This document shows, piece after piece, positions 1 to 64,000 of a DNA stretch of 64,000 nucleotides. The translations under genes and the position numbers were made by a program. The DNA is from an uncultured Planctomycetaceae bacterium (GTDB taxonomy: Bacteria; Planctomycetota; Planctomycetia; Planctomycetales; Planctomycetaceae): NCBI GenBank assembly GCA_963815195.1, contig CAWFGE010000020.1:32001-96000 (forward strand), read 5' to 3'. How positions within the stretch are numbered: the stretch's first letter is position 1; the number at the start of each line of letters is the position of its first letter. Below the pieces are notes generated by a model, which worked only from the letters and a program-made list of their open reading frames with translations, ran no database searches and was not told where the DNA came from.

Positions 1-1795
<1,795 letters not shown>

Positions 1796-1858
1796 TCCGC
1801 TTGTCTCCCTCTTTGATAGCCCCCTGTCTCGCCGGCGAACCGAGCAACCGGGGCAAAC

Positions 1859-1884
1859 GATCCGGAAGCGACATCTTCCGGATC
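1859..1884. promoter_or_regulatory. Perfect 10-bp inverted repeat upstream of clpC (possible operator or hairpin)
   Basis: GATCCGGAAG-N6-CTTCCGGATC, 64-89 bp upstream of the clpC ATG; does not match CIRCE. Confidence 0.3.
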
Positions 1885-2531
1885 AAAACATGATGCGGAA
1901 AATCCGCATCCCGATGGACGAGTTTTTAATGGGCGGGATTCGAGGAACCCCTTTAACATACCGCTTTGACGTTTCGTTTTGCCACAGATTTTTCGGGAAG
2001 TGATTTTGAACGGGTTTTTCCAATCATTTTCCGAGTGGGCGGGCCACTCTCCCTTATTTATACGCTATTTCACTTGCGGGAGTGGGATTTTTCCGAAATC
2101 CGGGGCGATTTGATCCGCAAACCCTGAGAGGGACATCATTTGAACCGTTTCGCCAAACTGGGCGAATCGAGAAGGAAACTCCGGCTGAGGATTATTTCTG
2201 GTCCACCCCACGAAAAGAGCAGCCGACGGCCTTTCGCGTCTCTTCCAAAGGCCCAACGGGCCAGCTTGAGCAACCGGAAATCCGTTTCGGTGAAGTTGGG
2301 GAAATTCTAGTCCCCATCCCCCGACGTGACAAGATACCCCGCGCGGGCAAATGGCGGCCGGCAAACTTCCGCGGATTGGGTGGGACGCCCCTGAGCGCAG
2401 CGAACAACGTGGCGACCGACGGACCACGCCCTTTGTTCCTCAGGCACGATTGTCGCGAGAAGCGCGTTCCTGCAAAATGAAACAAACCGCCGCAGCCCAA
2501 ACCGTCTAAAAATGGAAATCCCAGAAAGACC

Positions 2532-4094
2532 ATGTCCAGCCGTCCTTCCCGAAACACCCCCGGCGTGGAACGCATCTTGAAACTCACCCGCGACCTGGCC
2601 CTCCAATCGGCCGAGGCGGAGGTGCTGCCCTTCCATTTGTTGCGGGCGTTGGTGTTGGAAGAATCGCGCGGATCGGAGATTCTCCGTCAACATGGGCTGA
2701 CTTTGGACAAACTCCCGGCCGATCCGCCGCCAACAGTCGGCGAGAATCCACTGGGAACCGAACAACAGGAAATCCCCTTCAGCGAAGCCCTGAATGAAAT
2801 CCTCAAAACCGCCGACTTGCAATCGGGCCGGCAGGGGCGATACGCGGAATTGGGCAGCGAGCATTTGCTTTTGGGGTTGGCCGCCGTGTCTTCACCCGCC
2901 GCGGATTGGCTCCAAACCCACGGCCTCACCGCCGAGAAACTGCAATCGCTCCTCGATGACGCGGAAGGGCGCCCCGATGTTCCGCTCAGCGTGGACTTTG
3001 AACTGGCGGAACAGCGGCCCACCGCGACGGCGGAGACGGATTTGTTTCGCATCCTCGACGCCGCCGCCAACCGGGTGCGGGAAGGCGTGCGGGTTTTGGA
3101 AGATTACGTGCGGTTCGCCCGCGACGACAAGCATTTGACGTCGCTGCTCAAAACCTGGCGGCACGACCTCAGGGCTGTGCTTTCGGAAATCGACGACCGC
3201 CGGCTGCTCAGCTCCCGCGACACCGCGGGCGATGTGGGCACCGGAATCGGCACTCCCGGAGAACGGCACCGGCAATCCCTGCACGATGTGCTCCGCGCCA
3301 ACGCCAAGCGCGTGCAGGAAGGCCTGCGAACATTGGAGGAATACGGAAAAATCCGTTCGCCCAACATCGGCGAGGCGTTTTCGCAACTCCGCTACCGGTT
3401 TTACACGATCGAAAAGATCCTGGCCGTCAACGCCGAGAGCCGGCAAAAACTGGCGGACCGCAATCTCTATGTTTTAGTGACGCGGGATCAATGCCGGCTC
3501 GATCCGCAGACCGCGATCCGGATCGCGTTGGACGCCGGGGCGGACATCCTTCAAATCCGCGAGAAACACCTCTCGGATCGGGAACTCGTCGAATATGGAA
3601 AACAGGTCCGCGAATGGACCTGGGAAGCCCATGCGCTGTTGATCATGAACGATCGGCCCGATCTCGCCGTGCTGATCGACGCCGACGGCGTGCACGTCGG
3701 GCAGGAGGAACTCAGCGTCCGAGAGGCCCGGCGAATCCTCGGCCCGGACCGGTTGATCGGCGTCTCCACGCATTCGCTAAAACAAGCCAGGCAAGCGGTC
3801 AACGACGGGGCCGACTATCTGGGCGTCGGTCCGGTGTTCCCCTCGCACACAAAAGCCTTTTCCGAAACCGAATTGGCGGGACTGGAGTTCGTCCGCGAGG
3901 TGGCGGCGGAAATCACGCTGCCCTGGTTCGCCATCGGCGGCATCACGCCGGAAAACTTATTGGAACTCCGAACCGCCGGTGCCCAACGCATCGCCGTCAG
4001 CCATACGGTGTGCGGTTCGGAGTCCCCCGGCGAGATAGTGACGAAGTTGAAAGAAGCAATAGAGTTAAAGCCTTCAGCGGAACGACAAGGCTAA
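2532..4094 (+). CDS. thiE: Thiamine-phosphate synthase with N-terminal double Clp-N repeat and ThiD2-like domain
   Basis: C-terminal TMP-TENI motifs QIREK, MNDRPDLA, DGVHVGQEE, GVSTH, GPVFPSHTK, AIGGI; central RILDAAANRVREGVRVLED as in long cyanobacterial-type ThiE; N-terminal Clp repeats (PFHLLRAL, GSEHLLLGL). Confidence 0.88.
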   Translation: MSSRPSRNTPGVERILKLTRDLALQSAEAEVLPFHLLRALVLEESRGSEILRQHGLTLDKLPADPPPTVGENPLGTEQQEIPFSEALNEILKTADLQSGRQGRYAELGSEHLLLGLAAVSSPAADWLQTHGLTAEKLQSLLDDAEGRPDVPLSVDFELAEQRPTATAETDLFRILDAAANRVREGVRVLEDYVRFARDDKHLTSLLKTWRHDLRAVLSEIDDRRLLSSRDTAGDVGTGIGTPGERHRQSLHDVLRANAKRVQEGLRTLEEYGKIRSPNIGEAFSQLRYRFYTIEKILAVNAESRQKLADRNLYVLVTRDQCRLDPQTAIRIALDAGADILQIREKHLSDRELVEYGKQVREWTWEAHALLIMNDRPDLAVLIDADGVHVGQEELSVREARRILGPDRLIGVSTHSLKQARQAVNDGADYLGVGPVFPSHTKAFSETELAGLEFVREVAAEITLPWFAIGGITPENLLELRTAGAQRIAVSHTVCGSESPGEIVTKLKEAIELKPSAERQG

Positions 4095-4150
4095 TTGCCG
4101 GCGCGGCATCTCTATGAAATCTGAAATTCATCACACGATTGGAGTCCGTA

Positions 4151-5607
4151 ATGGGTCAATTGGCGATGCGATGCTCGCAGTGTGGCTCTCGAATCGTCGA
4201 GCCGCCTGGGACCGATCAGTTTGAATGTCCCTTCTGCGAGGCAATCACGTTGCTGGTTCCTGCCGAGGGTTCGGCGGCAGAGGTGAAGAGGCTCAAGCGG
4301 GACGAATCGGTCGATCTTTCGAGGTTCACCATTGATCTCGACAGGCAGGATCTGGAATTGTCGTGGGGTTGGGATCGACTCAAGGGAGTGGCGGCCATTC
4401 TGCTGGCGGGCGTCGTTGGCTGGTTCGGTTCGATTTATCTCCCGGTGGCCGGTTCGAGTCATGGCAGGATCGACTGGATCGCTCTGCTGACTGGCTTGGG
4501 CATCATCGCTGTTGCCATCGGACTCGGATATACCGGCGTGGCGTTGTTGTTCAACAGCACGAGAATTTCGATTCAGAACCGCGTACTGCAAATCTCGCAC
4601 GGGCCGCTGCCATACTATCCCCGCAAGGTAATTCCGCTCGCATCTCTTCAGGAATTGCGGGTCCATCGCGAGGTGACGAAAGATTCGGACGGCAAGACCA
4701 GCAGCGATTGGCAATTACATGCCTGCACCAGTTCGGGCCGCACGATTCGGCTCATCATGGACCAGGGTTCCTCCAAGGTACCGGCGCGGTCAAAAGCGTG
4801 CTCGACACCCACATTCGCCGACTGTCCGAGACTCCCGCAACACCCGTCGAACAGTCGAAACAGGGAACCTCCCGGAACAAACTCCGGCAACGTCGAAAGG
4901 TCGTACTGATCTGTCCGCAGTGTGGTGGACTCGTCGCGGCCCCCCGTAAAATCACTTCATCGAAATGCCGTTACTGCCGGTCGGAGTTGACGATTCCGGA
5001 TGAAGTGTGGGAGTCGGTGGGCCTGCATCCGCCGCGCCGGCGCAACATCGAGCACAAACCGGTCACGTTCGTGCTCCGCCACGAAGGGCCGGCGCTCACG
5101 ATTTCCGCCGGGTGGAATCGTGATGGGTGCGGTGTGCTGTTTCTGATCGGGCTGGCGTTTATGGGCATCGCGACGCTCGGCATCCTGCTGGCTCTTTGGA
5201 GCGACAATTGGTCTCTCATTGAAACCATGAAAGACGTCAGTTTGGCCGTTTCGCTGATTTCGCTGCTGATTGGCGTGGTGGGTTCCGTCATCGCCTATCT
5301 GGCTTTTTGTCTGATGTTCAATCGAACGGTGGTGACAATCGACCCATCTCGGATTGATGTCTGGAATGGCCCGTTGCCCGTGCCGGGGAACAGCCAACTG
5401 CCGACGGAGAAGATCGCCCAAATCAGCATCCATCCCAGCCGCGGCTACCACAAAACCCCTTGTTACCGACTGGACGCGATTTCCGACTACGGCGGGACGC
5501 TGCAACTGTTTTTCGACCAACCCGAACTTAAAGGACTGCAAACGATCGAACGCCTCATCGAACGCCGTCTGAATCTGGCCGACCGTTTGGTCCAATCCGA
5601 GGCTTGA
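4151..5607 (+). CDS. Membrane protein with two tandem [Zn-ribbon + 2 TM + PH-like] modules (frameshift near 4780)
   Basis: Module 1: CSQC..CPFC, WGWDR, 2 TM, LFNSTRI..HGPLP. Module 2: CPQC..CRYC, AGWNR, 2 TM, MFNRTVV..NGPLP. ORFs 4139-4909 and 4363-5607 join by a shift. Confidence 0.6.
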
Positions 5608-5650
5608 TGAACGGACTCATCGCCGCAAGGGCTTTCTATCTCTTTGGCAA

Positions 5651-5799
5651 AGCCGAGTAGGGCCGGCTGTGCCGGCCTTTTGTTTTTGACACAACGATTT
5701 TTCTCGCACCAAATGGCCGGCACACCCAGCCGCCAATTGGGCATAAGCATGATTCCCTTTGGTCGAAAAGGCCGGCACAGCCGGCCCTACGTCACTGGC
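5651..5799. repeat. 149-bp direct repeat, copy 1 (GTAG-type REP doublet / REPIN)
   Basis: Identical to 7053-7201; internal perfect 25-bp inverted repeat GTAGGGCCGGCTGTGCCGGCCTTTT (5657-5681) / 5766-5790. Confidence 0.92.
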
Positions 5800-6357
5800 G
5801 ATGTCATCATTGGAAAAGATGGCCGGCATCACACGATCGAGAGGATTTCGCAACGCTATGAGGAAGCGTTTCCGGTATCCAATCTCACGATTGGCGAATA
5901 CCACAATTATGCCGTCGGCATCCATTCGATTCTCGTTCACAACCAAACGATTTGCGGGGCAGGTCAGGCAGCCCTTCAGGACATGCTCGATTCCGGGACG
6001 GCCAGTTACGATGAAATCGCTCGTCTGGTTAAGGGGTTTGACAACGCTGATGAGGTGTTGGATAATCTCGTTAAAAGCACCGCGGCATTCCACCTGCATC
6101 ACACTTGGCCGAAATACCTCGGAGGACCAACCAAACAAGACCTCGTTCGTTTGCCGAAGAACATTCACGATGCCTATCACAGAGGCTTAGGCGGAATTTT
6201 GGATAGAAGAAGGGGAGCGGAATACTACGATGCACTGAGCGCGGCGGCTCGTAAGCTGATCGAACAAAAGCTTGCAAAATTTACGAAGGAATTCGATGCG
6301 CAGTATGGAACGAAATTGTGGGAAGCGATTCTGAAAAATGGGTTTCCAGGGAGTTAA
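5749..6357 (+). CDS. Orphan polymorphic-toxin tip: C-terminal half of pretoxin HINT domain plus HNH-like nuclease
   Basis: GDVI..DG..VSNLTIGEYHNYAVG..ILVHN is a HINT C-terminus; followed by HLHHTWPKYLGG..L..L..H..YH; N-terminal HINT half absent; in-frame ATGs come only from the repeat. Confidence 0.75.
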   Translation: MIPFGRKGRHSRPYVTGDVIIGKDGRHHTIERISQRYEEAFPVSNLTIGEYHNYAVGIHSILVHNQTICGAGQAALQDMLDSGTASYDEIARLVKGFDNADEVLDNLVKSTAAFHLHHTWPKYLGGPTKQDLVRLPKNIHDAYHRGLGGILDRRRGAEYYDALSAAARKLIEQKLAKFTKEFDAQYGTKLWEAILKNGFPGS

Positions 6358-6361
6358 TCAA

Positions 6362-6886
6362 ATGAAAAAGACCTTTACAGAGCTTTCAGTGAATGACATT
6401 TCAAAGTATCCTATTTGGAGGTTCACTAACAGCCACCCAGAGGACGAGCTTGAAATTGAATCCGTCACGGGTAGAGTATTTCACAACTTAAAGGGATTGA
6501 TCATCAGCTCGAAGGTCACGTTTTCAGATGGCTCGACACACTTAGCGTTGTTTCAGAATGTTAGTCTGGCCGGGCAAAAAGTGAACGACCATTTTCTGTC
6601 GCTAAGCGTGGAGAGAAATGGTGAATGGTTCCCGCTGGCGCAGTATCACAACCCCGCAATCGAGAAATACGGGCCTTTGCATCTTGCAGCATTCATGGGC
6701 AAAACCGTTGACGATGTCTTTCCGATCAAATACGACCTTCGCGAAGTATTGAATTCAAATTCGCCCAGGCTTGTTGGAATCGTATGTGCTGAGCCGCCCA
6801 TACGATTAACCGACGAAGAGATAATATCTTTGGCCTTAGAAGGTCTGCCAAAACCTCCGCTGAGGTCATCAGAAACCCTTGAATAG
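6362..6886 (+). CDS. Probable cognate immunity protein
   Basis: ATG 4 nt after the toxin stop, same strand, visibly lower GC, 174 aa; position is typical of an immunity gene. Confidence 0.6.
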   Translation: MKKTFTELSVNDISKYPIWRFTNSHPEDELEIESVTGRVFHNLKGLIISSKVTFSDGSTHLALFQNVSLAGQKVNDHFLSLSVERNGEWFPLAQYHNPAIEKYGPLHLAAFMGKTVDDVFPIKYDLREVLNSNSPRLVGIVCAEPPIRLTDEEIISLALEGLPKPPLRSSETLE

Positions 6887-6890
6887 CCGC

Positions 6891-7018
6891 GTAGGATCCG
6901 CTGTGCGGACCTTTGCTTTTGATTGTTTCCGCCCGCGACATCAAAGCCAAGTAGGGTCCGCTGTGCGGACCATTTGAAAAATCGATCTTATCTTATTGGT
7001 CCGCACAGCGGACCCTAC
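6891..7018. repeat. Cluster of three GTAG-type REP palindromes
   Basis: GTAGGATCCGCTGTGCGGACC (6891), GTAGGGTCCGCTGTGCGGACC (6951) and its reverse complement (6998-7018). Confidence 0.85.
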
Positions 7019-7052
7019 TTGCTTCGCGAGTGGTTAAGTAAGAAGTCGTTCC

Positions 7053-7201
7053 AGCCGAGTAGGGCCGGCTGTGCCGGCCTTTTGTTTTTGACACAACGAT
7101 TTTTCTCGCACCAAATGGCCGGCACACCCAGCCGCCAATTGGGCATAAGCATGATTCCCTTTGGTCGAAAAGGCCGGCACAGCCGGCCCTACGTCACTGG
7201 C
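7053..7201. repeat. 149-bp direct repeat, copy 2 (REPIN)
   Basis: Identical to 5651-5799, offset 1402 bp. Confidence 0.92.
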
Positions 7202-7239
7202 AACAAGTTGCCAGTGGCACCGGAATCTGGAGTTTCGCT

Positions 7240-7686
7240 ATGGAACTAACTACGCCCAAGCCTTCTATCGACGTGGAAGCGCATCTGCCAACCCTTGAGT
7301 CGTTAAAGAGTACGACTGTGCGTTTACACCCCCGCAGGGCGGAGGTCTCTGACGTCACAGCCAGCAAGATCGGCGGTATGATTCTCTGGCCGAAATGCGA
7401 ACCATGGCCGATGTGTGAAAGCGTGGAACCGCCAAGTTGGTGGGAGCTGGATTGGCCCATTCCTGACGACCGTTTAGATGATATTAGTGTTCCACTGGTA
7501 CCCGTGATTCAACTACGAGCCGATGATTTTCCTGAGATTGAGTTCTTTCCTGAAACTAATCTACTCCAGTTATTATGGTGCCCCTTGGACCATGAAGACC
7601 CGATTTTTGTTGCAAAGCCGTATTTGTACTGGCGAAAGATGGAAGAGGTGACTGAGCTTCTCCTGGAAGCGCCACACGTATATTAT
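7240..7686 (+). pseudogene. YwqG/DUF1963-like protein (immunity-like), truncated by IS1380
   Basis: TVRLHPRR..SKIGG..WP..WP.C..P.IQL..D.PE..LLQLLWCP..H; the frame runs into the IS terminal repeat at 7687 and does not resume after the IS. Confidence 0.6.
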
Positions 7687-9465
7687 CCCGGATTATTCAT
7701 CAGGTCCGTGCGTGGTGAGTATTTCCGTGGCGGAAAGTGCACCGGGTGGTTGGGGATCGGAGGATGGGCGGACCGCCCCCTTTCCCCCTGGGGCCTGGCG
7801 ATCGTTGGGTGAGTGAAGGAAAGAAACAGAAAGGCGGATGCCACGATGGCGAACTGCTCAGTCCCGAAGAACCAGTTGCTCATGGGCGTGACGTGGGAGA
7901 GGTGTGTAGGGCCGCGGGCGAGCTCCGCGCGGACGTGGCCAGAGGTTGGCCAGACGCAGCGATCGGATGCGGGAAGACATCGCGGCCCAAAACGCGCTCA
8001 CGCTTTCCTCAATGTAAATCACGAGGCGGCGGGAGTGCTTCACGACCCGCGCTCCTGTCCGCAGCACCGACTGCTGGAAACGATGCAAGTCCCAGCAACC
8101 GCCCAACTCGTCCTCGAACTCGATCCGCAGCATCGACGCCAGGTTGAACGCCAGCAGGCCCAACAGCAACGTCACTTCGTTCTCCGCAAACACCGATGAC
8201 GAAAGACGGCAGCCAATCACCGCGTTGAATTCGCCCAGCCGGTCCTCGAACGTGCCGCGCTTGCGGTAGTGCGACAACACCTCATCCGCCGAGCGTTGCT
8301 CCTCGGTCCAGTTTGTGATCAGGAAGAAGTAACGCGGAAACAGAGCCAGTTGGCCCGTCTTCGCCTCCGGCTTGTCGACGATGACCAGAATCACCCGCTG
8401 CGGATGACGCCAGCCCTCGGCTTGGTACTTTCCGAGTTCGATCACGTCCTCATATCCGCCTTTGGGCGGCCGGCCTACGGGACGTGTCAGATAGGGCGCG
8501 GCCATCTCTTCCAGCACGTTGTTCTTCTTGATTCTCCCGCAAAAACGGATGTTTTCGTCGGTCAACTCATCCAACACCGGGCCGGCGATGAAACCCGCAT
8601 CGATCCGGAGGTCGAAGCTCCACGCCAGTTGCCGGGCCTTGCCGACCACGTTGCGAATAAACCGCCGGATGCCATTGGCCGTATGCACGCTGCCTTGCCG
8701 CAGGATGGCATGAATGAAGCCGTTGCCCAGCCGCTGGCCTTCCCGCGTGCCGTCGTAGTCGCCGCCGACCGAGAAACTCGCGACCAGCGGATGATAGACC
8801 GTCTCTTTATAGTAACCGTTATAGCGGGCCCCCGGCTGCTGGCCATAAACCTGCATCGGGAAACTGTCGATGTCGATGGTGGCGTAGCGGACGCGGCGGT
8901 CGCTGTCGCCGGTGCTTTTGATGTGCCGATGGATCCAGTCGAACAAGGCGCTCCGCACGGCCTCGAGATTCGTCTTGCAGTCGGCCAGCCAATCGATGAG
9001 CCGGGATTGGGTGGGTTGGCTGGCCAGGCGTTGGTTGAGCACTTCTTCGCCGGGCCGGTCCCAGGCGGCCATCTTCATGGCGGGATCATGGGCGAGCCGG
9101 TCGAGATCATCCTGATCGGACTCTCCCAGGGCCATGGCGTAGATTCTTTCCCGCAGCAGTTCGACGCCTTGATAGCGGACGCGGTCTTGCCGGCGAGGAT
9201 CGATCAGTCGATCGGCAAGGGATTCGGTGAGTCCGAGCCGATGATCGAAGTCCCGCAGCAGAACGGCACCGGAGTGTGACGTGAGCCGCCCATCGACGGC
9301 CTTGACCTTGATGGAACGATTGAAATCGGGCTCGAAAATGTTAGGCTGAGCTTCACCCATCGCGTGATTCCTCCGTTTGGTTTCGGGATTGCGATATAAC
9401 CCTTAAACGCAGAGGGTCACGCGATGGTTCCTTCTTTTTTCATCTTTTTTGGTGAATAATCCGGG
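7687..9465 (-). mobile_element. IS1380-family insertion sequence
   Basis: Terminal inverted repeats CCCGGATTATTCA(T/C)CA at 7687 and ending 9465; flanks TTAT / TTAA are not a clean target duplication. Confidence 0.9.
7858..9360 (-). CDS. IS1380-family DDE transposase
   Basis: LTSHSGAVLL..DPR, LASQPTQSR, IDIDS..YGQQ.GA.YNGYY..YHPL, RIDAGF, Y.KRG..E. Confidence 0.92.
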   Translation of the reverse strand: MGEAQPNIFEPDFNRSIKVKAVDGRLTSHSGAVLLRDFDHRLGLTESLADRLIDPRRQDRVRYQGVELLRERIYAMALGESDQDDLDRLAHDPAMKMAAWDRPGEEVLNQRLASQPTQSRLIDWLADCKTNLEAVRSALFDWIHRHIKSTGDSDRRVRYATIDIDSFPMQVYGQQPGARYNGYYKETVYHPLVASFSVGGDYDGTREGQRLGNGFIHAILRQGSVHTANGIRRFIRNVVGKARQLAWSFDLRIDAGFIAGPVLDELTDENIRFCGRIKKNNVLEEMAAPYLTRPVGRPPKGGYEDVIELGKYQAEGWRHPQRVILVIVDKPEAKTGQLALFPRYFFLITNWTEEQRSADEVLSHYRKRGTFEDRLGEFNAVIGCRLSSSVFAENEVTLLLGLLAFNLASMLRIEFEDELGGCWDLHRFQQSVLRTGARVVKHSRRLVIYIEESVSAFWAAMSSRIRSLRLANLWPRPRGARPRPYTPLPRHAHEQLVLRD

Positions 9466-9482
9466 TTAACGTTAGGCGACAA

Positions 9483-9758
9483 GTGTTGCACCCTCATCAA
9501 CACCGCATTGATCTGTGCAACGCTGCTTTGGAATCTGTTCGTTTACGCATTCCCGAGGACTTCTATCGCGACGTTTACGATTACATCAACCGCCACAATG
9601 AATGGGGACTCGGTCTCGAAATCCTGATTGACCAGATCATTGAATACGAGATCAAGATCGCCCCAGACCACTTTGCCAAGATTCACGAAGCAATGAGTTC
9701 AATGGGCTTGGCTGAGACCGAGCGTGTCAAAAGCCTTCGAGAAGAAGTGGTCGCCTAA
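9483..9758 (+). CDS. Cassette 1: MafI-like immunity protein
   Basis: 91 aa with HNEWGLGLEILIDQIIEYEIKI motif; stop codon lies inside the attC inverse core GCCTAAC. Confidence 0.65.
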   Translation: MLHPHQHRIDLCNAALESVRLRIPEDFYRDVYDYINRHNEWGLGLEILIDQIIEYEIKIAPDHFAKIHEAMSSMGLAETERVKSLREEVVA

Positions 9759-9860
9759 CCACCGTCTGCAGTTGACCGGCGACGCCCGCGATGGATAATG
9801 AGTTGTCGGTTGTGAGTCTGCTCCCGCGGGCGGCCGGCAACTGAGCCTTTTACGTTATTT
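9753..9860 (+). other. attC site of cassette 1 (108 bp)
   Basis: R'' GCCTAAC; arm CTgCAGTTGaCCGGC pairs with GCCGGCAACTGAG leaving two bulged bases; R' GTTATTT. Confidence 0.88.
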
Positions 9861-9976
9861 TACTGAACGCGAGTCTATCGCCAATGGACGATCGCAACGG
9901 ATTTGTCGCCGACGGATAGCGAGCGTGAAATCCAGAAATGCCTCAACACTTTTGCTCCGCCGGGTGCTTTCTCTTA

Positions 9977-10259
9977 ATGGACTTCAATGAAAAAGAACAA
10001 CTGATCGTTGACCGTCTCCGCGATCACGTTTTTGGCGAAAATGGGCCGACACAATCTCTGCTCAATGAAGGTCGGTTGCCTAACGGATGGGCAACCGAAT
10101 ACTTGAATTTGCTACGGACTGCTACTGAACACTGGCAATTTCGACCGATGTGGCCCCGGGAACTGGTCGCTGCAATTCACTTTACTTCGTGGTATCTTGT
10201 TCTCCGATACGACGCATGGTGCGCAACGAACAATCGCAATGAAAACACTGAACGCGGCT
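9977..10259 (+). pseudogene. Cassette 2: hypothetical protein, 3' end apparently truncated
   Basis: MDFNEKEQL..WPRELVAAIHFTSWYL; the frame runs into a GGGTGGC palindrome; the expected inverse core AAATAAC is missing. Confidence 0.5.
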
Positions 10260-10348
10260 GGGTGGCATGCTCATTGCTTTGCATGAGCATGCTGAACTTC
10301 ACTTGCTTGGCAAACCCATGCTTGCCCAAAGCGGCAAGCATGCCACCC
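10260..10348. repeat. GGGTGGC-type REP doublet
   Basis: GGGTGGCATGCT ... AGCATGCCACCC with internal hairpins. Confidence 0.75.
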
Positions 10349-10363
10349 CGCCGTCGCCTCAAA

Positions 10364-10387
10364 CGCCCCTGAGCTTAGGCGTTATCC
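10364..10387 (+). other. Right-arm remnant of the cassette 2 attC
   Basis: CGCCCCTGAGCTTAGGC-GTTATCC; the core GTTATCC is complementary to GGATAAC of the next attC. Confidence 0.65.
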
Positions 10388-10422
10388 GACAGAAGACGAA
10401 TCTCACCACGTTGGAAACTGCA

Positions 10423-11028
10423 ATGGCGAAGAAAGTCCGCAAGAAAACGAAAGCCGAACTGGCTGACCCCGCCTTTCGGAAGCGTGCTTCCACGCGATCC
10501 GCAGTGCTGATGCAATCCTACGCCGCGAGCGAGAAACTGTCCAAATCACGGCATCAATACGTGCTCGATGTTGCTGACGATGCTTGGATCAGTCGGTTCG
10601 AACAAAATGACAACGCTGACGCGTTCGAGAAAGAGTGTCGCAAGTGGGAAAAGCTTCGCAGGGATTTTCTGAAATCCGTTGACAAGCCGCTGGAGATTCA
10701 TTGCTTCACCTGCAACTACAATGCATCGAGTGGCATGAAGCCGCTCATTCATTTGGTTAAACACCCATTGTGCGATGCTGGTACTGCGCTTCGCCTCTTT
10801 TGGATCAACGATCCGGTGTACTATTCTCAATACGCGACCATTTCGGAATGCCCATATAATGAAGAACGCGATGCAATGAAGCTGCTCAACGCAATCAAAC
10901 GACGATTCAAGAACGACGACTTCAAATCGCGCAAGATTTACTTCGACCCGCAACCTTGGATCGAGGCTGACGATGTCGATCTCGATATGCTGAACCTTCC
11001 AGATTCAATGCTCGCATCCGTGCCATGA
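10423..11028 (+). CDS. Cassette 3: DUF4274-like domain protein
   Basis: IHCFTCNYN...G..PL..LVKHPLCDAGTALRLFW matches the DUF4274 pattern H..YNW.G..P.CD.GTAL..FW. Confidence 0.65.
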   Translation: MAKKVRKKTKAELADPAFRKRASTRSAVLMQSYAASEKLSKSRHQYVLDVADDAWISRFEQNDNADAFEKECRKWEKLRRDFLKSVDKPLEIHCFTCNYNASSGMKPLIHLVKHPLCDAGTALRLFWINDPVYYSQYATISECPYNEERDAMKLLNAIKRRFKNDDFKSRKIYFDPQPWIEADDVDLDMLNLPDSMLASVP

Positions 11029-11042
11029 CACCTTGCGAGGTC

Positions 11043-11133
11043 GGATAACCAAGCGGTGAACGGGAGTCGCCGATGACGCGGATTTTCAAATCATAGTTTT
11101 TGGGCGGCGGCCCCGTTACCGCCATCGCTAAAC
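11043..11133 (+). other. attC site of cassette 3, core disrupted
   Basis: R'' GGATAAC; GGTgAACGGGaGTCGCC pairs with GGCGGCCCCGTTACC; the core reads GCTA and is interrupted by insertions at the TA. Confidence 0.8.
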
Positions 11134-11151
11134 CGACCTCGTGTCGGTTTA

Positions 11152-11341
11152 GTGTGGAGTCGAGTGATCGGCTCCGCGGGTGTGGCGTTCCGCCATACCG
11201 AACCCGAGAGAGCCGGGCGGTCTAGCTTTCCTTTGGAGCGATCGGCTTTCTTGGTCTTGCATTCGACGTCGTGGAGACGACGGTAAAGGATCCTCGAGTT
11301 GAGTGATCATGAGCAAAGACGCCGATCACTCAACTCCACAT
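11152..11341. mobile_element. TA-flanked MITE (190 bp) inserted at the attC core
   Basis: TAGTGTGGAGTCGAGTGATCGGC (11150-11172) vs reverse complement of 11321-11343, 21/23 match; no coding capacity. Confidence 0.75.
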
Positions 11342-11353
11342 TATGTGGCAAAG

Positions 11354-11764
11354 ATGGCAACGCTCATTGAAGATGTACGGAAGTCCGCCGATTGGGTCGC
11401 CAATGGTCTATCCAGTTCTGGATACAGTGCGGACTTCACAATTGAAAGCCTTAAAGAAATTGACCGCTTCTTCGATGAACACTCCCGCGATGGTGTGGCC
11501 GTCTCCGGCGGCCTTCTATCCGAACAGCTTGGTTCCCGAATTTTCGCAATTGGCTCATATGTCGGAGAGGTTATTCGCCGCAACGTTGGAGGCAGCTGGC
11601 AAGCAGATGACGATGACCCCGAAGGCGAAATGAACGTCCAATTGGTACAAGATAATGGCGGCACCATTTGGCCCGTTCAGCGTGTCATGAAACGATTCAA
11701 GAATGGCCCTGAAGACGGACTGTATGCTTACGGCGTCTTTGTCAGCGAAAAAGCGGACGGGTAA
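11354..11764 (+). CDS. Cassette 4: hypothetical protein, DUF3806/DUF6278-like (possible immunity protein)
   Basis: DFTIESLKEIDRFF..FAIGSYVGEVIRRNVGGSW..P..RV.KR; the upstream in-frame ATG falls in the MITE, so 11354 is preferred. Confidence 0.6.
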   Translation: MATLIEDVRKSADWVANGLSSSGYSADFTIESLKEIDRFFDEHSRDGVAVSGGLLSEQLGSRIFAIGSYVGEVIRRNVGGSWQADDDDPEGEMNVQLVQDNGGTIWPVQRVMKRFKNGPEDGLYAYGVFVSEKADG

Positions 11765-11837
11765 ACTGTTTCTTCAGCTACTTACATGGCTCTCTCGCCA
11801 TTGGCAACGAGCGGCTCAACGTCAACTCGCAAATGTC

Positions 11838-11946
11838 ACATAACGAATCGCTCAACTTGACCCGCCGCCTTCCCGGTAGTTTAATGGTTCTACAGAAACT
11901 CATACCCCGTCAAAATCCCGCGGGCAAGTTAGCTCAACCGTTAGCC
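11838..11946 (+). other. attC site of cassette 4 (109 bp)
   Basis: R'' ACATAAC; GCTcAACTTGaCCCGC pairs with GCGGGCAAGTTAGC; R' GTTAGCC. Confidence 0.88.
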
Positions 11947-11989
11947 GGCGGAGAGCATTGAGGTTCACACAAGTAACCGGAGGCAATCG

Positions 11990-13033
11990 ATGAAGCCGAA
12001 TGTGGAACGAGGGCAGCGGGTGGCGGCGTGGCTGGGTGTGGCCTGTCTGGGGCTGCTGCCGGTGTCGTCCCTGTCGGCACAAGAACCCAAGCTGCGGGCC
12101 ACCCTCAAGGGGCATACCGATGCGGTCGTGGCCGTGGCATTTAGCCCGGATAGCAAAACCTTGGCATCGGCCAGCTATGACGGGACGCTGAAATTGTGGG
12201 ACATGACCACAGGCAAAGAGCGAGCCACCCTGGGCGAGTACAAGGGCTGTCTCGGCTGTGTTGCGTTCTCCCCCGATGGGAAGACCCTGGCATCGGGGGC
12301 AATCGGATCGCCTGTCTACCTCCCCGACCTCAAGTACGTCAAGTTGTGGGACGTGGCCACCGGCAAGGTACGGACCACCCTTGAGGGGGAAACTTTCCAT
12401 GTCCACTCCGTGACATTCAGCCCGGATGGCAAAACCCTGGCCTCGGTGAACGGCGACGTCACGCTCTGGGACCTGGGCACCAACAAAGAGCGAGCCACCC
12501 TCAAGGGGCATACCAAAGAGGATAAGGAGACGAGCGAACCTGCATGGCCTGTCGAGTCCGTGGCGTTCAGCCCCGATGGCACGACACTGGCAGCGGCGAG
12601 CCATGATATGACCGTCAAAGTCTGGGACGTGGCCACCGCCAAGCGGTCCACCCTTCACGGGCATACCCATGCGGTCTATGCCGTGGCCTTTAGCTCGGAC
12701 AGCAAGACCCTGGCATCGGCGAGCGGCGACAAGACCGTCAGGCTCTGGGACCTGGCCACCAACAAGGCGCGGGCCACGCTACAGGGCCATACCGAGTCAG
12801 TAATGTCCGCAGCCTTCAGCCCCGATGGCAAGATCCTGGCCTCAGCAAGCCGCGACAAGACCATCAAGCTCTGGGATGTGGCCACCGGCAAGGAGCGAGC
12901 CACGCTCAAAGGAACCCAGGCGGTAAGGTCCGTGGCATTCAGCCCGGACGGTAGGATGTTGGCCTCTGCCAGTGGGACTACCGACAACGCGCCGGGTGAG
13001 TTGAAGGTCTGGGACATAGCCACCGGCAAATAG
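11990..13033 (+). CDS. Cassette 5: secreted WD40-repeat beta-propeller protein
   Basis: Signal peptide (..SSLSA-QEP); seven repeats of LKGHT..V..VAFSPDGK.LAS.S.D.T.KLWD. Confidence 0.92.
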   Translation: MKPNVERGQRVAAWLGVACLGLLPVSSLSAQEPKLRATLKGHTDAVVAVAFSPDSKTLASASYDGTLKLWDMTTGKERATLGEYKGCLGCVAFSPDGKTLASGAIGSPVYLPDLKYVKLWDVATGKVRTTLEGETFHVHSVTFSPDGKTLASVNGDVTLWDLGTNKERATLKGHTKEDKETSEPAWPVESVAFSPDGTTLAAASHDMTVKVWDVATAKRSTLHGHTHAVYAVAFSSDSKTLASASGDKTVRLWDLATNKARATLQGHTESVMSAAFSPDGKILASASRDKTIKLWDVATGKERATLKGTQAVRSVAFSPDGRMLASASGTTDNAPGELKVWDIATGK

Positions 13034-13056
13034 GCGGGCAGGTGGGGCTTATCTTC

Positions 13057-13220
13057 CGCGGGGTGGCCCAGGTTGCTCGCAACCTGGGTCGCGTAGCGAC
13101 AAGAGGTAATCGGGGTCGAGGAAGAGACGACACAGATTGTCCGTTGAGTACAAACCTCTTGGGCTTCGACCCCAGGTTGGCTTCGCCCCCAGGTTGGCAA
13201 GTAACCTGGGCCACCCCGCG
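13057..13220. repeat. GGGTGGC-type REP doublet
   Basis: Perfect 18-bp inverted repeat CGCGGGGTGGCCCAGGTT / AACCTGGGCCACCCCGCG with internal CCCAGGTT reiterations. Confidence 0.8.
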
Positions 13221-13377
13221 AACAACCGCGAACTCTTCGCAACCATGCAGCGGCCAAGGTGGTCGCGAGCCTTTCTTCGTCTGCGACGCAGCCCGCCTTC
13301 GAATTCAGCGAATTCACGCGATCGCCGGATGGACATTACGCAATTCTGGAAGCGTTCATCGGCAAGGCCTTCTTAGA

Positions 13378-14157
13378 TTAACAGTCGGCGAACGGGTCGT
13401 CCGGCGGTTCCGCGGGGGTCCAGCATTTGGCGGGGGACAAGGTTCCCAGGGTTTTGGCGAGATGCTCGGTCAACATCAGCAAACCGCCGGCGACGAGAAT
13501 CAGCGAGAACATCACGCACAACACCAGCAGCCCGCCGTGGATTTGCTGCACTTGCGCCAAGGCGACGCCGATCACGACCCCGAACACCAGCGAGACGGTC
13601 ACTGCGACGACGTCCGCGCCCAACAGGAGGGGATGGAGCTTGTTCGTGCCAAAGGGTTCCGGCGGCCAGATTTGGCGTTTTCGGAACCAGGAGACCGTGG
13701 AATCCACCCAGACCTTCATGCCCCGCCGCCAGGCGAGATAACAACCGATCCACGTGGACAGCGTGGCCAATCCGCAACTGACCCAGAGCGCGAACAGCGC
13801 CCCCAGAATCTCCGCTCCCGGAAATGCCAGCCGCAGGCTCGATGTGACGAGCCAAATGCCGAAGGTGAGCGCCACCGCGGTGAGGCTGATCTTCCAGAAG
13901 GCCAGCGCCAGATAAAACCAGAAATGCGTCTGGCCGCGTTGGGCGATCGGATCCCTCCGCCACAGCCAAAGCCCGTTGCGAAAATCGTACCAGCCGAATT
14001 TGAGGCAGGCGACCACGGCCACCAGCGAGGAGTTGGCGTGGAGTTCGAACAGCAGCCACGCGGTGCCCGCGACGATGATCCACACCAACCCCGACGGCCA
14101 CGCGCGGGCGGCGTCCTGCTCCAATTCCGGTTGATAGGTCAATTCTTCGGTGGCCAT
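13378..14157 (-). CDS. Hypothetical multi-pass membrane protein
   Basis: 259 aa with about six hydrophobic segments. Confidence 0.65.
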   Translation of the reverse strand: MATEELTYQPELEQDAARAWPSGLVWIIVAGTAWLLFELHANSSLVAVVACLKFGWYDFRNGLWLWRRDPIAQRGQTHFWFYLALAFWKISLTAVALTFGIWLVTSSLRLAFPGAEILGALFALWVSCGLATLSTWIGCYLAWRRGMKVWVDSTVSWFRKRQIWPPEPFGTNKLHPLLLGADVVAVTVSLVFGVVIGVALAQVQQIHGGLLVLCVMFSLILVAGGLLMLTEHLAKTLGTLSPAKCWTPAEPPDDPFADC

Positions 14158-14250
14158 GAGTTGAATCTACCCGTTGATGAGCCGGAACGGGCTCGCATTC
14201 GGTTCTCCCTATGAACCGGGGCTAGCACCCTGCGGCTAATCAATGCGACG

Positions 14251-15441
14251 CTAATCTTCATAGAGTGCATTGACGCTGGCAATACTTTGTCCCTCGCCAT
14301 TCGGGAATTTGTGTCCCTGAGCCATAAGGCAGCATTCGAGGGCCGCCAGGAATAATAAGACGTTGCGGGGCGTGCTGGCTTCGCCCATCAGGCCGATCCG
14401 CCAGGTCTTGCCCTTCATCGGTCCCAAGCCGCCGCCGATCTCGATGCCGAACTCGCTTAAGAGTTGCTTCCGCACGGCCACGTCGTCCACGCCCGCGGGG
14501 ATTTTGACGGCGTTGAGCATCGGCAAGCAATGCTCTTCCTCGACCGCGTATTCCACGCCGATCGCGTTCAACCCGGTTTTCAATGCCATATGATTCCGGC
14601 GGTGGCGATCGTGCCGGGCGGACAGCCCTTCCGCGAGCACCAGCCGCAGGGCTTCGTGGAGCGCGTAATTCATGTTGATGGGAGCGGTGTGGTGGTAGCT
14701 TCGCTGTTCGCCCCAGTAGTTCCGCACCATCGTCATGTCGAGATACCAACTCGCGACTTTGGTTTTGCGGTTGTCGATGGCTTCCACCGCGCGGGGGCTG
14801 AACGTGACCGGCGACAATCCCGGCGGGCAGCTCAGGCATTTTTGCGTGCCACTGTAAACGGCGTCGAGTTCCCATTCATCGACTTCCACCGGCACGCCGC
14901 CCAGCGAAGTTACGCAATCGACCAAGAGCAGCGCCCCGGCTTCGTGCACGGCTTTTGAAACGTCCGGCAACGGCTGCCAGGCCCCGGTGGAAGTCTCCGC
15001 ATGCACGATCCCCACGACTTTGGGATTGGATTTTTTGATCGCGGTTTGGATTTCTTCGACCGAAAACACTTCGCCGAAAGGCCGTTCGATGACGGACACC
15101 TCGGCTCCCGCACGTTCGGCAACATCGGCCATCCGCGCGCCGAACACGCCGTTCTTGCAGATGAGCATCCGGTCGCCGCGCTCGATCAGGTTGACCACGC
15201 AGGTTTCCATCCCGGAACTTCCGGTGCCGCTGACGGCGAGCGTCAATTCGTTCTTGGTCGAGAACACCCGCCGGAGCATGCTCTGCATTTCATCCATGAT
15301 CCGCAAAAAATAGGGATCGAGATGCCCGACCGTCGGGGCGGAGAGGGCGGCCAGAACGCTGGGAGCAATATCGCTCGGCCCCGGCCCCATCAAAATCCGG
15401 GACGGCGGAGCAATCGGCGCGGGCAATTCGGGGTTGGGCAT
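14251..15441 (-). CDS. Alanine-glyoxylate / serine-pyruvate aminotransferase (class V PLP)
   Basis: [60 protein letters not shown]. Confidence 0.93.
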
Positions 15442-15632
15442 GGCAGCGGCATTTCCAGGGATAAGAATCTGTGGTTTTCCGTCCCTTTCAGCCTACCTTT
15501 GTCGCCGCGGAAATTGAAGCGTGATTCTGCGGATTCGGTCCTGGGGCCGACTCCGATTGCCCGAGATCGGGTGGCACATCCCTGAGCAAAGCGAAGGGCG
15601 TGTCAATCGCAAAGACCGACGCCTTTGTTCCG

Positions 15633-16856
15633 TCATTGGTCATTTCCCCGGAGGAATTTCACATGGGGATAAGATTTCCCAAGCACCGTTGGCGAGGGCA
15701 CCTTGAGCCACTCGTCGAGCACCGTGGCATAGACCTGGCGGAAGTCGGTGTGATGCTTCAAATCGCCGTCGGTGAGGTCCTCGAGGCGGGGATGCTCGCC
15801 CACGAGTCCGGGGCGGACCGGTTCGCCGATCAAAAACATTTGCGAGGCGACGCCGTGGTCGGTGCCCGCGGACCCGTTTTCCTTCACGCGCCGGCCGAAC
15901 TCGGAGAACGTCATCGCCAGCACCCGCTTCGCGTGGCCTTGGTGGACGATGTCTTTCTGGAACGCCGCCAGGCCCTCGGCCAGTTCCCCCAGTAGCCGAG
16001 CGTGGGTCGGTTTTTGGCCGGCATGGGTGTCGAAGCCCTCGTGGGCGGTGTAATAAATCCGTTCGGGAATCCCCGCATCGATGAGTTGGGCGATGAGTTT
16101 TAGATTTCGCCCCAGCCGCGTTTCGGGATAGGACACGGGCGTTTGATAGGATCCCGCCACTCGTTCCAATTCCCGGGCCGAGGCGTAGGTCTCTTGGGTC
16201 GAAGCCCGCACGAGGTTTAGGAGATCATTGTCATCGGACGAACTCGCCGCGAGGCGTTCGATGGTCTCCCGCCGGGTTTGGCCTTCGGCTCCTGGCCCCG
16301 TTTTCAAGCGGTAATCTTTGAGCGAACTTACCGTGGGCGCATATCCTGCCGGCGACAATAAGGCCAACGGCCCTTCGCCCCCGCCGAGGTACAGGCCCTT
16401 TCCCGATTTCAAAAGAGGCAGTGATCGGCCCAACCAGCCGAACGTCTCTGCGGGCGAACGCGTGGCTTTGTGCCAGATGTCCATCGACTCAAAGTGCGAG
16501 CGGTTCGGATTGGGATAACCAACGCCCTGCACGATGGCGATCTGCGACGCTTCGAGCAAGTCGGCAAAGCCTTGCATCGCGGGATGAAAGCCCAGGTCCT
16601 CGTTGATCTTTTTTACTTCAGAGGCGGGCTGTTTCAACGTCGGCCGGGCCGCAAGATACGCCGGGTCGCGAAAGGGGATGACGGTGTTCAATCCATCATT
16701 GCCTCCGGTCAATTGCACGACGACCAGGATCGTCTGATCGCCCCCGGGCTGATCGGACTTCGGGGCCGCCCACGCCGCCCGTTGAAACACGCCCGGCAAC
16801 CCCGCCCCGAACGCCACCGTCGACGCCCCCAAAAATGCTCTGCGTGAAATGGTCAT
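15633..16856 (-). CDS. DUF1501-family protein with Tat signal
   Basis: SRRAFLG; VVVQLTGGNDGLNT; NRSHF; GFDTH; FSEFGRR..EN...GTDHG; DFRQVYA. Confidence 0.9.
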   Translation of the reverse strand: MTISRRAFLGASTVAFGAGLPGVFQRAAWAAPKSDQPGGDQTILVVVQLTGGNDGLNTVIPFRDPAYLAARPTLKQPASEVKKINEDLGFHPAMQGFADLLEASQIAIVQGVGYPNPNRSHFESMDIWHKATRSPAETFGWLGRSLPLLKSGKGLYLGGGEGPLALLSPAGYAPTVSSLKDYRLKTGPGAEGQTRRETIERLAASSSDDNDLLNLVRASTQETYASARELERVAGSYQTPVSYPETRLGRNLKLIAQLIDAGIPERIYYTAHEGFDTHAGQKPTHARLLGELAEGLAAFQKDIVHQGHAKRVLAMTFSEFGRRVKENGSAGTDHGVASQMFLIGEPVRPGLVGEHPRLEDLTDGDLKHHTDFRQVYATVLDEWLKVPSPTVLGKSYPHVKFLRGNDQ

Positions 16857-16894
16857 GGTTGTTGGTCCTTTGTCAGGTTGTCCATTGTGTTTCA

Positions 16895-18301
16895 TCAAGC
16901 GAGTTGTGCCTCCGGCAGGGTGAGCACCAAGTGGGCGGCGGTGCGGGCGAGGAGGCCATCGACCACGCGGGGCGATGTGAAGGGCCGCCCGCGGATTCGG
17001 GTTTGTTCCCCGTCCAAATGAGCGACCATTTCCGCAAAGCCGGGATGATCGGACCGCGCCAGGAACAGTTCCAAAAAGAACCGCACGAGGTTCTCGCTGC
17101 CGTGGATTTGATGGGCCGACGCGAGGCGGGCGGGGTCGGTGTTGTGGGCCTCATCGGGGGCGCTCGAAAGGGCGAACGCCAGGTTTTGCCGGGCGAGCAA
17201 GGTCGTCGAGTTGAGCCAAGCGGGCCCGCCGTCCCAGCCTTTGACGCTGGGCGGATAAAACAAACTCTGCCCCATAGGGTCCAAGGCCTCGGCCATTTTG
17301 AGCGGGCTGGCCCGGCCGTCGAGACCGCGAACGCCGCCCACCACAAAATCCACGGGGCTTTTGACTTTCTGCCGGATCGCCGCGGGGGAATAAAACACCC
17401 AACTGCTGAGCATTGTTTCGACGAGCCAGGCGGTGTCGTAATCGCGAAGCCGATACCCTTCGGAAAGCGGGGCGAGCATTTCGTCGGAGGGTTCGACCGT
17501 TTCGCTCACGAATTCGCGGAACAGCTTTCGCACCAAACACCGGCCGCACGCGGGTTGGCTCAAAGCAATCCGCACGACATCCCCCGCCGACCAGGGACCG
17601 GTTTGACCGAGAATGGTCTTCTCGCCCGCATCGTGCTTTTGGATGTCGAACTCGGCCCGGCCGTCCTTCAAGGTCCAACCGGTGAGGGCGCGGGCGGCTT
17701 CTTTGATGTCCGCCTCCGTGTAGTTGCCCACGCCGAGCGTGAATAGCTCAAACAGTTCGCGGGCCAGGTTTTCGTTGGGTTGGCCTTTTTGATTGGTCTC
17801 CGCGTCGAGCCAAATCAGCATTGCGGGGTCGAAGACGATCTTTTCCAGCATCGCTCCGAACCGTCCCAAGGCGTGTTCGCGAAAGATGGCGTTCTGCCGC
17901 TGCATCAGGCCCAGATCGTCGACCTTGGCGTTCGAGGTCGCGAAATGATTGTGCCAGAACAACGTCAATCGTTCTCGCAACGGGTGCGGCGAGAAGAGCA
18001 TGCGATACAGCCACGCCGCCTTCAGCCGCTGCGGATCGCCGTTGGCGATGGCTCCTTCGGTCAGGCGTTCGGCTTCCTCGGTAAACTGGTCTTGATCGCC
18101 CGCGCCATTGAGCAACGCGGAAATCACTTTCGCGGGCGTGGAGGCGATGCCTTGATGAATCTCGTTCCAATTCGCCCCGAACCCGGCTCGGCGATAGAGG
18201 TGGGCGACCTTTTCCGCATTCCAAGGATTGGCCCCGTTGGGAAAATACGCCTGCCACGCCGTCTCGGGGCGGAATCGTTCAAACGCTGTCTGTGCCGACA
18301 T
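16895..18301 (-). CDS. DUF1800-family protein
   Basis: AHLYRRAGFG; LRERLTLFWHNHFATS; PNENLARELFELFTLG; PPSVKGW. Confidence 0.9.
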   Translation of the reverse strand: MSAQTAFERFRPETAWQAYFPNGANPWNAEKVAHLYRRAGFGANWNEIHQGIASTPAKVISALLNGAGDQDQFTEEAERLTEGAIANGDPQRLKAAWLYRMLFSPHPLRERLTLFWHNHFATSNAKVDDLGLMQRQNAIFREHALGRFGAMLEKIVFDPAMLIWLDAETNQKGQPNENLARELFELFTLGVGNYTEADIKEAARALTGWTLKDGRAEFDIQKHDAGEKTILGQTGPWSAGDVVRIALSQPACGRCLVRKLFREFVSETVEPSDEMLAPLSEGYRLRDYDTAWLVETMLSSWVFYSPAAIRQKVKSPVDFVVGGVRGLDGRASPLKMAEALDPMGQSLFYPPSVKGWDGGPAWLNSTTLLARQNLAFALSSAPDEAHNTDPARLASAHQIHGSENLVRFFLELFLARSDHPGFAEMVAHLDGEQTRIRGRPFTSPRVVDGLLARTAAHLVLTLPEAQLA

Positions 18302-18318
18302 GACAACTCCGAAGTTGG

Positions 18319-18349
18319 AATGACCAATGACCAAGCCCCAATGACCAAT
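18319..18349. repeat. AATGACC heptamer reiteration
   Basis: AATGACCAATGACCAAGCCCCAATGACCAAT directly upstream of the DUF1800 gene. Confidence 0.6.
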
Positions 18350-18446
18350 TCCGCCTGGCGAGCGGCCAGCGTCAGCTGGCTGATTCCTCACATATGTTTT
18401 AATTCGCTAGGATGGCAAAATGCCTTCGCGATTTCGAAACCGACGC

Positions 18447-20228
18447 TCAATCCTTGAGATCATGGGGCGGACGACCCACGCTCGCCTTGGGCTGGATGCG
18501 GATTCGGTATTCGAATCCCCGGTCCGTGAACGCGGCTTCGGTGGTGAGCCGGCCCAACGACTGGACCAGATCGAGGCCGAGCTCGAATTCCCGCGCGGCT
18601 TCGGAAAGGCTCAGGCCGCGTTTGAGCGCGCTGTCTTCGAGAATCGCTTCGCGGAAATCCGTCAGCGCGCCGGCCAACTGGGTGAAGGACAGCGATTGCC
18701 GATCAGTGACCTGCGATAGAGGGCCCGTGCCCCTTCGCGGTTCCGCGGCCTGGCGATCGAGTTCATCGATGACCTGGGTGACGATGTGTCTTGTGGAGCC
18801 GACGATGAAATGCCCGCGGGCGACGGTCCACGTGGGATTGAAATTGAACCGGACGCGATTGCCCTCGCGGGCGGATTTTTCATCATCGCGGAACCAGATC
18901 CCCTTGAGCCGGGCCTGGGCGTGCTCGGAAGTTTTGGTGAGCATGCGGGCTTTGCCGAAGGTGGTGAGAAGCCCAATCGCCCGCGACAGAGGCTCGGCTT
19001 GGTCCTGGAACGCCGCCTCATCGCGGAGCGAAACACAGACCGCCGCCGCGGGGAGGCGGTCTTTCAATTCGATGCGGTATTCCGAAGGCCCGGAGCGCGC
19101 GAGCACGAAGCGAAAGTCCGTCCCCAGCTGCTCGAACAATCGGCTCGGCGTGAACGAGACGCCAAACGTCGAAAACTGCCGCTTCACATCGGCGTCGCCC
19201 TTTTCGATTTTCTTGAGGGCCGACTCGGTGAGCAGATCGGCCCGCTGGTTCCAGAGCGCCGCGTAATCGCGATACCAACTCGCGCTGTAAATCGTCCCGG
19301 CCGGTTCCAACAGTGGGGCCAAGGCGTGGTTGGGATCCCGGGCGAAAAAGCCGTCCAATACGTGGATCGGCTCGGTGCTGCGGGTCGCGATTTGAAGGGA
19401 GAACTCCGACGAACCGTTCGGCCACCCGAGGTTCACCCTCAAGCGGTCGGCCGCTCCCAACAGATCCAACCAACCGCCGAGGAGCGCCATCGGCCCCGCA
19501 TCATCCCCCGGGCGTTTGAGGACCTTCTGGAAACCTGGCACCTTGCGGACCGTTTCCAAATCCACTTCCAAGCTCACGCTCGGTTGGACATGCCCTGGAT
19601 CGACCGGTGATGCCGAGGCGGGGGCCGCGTGCTTCTGCAATTGATCGATGGCGCGTTTGAGGTGCGCTTCCTTTGATGCCGCGATCAGGCGGGGGCCGAT
19701 GATGGCGACGAAGGACTTGTCGACCCGGTAGATCTTCACACCCTGATACGATTCCGTCGGCGGCGATGGTTTTCCCTGATCTTTGATCAGCTTGAACATC
19801 GCTGACTCGATCCGCGGCCAAATCTCGGGGGCCGAGGCTTTGATAATCAGTGTCGTCTGCTCGTCGGGTTTGGGAGTGGCCGCGATCCAGATGCCGCCAG
19901 CGGTGAGTTGTTCGAGCGCATCGCTCCAGCTCTGTCCGCTGACTTGTTCCAGAAAACCCGAGCCTGCGCGGACGCGCTCGAACTCCGGCGTTTCCAGACG
20001 GGCTTTGAAGAGCGGACTTTGGGAAATGTCCTTCCACGCCCGCGCCAGAATCGGATGCTCCGCCCAACGCATCGGTTGGCGGACTTCCAAAATGAAGACG
20101 GCGTCTCGATGCAGCAGTTGGCGTTCCAGAGACTCCGCGGCCGAGGTTTGCGCGGAAAAAGCAAGACACCACGACGCCAGCACGAGTCCCGCGGACCATC
20201 GCCGGACGGGGAGTTTCCAATCGGCCAT
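18447..20228 (-). CDS. Exported hypothetical protein (possibly DUF3352-like)
   Basis: Signal-peptide-like N-terminus, long intact ORF, co-oriented with DUF1800/DUF1501. Confidence 0.6.
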   Translation of the reverse strand: MADWKLPVRRWSAGLVLASWCLAFSAQTSAAESLERQLLHRDAVFILEVRQPMRWAEHPILARAWKDISQSPLFKARLETPEFERVRAGSGFLEQVSGQSWSDALEQLTAGGIWIAATPKPDEQTTLIIKASAPEIWPRIESAMFKLIKDQGKPSPPTESYQGVKIYRVDKSFVAIIGPRLIAASKEAHLKRAIDQLQKHAAPASASPVDPGHVQPSVSLEVDLETVRKVPGFQKVLKRPGDDAGPMALLGGWLDLLGAADRLRVNLGWPNGSSEFSLQIATRSTEPIHVLDGFFARDPNHALAPLLEPAGTIYSASWYRDYAALWNQRADLLTESALKKIEKGDADVKRQFSTFGVSFTPSRLFEQLGTDFRFVLARSGPSEYRIELKDRLPAAAVCVSLRDEAAFQDQAEPLSRAIGLLTTFGKARMLTKTSEHAQARLKGIWFRDDEKSAREGNRVRFNFNPTWTVARGHFIVGSTRHIVTQVIDELDRQAAEPRRGTGPLSQVTDRQSLSFTQLAGALTDFREAILEDSALKRGLSLSEAAREFELGLDLVQSLGRLTTEAAFTDRGFEYRIRIQPKASVGRPPHDLKD

Positions 20229-20351
20229 CACAACGCCTCTCGCTTCGCCAAAGCAGCCGGAACACGAACTCTCGTTCAAAGTTACCCGGCGGGGATTTTC
20301 GGAGTTTCAACAAACCCAAAAATCTTCGGCGAAACCAAAGCGGAATGCTGG

Positions 20352-20490
20352 AAAACTCGAAATCCGAAACAAATTTCGAAGGCTCGAAATCCCAGATCCT
20401 CAAACTTCCCGGATGGCCGGTGACTCGTTTGGGATATTCGGATTTGAGATTTTGAAATTGTTTCGGATTTCGGATTTCGTGCTTCGGATT
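20352..20490. repeat. Heptamer-based imperfect inverted repeat (AAATCCG / CGGATTT)
   Basis: AAACTCGAAATCCGAAACAAATTTC... pairs with ...GAAATTGTTTCGGATTTCGGATTTCGTGCTTCGGATTT, just after the fliA stop. Confidence 0.7.
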
Positions 20491-20525
20491 TACACGGGGG
20501 AGCGTGGCGATTTGCTGATCGGAGT

Positions 20526-21302
20526 TCAGCTGAATTCCGGCCGGCGTTGTCTGAGTTGATCTTTCAACCGGGCGACGATGCTTGAGTGCATCTGGCTGAC
20601 GCGGGATTCGGAGAGACCCAGCGTGTTGCCGATCTCCTTCATCGTCAGTTCTTCATAGTAATAAAGAATGATGATCAGCCGCTCGTTGCGGTTGAGGCCT
20701 TTCGTGACCAGTCGCATCACGTCGCGTTTTTGAATCCCCAGCGTGGGGTCTTCGCCTTTGGAGTCTTCGAGGATGTCGATTTCGCGGACATCCTTGTAGC
20801 TGTCGGTCTCGTACCACTTCTTGTTCAAGCTGACGAGGTTCACCGCGCTGGCTTCGGATTTCAGCTTGTCGAACTCTTCCAGCGAGAGCTTCATCTTGGC
20901 GGCGATCTCGGCGTCGGTCGGCGGGCGGCCGACCTCGGCTTCCACCTGCTTGCGAGCCGCCTCGAGCTTGCTGGCTTTGCTGCGGACGAGCCGGGGCACC
21001 CAGTCCATCGTCCGTAGCTCATCGAGCATCGCGCCGCGGATCCGCGGCACGCAATAGGTTTCAAACTTCACCCCGCGCTCCAGGTCGAACGCGTCGATTG
21101 CGTCCATCAGCCCGAACACGCCCGCGGAGATGAGGTCGTTCATGTCCACGCCTTCCGGCAGCTTGGCCCAGACCTTTTCCGCGTTGTAGCGGACCAAGGG
21201 CAGGTAGCGTTCGATCAGCGCGTTCCGCAGATCCTGATTCGTCTGATCCTGCTTGTACACTTTCCAAGTTTCCGTCACATCTTCGGTGACCCTGGTAGCC
21301 AT
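20526..21302 (-). CDS. fliA: FliA/WhiG-family RNA polymerase sigma-28
   Basis: DLISAGVFGLMDAI..FD..RGVKFETY...RIRGAMLDELR..DWVPR; LYYYEELTMKEIG..LGLSESRVSQ; downstream of flhF/flhG. Confidence 0.93.
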   Translation of the reverse strand: MATRVTEDVTETWKVYKQDQTNQDLRNALIERYLPLVRYNAEKVWAKLPEGVDMNDLISAGVFGLMDAIDAFDLERGVKFETYCVPRIRGAMLDELRTMDWVPRLVRSKASKLEAARKQVEAEVGRPPTDAEIAAKMKLSLEEFDKLKSEASAVNLVSLNKKWYETDSYKDVREIDILEDSKGEDPTLGIQKRDVMRLVTKGLNRNERLIIILYYYEELTMKEIGNTLGLSESRVSQMHSSIVARLKDQLRQRRPEFS

Positions 21303-21349
21303 ACAACCCCTCCATGATGTTTGAGCCGTCCGCCAGGTTGCTCGCGGCA

Positions 21350-21592
21350 TTATGATTCCTTAGTTGATGCAGCTTTGCTTGCCGGGTTGGCTTTGGACAG
21401 CTCGGCGTCGACGCTTTCTTCGACGACCCGCCGGGCCACTTCGCCCATCAACAATCCCAGCCCCCAGAACACCCCGCCGGCGATCAGCGCCAATTGGATC
21501 GTGTCTTCAAACGTCCCGCCCCGCAACATCCCGTCAAAGGCGATGACGGAAAACGCGATGAGGGACAATCGGAGACCGAAGGCCATTGCCAC
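21350..21592 (-). CDS. Small two-TM hypothetical protein in the flagellar cluster
   Basis: 80 aa with two hydrophobic helices, between flhG and fliA. Confidence 0.6.
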   Translation of the reverse strand: MAMAFGLRLSLIAFSVIAFDGMLRGGTFEDTIQLALIAGGVFWGLGLLMGEVARRVVEESVDAELSKANPASKAASTKES

Positions 21593-21680
21593 GGATCAGG
21601 CTCTCCTGCCGGTTCGTCTCGGATGATCGTGCCAAACGTTTCACGGAGGGCTCCAGCGGAGCCGGCCGTGTTCTTAAAAT

Positions 21681-21709
21681 TTATCGACATGTCTTATCCT
21701 GCGAATTGA
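21681..21709 (-). promoter_or_regulatory. Possible sigma-28-type promoter
   Basis: Minus strand TCAA-N17-GTCGATAA vs consensus TAAA-N15-GCCGATAA; spacing is off. Confidence 0.3.
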
Positions 21710-21943
21710 GATTTTCTTGCCTGATCGGTTCGTTTTGAAAAATGGGCAAAACCGGAAGGGTCAGCGCCATCTTGCCCGATTTGACTCAGGCGATGCTCGA
21801 TAAAACCGGCGAGACAAGACAATCGAAGAAAGGTGAGAAATGTGAGAGTTGAGTGAGTGTGCTTGGCTTCAATTCCCGCGATGTGGTGAGAGGCACATCC
21901 TGGAAACGTTTTACGGTCTGGATCGGAAAAAACGGATCGGGGG

Positions 21944-22834
21944 TCAGGTGAGGATTGGAGACGACGACAAGCCGGGCGTGCGGGCCCGCGGGGAGTGGAT
22001 TGCGGGTTTTTGCCGGCTTTCGCGCTGATGAATCAACCGTCTCGCGAGTTGTTTCAGGGCGAGCGAGGCGGACGAGTGCGGGTGTTCCAGAAGGAACGGT
22101 TTCCGCACGGCGACCGAGGCCGCGACGTGAGAGTCTCGCGGCACCGAACCCGCCAATTCCAAGTCTTTCCGCAAAAACAACCGCGTCGTTTGTTTGAGCC
22201 TTTCGAGAATCTGATCCGTCTGCGAAGCCGACTCGGTCTGATTGATGAGGATTTCCCCATTGGGGCTGTCGAGGGATTTGACGGTGGCGTAGGCATCGGC
22301 GATGGCAGGCAATTCGGGCGTGGTCACGATCAGTACGCGATCCGCCATCTTCAAGAATTGCCGGAGCACACGATGAATGCCGGCACCCAAATCGACGACG
22401 ATAAAATCAAAGTCCTCTTTGAGCCGCCCGATCGCCGCGAAGAGTTCCACGACGGCAGCGGGTTTGTCCGCTTCTTCGGCGAGACTCCCCGCGCCCGGCA
22501 GGATTCTGACGCCCGACGAATGGTCGAGGAGGATTTCGTCCAGTCGGCGGGAGCCGCTGAGGACGTGCGAGAGATTCCAATACCCGTTCAAGCCGCAGAG
22601 CATGTCGATATGCCCTACGCCCCAGTTGGCATCGAGCAAGAGCACCGACTGCTCGGAGCGGGCCAAGGCGATCGCCAGGTTGAGCGCCAGGTTGCTTTTG
22701 CCCACGCCGCCTTTCCCGCTGGTGAGGGTCACGGCAAACGGCCGCTCCGCCGGGGCGGAATGGACCGCCGGCAGCGGCACCGCCGACGCCCGGCGTTCCA
22801 TTAAACCTCGAAGTGCATTGGCTTGATCGTGCAT
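21944..22834 (-). CDS. flhG: Flagellar number regulator FlhG/FleN (MinD/ParA ATPase)
   Basis: DQANALR N-terminus; deviant Walker A SGKGGVGKS; TTPE..AIADAYA. Confidence 0.88.
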   Translation of the reverse strand: MHDQANALRGLMERRASAVPLPAVHSAPAERPFAVTLTSGKGGVGKSNLALNLAIALARSEQSVLLLDANWGVGHIDMLCGLNGYWNLSHVLSGSRRLDEILLDHSSGVRILPGAGSLAEEADKPAAVVELFAAIGRLKEDFDFIVVDLGAGIHRVLRQFLKMADRVLIVTTPELPAIADAYATVKSLDSPNGEILINQTESASQTDQILERLKQTTRLFLRKDLELAGSVPRDSHVAASVAVRKPFLLEHPHSSASLALKQLARRLIHQRESRQKPAIHSPRARTPGLSSSPILT

Positions 22835-22876
22835 GGGGATTCGGTTGGGGGGACGAAAAAAGATTAAGATTAAAAA

Positions 22877-24184
22877 TCAGTTGGACATTTTGTCCGTGCC
22901 TAGGATCAGGCGGGCGATGCGGTCGGTGCGGGCGGGTTCGATGTCATTGGGCACATCCTGTCCTGTGGTGATGTAGCTGATGGGGAGCTTCACCTCCTGG
23001 GCCAGCGCGAGCAGATTGCCCAGGCCCGCGGCTTCGTCGAGCTTGGTCAAAATCAGCGAGGTCGCGTTCGCGGTGGCGAATTTCTCGGCCGAGGCCAAGA
23101 GGCTCCTGAGGCTCGATGTCAGGCTGAGCACCAGATGCACTTCGTCCACGCGGGCTTCGACCAGGAGGCGTTTTAATTCCTGGATTTGCAATTCGTCGCG
23201 GGGGCTGCGGCCGGCCGTGTCGATCAGCACGAGATCGAGGCCCACCAGCTCGTCCAAAGCCCGCCGCATTTCCAGCGGGTTGGTGACGACCTTCATCGGC
23301 AGGTCGATAATCTCCGCATACGTGCGAAGCTGCTCGACCGCGGCGATGCGGTAGGTGTCCACCGTCACCAGGCCCATCTTCACTTGATTCCGCAAGCGAA
23401 AGTTGGCCGCAAGCTTGGCGATGGTTGTGGTCTTGCCCACGCCGGTCGCCCCGATGAGCGCGACGACTTTCCGTTTGCCCGCGGTGAGTTGGATCGGCCC
23501 GCCCGCTGAGATGTTTTGCTCCACGAGCGCCGTCAAAAAGGCTTTGAGGGCCGCGGGATCGCCGAGTTGGGCCGGCGTGCACTCGGCTTTCAAGCGGCCG
23601 ATCAAATCGCGGGCGATGTCCTTCGGCACTTCTTCGTCCAACAGATTTTGATAAACCGCCTGGAGCGATGCCGGCAGTTCCTCCTCGGCTTTGGGGGCCG
23701 GCTTGGATCGGTCGCTCAATTTCAAGCCCAACTGCTCGAGCATGCTTTGAATGGATTCCACTTGCCGGGCGAGTTCCAGGATGGACTGATCGCCCGGCGG
23801 TTGCGAAGCGGCCGGTTGAATTTGGCGGGGTGGAATCTCGGCGGTTTCAGGCATCGCCGCGGAACGAAACGCCGCGGGTTGCCGGGGCGGTTGGGATAAT
23901 TCCAATGACACGCCGGCTTCCGCGGCACGCGCAAGGCCTGATGAGGAACGGGACTCCGCCGGCACCCGTGGCGAAATCGGCCGCGCGGGCTGGCTGTGCG
24001 AGCGGACGTTGATCCCGACGCCCGCGGTGATTTCCACTTCATCCGGGGCATGCTGCCACGGCAGCAGGCGTTTGCCGGGGATTTGCCGGGTGTGCAAAAT
24101 GACGGCTTCCGGCCCCAATTCCGTTTTGACAATCTCCAGCGCTTCCCGCATCGATTGGGCGCGAAAGGTCTTTACATCCGTCAT
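22877..24184 (-). CDS. flhF: Flagellar SRP-like GTPase FlhF
   Basis: KTFRA.SM.EAL..VK.ELG.EAVIL; GATGVGKTTTIAKLA; DTYRIAA; DTAGRS; TKLDE; TGQDVP. Confidence 0.95.
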   Translation of the reverse strand: MTDVKTFRAQSMREALEIVKTELGPEAVILHTRQIPGKRLLPWQHAPDEVEITAGVGINVRSHSQPARPISPRVPAESRSSSGLARAAEAGVSLELSQPPRQPAAFRSAAMPETAEIPPRQIQPAASQPPGDQSILELARQVESIQSMLEQLGLKLSDRSKPAPKAEEELPASLQAVYQNLLDEEVPKDIARDLIGRLKAECTPAQLGDPAALKAFLTALVEQNISAGGPIQLTAGKRKVVALIGATGVGKTTTIAKLAANFRLRNQVKMGLVTVDTYRIAAVEQLRTYAEIIDLPMKVVTNPLEMRRALDELVGLDLVLIDTAGRSPRDELQIQELKRLLVEARVDEVHLVLSLTSSLRSLLASAEKFATANATSLILTKLDEAAGLGNLLALAQEVKLPISYITTGQDVPNDIEPARTDRIARLILGTDKMSN

Positions 24185-24236
24185 GGGTTGGTTCCTGGGT
24201 TGGTCAAACATTGCTTATCGCTTTGATGTTCCTGAG

Positions 24237-26363
24237 TCAGGCTGCGCCGCTTGCAACCGGTTCGGGCGGCCGGACGGAGTCGGCACTCACCTGCCCCAGC
24301 GATTCGAGCACCGTGTCCCGCGTGATTTCATTCGTGCTTAACACCGCCAACCGGGGCAGGCGGGTTTCCGTCAGCATCTTGAGCCCCCGGCGGATCACCG
24401 GATGGCAGAGGATGACCTGGTCGTAACCGCGGATCACGAGCTTCTCCAATTCCTTGTCCAAGGCTTTGAGAAACCGCTCGCTGATGACCGGCGAGAGGTG
24501 CAGGCTCAAGTCCACGTGCTCGGTTTGTTTCATGCTGCCTTGGAACACCGTTTCGATGGCCGGGTCGAGCGTAATCACGTGCAGCACGCCGTTTTGATCG
24601 CGGTACTTCTGACAAATGGTCCGCATCAACGCGTGCCGGGTGTATTCGGTGAGCAGGTCCAAATCCTGCGTGCGGGCCGCGTAATTTCCCAGGGCGGTCA
24701 AAATCGTTTCCAAGTCGCGGATCGGCACCTGCTCGCTGAGCAGATTGCACAGAACCTGGTGCACCTGGGCGACTTTCAAGGGTTCGGGAATGAGTTCCTC
24801 AACGGTCTTGGGAGCGACCTTCTTCAGGTTTTCAATGAGCACGTGCACCTGCTCGCGGGTCAAGAGCTCCGCTCCGTGGTTCCGCACGATTTCCATGATG
24901 TGCGTCATCACGACCGAAGCGGGATCGATCACCTGATAGCCCATGAGTTGGGCGCGTTCCTTGTCTTTGGTTTCGATCCACAGGGCCTTGGTGCCGTAGA
25001 GTGGTTCGACGGTTTCCAAGCCGGGCACGCGCCCCGTGACCCCGCCTTTGTCCAAGGCCAATTGGCCCGTGGGGATGACTTCACCCTGGGCGATGGGCGC
25101 GCCGCGGAGCTTGAGTTGATAGGTGCTGGGCCTTAGGAGCATGTTATCGCGGATGCGGACGTTGGGCATGATGACGCCGAGTTCGTGGGCGAGCGCATGC
25201 CGGGCTTCAATGATCCGCTCGAGCAACTCGCCCCCGTGGTGGGGGTCGACGAGGCGGATCAATTCGCCGCTCAAATCGAGTTCCAAGGGATCGATTTGCA
25301 GATTGTTTTCGGGTTTCTCGTCTTCTTTTCGCTTGGCGGCGGCTTGCTCGTTTTGTTGGCGTTCTTCTTGGACCGTTTCGGCTTTGCGGGAGCGAAGCAG
25401 ATTCCAGCCGGTCGCTCCGCAGCCCGCCGAGAGCAACAGCAGCGGCACCATCGGCAATCCCGTGGTCGCCAGGACCAACAGAAAACCCGCGGAGAGCAGC
25501 ATCGCTTCGGGATGCCCAAAGAGTTGCCCCAGCACCTCGCGCGGCAAGTCGCTGTCCGCGGAGGTCCGCGTGACGATCAAACCCGCAGCCAAGGAGATCA
25601 AAAAGCCAGGGACCTGCGAGACCAAACCGTCGCCGATCGTCAATGTGGTAAAGACTTTGACGGCTTCGACAAAGGGCATGCCGTGCTCGACCATCCCCAC
25701 ATAAAGCCCGCCGATGATGTTGATCAGCGTGATGATAATCCCGGCGATGGCGTCGCCCCGCACGAATTTGCTGGCCCCGTCCATCGCTCCGTAGAAGTCG
25801 GCCTGCTCGGTGATTTCCTCCCGCCGTTTTTTGGCTTCGTCCTGCGTGATGAGGCCGGCATTCATGTCGGCGTCGATCGCCATCTGCTTGCCGGGCATGC
25901 CGTCCAATGCAAACCGGGCGGTGACTTCGCTGATCCGCGTGGCGCCTTTGGTGATCACCACGAACTGAATCACGATCAAGATGATAAAGATAATCAGCCC
26001 GACGACGATATTGTCGCCCGAAACAAACTGCCCGAAGGCTTCGATCACGCCGCCGGCCGCGCGGGTTCCATATTCCTTGGCTCCAGTGAGGATCAGCCGC
26101 GTGGAGGCGACATTGAGCACCAGCCGCACCAGCGTCGTGCCCAGGAGAATCGTGGGGAACACGCTGAACTCCAGCGGCCGGGTGACGTAGATCGTCGTCA
26201 GCAGAATCACCACGGCGATCGTCACGTTGCAGGCTAAGAGCAGGTCCATCACCGCCGGCGGCAAAGGTGCGACCAAGATCAGCACCGCCGCTACGATGAG
26301 CACGGGGAACACCAGTCCCCGGTTGTGCGCAACAGCTGCGCACCAACCGACCGTTGCCGGCAT
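24237..26363 (-). CDS. flhA: Flagellar export protein FlhA
   Basis: FSVFPT.LL; LNVASTRLIL; RF.LDGMPGKQMAIDAD; DFYGAMDGASKFVRGDA; TIGDGLV. Confidence 0.96.
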   Translation of the reverse strand: MPATVGWCAAVAHNRGLVFPVLIVAAVLILVAPLPPAVMDLLLACNVTIAVVILLTTIYVTRPLEFSVFPTILLGTTLVRLVLNVASTRLILTGAKEYGTRAAGGVIEAFGQFVSGDNIVVGLIIFIILIVIQFVVITKGATRISEVTARFALDGMPGKQMAIDADMNAGLITQDEAKKRREEITEQADFYGAMDGASKFVRGDAIAGIIITLINIIGGLYVGMVEHGMPFVEAVKVFTTLTIGDGLVSQVPGFLISLAAGLIVTRTSADSDLPREVLGQLFGHPEAMLLSAGFLLVLATTGLPMVPLLLLSAGCGATGWNLLRSRKAETVQEERQQNEQAAAKRKEDEKPENNLQIDPLELDLSGELIRLVDPHHGGELLERIIEARHALAHELGVIMPNVRIRDNMLLRPSTYQLKLRGAPIAQGEVIPTGQLALDKGGVTGRVPGLETVEPLYGTKALWIETKDKERAQLMGYQVIDPASVVMTHIMEIVRNHGAELLTREQVHVLIENLKKVAPKTVEELIPEPLKVAQVHQVLCNLLSEQVPIRDLETILTALGNYAARTQDLDLLTEYTRHALMRTICQKYRDQNGVLHVITLDPAIETVFQGSMKQTEHVDLSLHLSPVISERFLKALDKELEKLVIRGYDQVILCHPVIRRGLKMLTETRLPRLAVLSTNEITRDTVLESLGQVSADSVRPPEPVASGAA

Positions 26364-26693
26364 GACGTGACTCCGGAACGCCCCCGCAGGCAGGCCTTGC
26401 CTTAGGGCAGCCGCCGGGCGTGGGTTTCGTTGTGAAGGGGTGAGATTTGAGAAATGAGTGAGAGGGCCGCTATTTAGTGAAAAATATCCGGCGTGTCCAG
26501 ATAGATTTCAGAATGTTTCGCAATTCGCCGAAGGCGGGGCAAGACGGGCGCACCGCCAGAATCGCAGGGGCGGCTCGGACATGCCTCTGTGCCCGAGCGA
26601 TTGTCGTTTTTACAACCGGATGAATCCTTGCCCTTCAAGACGCGAAAGCGAATGATGCCAGCGACATCGAAATGCCGGAGGCTCTGTCGCGGC

Positions 26694-27743
26694 CTAAGGA
26701 TGACTCCACACCGTGTTCCCCGGCGTCGTCAAGTCAACACTCCACAGCGTGCCGCCGGCGGTGATGTAGAGAGTCTTGAAATCCTGGCCGCCGAAGGCGC
26801 AGTTGGTGACTTCATCTTTGGGGATGGGGATAAACGCCAATTGATCGCCTTGGGGGGAGAAGACGTAGATGCCCGCCGTGGGTTGTTTCGCGGTTTCGTA
26901 GGGCGGGTGGGGTTTGTTGAGGCCGGCGGCGACATAAAGCCGGCCTTTGGTATCCAGTTTCATGCCGTCGGGGCCGCGGGTGGTTTTCCAATCGTGGATC
27001 AGCGTTTGACTTCCGGGCTTGACAGTGCCTTTGGGCGTGAGCTCGAACCGCCAGAGTTTTCGCGCACCGCCTTTGGTGTTGTTGTTATTGTCGGCGACGT
27101 AGAGATAGCGGTCGTCGGGGGTGATCACCAAGCCGTTCGGGCGGTCCACTTCGTGGGTGATGATCCGCGCGACGGTGCCGTCGGGATCGATGCGGTACAC
27201 GCCTTCGACTTTTTTGCCGTCGGCATCGAGCATTTCCATTTTGCCGCGGTCGCCATACTGGGGATCGGAGAAATAAATTCGCCCGCGGGAGTCCATCGTC
27301 AGGTCGTTGGGCTGATTGAACTTTTGCCCGTGATAGTGGTAGGCGAGCCCGGTGAGTGTGCCGTCTTTCTCCATGCGGGTGATCCGCCGCCGGACCGCTT
27401 CGCAGATCACCAATCGGCCCTCGCGGTCGAACATCAATCCGTTGGAGCCGTAGTTTCTGCGGAAGATGCTTTGCTTGCCGTCCAAATCCCGCCGCATGAT
27501 GTGCCCGTCGCCGCTGGTGAGTAACCCCACCTGCGGATGCCAAACCGGGCCTTCGCCCGCCCCGGTGGTCTGAAGCAGCTTGGGCTTCGCACCGGGAGCC
27601 AGGATCGCCTCGTCCGCTGCCGCGGTCGAAAAACAACACAACACACAAAGCACGAACGCCGCTGCGCCCCAGGTGGCCACTCGCAAAAGCCGCCTGCGGG
27701 AAGATTTTGGAACCAGGTTTTTGGGCATCGCAAGAATCCTCAA
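26694..27743 (-). CDS. SMP-30/gluconolactonase/LRE family protein, exported
   Basis: GEGPVW, SNGL, FNQPNDL, YFSDP, RPNGL, PDGMKLD, TNCAFGG; the start may be the second Met. Confidence 0.9.
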   Translation of the reverse strand: MRILAMPKNLVPKSSRRRLLRVATWGAAAFVLCVLCCFSTAAADEAILAPGAKPKLLQTTGAGEGPVWHPQVGLLTSGDGHIMRRDLDGKQSIFRRNYGSNGLMFDREGRLVICEAVRRRITRMEKDGTLTGLAYHYHGQKFNQPNDLTMDSRGRIYFSDPQYGDRGKMEMLDADGKKVEGVYRIDPDGTVARIITHEVDRPNGLVITPDDRYLYVADNNNNTKGGARKLWRFELTPKGTVKPGSQTLIHDWKTTRGPDGMKLDTKGRLYVAAGLNKPHPPYETAKQPTAGIYVFSPQGDQLAFIPIPKDEVTNCAFGGQDFKTLYITAGGTLWSVDLTTPGNTVWSHP

Positions 27744-27892
27744 ATGGAAGTTACTTTTTGAATTTCTTGGCCTGGGCGATCAACGTTTGGAGAATGGTCT
27801 TCGTGGTGTTGGAATCCAATATTTCGATCGATTCAAACGCCAACGCACAAAACGCCAAGGAACTTTTCCGAAGTCCGCCAACGCGCCGAGAA

Positions 27893-28804
27893 TCACCCCA
27901 ACTGCTCGAGGGGGCAGGCTTTCGTCGCGACGGCGGCCGCGCCGACCGGGTGATATTGCAGCGTCATCTGGCGGTTTTCGATGGTGACCCCCGTGTAGCC
28001 CGGGCGGAATTCGGGCAGGTTGTAGCCGGGGGCGTTCTGGGCTTCGAGGCGGCGGTCCCGATTGTAGAGCACCGAGGGAAACGAGATTTCCTGGACCGGG
28101 GCATGATCGTCCCAACCGCGGACCCCGTTGTGAAAATGCCCGTGCAAGAGGCACAGCACCCGCTCGTTGTGCTTTTGAAGAATCTCGTAAAGCTCCGTTT
28201 GCCCGTTGGCGGGTTTGACGTACCAGCCGCGGTCGGGATGCCGATTCGTATGCGCCGGGACGTGCATGCAGAGGGCGAGGAATTTCCCATCCCGGCGGGC
28301 TTGTTCGCATTGCTCTGTGATCCATGCCAGTTGGGACTTCGATAAAAATCCATCGTGCGAATCGGTGCGGGCGTTGTTCAAGAGCAGAAACCGGAGCCAC
28401 TCGAGATCGACTGTGGTGTCCACGGGTTTGCGGATGTGTTTTTCAAAGAGTTCCTGCGGATCGTGGTTGCCGGGGATTTCATAAATCGGCTGCGGGAGGG
28501 ATTCGCGGATTTTGAGATAAACCGGATACTCGGCTTCGCGTCCGCCGTCCACGACGTCCCCCAGATGCAGCACCAGCTTGGCGGGCGACTTGGCGATTTC
28601 CGCCGCGGCTTTCTGCCACTGCTTCGCGGCCGCGGTGTTGTCGCGGTATCCCAAATGCGTATCGCTCACAACGAGAAACGACAGCTTGGGGAGCGTTTTC
28701 TCCGCCGCCAGCAAACACCCCGGCCGCACCACGAGCGCCGCGCCCCAGCCCGTCACCTGCAAAAACCGCCTGCGGGAAGCGTTCTGAATCGGTTGATTGT
28801 GCAT
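27893..28804 (-). CDS. Tat-exported calcineurin-like metallophosphoesterase
   Basis: SRRRFL; DTH, GD, GNHD, H and GHFH motifs. Confidence 0.9.
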   Translation of the reverse strand: MHNQPIQNASRRRFLQVTGWGAALVVRPGCLLAAEKTLPKLSFLVVSDTHLGYRDNTAAAKQWQKAAAEIAKSPAKLVLHLGDVVDGGREAEYPVYLKIRESLPQPIYEIPGNHDPQELFEKHIRKPVDTTVDLEWLRFLLLNNARTDSHDGFLSKSQLAWITEQCEQARRDGKFLALCMHVPAHTNRHPDRGWYVKPANGQTELYEILQKHNERVLCLLHGHFHNGVRGWDDHAPVQEISFPSVLYNRDRRLEAQNAPGYNLPEFRPGYTGVTIENRQMTLQYHPVGAAAVATKACPLEQLG

Positions 28805-29219
28805 CGCACGAATGCTCCAATGGAGGAACGTTATTTGCTAATTTCCACTGATAATGAAAGATCAGCACAAATTCGCGAAGTTTCGTGTTCCTCAAAATTG
28901 TTTGCTAAGGGGAAGACATTTTTTACCCAAATGCCCATGCACCCGAACACCAACGGAATGATTATTTTTCGATCCGTCGCGGATTCCACAAAGGAACTCC
29001 ATCAATTCTGCCGGCAGGAACTGGCTGCGTCCAGGAAATTTTCCGCAAAATCCAGGATCGGGGAAACTGCCGAATTGTGTTCCCTTGCGTCACGGGTCCG
29101 GCCCTCTATAATTTTGATGGAACGTAACTTTCCTGATCGCAGCATGGGCGAACCCTCCATTCCCTCTAATCGTCCCTGCCGCGTTTTCCTTCCGCTCTTT
29201 TCCTCCCCGAGAGGCCAAA

Positions 29220-29768
29220 ATGCGTGAATGGTTTCGCAATGTGTTCGTGACGGTTTGGACGGTGATGTACGGGATGTGGATCACGCTCCGCACCTGGTTC
29301 AAAACCTACAACCGCCGGACCTTCACCGAAGTTTACGAATACCCCGAAGTCCCCGCTCCGGTCAAACCGCGCTACCGAGGGTTTCACCGTTTCGATTTGA
29401 CCGTCTGCATCGGTTGCGAAAAATGCGCGGCCGCCTGCCCCATCGACTGCATCTATATCGAGAAGGAAAAAAGTCCGGTCGGCAAAGGCTTTCGTGTTGA
29501 CACCTTCACCATCGACTATACAAAGTGCATGTTTTGTGCCTTGTGTGTGGAGCCTTGCCCGGTGGACTGCATTTTCATGGGGTCAAATCACGATCTGAGT
29601 TGTTATAGCCGCGATGGTTGCATCGTGGATTATGCGAAACTGCCGCTGCAAGTGGCCTGGGGGCAAAACACCCTCAATCCGACCGCGGTGGCGGAATCGA
29701 AAGTTTTGTACGAACCGGTTTGGGTCAAGGGCGAACCAAGCCCCTTTGAATACAGTTCGGAATCGTAA
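29220..29768 (+). CDS. nuoI: NADH-quinone oxidoreductase subunit I
   Basis: YPE..RYRGFH; two CxxCxxCxxxCP clusters; IDYTKCMFC. Confidence 0.9.
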
Positions 29769-29872
29769 GGATTCAGGTTCCCGCGGGCCGAGGATTTCTT
29801 GTCGGTGACCAATTGCAAACTGCAGTCCCGCAGCTTGTTCCCACGCCCACCCATTACGAAAGGGGAAATGCC

Positions 29873-30352
29873 ATGACGACCGCTTCGCGAAAACGGCTGT
29901 TCACCGTTGAGGAAGCCAACCAGCGTTTGCCCTTGGTGCGGCTGATTGTGACCGACATCGTCAAACTCTACGAAGACGTTCAGCAACGGCGGGAACGGCT
30001 GAGCCACATCCGCCGGTCGCCCGCGAGCCACAAACAGGCACCGACCTTGTACAGCGAAGAAGTCCAACAGATTGAAGAAGAGTTGGAAAAGGACATCGAA
30101 CGTTTGGAGGAGTTCGCCAACGAACTCGAGGACTTGGGCGTGGAGCTCAAAGACCCCGTGCAGGGACTGGTGGATTTCCGCTCGATCATGGACGGCCGGC
30201 AGGTTTATCTCTGCTGGAAGCTCGGCGAAGAGGAAATCACCCACTGGCACGAATTGAACACGGGCTTCCAGGGCCGGCAGTCGCTGCTCGAAGACTCGGT
30301 GTTCGGCGACGGCAGCCTGGACGAAGATGTCCCTTCAACCGATGGAGAGTGA
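29873..30352 (+). CDS. DUF2203-family protein
   Basis: FTVEEAN..LP; GVELKD...GLVDF; YLCWKLGE..I.HWH....GF.GR. Confidence 0.85.
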   Translation: MTTASRKRLFTVEEANQRLPLVRLIVTDIVKLYEDVQQRRERLSHIRRSPASHKQAPTLYSEEVQQIEEELEKDIERLEEFANELEDLGVELKDPVQGLVDFRSIMDGRQVYLCWKLGEEEITHWHELNTGFQGRQSLLEDSVFGDGSLDEDVPSTDGE

Positions 30353-30472
30353 GTCTGCTGCAGCCCGCAGCGCAAGCAAGGGTTTTTCAGAACGTGTGTC
30401 CCTCGCTGGCACGTCGGGATAGTTTGACATTCATTCGGCCGGCCGGGAATTACAGATTACGGGAATTTGATT

Positions 30473-31048
30473 ATGGTCGATCTCGTCGGGCATTTTTTAT
30501 TGTTTATGGTGGCGGCCATCGGGTTTTTGATGGTGCCTCTGCTGATCGGGAAATTCGTTCGCCCCAAACTGCCCACGCCGGAAAAAGACGCCATCTACGA
30601 ATGCGGCGAACCGACCATCGGCACCAGCTACGTCCAGTTCGACCTCAGGTTTTACGTGGTCGCGTTGCTGTTCATCATTTTTGATGTGGAAGTGGCGTTC
30701 TTCTTCCCCTGGGCGACGATTTACGGGGCGTCCATCCAACTGGCCGACCCCAACCTCAGCGATGCCGCCCGCACCGCCTTGAGCGAATCGCTGCTGGGCA
30801 CGCTGGCCGGCACCGGGCAGGCCATTTCCGCCGAACTGGCCCACACGATCGCCTTGTTCGGGTTCGTGGACATTCTGGTGTTCTTCGGCGTGCTGTTGGT
30901 GGGATTTGCCTACGTCTGGAAGCGGGGCGATTTGGATTGGGTCCGCGCGGTCGCCGAGCAAGCCAAGAAAGCCGCCGCCCGCCCGCGAACGCCCCACCAC
31001 GTCCACCCTTCACCTCCGACGAAGCCCCAAGAACCCGTGGGGGTTTAA
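30473..31048 (+). CDS. nuoA: NADH-quinone oxidoreductase subunit A
   Basis: YECGE; RFYVVALLFIIFDVEVAFFFPWA; YVWKRGDLDW; long insertion between TM2 and TM3. Confidence 0.92.
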   Translation: MVDLVGHFLLFMVAAIGFLMVPLLIGKFVRPKLPTPEKDAIYECGEPTIGTSYVQFDLRFYVVALLFIIFDVEVAFFFPWATIYGASIQLADPNLSDAARTALSESLLGTLAGTGQAISAELAHTIALFGFVDILVFFGVLLVGFAYVWKRGDLDWVRAVAEQAKKAAARPRTPHHVHPSPPTKPQEPVGV

Positions 31049-31078
31049 TGTTTTTCCTTTGAAGCACGGGAGAGTGTC

Positions 31079-31633
31079 ATGAAATTCCTGCCAGTCGTTT
31101 TCGTAACCTTGGCCATCACCGCCACGGGGTTTGCCATTCCCCATCGCTCTTTTTCGGACGGGACGCAGGAGAGAATCGAAGCTCCAAAGCCCATTGCCAT
31201 CAGCATCGATGATTTGGCGGTTCCCATCAAAAGCCGGTCGGAATTTCAGGAATCGAAAATTCCCAAAAAGATTTTGGAGCTTAACGGCAAACGAGTGCGG
31301 CTGATCGGGCAGATGTATTTCCCCGTTATCCCTGCTGTGGAGATGAAGGAATTCGTGTTCAATGGAGATACGGAACAGAAAACCTGTAACGGCTTCACGT
31401 CGCGGTCCGCAATTCCCCTCCAGCACATGATTAAGGTCCAAATGAAAGATGGGGCCGCAATCAAGTCCACTACCGGAACGATTGAAGTCATTGGCCGTTT
31501 GCGGGTCAAAGTGGAGCGATCAAAAAATGAAATCCTGTTTATCTACAAAATTGAAGATGCCACGGTTCGGCCGGGGGAGCGTGAGGAGGGATTTCAACCG
31601 TCCCTGCTGAGTTTGCCCATCATTACATGTTAA
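31079..31633 (+). CDS. Exported hypothetical protein (DUF3299-like)
   Basis: Signal peptide; IP..I.ELNGKRVRL.G.M.P..EF..C..I.V..G.L; visibly lower GC than its neighbours. Confidence 0.55.
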   Translation: MKFLPVVFVTLAITATGFAIPHRSFSDGTQERIEAPKPIAISIDDLAVPIKSRSEFQESKIPKKILELNGKRVRLIGQMYFPVIPAVEMKEFVFNGDTEQKTCNGFTSRSAIPLQHMIKVQMKDGAAIKSTTGTIEVIGRLRVKVERSKNEILFIYKIEDATVRPGEREEGFQPSLLSLPIITC

Positions 31634-31669
31634 ACAGACTAGCCCAGTTGGTTTAGAAACCTGTACCCT

Positions 31670-32203
31670 ATGAACACTTCCCAAATCCACCAACTCCTGC
31701 TCGAACAATTTGGCGAAGCCAAAATCACCGGGGCCAATCTGGAAGCGACCGACCCGTGGGTGGAAGTCGCGGCCTCGGCCATTTTGGAAGTCGCGGCGTT
31801 CCTGAAAGACGACCCCCGGCTCGCGTTCGATCATTTGAACGACCTGTGCGGCGCCGATTACTGCGAACCGGACCCCAAAAAAGCCAAGAAGTTCCCCCAC
31901 GAGCCGCACGTGGAAGTCGTGTATCACCTTTCCAGCTACGACCAAAAACATTCCCTGGTGGTCAAAGTCAAGCTCCCCCGCTGGCAGGACGGACGGGAAG
32001 GCCAAATCCCGCAGGTGGATTCCGTGGCGGGCCTGTGGGCGATCGCCGACTGGCACGAACGCGAAGCCTATGACCTCGTGGGCATCGAGTTTTTGAACCA
32101 CCCGAACCTCAGGCGCATCCTCTGCCCGGAAGACTGGGTCGGCCATCCATTGCGGAAAGACTACGAGTTCCCGTTGGAATACCACGGCATCCGCGGACGG
32201 TGA
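31670..32203 (+). CDS. nuoC: NADH-quinone oxidoreductase subunit C
   Basis: DLCGADY; VVYHL.S; ADWHEREAYDLVGI.F.NHPNLRRIL; GHPLRKDY. Confidence 0.93.
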   Translation: MNTSQIHQLLLEQFGEAKITGANLEATDPWVEVAASAILEVAAFLKDDPRLAFDHLNDLCGADYCEPDPKKAKKFPHEPHVEVVYHLSSYDQKHSLVVKVKLPRWQDGREGQIPQVDSVAGLWAIADWHEREAYDLVGIEFLNHPNLRRILCPEDWVGHPLRKDYEFPLEYHGIRGR

Positions 32204-32260
32204 TTGTCGTAGACCGGCCAGGCAACGAAACATTTCAGAAGGCACATTTAGGCAACCACA

Positions 32261-33499
32261 ATGAGCATGCAAATTGAAGACCCGCGGGTGGTCGAGTTCG
32301 ATGTCCGCACGGACGAGATGCTGATTAACATGGGGCCGCAGCACCCGAGCACGCATGGCGTCTTGCGGCTGCTGCTGCGGACCGACGGCGAAGTCGTCCG
32401 CGAGGTGACGCCCCACATCGGCTACCTGCACCGCTGCGCGGAGAAGATCGGCGAGAACCTCACCCCGGTCCAATGGATTCCCTACACCGACCGCATGGAC
32501 TATCTCGCGGCGATGAACATGAACCTGGGCATGGCGCTCGCGGTGGAAAAGCTCCTCAAAATGGAAGTCCCCGAAAAGGCGATGACGCTGCGGGTGATCA
32601 TCGCCGAGATGGGCCGGATCGCCAGCCACCTCGTCGGCATGGGGGCTTACGGCTTGGACCTGGGCTCGTTCAGCCCGTTCTTGTACGCCTTCCGCGAACG
32701 GGAGATCATTCTCGATCTGTTCGAGGAAGCCTGCGGGGCCCGGCTGACTTACAGCTACCTCACCGTGGGCGGAGCGACGCACGACCTGCCGGATCAAATT
32801 ATCATCCCGCCGGGCCTCGCGGCGCTCATCGGCGAAAGCCCGAAGAGAAAACTGCTGTGGACCGAGACGGTGCTGATCTTTCTGGATTGGCTCGTCGAGC
32901 GGATCAAGGAATACCACGCTCTCTTGACCCGCAATGCGATCTTCATCAAACGGACCGCCAACCTCGGCGTTCTCTCGCGGGAGGATGCGATCAGCTACGG
33001 CTGCACGGGGCCGGTGCTCAGGGGCAGCGGGGTCGATCATGACCTCCGCCGCGACGGCGAGCCGATCTACACCCGCATGTATGAGGGCTACGACTTCCAA
33101 ATCCCCGTCGCCCCGTTTGCCGACGCCCCGCCGGAAGTGGTCCTAGGCGACAACTGGTGCCGGTTTTACGTCCGCATGCTGGAGGTCGTGCAGGCGATCG
33201 GCCTGGTTCGGCAAGCAATTGCCAGATACCCCAAAGCCGAAGGCACGTACCGCGTGCCTCACAAAATGACCACCAAGCTGCCCCAGGACGAGTGCTATCT
33301 CGAAACCGAATGCCCCCGCGGGCAGATGGGCTTTTACATCGTGGGCAACGGCGAAGCGGAACCCTTCCGCGCCCGGGCGAAAAGCTCCTCGTTCTGCAAT
33401 CTTTCGGTGACAGGCCCCCTTTGTGCTGGCACCCTCATCGCCGACGTCCCCGCCATCGTCGGTTCCCTCGACGTGGTCATGGGCGAGATCGACCGCTAA
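32261..33499 (+). CDS. nuoD: NADH-quinone oxidoreductase subunit D
   Basis: NMGPQHPSTHGVLRL; IGYLHRC.EK; DRMDY; RIASHL; GPVLRGSG; E.PRG; GSLDVVMGEIDR. Confidence 0.95.
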   Translation: MSMQIEDPRVVEFDVRTDEMLINMGPQHPSTHGVLRLLLRTDGEVVREVTPHIGYLHRCAEKIGENLTPVQWIPYTDRMDYLAAMNMNLGMALAVEKLLKMEVPEKAMTLRVIIAEMGRIASHLVGMGAYGLDLGSFSPFLYAFREREIILDLFEEACGARLTYSYLTVGGATHDLPDQIIIPPGLAALIGESPKRKLLWTETVLIFLDWLVERIKEYHALLTRNAIFIKRTANLGVLSREDAISYGCTGPVLRGSGVDHDLRRDGEPIYTRMYEGYDFQIPVAPFADAPPEVVLGDNWCRFYVRMLEVVQAIGLVRQAIARYPKAEGTYRVPHKMTTKLPQDECYLETECPRGQMGFYIVGNGEAEPFRARAKSSSFCNLSVTGPLCAGTLIADVPAIVGSLDVVMGEIDR

Positions 33500-33501
33500 A
33501 A

Positions 33502-33562
33502 GGCGGAGAGCAGAGAGCCAATCCGATCTTCCGGCTCTCCACACTCCGCTCTTGGCTCTCCG
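33502..33562. terminator. Hairpin between convergent nuoD and the MgtC-family gene
   Basis: GCGGAGAGC..AGAGC ... GCTCTTGGCTCTCCGC imperfect inverted repeat. Confidence 0.45.
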
Positions 33563-33569
33563 CTGACAA

Positions 33570-34829
33570 TCAGCTGATGCTCGGCCAGAAGAGGACGATC
33601 AGCGTGCCGCCTATCAAAGCGAGGCCGAACACGAGGGAGACTTGCTTGAGCAGTTTCCGGCTGCCTAAAAAGGCGACGATGCCCCCTTTGAAGAGCAGGT
33701 TGGAAAGGTAGCCGATCGCGATCATCCGCCAGCCGGTGTCTGCGTCGATTTGATCCTGGACAACCAGCCTCGCCGTGGACAGCGTGATCGCGTCCATGTC
33801 GATCAATCCCGACAGACCGGCGACGGCATACAGGCCCGTGCTGCCGAACCGCTCCTTCGCCGCCGCCACGCCGAACAGCACCACCGCATAGAGTGCGCCG
33901 AACACGAGCGCCGCCTTCAGTTCGGACGGGTTTCGGTTGCCAAATCCCGCTCCGTCTTCCTTGGGCAGCGGCCGGAAGAACGCAAACGCGGCCGTGATCG
34001 CCGCCATCATGCCGGTGAGTGCGGCCATCGGCATCCAAAACCTTAGGATCAACGAGGGAGCCACCAGGCCGACTTCAAACAGCACCCGCCCGAACACCAC
34101 CGTCGACGCCAAGAGGATCACAAGCGTGGCGGCGGCCGGGTTGTCTTGGCCCTTGGTTTGGCGGGAAAATGTGACCGCGGTGGCGGTGCTGGAAATCACG
34201 CCGCCCAGGATCCCGCTCAGCCAGGCCGACGCCTTTTCACCGAGGAACTGGGCCGCGAGATACCCTGCCAGGCTGATGCCGCAAATCAAGACGACCAGCC
34301 GCCAGATGTCGAAGGGATTGAGGACTTTGTAGGGATCGAAATCCAGACTGCGATCGGGCATCAGCGGGAGAATGATGAGCGCGAGGAGCACGAGCTGCAT
34401 GATCGCCCGCACCTCGTCTTTTTCCAGCCGCTCGATAAACCAGTGGATCGGATCTTTCCAATGGAGCAGCACGGCGACGGCTCCGCCTAAGAGGATCGGC
34501 AGCTCCATCGGCAGAAAGATCAAAGCCGCCCCGATTAGAAACATCAAACACGCGGCGACGTGCGTGGTCAGGCCGATCGTCTCCTCGTCTTCCTCATCCC
34601 ATTTGATGAAGGTCCCCAGAACCAACAGCCCCGCCGTCACAAACAGCCCCGCGGGGACCGTCCACACGCTCACGAATTTTGAAAGCACGCCGCAGAGCGT
34701 GCCGAACAGCGTCAACAGGGCAAACGTCCGCACGCCCGCCACATGCGGCGCGGTCCACTCCCGCTGAAACCCCACCAGAAGCCCCAGCCCCAAGGACAAG
34801 GCGAATTTTTCGACCAACTCCCAATCCAT
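33570..34829 (-). CDS. MgtC/SapB-family membrane protein with DUF4010 domain
   Basis: GLLVGFQRE..AGVRTF; GLTT..A; LNPF.IW..V.LI.GISL.GY; GG.ISSTA; SGL.D.DAITLS. Confidence 0.88.
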   Translation of the reverse strand: MDWELVEKFALSLGLGLLVGFQREWTAPHVAGVRTFALLTLFGTLCGVLSKFVSVWTVPAGLFVTAGLLVLGTFIKWDEEDEETIGLTTHVAACLMFLIGAALIFLPMELPILLGGAVAVLLHWKDPIHWFIERLEKDEVRAIMQLVLLALIILPLMPDRSLDFDPYKVLNPFDIWRLVVLICGISLAGYLAAQFLGEKASAWLSGILGGVISSTATAVTFSRQTKGQDNPAAATLVILLASTVVFGRVLFEVGLVAPSLILRFWMPMAALTGMMAAITAAFAFFRPLPKEDGAGFGNRNPSELKAALVFGALYAVVLFGVAAAKERFGSTGLYAVAGLSGLIDMDAITLSTARLVVQDQIDADTGWRMIAIGYLSNLLFKGGIVAFLGSRKLLKQVSLVFGLALIGGTLIVLFWPSIS

Positions 34830-34882
34830 AATCCCTCTGCCGCTTCGCGATTAAGAATTCAAAAGATCTGGCTCATTTCGCT

Positions 34883-35175
34883 TAAACGCAAAGGCGCAGA
34901 GAAAAGCCGCAAAGGCCGCAAAGAGAAACTGCAAAGGGGCTGAGAGTTTTTCTGTGTGTGGAAGTACTTTGGATCGTTCGAGAAATAACTGTCCTGCAAA
35001 AGTGAGCGGCAAGGCGCTAGCCTCCGGTTTTTCCCATCTTTTTCCCATCCGAAGAACCGGTGGCTAGCGCCGTTCCGCTCAGTTATTTATCGAAGGATGC
35101 TTAAACTGCGCCGACGAGCCGTGCCTTTCTTCATGCTTTGTGTTCTTTGCGTCTTCTCTTTGCGTCTTTGCGTTA
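34883..35175. repeat. Three-level nested inverted-repeat structure
   Basis: Outer CGCAAAG-rich / CTTTGCG-rich arms; middle 34971-34990 / 35081-35100; inner 35003-35030 / 35054-35081. Confidence 0.75.
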
Positions 35176-35185
35176 GATCTTTTGC

Positions 35186-38138
35186 TCACTCCGGCAGGTC
35201 AATGGGGACTTTGCCGCCCAGGTATCGCCAGTTTTTGATGAACGAAATCAGATCGGCCATTTGCTGTTTGGAGATGTTTTTCTCCAAACCCACGGGCATC
35301 AGCGAGACGCCATCCGATTTCAGGACCTCGATTTCGCTGCGGAGGATCGTGGCGGTTTTGGCTTCGGGTTGTTTGAGGGTCAGCGAGGTTTCGGTTTCGG
35401 TCTCGATGATGCCCGTCAAGCGTTTCGCCGGCGGTGGTCAGCACGGTGAAGCTGAAATAGTTGTTGTCGATGGCCCGGTTGGGATCGAGGATGTCGGTGA
35501 GGAGTGCCGCGGGTTGGCGGGTGCGGGAGTCGGCGATGTCCGGGGCGACGTTGACGCCGTCGCTGCCAACGCGATGGCACGCAGCGCAGTTCTTCACAAA
35601 CACCGCCCGCCCGCGGTCGGGGTCGGCGGAGAGAGACAGAGCGGCTTCGATAGTCGTTCAGAACTTCCCGCCGGTCCTGCGGAATGGCGGCGGCCAGAAG
35701 TTTCTTCGCCTACTTTTTGAACGTCCTGGTCGCGATGTCCGGTCAGGCGTTTTACCTGGGCCGGGCTGAGTTCGTTCACCGCGAGTTTTTTCGCGGCAAC
35801 CGCATCGAGCAAAGCCCGCGTGCGATCGGTGTTCGCGAGAAGACAATCCAAAATCGCCCGCCGCACCGCTGGCGTGTTCGCGCGAAAATCGGTCAAAAGT
35901 TTGAGGGCGATGTCTGGATCGGACAACCGGGCCAACAGCCCGATGGCTTGGACCCGCAGCGACTGGTTCGGCTCTTTCGTCGCCAGGTCTTTGAGTACCG
36001 GCCCGGCGATTTTCGCATCGGCAAACCGCAAAAGCTCCAGACCCGCGAGCCGGCGGCTCATGGGTTTTTTGGAGGAAGCGGCATCCTGGGCGGCCGTCTG
36101 GAACACGCGGGACATGGCCTGTTGCGAAGTGTCCGGCATGGCTTGGATTTGACTGGCGAGCGATTGCCGGCGGCGGGCCAGGCCTTCGCCCAATCCGATC
36201 AAAATCGGCTCGGCGACTTGCGGCGAGTCGGCGTGATTCGTCGCCAGCGTTTCCAACACCCGCCGAATTTCTCCGGGCTGATTCTGCGAACCGAGGACCT
36301 CGGCCACGCCCTGAAGCAGCGGTTTCGCGTCGGCACCTTTCGGCAACTGATCCAAAATCGAAAGCAACAGCCCCGCCGTGTGATCGCCGACGGAAGACAA
36401 CACCGCCGCGCGGGTCCATTCCTCTTGGGGCGCCTGCACCGCGATCTTCGCAAGCAACGGCCGGGTGTGGTCTTGATTCTTGACTTCCCCCAGGCTCAAC
36501 GCCAGTTGGAATCGCAAGCGGGCATCCGGATGATCGGCGAACGCCGCGAATTTTTGTTGCAACTCGGCGTTTTTAGAAAGCCAAGGCTCCGCAAGACGGA
36601 TCGCCTGCTCGATCACGCGCGGATGCGGATCGTTTAAGGCTTGAGCAATCACTTCCGGCGTCAACTTATCAAGTCCCCGAAGAGCCCAAAGGGCACGCAC
36701 CCGGCCTTCGGGAGTTTTTCCCTCGGCAACCAGGGACTTGAGAGGGGCAATGCACCCGGCGTCTTGCCTTTCATAAATCAACCGCGCCGCCGTTTCTCGC
36801 TGCCAACTGTTGGGATGATCCAATAACTTCACCCAATCCGCCGGCGAGAGGTTGGCGAGGGAGCCGGATTCGCTGCGTTTTGGCAGTTGGCCGGACTTGG
36901 GGACGATGCGGTAAATTCGGCCGCGGTCGTTGCCGTCGGTCAGGTCGCGGCGGGTTTTGAGTTCGGTGGGCATGAACTGCGGATGCTCGATCACCGCCCG
37001 ATACATATCGACAACATACAGCGCCCCGTCGGGAGCATTCGCCAGGTTCACCGCCCGGAACCAGGGATCCCGGCTCGCGAGAAATTCCACGCCTTCGCGG
37101 CCGTAATGCGAAGTGAACGTCGCCCCGTCGGGCGAAAGCACATCACGGTGCACGAGGCTGCCGGTCGGCTCGCAGGTGAAACTGTTCCCGCGAAATTCTG
37201 TGGGCAAAGCGTCGCCTTGATAAATCGTCACCCCGCAAGCCGCCGTGAATTGGCCGGCATGCAGCGTCGAGGTCGTCCAGGCTTTGGTCAGCGGATACAC
37301 GCGGGAGGCTTCGCCTGCGGGCGCAACATCGTTGGCGACCTGGCTCACGGCGAGGTTGGGATTGCGGGCGAGATATTCGCTTTCGAGGACGATGTGTTTC
37401 GAGGGGTTGCGGTTGCTGCACACGAAGCGGTTTCCGAAGGCGTCGAAGGTCAAGCCCGAACTGCCCCACGCCCGAGATCGCGGCATAGGTTTCGGAGAGC
37501 GGATCGAAACGAAAATCCCGCCCGCTGATGGAGATGGGCTTTCCGCCGATTTTCGCGACCACGCCGCCCCGCAAGCCGTTGGCGATGTAAACCTGGTTGT
37601 CCAATCCGAAGGTGGGATGATTGGCCCGCAGTTGCGGGTTTTCTTCCGTGAAGCCGGTGAACCAGGTTTCCCGCTCGACGATGCCGTCGCCATTCTCATC
37701 CTGAAAATACGCCACCTTTCCGGACATCGTCACGATCACGCCGCCTTTCCAGGGTTGCACGCCGTTGGCGAACAGCAGGTTGTCGGCAAAGACCTCGGCG
37801 GTTTCATAAAACCCATCGCCGTCCTGGTCTTTGAGGAGTTTGATCCGCGACTTCGGGGATTCGCCCGGCGCGGGGCCGTTGGGATAGTCCCGCATCTCGG
37901 CGACCCACAATCGGCCTTGTTCATCGAATGCCATCGCCACCGGATCGACCACCTGCGGCTCGCACGCGACCAGTTCGACTTTGAGATCCGGATGCGTCAC
38001 CAGGGAGTTGAGCGAATCCCGCGGCGACACCGGCCCGGCGATCGCCTCCGTTTTTTCCTCCGCCGGAGCAAAGTTCCCAAGGGGCAATAACCCGCCGAGA
38101 ATCAATCCCAGCAAATGTCGCAATCGGCAATGGCTCAT
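35186..38138 (-). CDS. PVC-type heme-binding CxxCH membrane-bound dehydrogenase-like protein (several apparent frameshifts, near 37455, 35710, 35645, 35425)
   Basis: ELVACEP.VVDPVAMAFD..GRLWV.EM.DYP; D.DGDG; FTAACG; APDGALYVVDMYR.VIEHP; HEAT-like repeats; C-terminal CAACH..IL.P..SLMP.GLE. Confidence 0.85.
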
Positions 38139-38406
38139 CGTTTTCCCGTCTGAAGGTTTGAGTGGTCAAGTGTTGGAATCTTCGCTTATCACCATACTCA
38201 GCCGCCGCCGTCGATGCCAGCGCCGACGGGACGCGCGAGATCCGCGAACTGATTGCACGTGGGGATGAATCCCTGTATTCTGGGAGAGTGGAGGAGTTTT
38301 TCTGGTGGAGAATTCCTCAGCAGCGTAGCGGCATCCGGCCCATCACATTCTGATGGCCGGTTTTTAATCATTGAGACTCACCGATCCTCTCGGTTAAGCG
38401 GCAACG

Positions 38407-41976
<3,570 letters not shown>

Positions 41977-42180
41977 TCTGGGAGCCTCCGCCCCAGGAGC
42001 CGTTCTGATTATAATCCCAAAGCGGCAACGACTGGTGACAAACTGGAAAACCCCGCGCTAACGCCCGGCGGTTGATGAAGTCATCCGCCAAAACTCGCTC
42101 GCGGCCGGTTCCTTGACTGGAAAAGAACAAAACTGCGGGCGACCTAGATGTTTATTTCGTAAGTTTCCCGGCAGCTTTAT

Positions 42181-42239
42181 TAGCCCGAAGCGCACGCGAG
42201 GGTCTTCGTAAGTTAAACCCTCGCTTTTGCTTCGGGCTA
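42181..42239. repeat. REP-like palindrome upstream of glgA
   Basis: TAGCCCGAAGC..GCGAGGG ... CCCTCGC..GCTTCGGGCTA. Confidence 0.7.
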
Positions 42240-42413
42240 GAATTTGTTTCACGATGACTTCCCAAGAACTTGCAAAACGAACATCTAGCCCACGGTTCCG
42301 CGGTCGATGCGAAGAAACCGACGCCAGCGCGTGCCGGCTGATTGATCCCGGCGAGCCGTCCGGGTTCGAAAACCAACTCGATGCACGATGTTTTCGAGAG
42401 ATGAAGGTCTGGA

Positions 42414-43898
42414 ATGCGAATTCTGCTTGCAAGTTCGGAGGCGGTTCCGTTTGCCAAGACGGGCGGGCTGGCGGATGTGGCGTCCGCATTGTCCAAAGCC
42501 CTCAAAGACGCCGGGCACGAGGTGACATTGATCCTCCCGAATTATCCCCGGCGGATGGCCAGGCCAGGCGGACTCGCGGACTCCGTTTTCGAAACCGGAG
42601 CGGCGGTCGATGTGCCCATTCGCTCGGATCGTGTCCCGGGGCGATTGCTGGAAACCCGGCTGCCCGATTCCGACGTGCGGGTGCTTCTCGTCGATTGCCC
42701 CGAGTATTTCGACCGCGAAGGTTTGTACGGCGGCGAGGGGCGGGACTATATCGACAACTGCGAGCGGTTCGTGTTTTTCAGCCGGGCCGTGCTGCAAGCG
42801 GCCGTGGCCCTCAACCTCCGACCGGAAGTCATCCACGCCAACGATTGGCAAACCGGCCTCATTCCCGCGCTTCTGCAAATCGAAGAGCGGGGCAAGCCGC
42901 CTTTGGGAAGAACCGCGTCGGTGTTCACGATTCACAACATGGCCTTTCACGGCTCGTTCTGGCATTTTGACATGCCTTTGACCGGTCTCGATTGGCGGTA
43001 CTTCAATTTTCATCAAATGGAATTTCACGGCAAGCTTAGCCTGCTGAAAACGGGGATCGTGTTCGCCGACCAGATCACCACGGTCAGCCCCAGTTATGCC
43101 CGCGAGATTCAGACGCCGGATTTCGGCTGCGGACTGGATGGCGTGCTCGCCGGCCTGCGCGCGGATTTGACGGGGATCCTCAACGGCATCGATCCCGGCG
43201 TCTGGAACCCGGCCGCCGACCCCGCGCTGCCCGCGAACTACAGCGCCGAAACCTGGCAAGAGCCCGGCGGAAAGCCGGCGTGCAAGCGGGCTTTGCAGGA
43301 AGAGTTTCATTTGCCGGCGCGATCGGATATCCCCCTCTTCGGCATGATCTCGCGGATCACCGAGCAGAAAGGGTTCGATCTCATCCGGGACAAGATGCAC
43401 GAGTTCTTGAAACGCGACGTGCAGTTTTGCATTTTGGGGAGCGGCGAACCGCAAATCGAGGCCTGGCTCAAAGATCTCGCCCGCGATGACTCCGAACGCG
43501 TGGCCGTGCGGGTCGGGTTTGACGAAGGCCTCGCCCACCGCATCGAAGCCGGCTGCGACGCCTTCCTGATGCCCAGCCGCTTCGAGCCGTGCGGCCTCAA
43601 TCAGATGTATAGCCTGCGCTATGGCACCGTGCCCGTCGTGCATGCCGTGGGCGGATTGGCCGATACCGTCGTCGATGCGAGCGAGTACAACCTCAACAAT
43701 GCCACCGCCAACGGGTTCAGCTTCTACGACTACACCGCCCGCGCGTTCGCTCACACGATGCGGCGTGCGATCGATCTCTTCCAAAACCGGGACGCCTGGT
43801 CGCAGCTTGTCGCAACCGGAATGCGTCAAGACTGGTCCTGGAAGCCCCGCGCGGAGGCCTATCTCGCCGTCTATGAAAAAGCATTGGCGAAGCTCTAA
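42414..43898 (+). CDS. glgA: Glycogen synthase
   Basis: E.VPFAKTGGLADV; HANDWQ; TIHN; TVSPSYA; NGID; R...QKG; PSRFEPCGL.Q. Confidence 0.96.
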   Translation: MRILLASSEAVPFAKTGGLADVASALSKALKDAGHEVTLILPNYPRRMARPGGLADSVFETGAAVDVPIRSDRVPGRLLETRLPDSDVRVLLVDCPEYFDREGLYGGEGRDYIDNCERFVFFSRAVLQAAVALNLRPEVIHANDWQTGLIPALLQIEERGKPPLGRTASVFTIHNMAFHGSFWHFDMPLTGLDWRYFNFHQMEFHGKLSLLKTGIVFADQITTVSPSYAREIQTPDFGCGLDGVLAGLRADLTGILNGIDPGVWNPAADPALPANYSAETWQEPGGKPACKRALQEEFHLPARSDIPLFGMISRITEQKGFDLIRDKMHEFLKRDVQFCILGSGEPQIEAWLKDLARDDSERVAVRVGFDEGLAHRIEAGCDAFLMPSRFEPCGLNQMYSLRYGTVPVVHAVGGLADTVVDASEYNLNNATANGFSFYDYTARAFAHTMRRAIDLFQNRDAWSQLVATGMRQDWSWKPRAEAYLAVYEKALAKL

Positions 43899-43925
43899 CC
43901 CCCTCGATGCCGAGCGCGCCCCATC

Positions 43926-43981
43926 AAGAGCCGCGCACGCAGTAAGCGGAACAGGCACCGCTTACTGCATGCGCGGCTCTT
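43926..43981. repeat. 24-bp-arm REP-like hairpin between convergent genes
   Basis: AAGAGCCGCGCACGCAGTAAGCGG-N8-CCGCTTACTGCATGCGCGGCTCTT. Confidence 0.75.
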
Positions 43982-43999
43982 TGTCTTTTCGTGGCGGCG

Positions 44000-44443
44000 T
44001 CAATTCCCCGTGAAGAGGTCCCACAGTCGCGGGGTGAAGATCAACAGCACGATGGCGATGGCTCCGAGGATGGTCATAAACACGCCGGCGGTGGCGATGC
44101 GGCGGGCGGTTTGGATGGATTCGGAGAGGTGGTGGCTTAGGTTCCGGAACACGGCCCTGATGACGAGATGAAACAGTTCCGCCGAGAACACCATCGTGAA
44201 GCTTACAATGAGCAGGCCCCATTCGAAGAGCGAAATCCCCAAGACCAACGCCGCGGTCGTCACGATCGTGGCGAGGAACAAGTGCACGAACAGCGTGCTG
44301 TCGGTGCGGAAGCCTTCGGTCAAGCCGCGCTCGGCTTCCACCAGCCGCCGCCGCCAGGGAGACCGCCGGCGGTCCGCGTTCGAGAGGGCGGGCGCATCGT
44401 CAGGAGGCGTGTGAGGCCGCAGTTTGACGGGAGGTTGGGCCAT
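44000..44443 (-). CDS. Diacylglycerol / undecaprenol kinase family (DgkA-like)
   Basis: A.RG; three TMs; V..AELF; typical E..NT.IE and KD..A motifs are degenerate (ELFHLVIR, ARRIATAG). Confidence 0.7.
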   Translation of the reverse strand: MAQPPVKLRPHTPPDDAPALSNADRRRSPWRRRLVEAERGLTEGFRTDSTLFVHLFLATIVTTAALVLGISLFEWGLLIVSFTMVFSAELFHLVIRAVFRNLSHHLSESIQTARRIATAGVFMTILGAIAIVLLIFTPRLWDLFTGN

Positions 44444-44451
44444 AATCGAAG

Positions 44452-47400
44452 TTACCGGTTAAGTCCTGAGCCAAAAGGAGATCCCGCACGGTTCGGCGCG
44501 AGCAAGGCCCCGAGCCGCGGTTCGACCGCGATGGAGAAGCCGGCGTTGCCTTTGCTCTGGTCGTAAGTCGCCCCCAAGTGGAACAGGAAATCCGCTCCGA
44601 TGCGGGTGACGGTCATGGTCTGTCCGATGTTGCGGGCTTCGGCCACGTCGAAGGAGGTCCCGAACGTGGAAGCCCACTTGGGGCTCATTTGATAGGTCAT
44701 GGCGACCACGCCGATCTGGCTGTTGAGCACGCCGCCGCCTTTGACTTGCGTGAGTCCCAGATACAGGCTGCCGCGCTGGGTCCGCTGGCTTTGGACGCCG
44801 ATGTCCCAGAGCTGCTGCGCGCCCTGGAACAGATCGTAATAGGCGTTGGCGAGCACGGTGGTGCGGTCGCCGATAAACCATTGATAGCGTCCGCTCAAGA
44901 GACCCAAGTCCTGGCCGAAGTTGTCGCGGTTCGCCTGCGGGAAATAGGAGCCTTCGAGGTCCAAGGTCATCCAGTCCTTGATCCGCAGGCGATGCGGCGG
45001 ACCGACTTTGGTTTGCAGGCGATGCCTCCAGGCCAACCGCAAGACCTGCTGGTCGTCGAGCAATTCGTTGTAGGGGTCGGTCACGCTGCGGCCGGCCCCG
45101 GTGCGGACGGCGTAGAAGCGGGGATCGAAAATCGCGGGCACGCTGCCGGGCGGGAGGATGCCGTAGGTGTTAAACGGAAACCGCTGCCGAAACCGCTCCT
45201 GGGCGTTGTCGTCGATTTCGTTGTACTGCGGGATGTTGCCCAGCGAGGTCGAGGAGTTCGTGTAGGCGTATTCGGATTCGAGCACCATCTTGTGAGCCAG
45301 GCCGTTGACGTTGAGCAGCCGGCTTTGCACATAGGGGAACACCCGCCAGGCAAAGATGCTGCCCCTAAGTCCCAGGCTGCCCACGAGCCGGCCCAAGGGA
45401 TCGCCGTTGATGTCCTGGCTCCAAAACGCCGCTTCCCCCAAGGCATAGGGAACCATCTGCACGGGGCCCAGATTGAAGGGGGCATCGAGTTCGTGCCGGG
45501 AATACGTGACGAGCCCTTCGCTGTTCACAAGATAGGGAATCGGCGTGAAGATATCCTGCTGCGGATTGTATGGAGCCTGGGCCCTTCGCAACCGGCCGTA
45601 CCCCAACTCGGAATGGCTGCTCCAGTTCACCGCGCCGTTCAAAACCGGCTCGGAGAGCACGTAATAATCGCCGCGGGGCAGCCATTCGGTCGTGTTTTCA
45701 AAATCGTTGGCCTGCGGGCGGAAAATCCCGGTGAGCGCGGTATTTTGCGTCTGGAGTTGCCGGAAGTAGAGCAGCGTCTCCTGGTCTTTGCCGTTGTCGA
45801 ATTCGCTCTCGTGGTATTGCTCCAGGAAGTTGCGGTCCGAGAGCAAGCCCACTTCGGCGATGAGGTCGATGTTGTAATCGAGCTTCAAAAACTCCCGCAG
45901 GCTCACGCGGTAGCGGTTGTTGGTCTCTGGGGTCAAGCTTCGGCGGTCGAGGCCCAGGTTGTCCTTGCCGGTGTCGTGAATGTAATAGGCCAATCCCTGG
46001 CCGAAGTAGGGGCCTCCGATGCCGAAGAAGTTCGTGCCCGAAAAATTGGCCTGTGTGCCGAGGCCCGGCCCGCGGTAGGAGCGGTAATCGGTCAACAAAT
46101 CCCAGTTGCCGTTGGGCGGGTTTTCCAGGCCGAGGATTTTGTACAAATCCCAGGCGAAGCGGACCTGGGTCCCGAAGATCCGGTCTTGGCCGAACGTGGA
46201 CCGCCTGAGCGGAATGCTGGGATCCTGGGCGGGGACACTCACGCGGGGCAGGTAAAACAACGGCACATCGCCCACGAAAAAGGTGTTGTTCCGGCTGGTG
46301 ATCCAGGAGGATTCGCGGGGGACCACGGCTCCCGTGACGGGATCCCGCGGCACATCGCCGAACAGCCCCCAAGGTTCGGACACCCGCTTTTCCAAAAACA
46401 CGTCGGAGGCCTGAATGCGATAGCCGGGCTTGCCGAACTCGCTGGCGGTGGCCCAGGCGTTTTGAGCGAAATAGGTATCGCGGTTGAGCTGCCGCATCCG
46501 CTCCGCCCGCACGCGGACTTCGCTTTGCAGCTGCGGGACGAACTGCCGAAGCTCTGCGTCGAGCAACAGTGCCCGGTCTTCGCGGGCATCGTAAATCGCC
46601 CGGTTCGCGCGAACGAAGTTCAATCCCTGGCGAATTTCGATGTTGCCTTCCAAGTACACTTGAAACGGCGTATCGCTGGATTGCACCGTCTCGGGCTGGA
46701 ATTCCGGGTTGTTCTGGCGGGTCCAGATCACCACGCGGTCCGCCGACAAATCCACGACCCCGTATCCCTCCACGCCGTCGATCAAGATGTTGATCCCGCC
46801 CGTGAGCAGCCACACCTGTTCGGGCGGCGTGGTGTTCTGGGGCGGATAGGTCACGATGTTCAACGGCACGCCGTAGCGGGGCAGCACCCGCACTCGGCGG
46901 ATGCCTCCGCCCGGCGGTTGGATTTGCACGCTCCGAAGTTCCCCGGGCTCGCCGTTGGGGACGACGAGTTGCGTGGGATCGAGCACGGCCCGGTTGGCGG
47001 CTTCCATCCGCGCTTTGGCCCGCTTGTAGAGCCCGTCCTCCGCGAGGGGTTTGCCCTGGGCTCGATGCCGGGCGTTGAGCGCCACGCCGTTTCGCGTGAC
47101 GAGGTTCAAGAACATGGATTGCTCGGAAATCGACTTCCCCGGCCGATCCAAGAGCACGTCGCCTTCCACATAGATAATCAACCGGTCCCGGCGGATGGAT
47201 TGGCTGGGATCGGTCCGCTGCCAGATCACCATCTTCTGGCCGAACAACGTCGTCGTGCCCTGCACGACCCGGCAACGTCCCCGCAGCACGGCAATCTGAT
47301 CCTTGCCTTCCGTCCACTCCTGCGAGATGTCGGCGTCGATCGCGATGGAATCCATCTCGGTCGTCGTGTCCCGGCTTCGCGGATTGGCGTCGGATTCCGG

Positions 47401-47783
47401 GAGCGGATCCTCATAAGAATTGCCGACGGGCGGTTCGGCGCGGCGCCGGGGGGATTTGCTGCGAGCTCGATTTCCTCGACCCGCGCGGACCCAACTTCGC
47501 CCGCGGGTGCCGGCGGAACCAGGGTCTCTCCACCGGCCGCCGGGGGCCTGAGGTCTTCAAACTTTGGCGGCTGTTTTGGCGGAGGCTCGCCGAAGCGGGA
47601 GAACGGCTCGCCGGCCGGGAGGTTCGATTCCGGCGGCGGAGTGGCTTTCGTCGGGGGTTCGCCCTCGGTGGTTTGCCCGCGCACGCCGGTCCGCAACACC
47701 CCTGCGGAAACCGCCAAAACCAGGGCGGCAAACAGGGTGCCCAGCACCAAACTGCGCAAATAGGACGTTACGCCCGTCACGGG
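44452..47783 (-). CDS. LptD/OstA-like outer-membrane protein (frameshift near 47440; start approximate)
   Basis: Signal peptide and Pro-rich linker in ORF 47226-47843; beta-jellyroll-like N-part (YLEGNIEIRQG...A.RA.YD); VPLFYLP; SDRNFLEQY; beta-barrel-like C-part. Confidence 0.65.
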
Positions 47784-48306
47784 CACACCCCGAACTTCCA
47801 ATTCGATGTGGAACGGCTCAGTCGTTGATTCATCGTCCGCCACCCGGCAATCGTTCGCCGAGGCACGGAAACCTCTTCATCGCCAAGAACTCAAGAAATC
47901 AAAGCGGCTTTGGAATGGCTGAATGTGATGGGACCGGTGAGAGATACCGCGACCGCCTGATGAGAGGCCCACCATCAGCCGGTCGAAAAGGGGGCGGATT
48001 ATAGACGGCGGGATTCCAGAGTGTCAAGAATGGTTCCCCCGCCCGGGCTTCAGCAAGTTGCGGAGCATAAAAAGCCCTTAAAGCCCTTCCTTCAAATATC
48101 TTATGGCAATCGAGATTTTCGTAACTTTTCTGCACAGGAACCGGATTTCAAGGGCGGAACGGCGAGTTTGCAAAAACCACAAGTCCCGCGAATCGGAGGA
48201 TTTCAGATGACCGGAGGCGCTTGACGCTGCCGCAGTCCGTACACACCCACCGCTCGGAAAACATCCGATTGAAAAGCACGAGGAATCGGTGAGAAATAGA
48301 GACCAC

Positions 48307-49545
48307 TCAGTGGATCCTGAGGGGCAGCATCATGTCGGGGCCGTTGGCCGCTCGCGCGTTTTCCTCGTCGAAGATCGTGCGGATCTCCGCTTCGGATTTC
48401 ATCTTTTGGATGAAGTCGTGAGCGGCGGCCTGGCGGGCGTTTTGTTCCAGCCTGGCTTTGATCTCGGCCTGCAGATCGTCGAACGATTTGTATCGCGCTT
48501 CCTCGCGCTGATTGACCATCACGATTTTGAAGGATTGGCCGTCCTCGTAAACCTCGCTGGGACAGTTGGGGGGCAGTTCAAACAACGCCTGGTCGACCTG
48601 CTTGTCGGCAAGGCTGCCCTCGGTGGTCCACTCCCAGCGGCCGCCGTTGGCCGCGTTCGGACCATCCGACATTTCTTTGGCGACCTCGGTGAAGTTCTCC
48701 CCGCGGCTGGGGCGGAGCTTCTCGATGATTTCGTGCATCCGCTTTTGCGCCCTGTCCTCTCCCCCGTGCTGCGAGAACTCCACGACAATCTGCTGCCATT
48801 TCACGCGGGCCGGCACGTGGTAGTCCTCGTGATGCTCGTTGTAATACGCCAACATTTCCGGCCGGCCGATTTCGATGTCGGATTTGGTCTTCGACCCCAA
48901 AAACTGCATGGCCATTTGCTGGTTGGCAAAATTGGTTTTGAGATTCGCGAGCGAAGTGTGCTGTTTGCGGAGTTCCTGCTCGAGCTCCAACTTGGTGCTC
49001 ACGTTGGCTTCTTTCATCATCCGGGCCATTTCTTTCTCGAAGGCCTCGTCGATGAATTGTTTGAGCATCGTAATCTGCTCTTTTTTCAGCATGGCCTTGA
49101 GCCCCTCGGCCAGCAATTTTCGCTCGATGTGGCTGTCCAAATCCTTCTGGAGGAGCATCTTCCGAGCTTTGTCGTAGTCATCGGGCGGGAGTTGCTTCTT
49201 GGCTTCCGCCAACTGCGGACCGTAGCGTTCCAAGACTTCCGAAGCAAGAATCGGCGAGCCGTTGACCGTCGCCACCGTTTGGCTCCCGGAGAGCGGATTG
49301 TTTTGGGCCGAGGTCAGGCTCGCCGGTTGGACATGGGGATCGTCGATCGCGGAGGGGCTGTTCTCGGCGTCGGCGGTTTTCACGAGGGATCCGTCGTCGG
49401 CGCCTTCGGGCATCGATGCCTCGTTATTGAAGGAGATCCGCGGCGGAGGCGGCCCCATCACCGGATTGTCCACTTTGGGTTTATTCAGCGTGTCGCAGCC
49501 CGCGAGCGCCAAAATCGTCAGCAGGGAAATCGGTACGCCGCGCAT
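48307..49545 (-). CDS. SurA/PrsA-like parvulin peptidyl-prolyl isomerase, lipoprotein
   Basis: Lipobox LAGC; VATVNG.PI; F..VAK..SDGP.A..GG; ALF.L. Confidence 0.85.
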   Translation of the reverse strand: MRGVPISLLTILALAGCDTLNKPKVDNPVMGPPPPRISFNNEASMPEGADDGSLVKTADAENSPSAIDDPHVQPASLTSAQNNPLSGSQTVATVNGSPILASEVLERYGPQLAEAKKQLPPDDYDKARKMLLQKDLDSHIERKLLAEGLKAMLKKEQITMLKQFIDEAFEKEMARMMKEANVSTKLELEQELRKQHTSLANLKTNFANQQMAMQFLGSKTKSDIEIGRPEMLAYYNEHHEDYHVPARVKWQQIVVEFSQHGGEDRAQKRMHEIIEKLRPSRGENFTEVAKEMSDGPNAANGGRWEWTTEGSLADKQVDQALFELPPNCPSEVYEDGQSFKIVMVNQREEARYKSFDDLQAEIKARLEQNARQAAAHDFIQKMKSEAEIRTIFDEENARAANGPDMMLPLRIH

Positions 49546-49837
49546 GGGGCATCTTCCAATTGAATCGAGAACTTCGCATCGGGAATAGGGAGCGGGAAAG
49601 GGTTCGGACCGGCGGGGTCAATCACAACGCAGACGACGAGAGGGGAGATCGCCAATCAAATGGGCGGGGGAATATAAGCCAGAACCCCAAACAAGGTCAA
49701 ACCCGAAATCCCAGCCTTTTTGCCCATCAATTGCCCATGTGACGAAATCGTGCTCGCTCGGCACGTCCTGGGGTACCCTAAAGATGGGGAAAAGGGGCAA
49801 GGAAGGGCGTAGGATTTGGGATCACGACATCCTTTGT

Positions 49838-51409
49838 TCAGCGCCCCGGCTGATAGGACGCGGCCAGAAGATTTTCAATCGCCGAGAGTTCCACCGGCTT
49901 GACCAGGTGTTTGTCGAAGCCGGCGTTTTTGGACCTTTGGCGATCGACTTCCTGGCCGTAACCGGTCAAAGCCACGAGGAGGATTTCACGGAACTCGGGC
50001 AGGGCCCGGATGGCTTTCGCGACCTGAAAGCCGTCCATGCCGGGCAGTCCGATGTCGAGCAGGACGACTTCGGGGCGGAACTGCCGGGTTTTCTGCAAGG
50101 CGTTCGTCCCGTCGAAGGCGGTGTCGACGACATGGCCGCCCGACTTGGCGAGCAGCGCCGAGAGCATGCGGGCGGCCCCCACGTTGTCGTCCACCACAAG
50201 AATCCGCCGGCCTTGGCTGGCCGGGCCCACGGGAATCGCGGGCTCGGCTTCGGGGGCCGCTTCGAAGATCGGCAACCGCACCACAAACAGGCTGCCTTTT
50301 CCTTGTCCCTCGCTGTGGGCGGTGATCGAACCGTCGTGCAATTCCACCAACCGTTGCACCAGGGTCAGGCCGATTCCCAGTCCTCCTTGGGCGCGGTCGA
50401 GGGCACAGGACGCCTGCGTGAACAGCTCGAAAATGTTCGGGAGCAGATCCGATTCGATGCCGATGCCCGTATCTTCGACGCTGATCACCGCCTGCCCGTC
50501 CTGGGAGCCGGCCGACAGAACGATCCGGCCTCCGAGATCCGTATATTTGACGGAGTTGTTGAGCAGGTTCTCGATGACTTGCACCATGCGGACGCGGTCG
50601 GCGTTCAGCCAGATGGCTTCGCCCGGCAGAACGACCGCAAGGTCCTGCTGCCGGCGCTCGAGCATGGGGCGGATCGCCTTCACGGATTGGTCGATCAATG
50701 CCGAGAGTTCCACGGGCTCTTTGCGGAGATCGATTTTTCCCTGCATGATCCGCGACGTATCCAAGAGGTCGTCCACGAGCCGGACCAGATGCCGGAGCTG
50801 CTCTTGGATCAAGCTGATCGTTTCCCGATTGCCGCCGCCCTCCATCTGCAGGATCTCGAGCCCGCTCCAGATCGGGGCCAAGGGATTTCGCAGTTCGTGG
50901 GAAAGCGTCGCGATAAACTCGTCCTTGCGGCGATTGGCCAGGCGAAGTTGCTCGGTGCGGTCCTCGACGGCCTGTTCCAGCTCGGCGGCGTGATTCTCGA
51001 GCGCCTCCTGCTGCTGTTGAAGCTGCCGGGACATCTTTCGCATGCGGATCGCGCGGGTCAGCGCGGCGACGACGTAATCCCGGTCGATCGGCTTTTGAAT
51101 GAAGTCGAACGCGCCCCCGCGAAGCGCCTGCACCGCGAGGTCGTGCTGGCCGTGGCCGGTGATCAAGAGCGTGGGCAATTCGGGCTTCACGCTGCGGATT
51201 TCTTTCAACAAGGCCAGGCCGTCCATGCCGGGCATTTTGATGTCGGTGACCACGGCGTCATAGTCGCAGGCGGAAATCTTTTGGATCGCCGTGAGCGCCG
51301 AGTCGCAGGTCTCCACTTCAAGTTCCGGCATGCGCAGGCAGAGCGCTCCGCTGAGGGCGGTCAACAGGGCCGGGTCGTCGTCCACGATCAAGATTCGGCT
51401 CGCACTCAT
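49838..51409 (-). CDS. Hybrid histidine kinase REC-HisKA-HATPase-REC
   Basis: ILIVDDD..DIKMPGMDG; FIATLSHELRNPL; NLLNNSVKYT; GGLGIGL; C-terminal receiver DIGLPGMDG. Confidence 0.93.
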   Translation of the reverse strand: MSASRILIVDDDPALLTALSGALCLRMPELEVETCDSALTAIQKISACDYDAVVTDIKMPGMDGLALLKEIRSVKPELPTLLITGHGQHDLAVQALRGGAFDFIQKPIDRDYVVAALTRAIRMRKMSRQLQQQQEALENHAAELEQAVEDRTEQLRLANRRKDEFIATLSHELRNPLAPIWSGLEILQMEGGGNRETISLIQEQLRHLVRLVDDLLDTSRIMQGKIDLRKEPVELSALIDQSVKAIRPMLERRQQDLAVVLPGEAIWLNADRVRMVQVIENLLNNSVKYTDLGGRIVLSAGSQDGQAVISVEDTGIGIESDLLPNIFELFTQASCALDRAQGGLGIGLTLVQRLVELHDGSITAHSEGQGKGSLFVVRLPIFEAAPEAEPAIPVGPASQGRRILVVDDNVGAARMLSALLAKSGGHVVDTAFDGTNALQKTRQFRPEVVLLDIGLPGMDGFQVAKAIRALPEFREILLVALTGYGQEVDRQRSKNAGFDKHLVKPVELSAIENLLAASYQPGR

Positions 51410-52597
51410 AACGGATCCTCCCCTCGGGCATTGGTGACGGGTTGAGTTTTAGCCAAAGGCAACCGAATCAAAAACGAGGCCCCGGCACCCGGTTCGCTCG
51501 CCACGGAAATCGTGCCGCCGTGATCGGTGATGATTCCATAAGTGATCGACAGTCCCAGCCCCGTGCCGGAGCCGACCTCTTTGGTCGTAAAAAACGGATC
51601 GAAGATTCGCTCTTCCAGTCCCGCCGGAATCCCCGTGCCTGTGTCCTGAAACAGGAGCGCCACCTCGGATTTTTCCACCCGGCAGGAAATGGAAATCCGT
51701 TTGCGCGGGGACTCGGTGACGGCGTCGCGGGCATTCGTCAGCAGGTTGATGAAGACTTGCTCCAGACGGATCGCGTTCCCGATGACTTTGGGACCGTCGT
51801 CCGCCGGAAGGTTCAGGTCGAGTTGAATCTGCCGCAGACGGAGTTGTTCCTGCATCAGCGAGACGCTGCGGAGGATCGCGTCCTTGATGACGACCGGCAC
51901 GCGGCTGATGTGCGCGGCCCGGCCGAACGTCCGCAAGTGAGAGATGATCTCCGTTGCTTTTCGGACTTGGAGCATCGTGTTGTGGAGATAGCGGAGAATC
52001 GTCGCGCGTTCGTCGGCTTTCATTTCCAACAGGTCGATCGCGTTGCCCACGAACAGGCCGATGTTGTTGAGCGGGTTGTTGAGTTCGTGGGCGACGCCGG
52101 TGGTCAATTCGCCGAGCGTGGCCAATTTCGCGGCCTGGACGAGCTGGTCCTGCTTTTCGCGGAGTTCCTGCTCGCGGCGGCCCATTGCCTCGGTGGTGTC
52201 CCGCAAGTCGCCCATGATGTGGATCATCGCCTTGCGGCTGTTTTCCAACCGCAGGTTGGTCTGATGCACGTCTTGGAGAATGTGCAGCAGCGCCCGCCGC
52301 GAGTTGTCCAGCCGCTCGGTCTGCCGGCCCAGCCGCCGGCGGTCTTCTTCGTAATCGCCGAGGATGTGCAGCATCGCCTTGCGCTGATCCGCGAGCCGCT
52401 TGTTGGTATTGTTGAGCTCGCCCATGATGTGGATCATGGCGCGGCGCTGCTCGTCCCGCTTGCGCAAACGCTGCTCGAGTTCCTTCACCTGCCGCCTGAG
52501 CGCGCTGGACCTCCGCCGCCTCGGCTTTCGCTTCGGGGGGCTCGCCGACGAGGTGGCAATGATGGACAGCGCCCACCGTCACACCTTCGGCGATCAT
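51406..52597 (-). CDS. NtrB-type histidine kinase with His-repeat coiled coil (apparent frameshift near 52505)
   Basis: KLATLGELTTGVAHELNNPL; QVFINLLTNARDA; FDPFFTTK..G.GTGLGL; ATG at 52597 overlaps the upstream stop (ATGA). Confidence 0.88.
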
Positions 52598-54275
52598 TGG
52601 ACCGGCTCCGCCTGTGCCTTGTGTTTTTCAGGCGCGATTTGCGTCCTGAGCTTTTGGTTGTCTTTAATCATTTTCTCCAATTCCTTCTCGAGCGCAATCA
52701 TCTTCAATTCGCGGCCGACGACCACTTCTTCGAACTTCTCCAAGTCGAGGATTTTTTCCTGGAGTTCGGCTTTCGATTTTTCCAGGTCGCGGACCACGCG
52801 CTCGTAAGCCCGCATGTCGTGCAGAATCCCGATGGCCCCGATCACCCGCCCCTCCGGATCGCGCAGGGCCGAGGCGTTCAGGGTCGTGGGAATCACCTCG
52901 CCCGAGGCGCTTCGCGGATTGAGGCGGGCGTTTCGCGTGACGCCGCGCTCCACCACCTCGCGGAGGGCCGCGGTGAACTCGCGGGTTTCCTCGGGACTGA
53001 TGAACCGCGACAGCGACTGCTCCACGACTTCGTCCGTCCGGAAACCGAGCAAGCGCATAGACCGCGTCGTTCGCCTGGAGGATCTTGCCCTCCAGGTCGG
53101 AGACGAACACCGGGTCCGGGGCGTTCTTGATCAGGCTTTCCGCATAGGCCCGGGCTTTGTCCAACTCCCGCATGTCGCGGAGAATCCCGATCACGCCGAT
53201 CGCATGCCCCTCGGCATCGCGGAGAGCCGAGGCGTTGAGTGTCGTCGAAATCACTTCGCCCGAGGCGCTGCGGGGATTGAGGCGGGCGTTCTTGGTGACG
53301 CCCCGCTCCACCACTTCGCGGAGGGCCGCGGTGAACTCGCGGGCTTCTTCCGGACTGATGAACCGCGACAGCGACTGCTCGATGACTTCGTCCGTCCGGA
53401 AACCGAGCAACGTATAAACCGCGTCGTTGGCCTGGAGAATCTTGCCTTCCAGGTCGGAAACGAACACCGGGTCGGGGGCGTTTTTAATCAGGCTTTCCGC
53501 ATAGGCCCGGGCTTTGTCGAGTTCCCGCATGTCGCGGAGAATCCCGATCGCCCCGATCACCCGCCCGTCCACATCGCGGAGGGCCGAGGCGTTGAGGCTG
53601 GTGGGAATGATTTCGCCCGTCGCCGTGCGCGGATGCAGCACGGCGTTGCGCGTCACGCCGTGCTCGACAACCTCGCGAAGGGCGGCGGTGAACTCGCGGG
53701 TTTCCTCCGGACTGATGAACCGGGCCAGCGATTGCTCGAGCACCTCGTCCTGCCGAAAACCCAGCAGTTGGGAAACCGCATCGTTGGCCTGGAGGATTTT
53801 GCCTTCCAAGTCGGAGACGAACACCGGGTCCGGGGCATTTTTAATCAGGCTTTCCGCATACGCCCGGGCTTTGTCGAGTTCCCGCATGTCGCGGAGGATC
53901 CCGATCGCCCCGATCACCTTGCCGTCCGAGTCCCGGAGGGCCGACGCGTTTAAGCGTCGTGGGAATGATCTCCCCGGAAGCGCTTCGGGGATTGAGGCGG
54001 GTGTTGCGAATCCCGCCGCGTTCCACCACCTCGCGGAGGGCGGCGGTGAACTCGCGGGTTTCCTCCGGGCTGATGAACCGCGACAGCGACTGCTCGAGCA
54101 CTTCATCCTGCCGAAACCCCAACAGCTCGGACACCGCGTCGTTCGCCTGGAGGATTTTCCCCTCCAAGTCCGAAACGAACACCGGGTCCGGGGCGTTCGC
54201 GATGATGATGTTCGCATCCAGCGAATGTTTCGGATTCGGGTTTTGTTGAATCGCGACAGACGATTTGTGGTTCAT
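52594..54275 (-). CDS. Four-PAS/PAC protein with C-terminal coiled coil and no output domain (frameshifts near 53953 and 53055)
   Basis: Four 119-aa units NAPDPVFVSDLEGKILQANDAV..LLGF...IGILRDM at 357/357/358-bp spacing; ends ..VVGRELKMIALEKEL.. Confidence 0.85.
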
Positions 54276-54683
54276 AGATTGTTCCCATCCAAAGGAAAGT
54301 GGGAAGGTAAGTGCGGGGGGGGACTCGCAGAGATTGAGATTGGGAGGCGGTTCCTTCCAAAAAGCCGTGCCACGAGTGGGAGAGATCGTTTTCGCGGCCA
54401 TGTCGATATGATGGAATGCTTTGTTGCGGTTTCGACGTTGTCCCTTCAAGAATCAGAATTTCCCTAGTGTTACGGACAGAGATCATTTTTGCTACCGGTC
54501 GAATTCCTGGAATTCCGATCGGAAAAAATCTGACGACCCCCACCTTCCCTCCCCACGGGCAGTTCGACGTTCCCCGAAGGCTTGGGTAGGAATCCGGGAC
54601 CTCGGCGATTATAAACTGTGCTGCAGATTCGAGACGGCCTCGAATGGAACTTCTCGCCACATCGGATAAAAAGGGCAGCTCCC

Positions 54684-55690
54684 ATGACCAACCTCGACCC
54701 CGGTCAGCAACTCGACCGAATGATTACCGGATATTGGATTTCCCAGGCGATTTACGCGGCGGCGAAATTCGGCATCGCGGATGAACTGCAAAACGGCACG
54801 CGATCGGTGGATTCGCTGGCCGAGGCCACCGGCACCAACCCGAATGCGCTCCATCGGTTGCTGCGGGCCCTCGCGAGCGTGGGGGTTTTTGCGGAAACCG
54901 AACCCCGGCAGTTCGCGTTGACGCCTTTGGCCGAGCCGCTTCGAAGCGACGTGCCGGGCTCGAAGCGGTGCTCGCATTGATGTCGGGCGACGAGCAGTTT
55001 CGGGCTTGGGCGGAGATCGATTACAGCGTCAAGACCGGCAAGACAGCGTTCGACAAAGTCTACGGCGAGCCGGTCTTCGATTATCTCGCGGACCATCCCG
55101 AGAAGGCCCGGATTTTCGATGCCGCGATGACGGGCATTCACGGACGGGAAGCCCATGCCGTGCTCGATGCGTATGATTTTTCGGCGTTCGGAACAATTGC
55201 CGACATCGGCGGAGGCAATGGCTCGCAGATTTCCAGTCTTTTAGAAAAATATGCGTCGACCCAAGGCATTCTGTTCGATCTGCCCCATGTGATCGAGCGT
55301 GCCAGACCCCGCATCGACTCGGCCGGGCTTTCGGACCGCTGCCAGCTCGTCGGGGGCAGTTTTTTCGAGTCCGTTCCGGAAGGCGCGGACGCGTACATCC
55401 TCCGGCACATCGTCCATGACTGGGACGAAGACAAAGTGCTCGCGATCCTGCACAACTGCCACAAGGCCATGCCGACTCACGGGAAACTGCTCGTCGTGGA
55501 AAGCGTGATTCCCCCAGGCAACGAACCGTTCGGCGGCAAGTTGCTGGATCTGGTGATGCTCCTGATCCCGGGCGGACAGGAACGCACGGAAGCCGAATAC
55601 CAGAGCCTGCTGGGCAAAGCCGGCTTCGAACTCGCCCGAGTCGTGCCCACCCGCACGGAGATCAGCGTCCTGGAAGCCGTCAAACGCTGA
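54684..55690 (+). CDS. SAM-dependent O-methyltransferase with dimerisation domain (frameshift near 54965)
   Basis: A..FGIAD.L..LHRLLRALASVGVF; F..AM; DIGGGNG; LFDLPHV; GSFF..VP; HIVHDW; G.ERT. Confidence 0.88.
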
Positions 55691-56034
55691 TCCGCCCGAT
55701 CTGTCGGGGTGGCGATTCAACAGAATCCTTGTGCACAAAACCGGGGATGTGTTCATTATTCCCCTGTGGCGGATTCCCGAGGGAAATACCCACATTGTCA
55801 TGCGCCGATTCCCTTGTGCGAAATAACTTCAAGCCCCTATTGGCTTTAAACCCGGCTCCCACAGTAACTTGTCCGAAGATCAGCACGCGGTTATACTTAT
55901 AATAAGTGACTTCACCAGTGCACGTCGTCATGTATACATTGCCATAGCAGCAGATCGAATGGTCGCCCCGTCATTCCCTTAGAGATTTCTGCCCATCCTC
56001 GCCTCGAACCGGACCGGTTTTTTTGGGTGATGTT

Positions 56035-56262
56035 ATGCAATGTCCTAGATGCAGATCGCGGCACTTGAGGATCGAGGTTTGCTTCCGGGGATGGGTGACC
56101 GCTTTGTTCAATAGCGCGGCGGATTACGAACTCACGGAACCCGTTTCCATCAGCTCCTCCTGGGGGGACGACTCGCCGTGCGCTTGCGTGGAGTGCGGAT
56201 GGACGGGCGTTGTCGCCGACGCTTTGGTCGATGGCGAATCGAACCCGCCCGACGCCGGCTAA
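56035..56262 (+). CDS. Small Zn-ribbon-like protein
   Basis: MQCPRC...W....C.CVECGW.G, 75 aa. Confidence 0.55.
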   Translation: MQCPRCRSRHLRIEVCFRGWVTALFNSAADYELTEPVSISSSWGDDSPCACVECGWTGVVADALVDGESNPPDAG

Positions 56263-56384
56263 CGCCGCGCTCGTTTTCTCACGACGTTCGCGGCGCGGAA
56301 TGGGTTCGTTTCTCTTTTCGGAGGATCGAACTATAATCTCCCGAAAATTCCGTTTTTGCCTCGCTCTTTTCTCGGTGGGAAGTT

Positions 56385-57599
56385 ATGCCCAGTTGTGTTT
56401 TAGCCTATTCCGGCGGATTGGATACTTCGGTCATCCTGGGGTGGTTACAGGATGAGGGATACGAAGTGCATTGCGTGTATGTCGATCTGGGTCAGCCCTG
56501 TGAAGACCGCGAGGCAATTCTGCAGAAAGCCAAGGGCAACGGAGCCAAGTCGGCCCGCATCGTGGACGTGCAGGAAGAGCTCTGCCGGGATTTCGCGTTT
56601 CCGGTGCTCGGGTGGCAGGCCAAGTACGAAAACATTTATCTCCTGGGCACGTCCATCGCCCGCCCGCTGATCTCCAAAGCCTGCCTGCAAGTGGCGCGCG
56701 AAGTCGGGGCGGACGCCTTCGCCCACGGAGCCACCGGCAAAGGCAACGACCAATGCCGATTCCAACTCGCCGCGGAGGCCTTGGAACCGGACGTCCAAAT
56801 GATCGCCCCCTGGCGGATCGAAAAGTTCCGAAAGCAGTTCCCGGGCCGGCGGGAGATGATCGATTACTGCGAGCAAAAAGGCATCCCGGTCAAAGCCTCC
56901 GTGGAAAAGCCCTACAGCTCCGACGAAAACTGTCTGCACATCAGCTACGAGGCCGGCCGGCTGGAAGATTTCACGACCGACGGCTACGAAACGGTCGACT
57001 TCGGCATGAGCGTCTCGCCCCAGGACGCCCCGGACAAGCCCGAACGCATCGCCATCGCGTTCGAGCACGGCATTCCCGTGGCCCTGAATGGAAATCGCTG
57101 CTCCGCCTTGGAAATGGTCTTACAACTGAACGCGGTGGGCGGACGGAACGGGATCGGGCGGATCGACATTGTCGAAAACCGGTTCGTGGGCATGAAAAGC
57201 CGGGGCGTTTACGAAGCCCCGGGGATGACGATTCTCTACGCCGCCCACCAGTTGCTCGAACAACTCACAGTCAACCGGGATTTGCTCCACCTGCGGGACC
57301 GGATTTCTCCGGAAGTCGCCGAGATGGTATATTATGGTTTTTGGTATGTTCCGAAAATGGACGCCTTGATGTCGTTCATCAAGACCGCCCAGCAGCCCGT
57401 CACGGGGGATGTGGTCTTAAATCTTTACAAGGGCAATGTTTTGGTTTCGAGCCGGCAAAGTCCCAACAGCTTGTACGATGCCGAGGTCGCGAGCATGGAA
57501 GGCGGCGGCAGCTACAACCAGACCGACGCCGAGGGCTTTTTGCGGATTATGGGGCTTCCCAGCCGGGTCGAGGGCCGCGTGCACAAACGGATTTATTGA
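56385..57599 (+). CDS. argG: Argininosuccinate synthase
   Basis: LAYSGGLDTS; YLLGTSIARP; HGATGKGNDQ.RF; YSSDEN; ENRFVGMKSRGVYE. Confidence 0.97.
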   Translation: MPSCVLAYSGGLDTSVILGWLQDEGYEVHCVYVDLGQPCEDREAILQKAKGNGAKSARIVDVQEELCRDFAFPVLGWQAKYENIYLLGTSIARPLISKACLQVAREVGADAFAHGATGKGNDQCRFQLAAEALEPDVQMIAPWRIEKFRKQFPGRREMIDYCEQKGIPVKASVEKPYSSDENCLHISYEAGRLEDFTTDGYETVDFGMSVSPQDAPDKPERIAIAFEHGIPVALNGNRCSALEMVLQLNAVGGRNGIGRIDIVENRFVGMKSRGVYEAPGMTILYAAHQLLEQLTVNRDLLHLRDRISPEVAEMVYYGFWYVPKMDALMSFIKTAQQPVTGDVVLNLYKGNVLVSSRQSPNSLYDAEVASMEGGGSYNQTDAEGFLRIMGLPSRVEGRVHKRIY

Positions 57600-57712
57600 A
57601 CCAATCCACCAAAAAACGGGAAATTCGGGAATAAATGAGGCGGTCGAAGGGTCCCACATGGTGAGCGGCTGGATTGGCCAGCCAGTGTGAATCACCTTAC
57701 GAATGGAGAGCC

Positions 57713-58087
57713 ATGATGAAAGCGTTTCTGGGACTAACCTGTGCCGTTGCCATTCTTTGTGTCGCGATTGGTTGCGGCGGAAAAACGGCGTCAGAGAACA
57801 AATCCGCCTCCGGAACCACCCAAAACAACGAGGAATCGCCGAAGAAAAACGCCGATTCGGAAATGCCGCCGGCCAATCCGCCCAACCAAAATGAAGAGCC
57901 CCCCGCAAACCCGACCCCGGCCCCGGAAAACGACAACCCGACCCCGGCCCCGGAAAAACCGGCTCCGGCTCCCGAAGCGAAAAACCCGGTCCCGGCTCCC
58001 GAAGCCAACAATCCCACCCCGGAAAAACCCAAAGCACCGGCCAACCCGGAAGCCCCCAAAAAGCCAACCGAGGAAAAAGGAACATAG
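57713..58087 (+). CDS. Pro/Glu/Asn-rich low-complexity lipoprotein
   Basis: Signal peptide ending AIGC; disordered tail with repeated (N)PxPAPE units. Confidence 0.75.
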   Translation: MMKAFLGLTCAVAILCVAIGCGGKTASENKSASGTTQNNEESPKKNADSEMPPANPPNQNEEPPANPTPAPENDNPTPAPEKPAPAPEAKNPVPAPEANNPTPEKPKAPANPEAPKKPTEEKGT

Positions 58088-58118
58088 AACCGAGCATTCC
58101 ATTCCAAGAATCCAACCG

Positions 58119-58154
58119 GCCAAAGGGTTCCATTCGGGAACCCTTTGGCTTTTT
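58119..58154 (+). terminator. Rho-independent terminator
   Basis: 13-bp stem GCCAAAGGGTTCC / GGAACCCTTTGGC, 5-nt loop, TTTTT tail. Confidence 0.8.
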
Positions 58155-58404
58155 CGCTGCGCGACCGGGTGCGGTGGATCGAGAAAAATCCGGCCGCGAA
58201 GGTTTCCCTGGGTTTCCGTGACCGCTCGCCAGTTTGCCCAGGCTGCCGTGGTTTCAGACCGGGATTGACAGGATTTTCGATCTGGAGACACTTCGCTTTC
58301 CCTCGCCTTTCCCCAGAACGGGCGGGGGAGACAATTTGTTCTACCCAGATCACAATCTTGACCCTTGAGATGAAGGTCTCTCCCCGCGTGACCCCATCAT
58401 CCCT

Positions 58405-59535
58405 GTGCCTGTTGTGTGCGCTGGGGCGCTTCCGCCCGCCGGTGCCGCCTCGATTTATGCCCCGTCGAATCCCGATCACGTTCTGATCCGCGGACAATCC
58501 CCCCCCGCGTATTCGACGTCGACTTGGGGATCGGCCGCTTTGGGACAAGCCTCGCCTTGGCAGACGGCGGCTTCGGTTTTCACGCCTGCCCAGGGCAGTT
58601 TTTACGACGATCCATTTTTGGAGCCGCCCACCGGCGGGCCACCCACCGGTTCGCCGGGAGCGGGACCCTACGGGACGCCCCCCGTTTATGGACGCTTCGG
58701 CGGCCGGTTGGGGCTTTCGGGGATCAACGGCCCGCAGCCGTTCCGCTTGGGTTGGCAGCCGCGATTCGACGTGGGCTATCTGCCGGCGCGAAGCGTGAGC
58801 CAAGGCAGCGGGAAGTTTGGGATCTTCGCGTTTGACGGCGAGGTCCGAAACAACACGCCGCTCCCGAATGGCAGCGTGTTCTCCTTGGCCCCGCAGTTCG
58901 GACTCCGAACCTGGGACGGCCCGGTCTTGGCGGGCGGCGGCACCTTGCCCAACACGGTGTACCGGCTGGCGACCGATTTGGAGTACAACACCTCGGCCGC
59001 CGGTCCCTGGAGCATCACGCTAGGATTTAACCCTTCGCTGAACACCGACTTCGCGCAATCGCCCACCTCCAACGCCTTCAACTTCGACGCGCGGGCCATG
59101 CTGTTTTACCGGACCTCGCCGCAATTGATGTACGTCGTCGGCGTGGGCTATCTGGATCGGGTCCACAACTTTATCCTGCCTTACTCCGGCGTGGTCTGGA
59201 CTCCCAGCGACCGCACGGAACTCCGGCTGCTGTTTCCCGAATCGCGGATTTCCCATTACATCGGAAACTACTTCCGCGATGACAAATGGGTTTACGTCTC
59301 CGCCGGCTTCCATGTCGAAGCCTACCAGATCGAGATCGCGCAACCCGGCGGGAACACCCGCGACCAAATCGAACTCAGCGATTGGCGGGCCGTGCTCGGC
59401 CTGCGGTCGGAGAACGATTACATCTCCTCGTTCATCGAAGGCGGGATCGTGTTCGGGCGGAACGTCGATTTCTTGCACTCGCCGGGCTTCGACATCTCCA
59501 ACGGCTTCATCCTCCGCGGCGGCCTGCGGTTCTGA
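58405..59535 (+). CDS. Putative outer-membrane beta-barrel protein (DUF6268-like); true start possibly 58370 with a frameshift
   Basis: Pro-rich N-part; ILPYSGVVWTP..L.LLFPE.RI; C-terminal FILRGGLRF ending in Phe. Confidence 0.6.
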   Translation: MPVVCAGALPPAGAASIYAPSNPDHVLIRGQSPPAYSTSTWGSAALGQASPWQTAASVFTPAQGSFYDDPFLEPPTGGPPTGSPGAGPYGTPPVYGRFGGRLGLSGINGPQPFRLGWQPRFDVGYLPARSVSQGSGKFGIFAFDGEVRNNTPLPNGSVFSLAPQFGLRTWDGPVLAGGGTLPNTVYRLATDLEYNTSAAGPWSITLGFNPSLNTDFAQSPTSNAFNFDARAMLFYRTSPQLMYVVGVGYLDRVHNFILPYSGVVWTPSDRTELRLLFPESRISHYIGNYFRDDKWVYVSAGFHVEAYQIEIAQPGGNTRDQIELSDWRAVLGLRSENDYISSFIEGGIVFGRNVDFLHSPGFDISNGFILRGGLRF

Positions 59536-59600
59536 GCGGCTCCTGGAAGAGTAAGGATCGTTCGAGAAATAATTGTCCGATTATCAGCAAGAACGCACTA

Positions 59601-61024
59601 GATGTCAGTTTCGTAAATCCTTCCTCAGTTAAGCCGCCTGTCGTTTGTAGGGGCGAGGCGGGTAGAGGATTTTTTCGTAAGTTTTGGGGCGAGGGCTGAA
59701 CCAGACTCGCCCGCGTTTTTGTTGGCGCCGCGTTTGGTCGAATGGCGTGCTGCGAACGAGCGGCTCGCCAGTGTAGGTCCAACGGTAGGGATGACAATAG
59801 TGCGAGTTGTAATCATTCAAGAAAGCCAAGAGCCGGTCCTCAAACTCGGCCGCCGAAGCGAAGTCTCCTCTTTTCAGGAACCGCCGGGACAAGACGCTAA
59901 ACCACAACTCCACCTGGTTCAGCCAGGAACCGTGCTTCGGCGTGAAATGGAACACGTGTTTGTGGGACGGGTCGGTCAAGAACAAACGCCTTTGGGTTCC
60001 CGTTTTCAAGTCTTTGGGAACGAACGGCACCTCGCTCAACTCGGCCACCACGCGGCAGACATCCAGGCTCCAATGCGTGTTCAGATTATCCAGCACCCAA
60101 TCGAACCGCTGCATTTCGCGAAAGTGTGTGGCGACATGATCGATGTGTGCGGCGAAATCCTGGCTGGTGCGCGTTTGCCCGAGATTCCAAACGACCTCGC
60201 CGGTCGGTACGGCGAACGAAGCGATCAAAGCCCTCGTGCCATGACGGATGTATTCGTGCTCCCGCTTCTCCGGTTTTCCCGGCTCAAGGGGCTGCGTGGG
60301 ATATTTCCGCTGGAGAATCTGCATGCCGGTTTTCTCATCACTGCTGATAATCAACCGACCCTGCTGATAGAACGCGGGCGCTTGGACGTACAACTGGCCA
60401 ATCTCGCGAGCGATCGCATCAAAGTCCGGATCATGGCTGTTGAGCCAGTAAACGCTCTTGTGAGGCTTGAGATCCGCCTCCTCCAAAATCCGCCAGATTG
60501 TCGAACGGCTCATGGCTTCGTGATACGCATCATTGAGAATCGTGGCCGCGATGTCATTCAGGCTCCACCGCGTGGCAGGGTTGTCGTAGTCCGCTGGTTC
60601 GCTCGTCGCGATCGTCATGACATTCAACTGGTCCTCCGGGGGAAGAAGACCGAGGCCGTCCCGGTCTCGGCAGGTCTTGGAGCCCTGCGACTCCCTGCTC
60701 CAAAAACCGCCGCCGCCAAGTGCCCACGGTCTGCCGATCGCAGCCGAACTCCGCGGCGATATCCAGATTCCTGGGACGGTCCGGCTCGGCAGCCCGCAAC
60801 ACCAAGCGGGCCCGAAACACCAAAGCCTGCGGCGTCGAACCGGCTCGAACCAGCTTCTCAAGTTGCTGCCGTTGTTCATCATTCAAAACAACATCCGGGG
60901 GAAATGGGGTGGGCATGGAACCTCCTTGCTCCAAAGGACAGAAACACATGCCCGTTAAATCCCGTATTCGGCCGATTTTGTCCAGACCAACTAAAACTGA
61001 CTATGCACTTACGAAACTGACATC
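59601..61024 (-). mobile_element. IS630-family insertion sequence
   Basis: Perfect inverted repeats CTAGATGTCAGTTTCGTAA (59598-59616 / 61009-61027) including a duplicated TA in a CTAG target. Confidence 0.93.
59629..60916 (-). CDS. IS630 transposase, split HTH orfA and DDE orfB (+1 shift near 60640)
   Basis: orfA RAR.VL...TV..WR.RF...G..GL.D.PRPGRP; orfB DEKTG, EY.RHGT, LDNL.TH, TP.HGSWLNQVE.WF. Confidence 0.9.
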
Positions 61025-61269
61025 TAGCCGTTTTTGAATGGCAAGCAGATTTTGTTATAATTATAATAAGGAGAGAGTCGGAGCGTTTTGGCAAAAATCG
61101 ACAGTTGTCCAAGAGCGCCCGTTCGCCTGCTGGCTTGGACGCTGTTGGCTTTCCTCTCGGCTGTTTGTTCATTGCGGCTTCGCAGAAAAGCGTGTTTTTC
61201 GGGCTGTTGGACGCGGCTTCGTGGTTTCTGCCCGGATTGAAGATCCCCGTGCGGTTGGCCAACCTCATT

Positions 61270-61464
61270 ATGAGCATTTGTTTTCGCTGGATTCGGTGCG
61301 CCGGATGCGGCGAATCCTTTCCCGCCCACACGCGTTGGACGTGCCAGTGCGGATACACCGCGCCGCGGGAGAGGAACCTGTTTCATTTTCGCTGCCCCAT
61401 CTGTCGCGATTACCTCCGCGGATTCAATTGCCCGCAGTGCGAATCCACCATTTTGGTGAAGTGA
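61270..61464 (+). CDS. Small Cys-rich multi-Zn-ribbon protein
   Basis: 64 aa with CAGC, CQC, CPIC and CPQC. Confidence 0.6.
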   Translation: MSICFRWIRCAGCGESFPAHTRWTCQCGYTAPRERNLFHFRCPICRDYLRGFNCPQCESTILVK

Positions 61465-61468
61465 ACGG

Positions 61469-63032
61469 GTGTCTGGCCGTTTTCTATGGCGCGAACTGGG
61501 TAGAGTGTGTAAAGTAGGCAATCCTGTCGTCCGCGATGTGCGGGGGCGAGTTGATTTCACTTCCAGAGGAGGGATTGCGATGCAGGAACCCCGAGTTGCC
61601 AAAGAGGTTTATATCGAGTCAATGCGGTCGGAGCTTGAGGGCTTGTTGGGCGAAGTGATGGAGGCCGTGAATGCGGCGCCGGGCGGTCGCGTGATTGCCG
61701 ACAGTGAGGAGCAAGTGCGGCAGTTGATGCACGAGTTTCGCCGCCGGGCTTACGAGCGGGCCGTGCAGATGCGAGCGGACTCAGCCGAGTCCGCTTTTCC
61801 CCCCTCCGGAGAACGAAGCGACGGGAACACCCATGCGCAACAAAGGTCGCCAGAAGCACACCGTGATGACGGTCAACGGGCGGGTTAAGCTTCGCCGGAT
61901 TCGCTGGCAACCAGCCGGCGGCGGCAGCGTGACGCCGCTGGATGAGTGGTTGGACGAAGCCTGCCAGCAGTTCACGCAAGGCGTCGTCGAATTGGCCTGC
62001 CGATTGAACCGTTGCGAAAGCAGTTTTCTGGAACTGTCCGTGACCCTGAAGCGTGCGGCGGGGCTTTCGATCGGCAAGGAAACGCTCCGGCAATTGATCG
62101 AAGCCGAAGGCCAAACGGTCTTGGAACAAACGCGTCGCAACGAACTGAGGCCCGACTGGGAGGCGTCGGATTGCCAAACCCCTGAGGGCGAAACTCGCGT
62201 GTATTTCGGTTGTGACGGCGTGAAGGTTCCCGTGATCACGGAGACGGAAAAGAAGCAGCGGCGGGCTCAGGTCGTCGAGAAACGGAAAGAACGCAAATCC
62301 GAGGGCCGCTCTCTCAATCCGTTGGAACGATTGAAGCCGGGCGCCGACGGCCCGTACAAGGAATTTCGTCTGGTGCAGTTTTATTCGGAAGACCAGGAAA
62401 ACCGCTGGATCAGCGTCAGCCGGGGCGACCATGAAGTGGTCGGGCGGGTGATGCGCCGGGACGCCTCGCGGATTCAGTTGGATCAGGCGGACGCTTCGAT
62501 CGGGATTTATGACGGGGCCGTGTGGATCGATCGCCAAGCGGAGAAACAAGGCCTGCGGTTGACCGCCCGCGGACTCGACTTCTGGCATCTTCGGGATTAC
62601 GCGCAAAAGACGCGGCGGTCGCTTTACGGAGACGACGAAGCCGGCAAAAGCTGGCTGGACGAATTGATGCACACCTTCAAGCATGAAGGTTACGAAACAG
62701 CGTGGGATCAGCTCACGACCCAGCGGGCCCAACTGGAAAACGAAACGAAAAAGCAAGCCCTGGATGGACTCTTGCACTACATGGCCGAACGCAGCCATCT
62801 GATTAAATACCCCGAGTTCCGCGCCAACGGGTGGCAAATCGGCAGCGGTCCAACCGAAGCCCAATGCCGCACGACCACCAGCCGCATCAAAGGCAAAGGC
62901 CGCCGCTGGGATCCCGACAACGCCCTGGCCCTGATGGCCTTGGAAGCCCTCCACCAAAGCCACGCCTGGGACTCTCACTGGAACCTCAATTGACCAACCA
63001 ACTTAACCCCGCCAGAATTTCCGGCCACACAC
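61469..63032 (+). mobile_element. ISKra4/UPF0236-like insertion sequence
   Basis: Imperfect terminal inverted repeats GTGT(C/G)TGGCCG..TGGCG; encloses a split transposase. Confidence 0.7.
61580..62993 (+). CDS. ISKra4-like transposase, orfA and orfB (+1 shift near 61800)
   Basis: TVNGRV.L.R; PLDEWL; DG; DGA.WI; LDFWH; Y..FR..G..IGSG.TEA.C; R.KG.G.RW. Confidence 0.82.
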
Positions 63033-63164
63033 GAATTGGGCGAAAAAACGGATGCTCTTGTCACGATGCGTTTTTTCCTGGTAAAATTCCCAACTTCTCC
63101 GTGTTCCGCCAGTTGGGCGCGGCGGAGGGTTGCGTTTTTAGGTCCGTGCCGACAGGAGGTCGCC

Positions 63165-64000
63165 TTGCTCTTCACCCGGACAATCCGGCGCAAGATGGTT
63201 TGCGGAATGGCCCTTGTGCTGGTGATGCTCGTGACGTTGTCCCTGAGCGGCATTTCAGGGCTGATGTCTTACCGCAACGCCGTCAACGACCTGGATTTCA
63301 GCATCAACCGTGCGCCCCGGCGGGCCGATCTTTCCGACGCCATCGGCACGCTGTTCGATCCCCTCGTGTTCGACCGGCGGGCGTTTCACGCTAACTCCCC
63401 CAAACGCCAGCACCGCGCCGACACCGCGGAGGGGGCCCGCTATCGGCAGAAAGCGTTTCAGGAAGCCCTCGCCGAGGCCCGCGTCCGCGTGGCGGATTTT
63501 CGCCGAAAGCTCGACAACCTTCCCCCCAGCGAAATCGCGATCGGCAAAAATCCCGTGACGATCTCCATCCTCGACAATGTGAACCGCGGTTTCGATCAAC
63601 TGGAACAACTGCAAGAATCGCTCACCGATCTCGAAGAGCAGGAACACACCATCGACGATATGATCGAAGTCATCGCCTGGATGCAGATGGTCGCCCAAAA
63701 AGTGCCCGACTACCAGGACGGCCTCAACAATACGCTCACCAAAGCCCGGGGGGTTTACCGGTCGCGGTTTGTGTTGGTCTGCCTGGCGAGCACGATCGTG
63801 GTGCTGTTGTTTTTGGGGCTGGTGCGGTACGGGTATCTGTGGATCTTCGCCCCGCTCCGCAAACTGCATCAGGGAGCGTCGCGCGTGGCGCTCGGGGATT
63901 TCGGCTATCGGCTGAAGCTCAACTCCAACGATGAAATGGCCGAGCTCGCCGAGTCCTTCAACAAAATGACCGAACGCTTCCAGGCCACCACCCGCGACCT
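63165..64000 (+). CDS. Membrane sensor protein with HAMP domain, probably a histidine kinase (partial, runs off right edge)
   Basis: AGGAGG then TTG; TM-periplasmic-TM; PLRKL...A.RVA.GDF...DE..ELAESFNKM; absent from the ORF track because there is no stop in the window. Confidence 0.85.
   Translation, partial: MLFTRTIRRKMVCGMALVLVMLVTLSLSGISGLMSYRNAVNDLDFSINRAPRRADLSDAIGTLFDPLVFDRRAFHANSPKRQHRADTAEGARYRQKAFQEALAEARVRVADFRRKLDNLPPSEIAIGKNPVTISILDNVNRGFDQLEQLQESLTDLEEQEHTIDDMIEVIAWMQMVAQKVPDYQDGLNNTLTKARGVYRSRFVLVCLASTIVVLLFLGLVRYGYLWIFAPLRKLHQGASRVALGDFGYRLKLNSNDEMAELAESFNKMTERFQATTRD

What the first reader, a model, noticed from the sequence alone, without database searches (positions are those of the whole stretch)
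9466..13220. Integrase-less integron cassette array stocked with toxin-immunity-like genes
Seen: five co-oriented single-gene units separated by attC-shaped hairpins (9753-9860, 11043-11133, 11838-11946, plus remnants at 9471 and 10364-10387). Three cassettes show the diagnostic complementarity between their own leading core and trailing inverse core (one only after removing an insertion). The attC sequences differ from each other, suggesting several sources. There is no tyrosine recombinase in the window. The cargo looks like MafI-like, DUF4274-like and DUF3806/6278-like proteins plus a WD40 protein, directly downstream of an orphan toxin/immunity pair and a DUF1963-like gene. Inference: an integron-assembled acquired interbacterial-defence library in a planctomycete, serviced in trans or orphaned from its intI.
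Basis: partly seen in the sequence, partly recalled or inferred. Interest (0 to 1): 0.85.

Follow-up and report, generated by a model that had tools for sequence, protein, structure and literature searches.

The report
Decaying integron array with immunity cassettes
This planctomycete carries a real but crumbling row of five integron gene cassettes with no integrase beside it; one cassette encodes a known toxin-immunity protein and a second is predicted to block a rival's DNA-cutting toxin, but the row is mixed cargo rather than a dedicated defence library.

Summary
The array is real. A covariance model built from 22 non-window planctomycete attC sites scores the three hairpins at 33-65 bits (background 11 or less). 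All five genes are cassettes. The MafI cassette recurs in a second array of this genome, and the WD40 gene is a complete cassette in a same-genus genome. An intI lies on another contig, cut by the contig end, so service in trans is possible but unproven. The array is decaying: IS1380 removed its head, REP-like inserts destroyed two attC sites and one gene, and a 213-bp gene-less unit sits in a crossover. Cargo: MafI (above cut-off); a DUF3806-fold protein whose 61%-identical homologue is predicted to bind its upstream RHS nuclease (0.77 vs control 0.01); DUF4274, WD40 and a broken orphan show no toxin link. The IS between the array and the toxin pair has unmatched target flanks, so that neighbourhood is probably secondary. 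Named immunity families make up 4 of 18 att-anchored genes here and 2 of 55 in relatives: a tilt, not a library. Side results: integrase-less satellite attI sites are scattered in this genus (the scan noted a similar case on other DNA, e1-5224666). Verdict: a CALIN, a known kind.

The parts
7687..9465 (-). IS1380-family element (transposase 7858-9360). It abuts the first cassette core and has replaced the array head; its 5-bp flanks do not match (ATTAT / TTAAC).
   Evidence: Pfam DDE_Tnp_1_4 E 1.6e-74; 23 BLAST pieces genome-wide; 8 of 14 copies with both ends have exact 5-bp target duplications, this one does not
9466..9478 (+). Remnant right end of an att site; crossover G9471|TTAGGC, the leading core of cassette 1
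   Evidence: sequence; complementary to GCCTAAC at 9753; neither attI type was seen here
9483..9758 (+). Cassette 1 gene: MafI-family immunity protein, 91 aa
   Evidence: NF033691 55.1 bits, cut-off 31; 9489-9856 is 100% identical to G000:C21:246421-246788
9753..9860 (+). attC1, intact; contains a sigma-70-like site (9772-9799, 10 of 12 matches)
   Evidence: CM 32.8 bits; fold z -2.8; promoter scan found 4 sites vs 1.7 expected, weak
9977..10252 (+). Cassette 2 gene: member of a 118-aa planctomycete family of unknown function, broken off after about 92 codons
   Evidence: 14 homologues at 50-92% identity; alignment shows loss of the C-terminal helix
10255..10353 (.). REP-like palindromic insert standing where the end of gene 2 and the left half of attC2 should be
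   Evidence: inverted repeat I2; 48 BLAST pieces for this region in the genome
10364..10387 (+). Right half of attC2; crossover G10381|TTATCC, the leading core of cassette 3
   Evidence: sequence; contigs from three other metagenomes begin their match at 10380
10423..11028 (+). Cassette 3 gene: DUF4274 protein, 201 aa, all-helical, function unknown
   Evidence: PF14096 52.3 bits; 45 homologues; model pLDDT 93, best fold match only Z 6.1
11043..11133 (+). attC3, a widespread 91-bp planctomycete attC family; its core now reads G|CT because of the insert
   Evidence: CM 65 bits; alignment with four relatives, 92% mean column identity; a metagenome copy of cassette 3 ends at 11127
11128..11340 (+). 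213-bp gene-less mobile unit ('E') inserted between G and TT of the crossover; terminal palindrome plus long sub-terminal inverted repeats; its right part derives from a 127-bp attC family
   Evidence: 4 full copies (this one, G000:C16, two in G070:C41), 207-213 of 213 identical, all preceded by G and followed by TT
11354..11764 (+). Cassette 4 gene: 136-aa DUF3806-fold protein, predicted immunity protein against EC869-like PD-(D/E)XK nuclease toxins
   Evidence: fold Z 12.6, rmsd 3.3, 121 aligned to 3hlz; 61% identical to the L043 homologue, whose complex with its upstream RHS nuclease scores 0.77 vs best control 0.01
11838..11946 (+). attC4, intact; crossover G11940
   Evidence: CM 36.1 bits; fold z -2.0
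11990..13033 (+). Cassette 5 gene: WD40 beta-propeller with an N-terminal hydrophobic stretch, 347 aa
   Evidence: Pfam WD40; 11950-13061 is 92% identical to G130:C21:215695-216801, where it lies between an attI-like site and a 35-bit attC
13057..13220 (.). REP-like element standing where attC5 should be
   Evidence: inverted repeat I1; 35 BLAST pieces in the genome; identity to the G130 cassette stops at 13061; no CM hit

Best explanation
This is an integron cassette array without an integrase gene (a CALIN), likely built by IntI recombination at a planctomycete attI site and since cut off from its head and eroded by mobile elements; it holds one known and one predicted orphan immunity gene among mixed cargo. 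Steps: (1) IntI likely inserted circular cassettes one after another at an attI, oldest last: WD40, DUF3806-fold, the gene-less unit E, DUF4274, the orphan, MafI. The attC sites and cassette borders are shown; the order is inferred from the standard integron model. (2) The genus keeps several satellite attI sites without a working intI (shown), which a single integrase would serve in trans (inferred). (3) A deletion or rearrangement between two IS1380 copies likely removed this array's attI and promoter and placed it next to a DUF1963 fragment and a toxin/immunity pair (unmatched flanks shown; mechanism inferred). (4) REP-like inserts stand in place of half of attC2 and all of attC5, and E changed the attC3 core (shown). 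Most cassettes here are therefore likely locked in place. (5) If expressed from internal promoters, MafI and the DUF3806-fold protein would neutralise toxins of competitors (untested).
For: CM support from non-window sites. Borders fall on the crossover in independent DNA: identity with the C21 copy of cassette 1 ends at GTT and a different cassette follows; metagenome copies of cassette 3 run from 10380 to 11127; WD40 is a whole cassette in G130. intI is above cut-off at C25 and two 3' remnants lead other arrays; intI passes the cut-off in 41 of 151 family genomes. A 160-bp site ending AAG|TT follows a complete intI in G105 and recurs four times in this genome with no intI beside it; E sits at such a site in two genomes. 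IS flanks. Cury et al. 2016 name IS-driven rearrangement as a source of CALINs and find IntI elsewhere in about half of CALIN genomes (PMC4889954, passages). Immunity; no EC869-like toxin was found in this genome (no positive control).
Against: The C25 intI is cut by the contig end at 274 codons and no continuation was seen in three runs. In the two same-genus genomes intI is absent above threshold (G070) or has two stops (G130), so trans service may have ended. The C21 copy of cassette 1 has a different 5' end, so it is not a clean whole-cassette move. The IS junction was not bridged by any listed contig, so a misassembly across the repeat is not excluded. The binding prediction is for a homologue, not this copy. 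No expression data.
Confidence: 0.75

Rival explanations
1. The array is a selected, working acquired interbacterial-defence library: IntI in trans keeps adding orphan immunity genes, and DUF4274 and the unnamed genes are also immunity proteins.
For: MafI and the predicted nuclease immunity protein. Genome-wide, 4 of 18 att-anchored genes hit named immunity families above cut-off (MafI, two SMI1/KNR4, Imm22) vs 2 of 55 in relatives, one of them below cut-off. One DUF4274 homologue lies beside SMI1/KNR4 and DUF4274 is listed in a Stenotrophomonas T6SS cluster (PMC6653060, one passage).
Against: The tilt is weak: Fisher p 0.07 on the first counts, 4/17 vs 2/37; about 0.03 one-sided by hand on the final counts, with hand-picked ORFs and related genomes. 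Head and promoter are gone; two attC sites and one gene are destroyed. No toxin upstream of DUF4274 in 10 loci or of MafI in 4. Same-genus arrays carry ordinary integron cargo: GNAT, glyoxalase, beta-lactamase-like, FGE-sulfatase.
Confidence: 0.17
2. The cassettes were inserted one by one at a secondary chromosomal site (attG route) and the array never had its own attI.
For: Loot et al. propose this origin for small CALINs and SALINs (10.1101/2022.09.11.507474, passages). No attI is seen in front of the array. Same-genus G070 has no array beside either flank of this locus.
Against: The IS abuts the first core, so the original left border is lost. Both E and the WD40 cassette sit at true attI-like sites elsewhere in the genus, and most small arrays examined in this genus begin at an attI.
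Confidence: 0.12
3. The array is the downstream tail of the adjacent polymorphic-toxin locus (a toxin-displacement polyimmunity run), and the hairpins are incidental.
For: Co-orientation with a HINT-toxin C-terminal fragment (72% identical to PT-HINT proteins of 454-460 aa), its partner gene and a DUF1963-like fragment.
Against: Canonical attC sites with crossover-precise borders in other DNA; the IS with unmatched flanks lies between; no toxin fragments between the cassette genes.
Confidence: 0.04

Closest known systems
CALIN / SALIN (Cury et al. 2016, PMC4889954; Loot et al., 10.1101/2022.09.11.507474; passages read)
   Same: Cluster of co-oriented attC cassettes with no intI nearby; about the mean size (5); IS adjacent; intI elsewhere in the genome; diverse attC sequences.
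   Different: Nothing essential. Specific here: erosion by REP-like inserts, a gene-less unit with a non-canonical core, and sister arrays that begin at integrase-less attI sites.
rAID-1, recombinase-associated acquired interbacterial defence of Bacteroidales (Ross et al., 10.1101/471110; passages read)
   Same: Co-oriented small genes of foreign origin, some orphan immunity, separated by recombination-type intergenic sites; slightly lower GC than the host for four of five cassettes (49-53% vs about 59%).
   Different: rAID-1 is defined by a 5' XerD-like recombinase and up to 31 genes with tested protection. This array has canonical attC sites for IntI, no recombinase, at most 2 of 5 immunity genes and no tested protection.
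Integrons with co-oriented ('inverted') integrase (noted in PMC4889954, passage)
   Same: The intI loci of this genome and genus have intI, attI and cassettes in one direction.
   Different: The window array lacks both intI and attI; in this genus gutted intI-plus-attI platforms with one shared deletion junction occur at three loci of G070.
Gene-less cassettes of Vibrio superintegrons (Blanco et al., 10.1101/2023.11.21.568050; abstract and outline only)
   Same: E is a small gene-less unit at cassette crossovers, in front of a promoterless gene.
   Different: E has a G|CT ... A|TT junction instead of G|TT, and near-perfect inverted repeats with no extrahelical base; its promoter activity is untested.
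BT_1490 C-terminal domain (PDB 3hlz; Pfam DUF3806) and CdiA-CT EC869-like nucleases (PF21111)
   Same: Cassette 4 has this fold (Z 12.6, rmsd 3.3, 121 aligned); homologues follow EC869-like RHS nucleases in 4 of 76 loci.
   Different: No function is recorded for DUF3806 in the library searched (zero occurrences among the 10 listed papers); the immunity role is my prediction.

Membership tests
CALIN | [quoted passage not shown] | tested here: met
   three CM hits of 33-65 bits within 2.2 kb; own model, not IntegronFinder's
CALIN | No integron integrase nearby | tested here: met
   TIGR02249 search: no match in the window; intI only on C25, C21, C18
CALIN | Cassette borders at the G|TT crossover | tested here: met
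Complete integron | intI and attI adjacent to the array | tested here: not met
   IS1380 abuts the first core; no type B attI profile hit and no type A sequence seen
Complete integron / trans-serviced array | A functional IntI in the cell | tested here: inconclusive
   274 open codons above cut-off, cut by the contig end; no continuation in three runs
rAID-1 | 5' XerD-like recombinase over 44% identical to BF9343_RS08045 | tested here: not met
   no tyrosine-recombinase match in the window in a search that rang XerC/D-type genes elsewhere; the gene 5' of the array is a DDE transposase
rAID-1 / AID | Cluster made mostly of orphan immunity genes | tested here: inconclusive
   1 of 5 by family, 2 of 5 with the prediction; DUF4274 and gene 2 unassigned
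rAID-1 / AID | Expression and protection against competitor toxins | not testable with these tools
MafI immunity family (NF033691) | Score above the curated cut-off | tested here: met
   55.1 vs 31 bits
DUF3806 (PF12713) | Pfam gathering score | tested here: inconclusive
   no hit for cassette 4 itself; 15 of 84 members hit at E up to 0.05, one scanned member above cut-off; fold match Z 12.6
IS1111-attC or group IIC-attC element (considered for E) | Transposase or reverse transcriptase gene, or a full-length parent | tested here: inconclusive
   E has no such ORF; no longer parent among 151 family genomes; no Rfam match over it; insertion points of those families are recalled, not checked

The most novel reading that the evidence does not exclude
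Planctomycetes use true IntI integrons, spread over the chromosome as integrase-less satellite attI platforms, to collect orphan immunity genes against rival bacteria's toxins. The DUF3806 fold is a new immunity family for EC869-like nucleases, and the 213-bp unit is a selfish gene-less cassette that IntI moves through a non-canonical core and that locks or switches on its neighbours.
Probability: 0.25. Interest if true: 0.7.

Novelty: new member of a known kind. Interest (0 to 1): 0.42.

Why it matters
As a CALIN it is ordinary. Three by-products are worth keeping. First, a testable function for a DUF3806-fold family of over 1,100 clusters: immunity to RHS/CDI EC869-like nucleases. Second, canonical attC cassettes here carry interbacterial immunity genes. 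In my searches I found only an analogy paper, the rAID-1 paper and a one-phrase mention (PMC11089894), so a census could extend integron function beyond antibiotic and phage resistance. Third, the 213-bp unit and the satellite attI sites bear on the open question of how CALINs arise and whether IntI accepts cores other than GTT.

Tried and rejected
Rfam over 4000-14500: one chance miRNA match at a REP hairpin, nothing over the array. PHROGs: 0 of 7 proteins. PDB sequence search with the cassette-4 profile: nothing below E 0.0039, unrelated; Foldseek gave no match at E 0.001 or better, with 3hlz ranked 2. DUF4274 fold search: only generic helical repeats, best Z 6.1; this neither supports nor excludes an immunity role. 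The ESM Atlas was not available. My heuristic attC scans gave many false hits and were used only to find training sites; the genome-wide CM runs scored only 150 candidates per genome and missed two of the window's own three sites, so the attC census is a lower bound. Idea that the window array is the lost other half of the C21 array: no IS1380 end in the assembly has the matching flank, so not supported. Reading E as a TA-duplicating MITE: rejected, because the four copies share only G before and TT after. Looking for the 3' end of intI in runs X1, X21, X8: no cover beyond position 1979 of L008, no proof of absence. A paper search including 'MafI' was swamped by unrelated text. The census of further same-genus loci L157-L173 was not finished: their attC sites were found (22 hits) but their genes were not read because the script machine was lost. 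Supplements of the papers were not read; cassette annotation tables there could list immunity families.
Full report
Setting. The window is G000:C20:32001-96000 of an 8.87-Mb, 25-contig genome, 94.6% complete. Named homologues of two cassette proteins come from Gimesia, Fuerstiella and other planctomycetes.

The attC sites are real. I built a covariance model from 22 attC sites taken from other loci of this genome and from relatives, none from the window and leaving out the duplicate of attC1. Its structure covaries: 88% of cells paired vs 68% in shuffles. Over the 64-kb window with filters off it found 11043-11133 (65 bits), 11838-11946 (36) and 9753-9860 (33); the next of 11 listed matches had 11.4 bits. 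attC3 belongs to a 91-bp family whose kin were in the training set, which inflates its score. Remnants lie at 9466-9478 and 10364-10387.

The units are cassettes. Window 9489-9856 (MafI gene plus attC1) is 100% identical to C21:246421-246788. The identity stops at the GTT core, and a different cassette follows in each place. The 5' ends differ, so the C21 copy is a fusion, not a clean transfer. Contigs from three other metagenomes begin their match to cassette 3 at 10380, and one ends at 11127; these are its two crossovers. The WD40 gene has no attC behind it in the window, but in same-genus G130 a 92%-identical copy lies between an attI-like site and a 35-bit attC with complementary cores. 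Homologues of cassette 4 have an attC directly behind them in 2 of 80 loci, and DUF4274 homologues in 2 of 10.

Integrase. TIGR02249 found no match in the window. It found an intI above cut-off at the end of contig C25 (274 open codons, cut by the contig end) and two 3' remnants on C21 and C18, each followed by co-oriented cassettes. No continuation of the C25 gene was seen in three public runs. intI passes the cut-off in 41 of 151 family genomes; of the two same-genus genomes, G070 has none and G130 has one with two stops. Trans service is therefore possible but not shown.

Decay. An IS1380-family element (7687-9465) abuts the first core. Eight of 14 copies with both ends have exact 5-bp target duplications; this copy is one of six that do not. 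That points to recombination between two copies or a misjoin, and either way the left neighbours are not the array's original ones. Those neighbours are a HINT-toxin C-terminal fragment (72% identical to PT-HINT proteins) with a partner gene, enclosed by identical 149-bp repeats, and a DUF1963-like fragment (below cut-off). A REP-like insert breaks gene 2 at about codon 92 of a 118-aa family and stands in place of half of attC2; another stands in place of attC5. The REP label is my reading of multi-copy palindromes, not a database hit.

The 213-bp unit E. It lies between G11127 and T11341. Four full copies (window, G000:C16, two in G070) are 207-213 of 213 identical, and every one has G before and TT after; two sit at an attI-like site and two behind an attC. 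Its right part is 80% like a 127-bp attC in G077; joined end to end it would form a 30-bp near-perfect stem. Only G000 and G070 hold full copies among 151 genomes. IntI-mediated movement is the simplest reading, because the crossover is all that the four targets share. But its junctions (G|CT, A|TT) lack the canonical triplet, so this is inferred. Gene-less cassettes with promoters are known in Vibrio (10.1101/2023.11.21.568050, abstract).

Satellite attI sites. A 160-bp sequence ending AAG|TT follows a complete intI in G105 and recurs in G000 at C16, twice on C15 and on C8, none beside an intI match, and in G070 and G130. It matched in 15 of 151 family genomes. A second attI type follows the C25-type intI; gutted intI-plus-attI copies with one shared deletion junction occur at three loci of G070. 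Neither type is seen before the window array. I found this before reading scan note e1-5224666, which reports a like arrangement on other DNA; that note is not independent evidence.

Cargo. Cassette 1 is MafI (55 vs 31 bits). Its four family homologues have no toxin upstream. Cassette 3 is DUF4274: no informative fold, no toxin upstream in 10 loci read by eye, one SMI1/KNR4 neighbour. Cassette 4 has 1,127 cluster representatives and the fold of the BT_1490 C-terminal domain (Z 12.6, rmsd 3.3, 121 aligned; next Z 4.9). Of 80 genome loci, 76 had an upstream ORF to scan. Three related Streptomyces have an RHS protein ending in an EC869-like nuclease (PF21111) 84-92 bp upstream, and one Polyangium has a similar C-terminus 17 bp upstream, by alignment only at 27% identity. 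Most others sit among unrelated genes, nine behind DUF1385; some picked ORFs were shadow frames, so 4 of 76 is a lower bound. The L043 pair scored 0.77 against a best control of 0.01, with contacts agreeing in at least 98% and partner pLDDT at least 93. That mark was reached by 116 of 157 solved complexes and 2 of 215 mismatched pairs, and the counts hold only roughly with my alignments. The model supports binding; it does not show it. Cassette 4 is 61% identical to that protein, with 13 of the 23 listed interface residues identical by my count. No such toxin was found in G000 (no positive control), so cassette 4 would be an orphan.

Is the cargo enriched? Of 18 distinct att-anchored genes in G000, four hit named immunity families above cut-off: MafI, two SMI1/KNR4 and Imm22. 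Of 55 cassette genes from relatives, one hit SMI1/KNR4 above cut-off and one below. The 55 are 36 of 58 automatically called ORFs (I dropped those that looked like shadow frames or duplicates), one added by hand, and 18 from same-genus arrays picked. Fisher p was 0.07 on the first counts and about 0.03 one-sided by hand on the final ones. With hand-picking and related genomes this is a tilt, not proof. The genome also has immunity-like genes among repeats with no attC (C20:123-126 kb).

Comparison. It meets the CALIN definition. IS-made CALINs and CALINs in IntI-encoding genomes are described (PMC4889954, passages), as are scattered CALINs in Xanthomonas (10.1101/2025.06.18.660453, passages) and a planctomycete attC model (PMC8352920, passages). 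It works partly like rAID-1 but lacks its recombinase (10.1101/471110, passages). Four searches for integron cassettes with immunity cargo gave an analogy paper (PMC5361080, listing only), rAID-1, and one phrase in PMC11089894 (passages). A term search of 10.1101/2024.07.02.601686 found no mention, and PMC8527097 and PMC11434368 were false hits. The library lacks most subscription papers, so this is not proof of absence.

Verdict. Observation confirmed; interpretation partly supported. A decaying CALIN with two likely immunity cassettes, a new member of a known kind, interest 0.42. The predicted immunity function, the gene-less unit and the satellite attI sites are the leads worth following.

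Noticed in passing
G000:C16:108358-108522, C15:523839-523997, C15:665209-665365, C8:394405-394551; L021:8704-8865; L144, L145, L153, L020: A 160-bp attI-type site ending AAG|TT, linked to a complete co-oriented intI in G105, recurs without intI at four places in this genome and in both same-genus genomes, each heading one or a few cassettes. In L153 its last 60 bp sit directly behind an attC, as if moved by IntI.
   Followed up: partly
L146, L150, L152 (G070); L006, L007 (G000 C21, C18): Gutted intI genes (upstream region fused to the last 80 codons or fewer) plus a second attI type; three G070 loci share the same deletion junction, so the gutted platform was copied after the deletion.
   Followed up: partly
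L043, L044, L089, L083 around 4300-5400: DUF3806-fold gene directly behind RHS proteins ending in an EC869-like nuclease; predicted complex 0.77 vs 0.01.
   Followed up: yes
window 5644-6886: HINT-toxin C-terminal fragment (HHxWPKYLGG motif) and a 174-aa partner with no family hit, enclosed by two identical 149-bp repeats (5651-5799, 7053-7201).
   Followed up: partly
window 10255-10353, 13057-13220; G000 C15:178699, C16:107571: REP-like palindromes repeatedly stand where part of an attC is missing, suggesting that they fix cassette genes by destroying attC sites.
   Followed up: no
L146:3878-5748; G000 C21:249196: The same IS1380 also sits inside or at the end of attC arrays in G070 and on C21.
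   Followed up: no
L024:568-5858: G046 array of eight near-identical attC sites where most cassettes show no clear co-oriented gene; possibly inverted or gene-less cassettes.
   Followed up: no
window 76-1959: The clpC-like gene reads in two frames, as does htpG on C21; likely long-read indel errors in the assembly.
   Followed up: no
L124 (G000 C20:123600-125700): Run of immunity-like genes (SMI1-like and others, by eye) among repeats with no attC hit.
   Followed up: no
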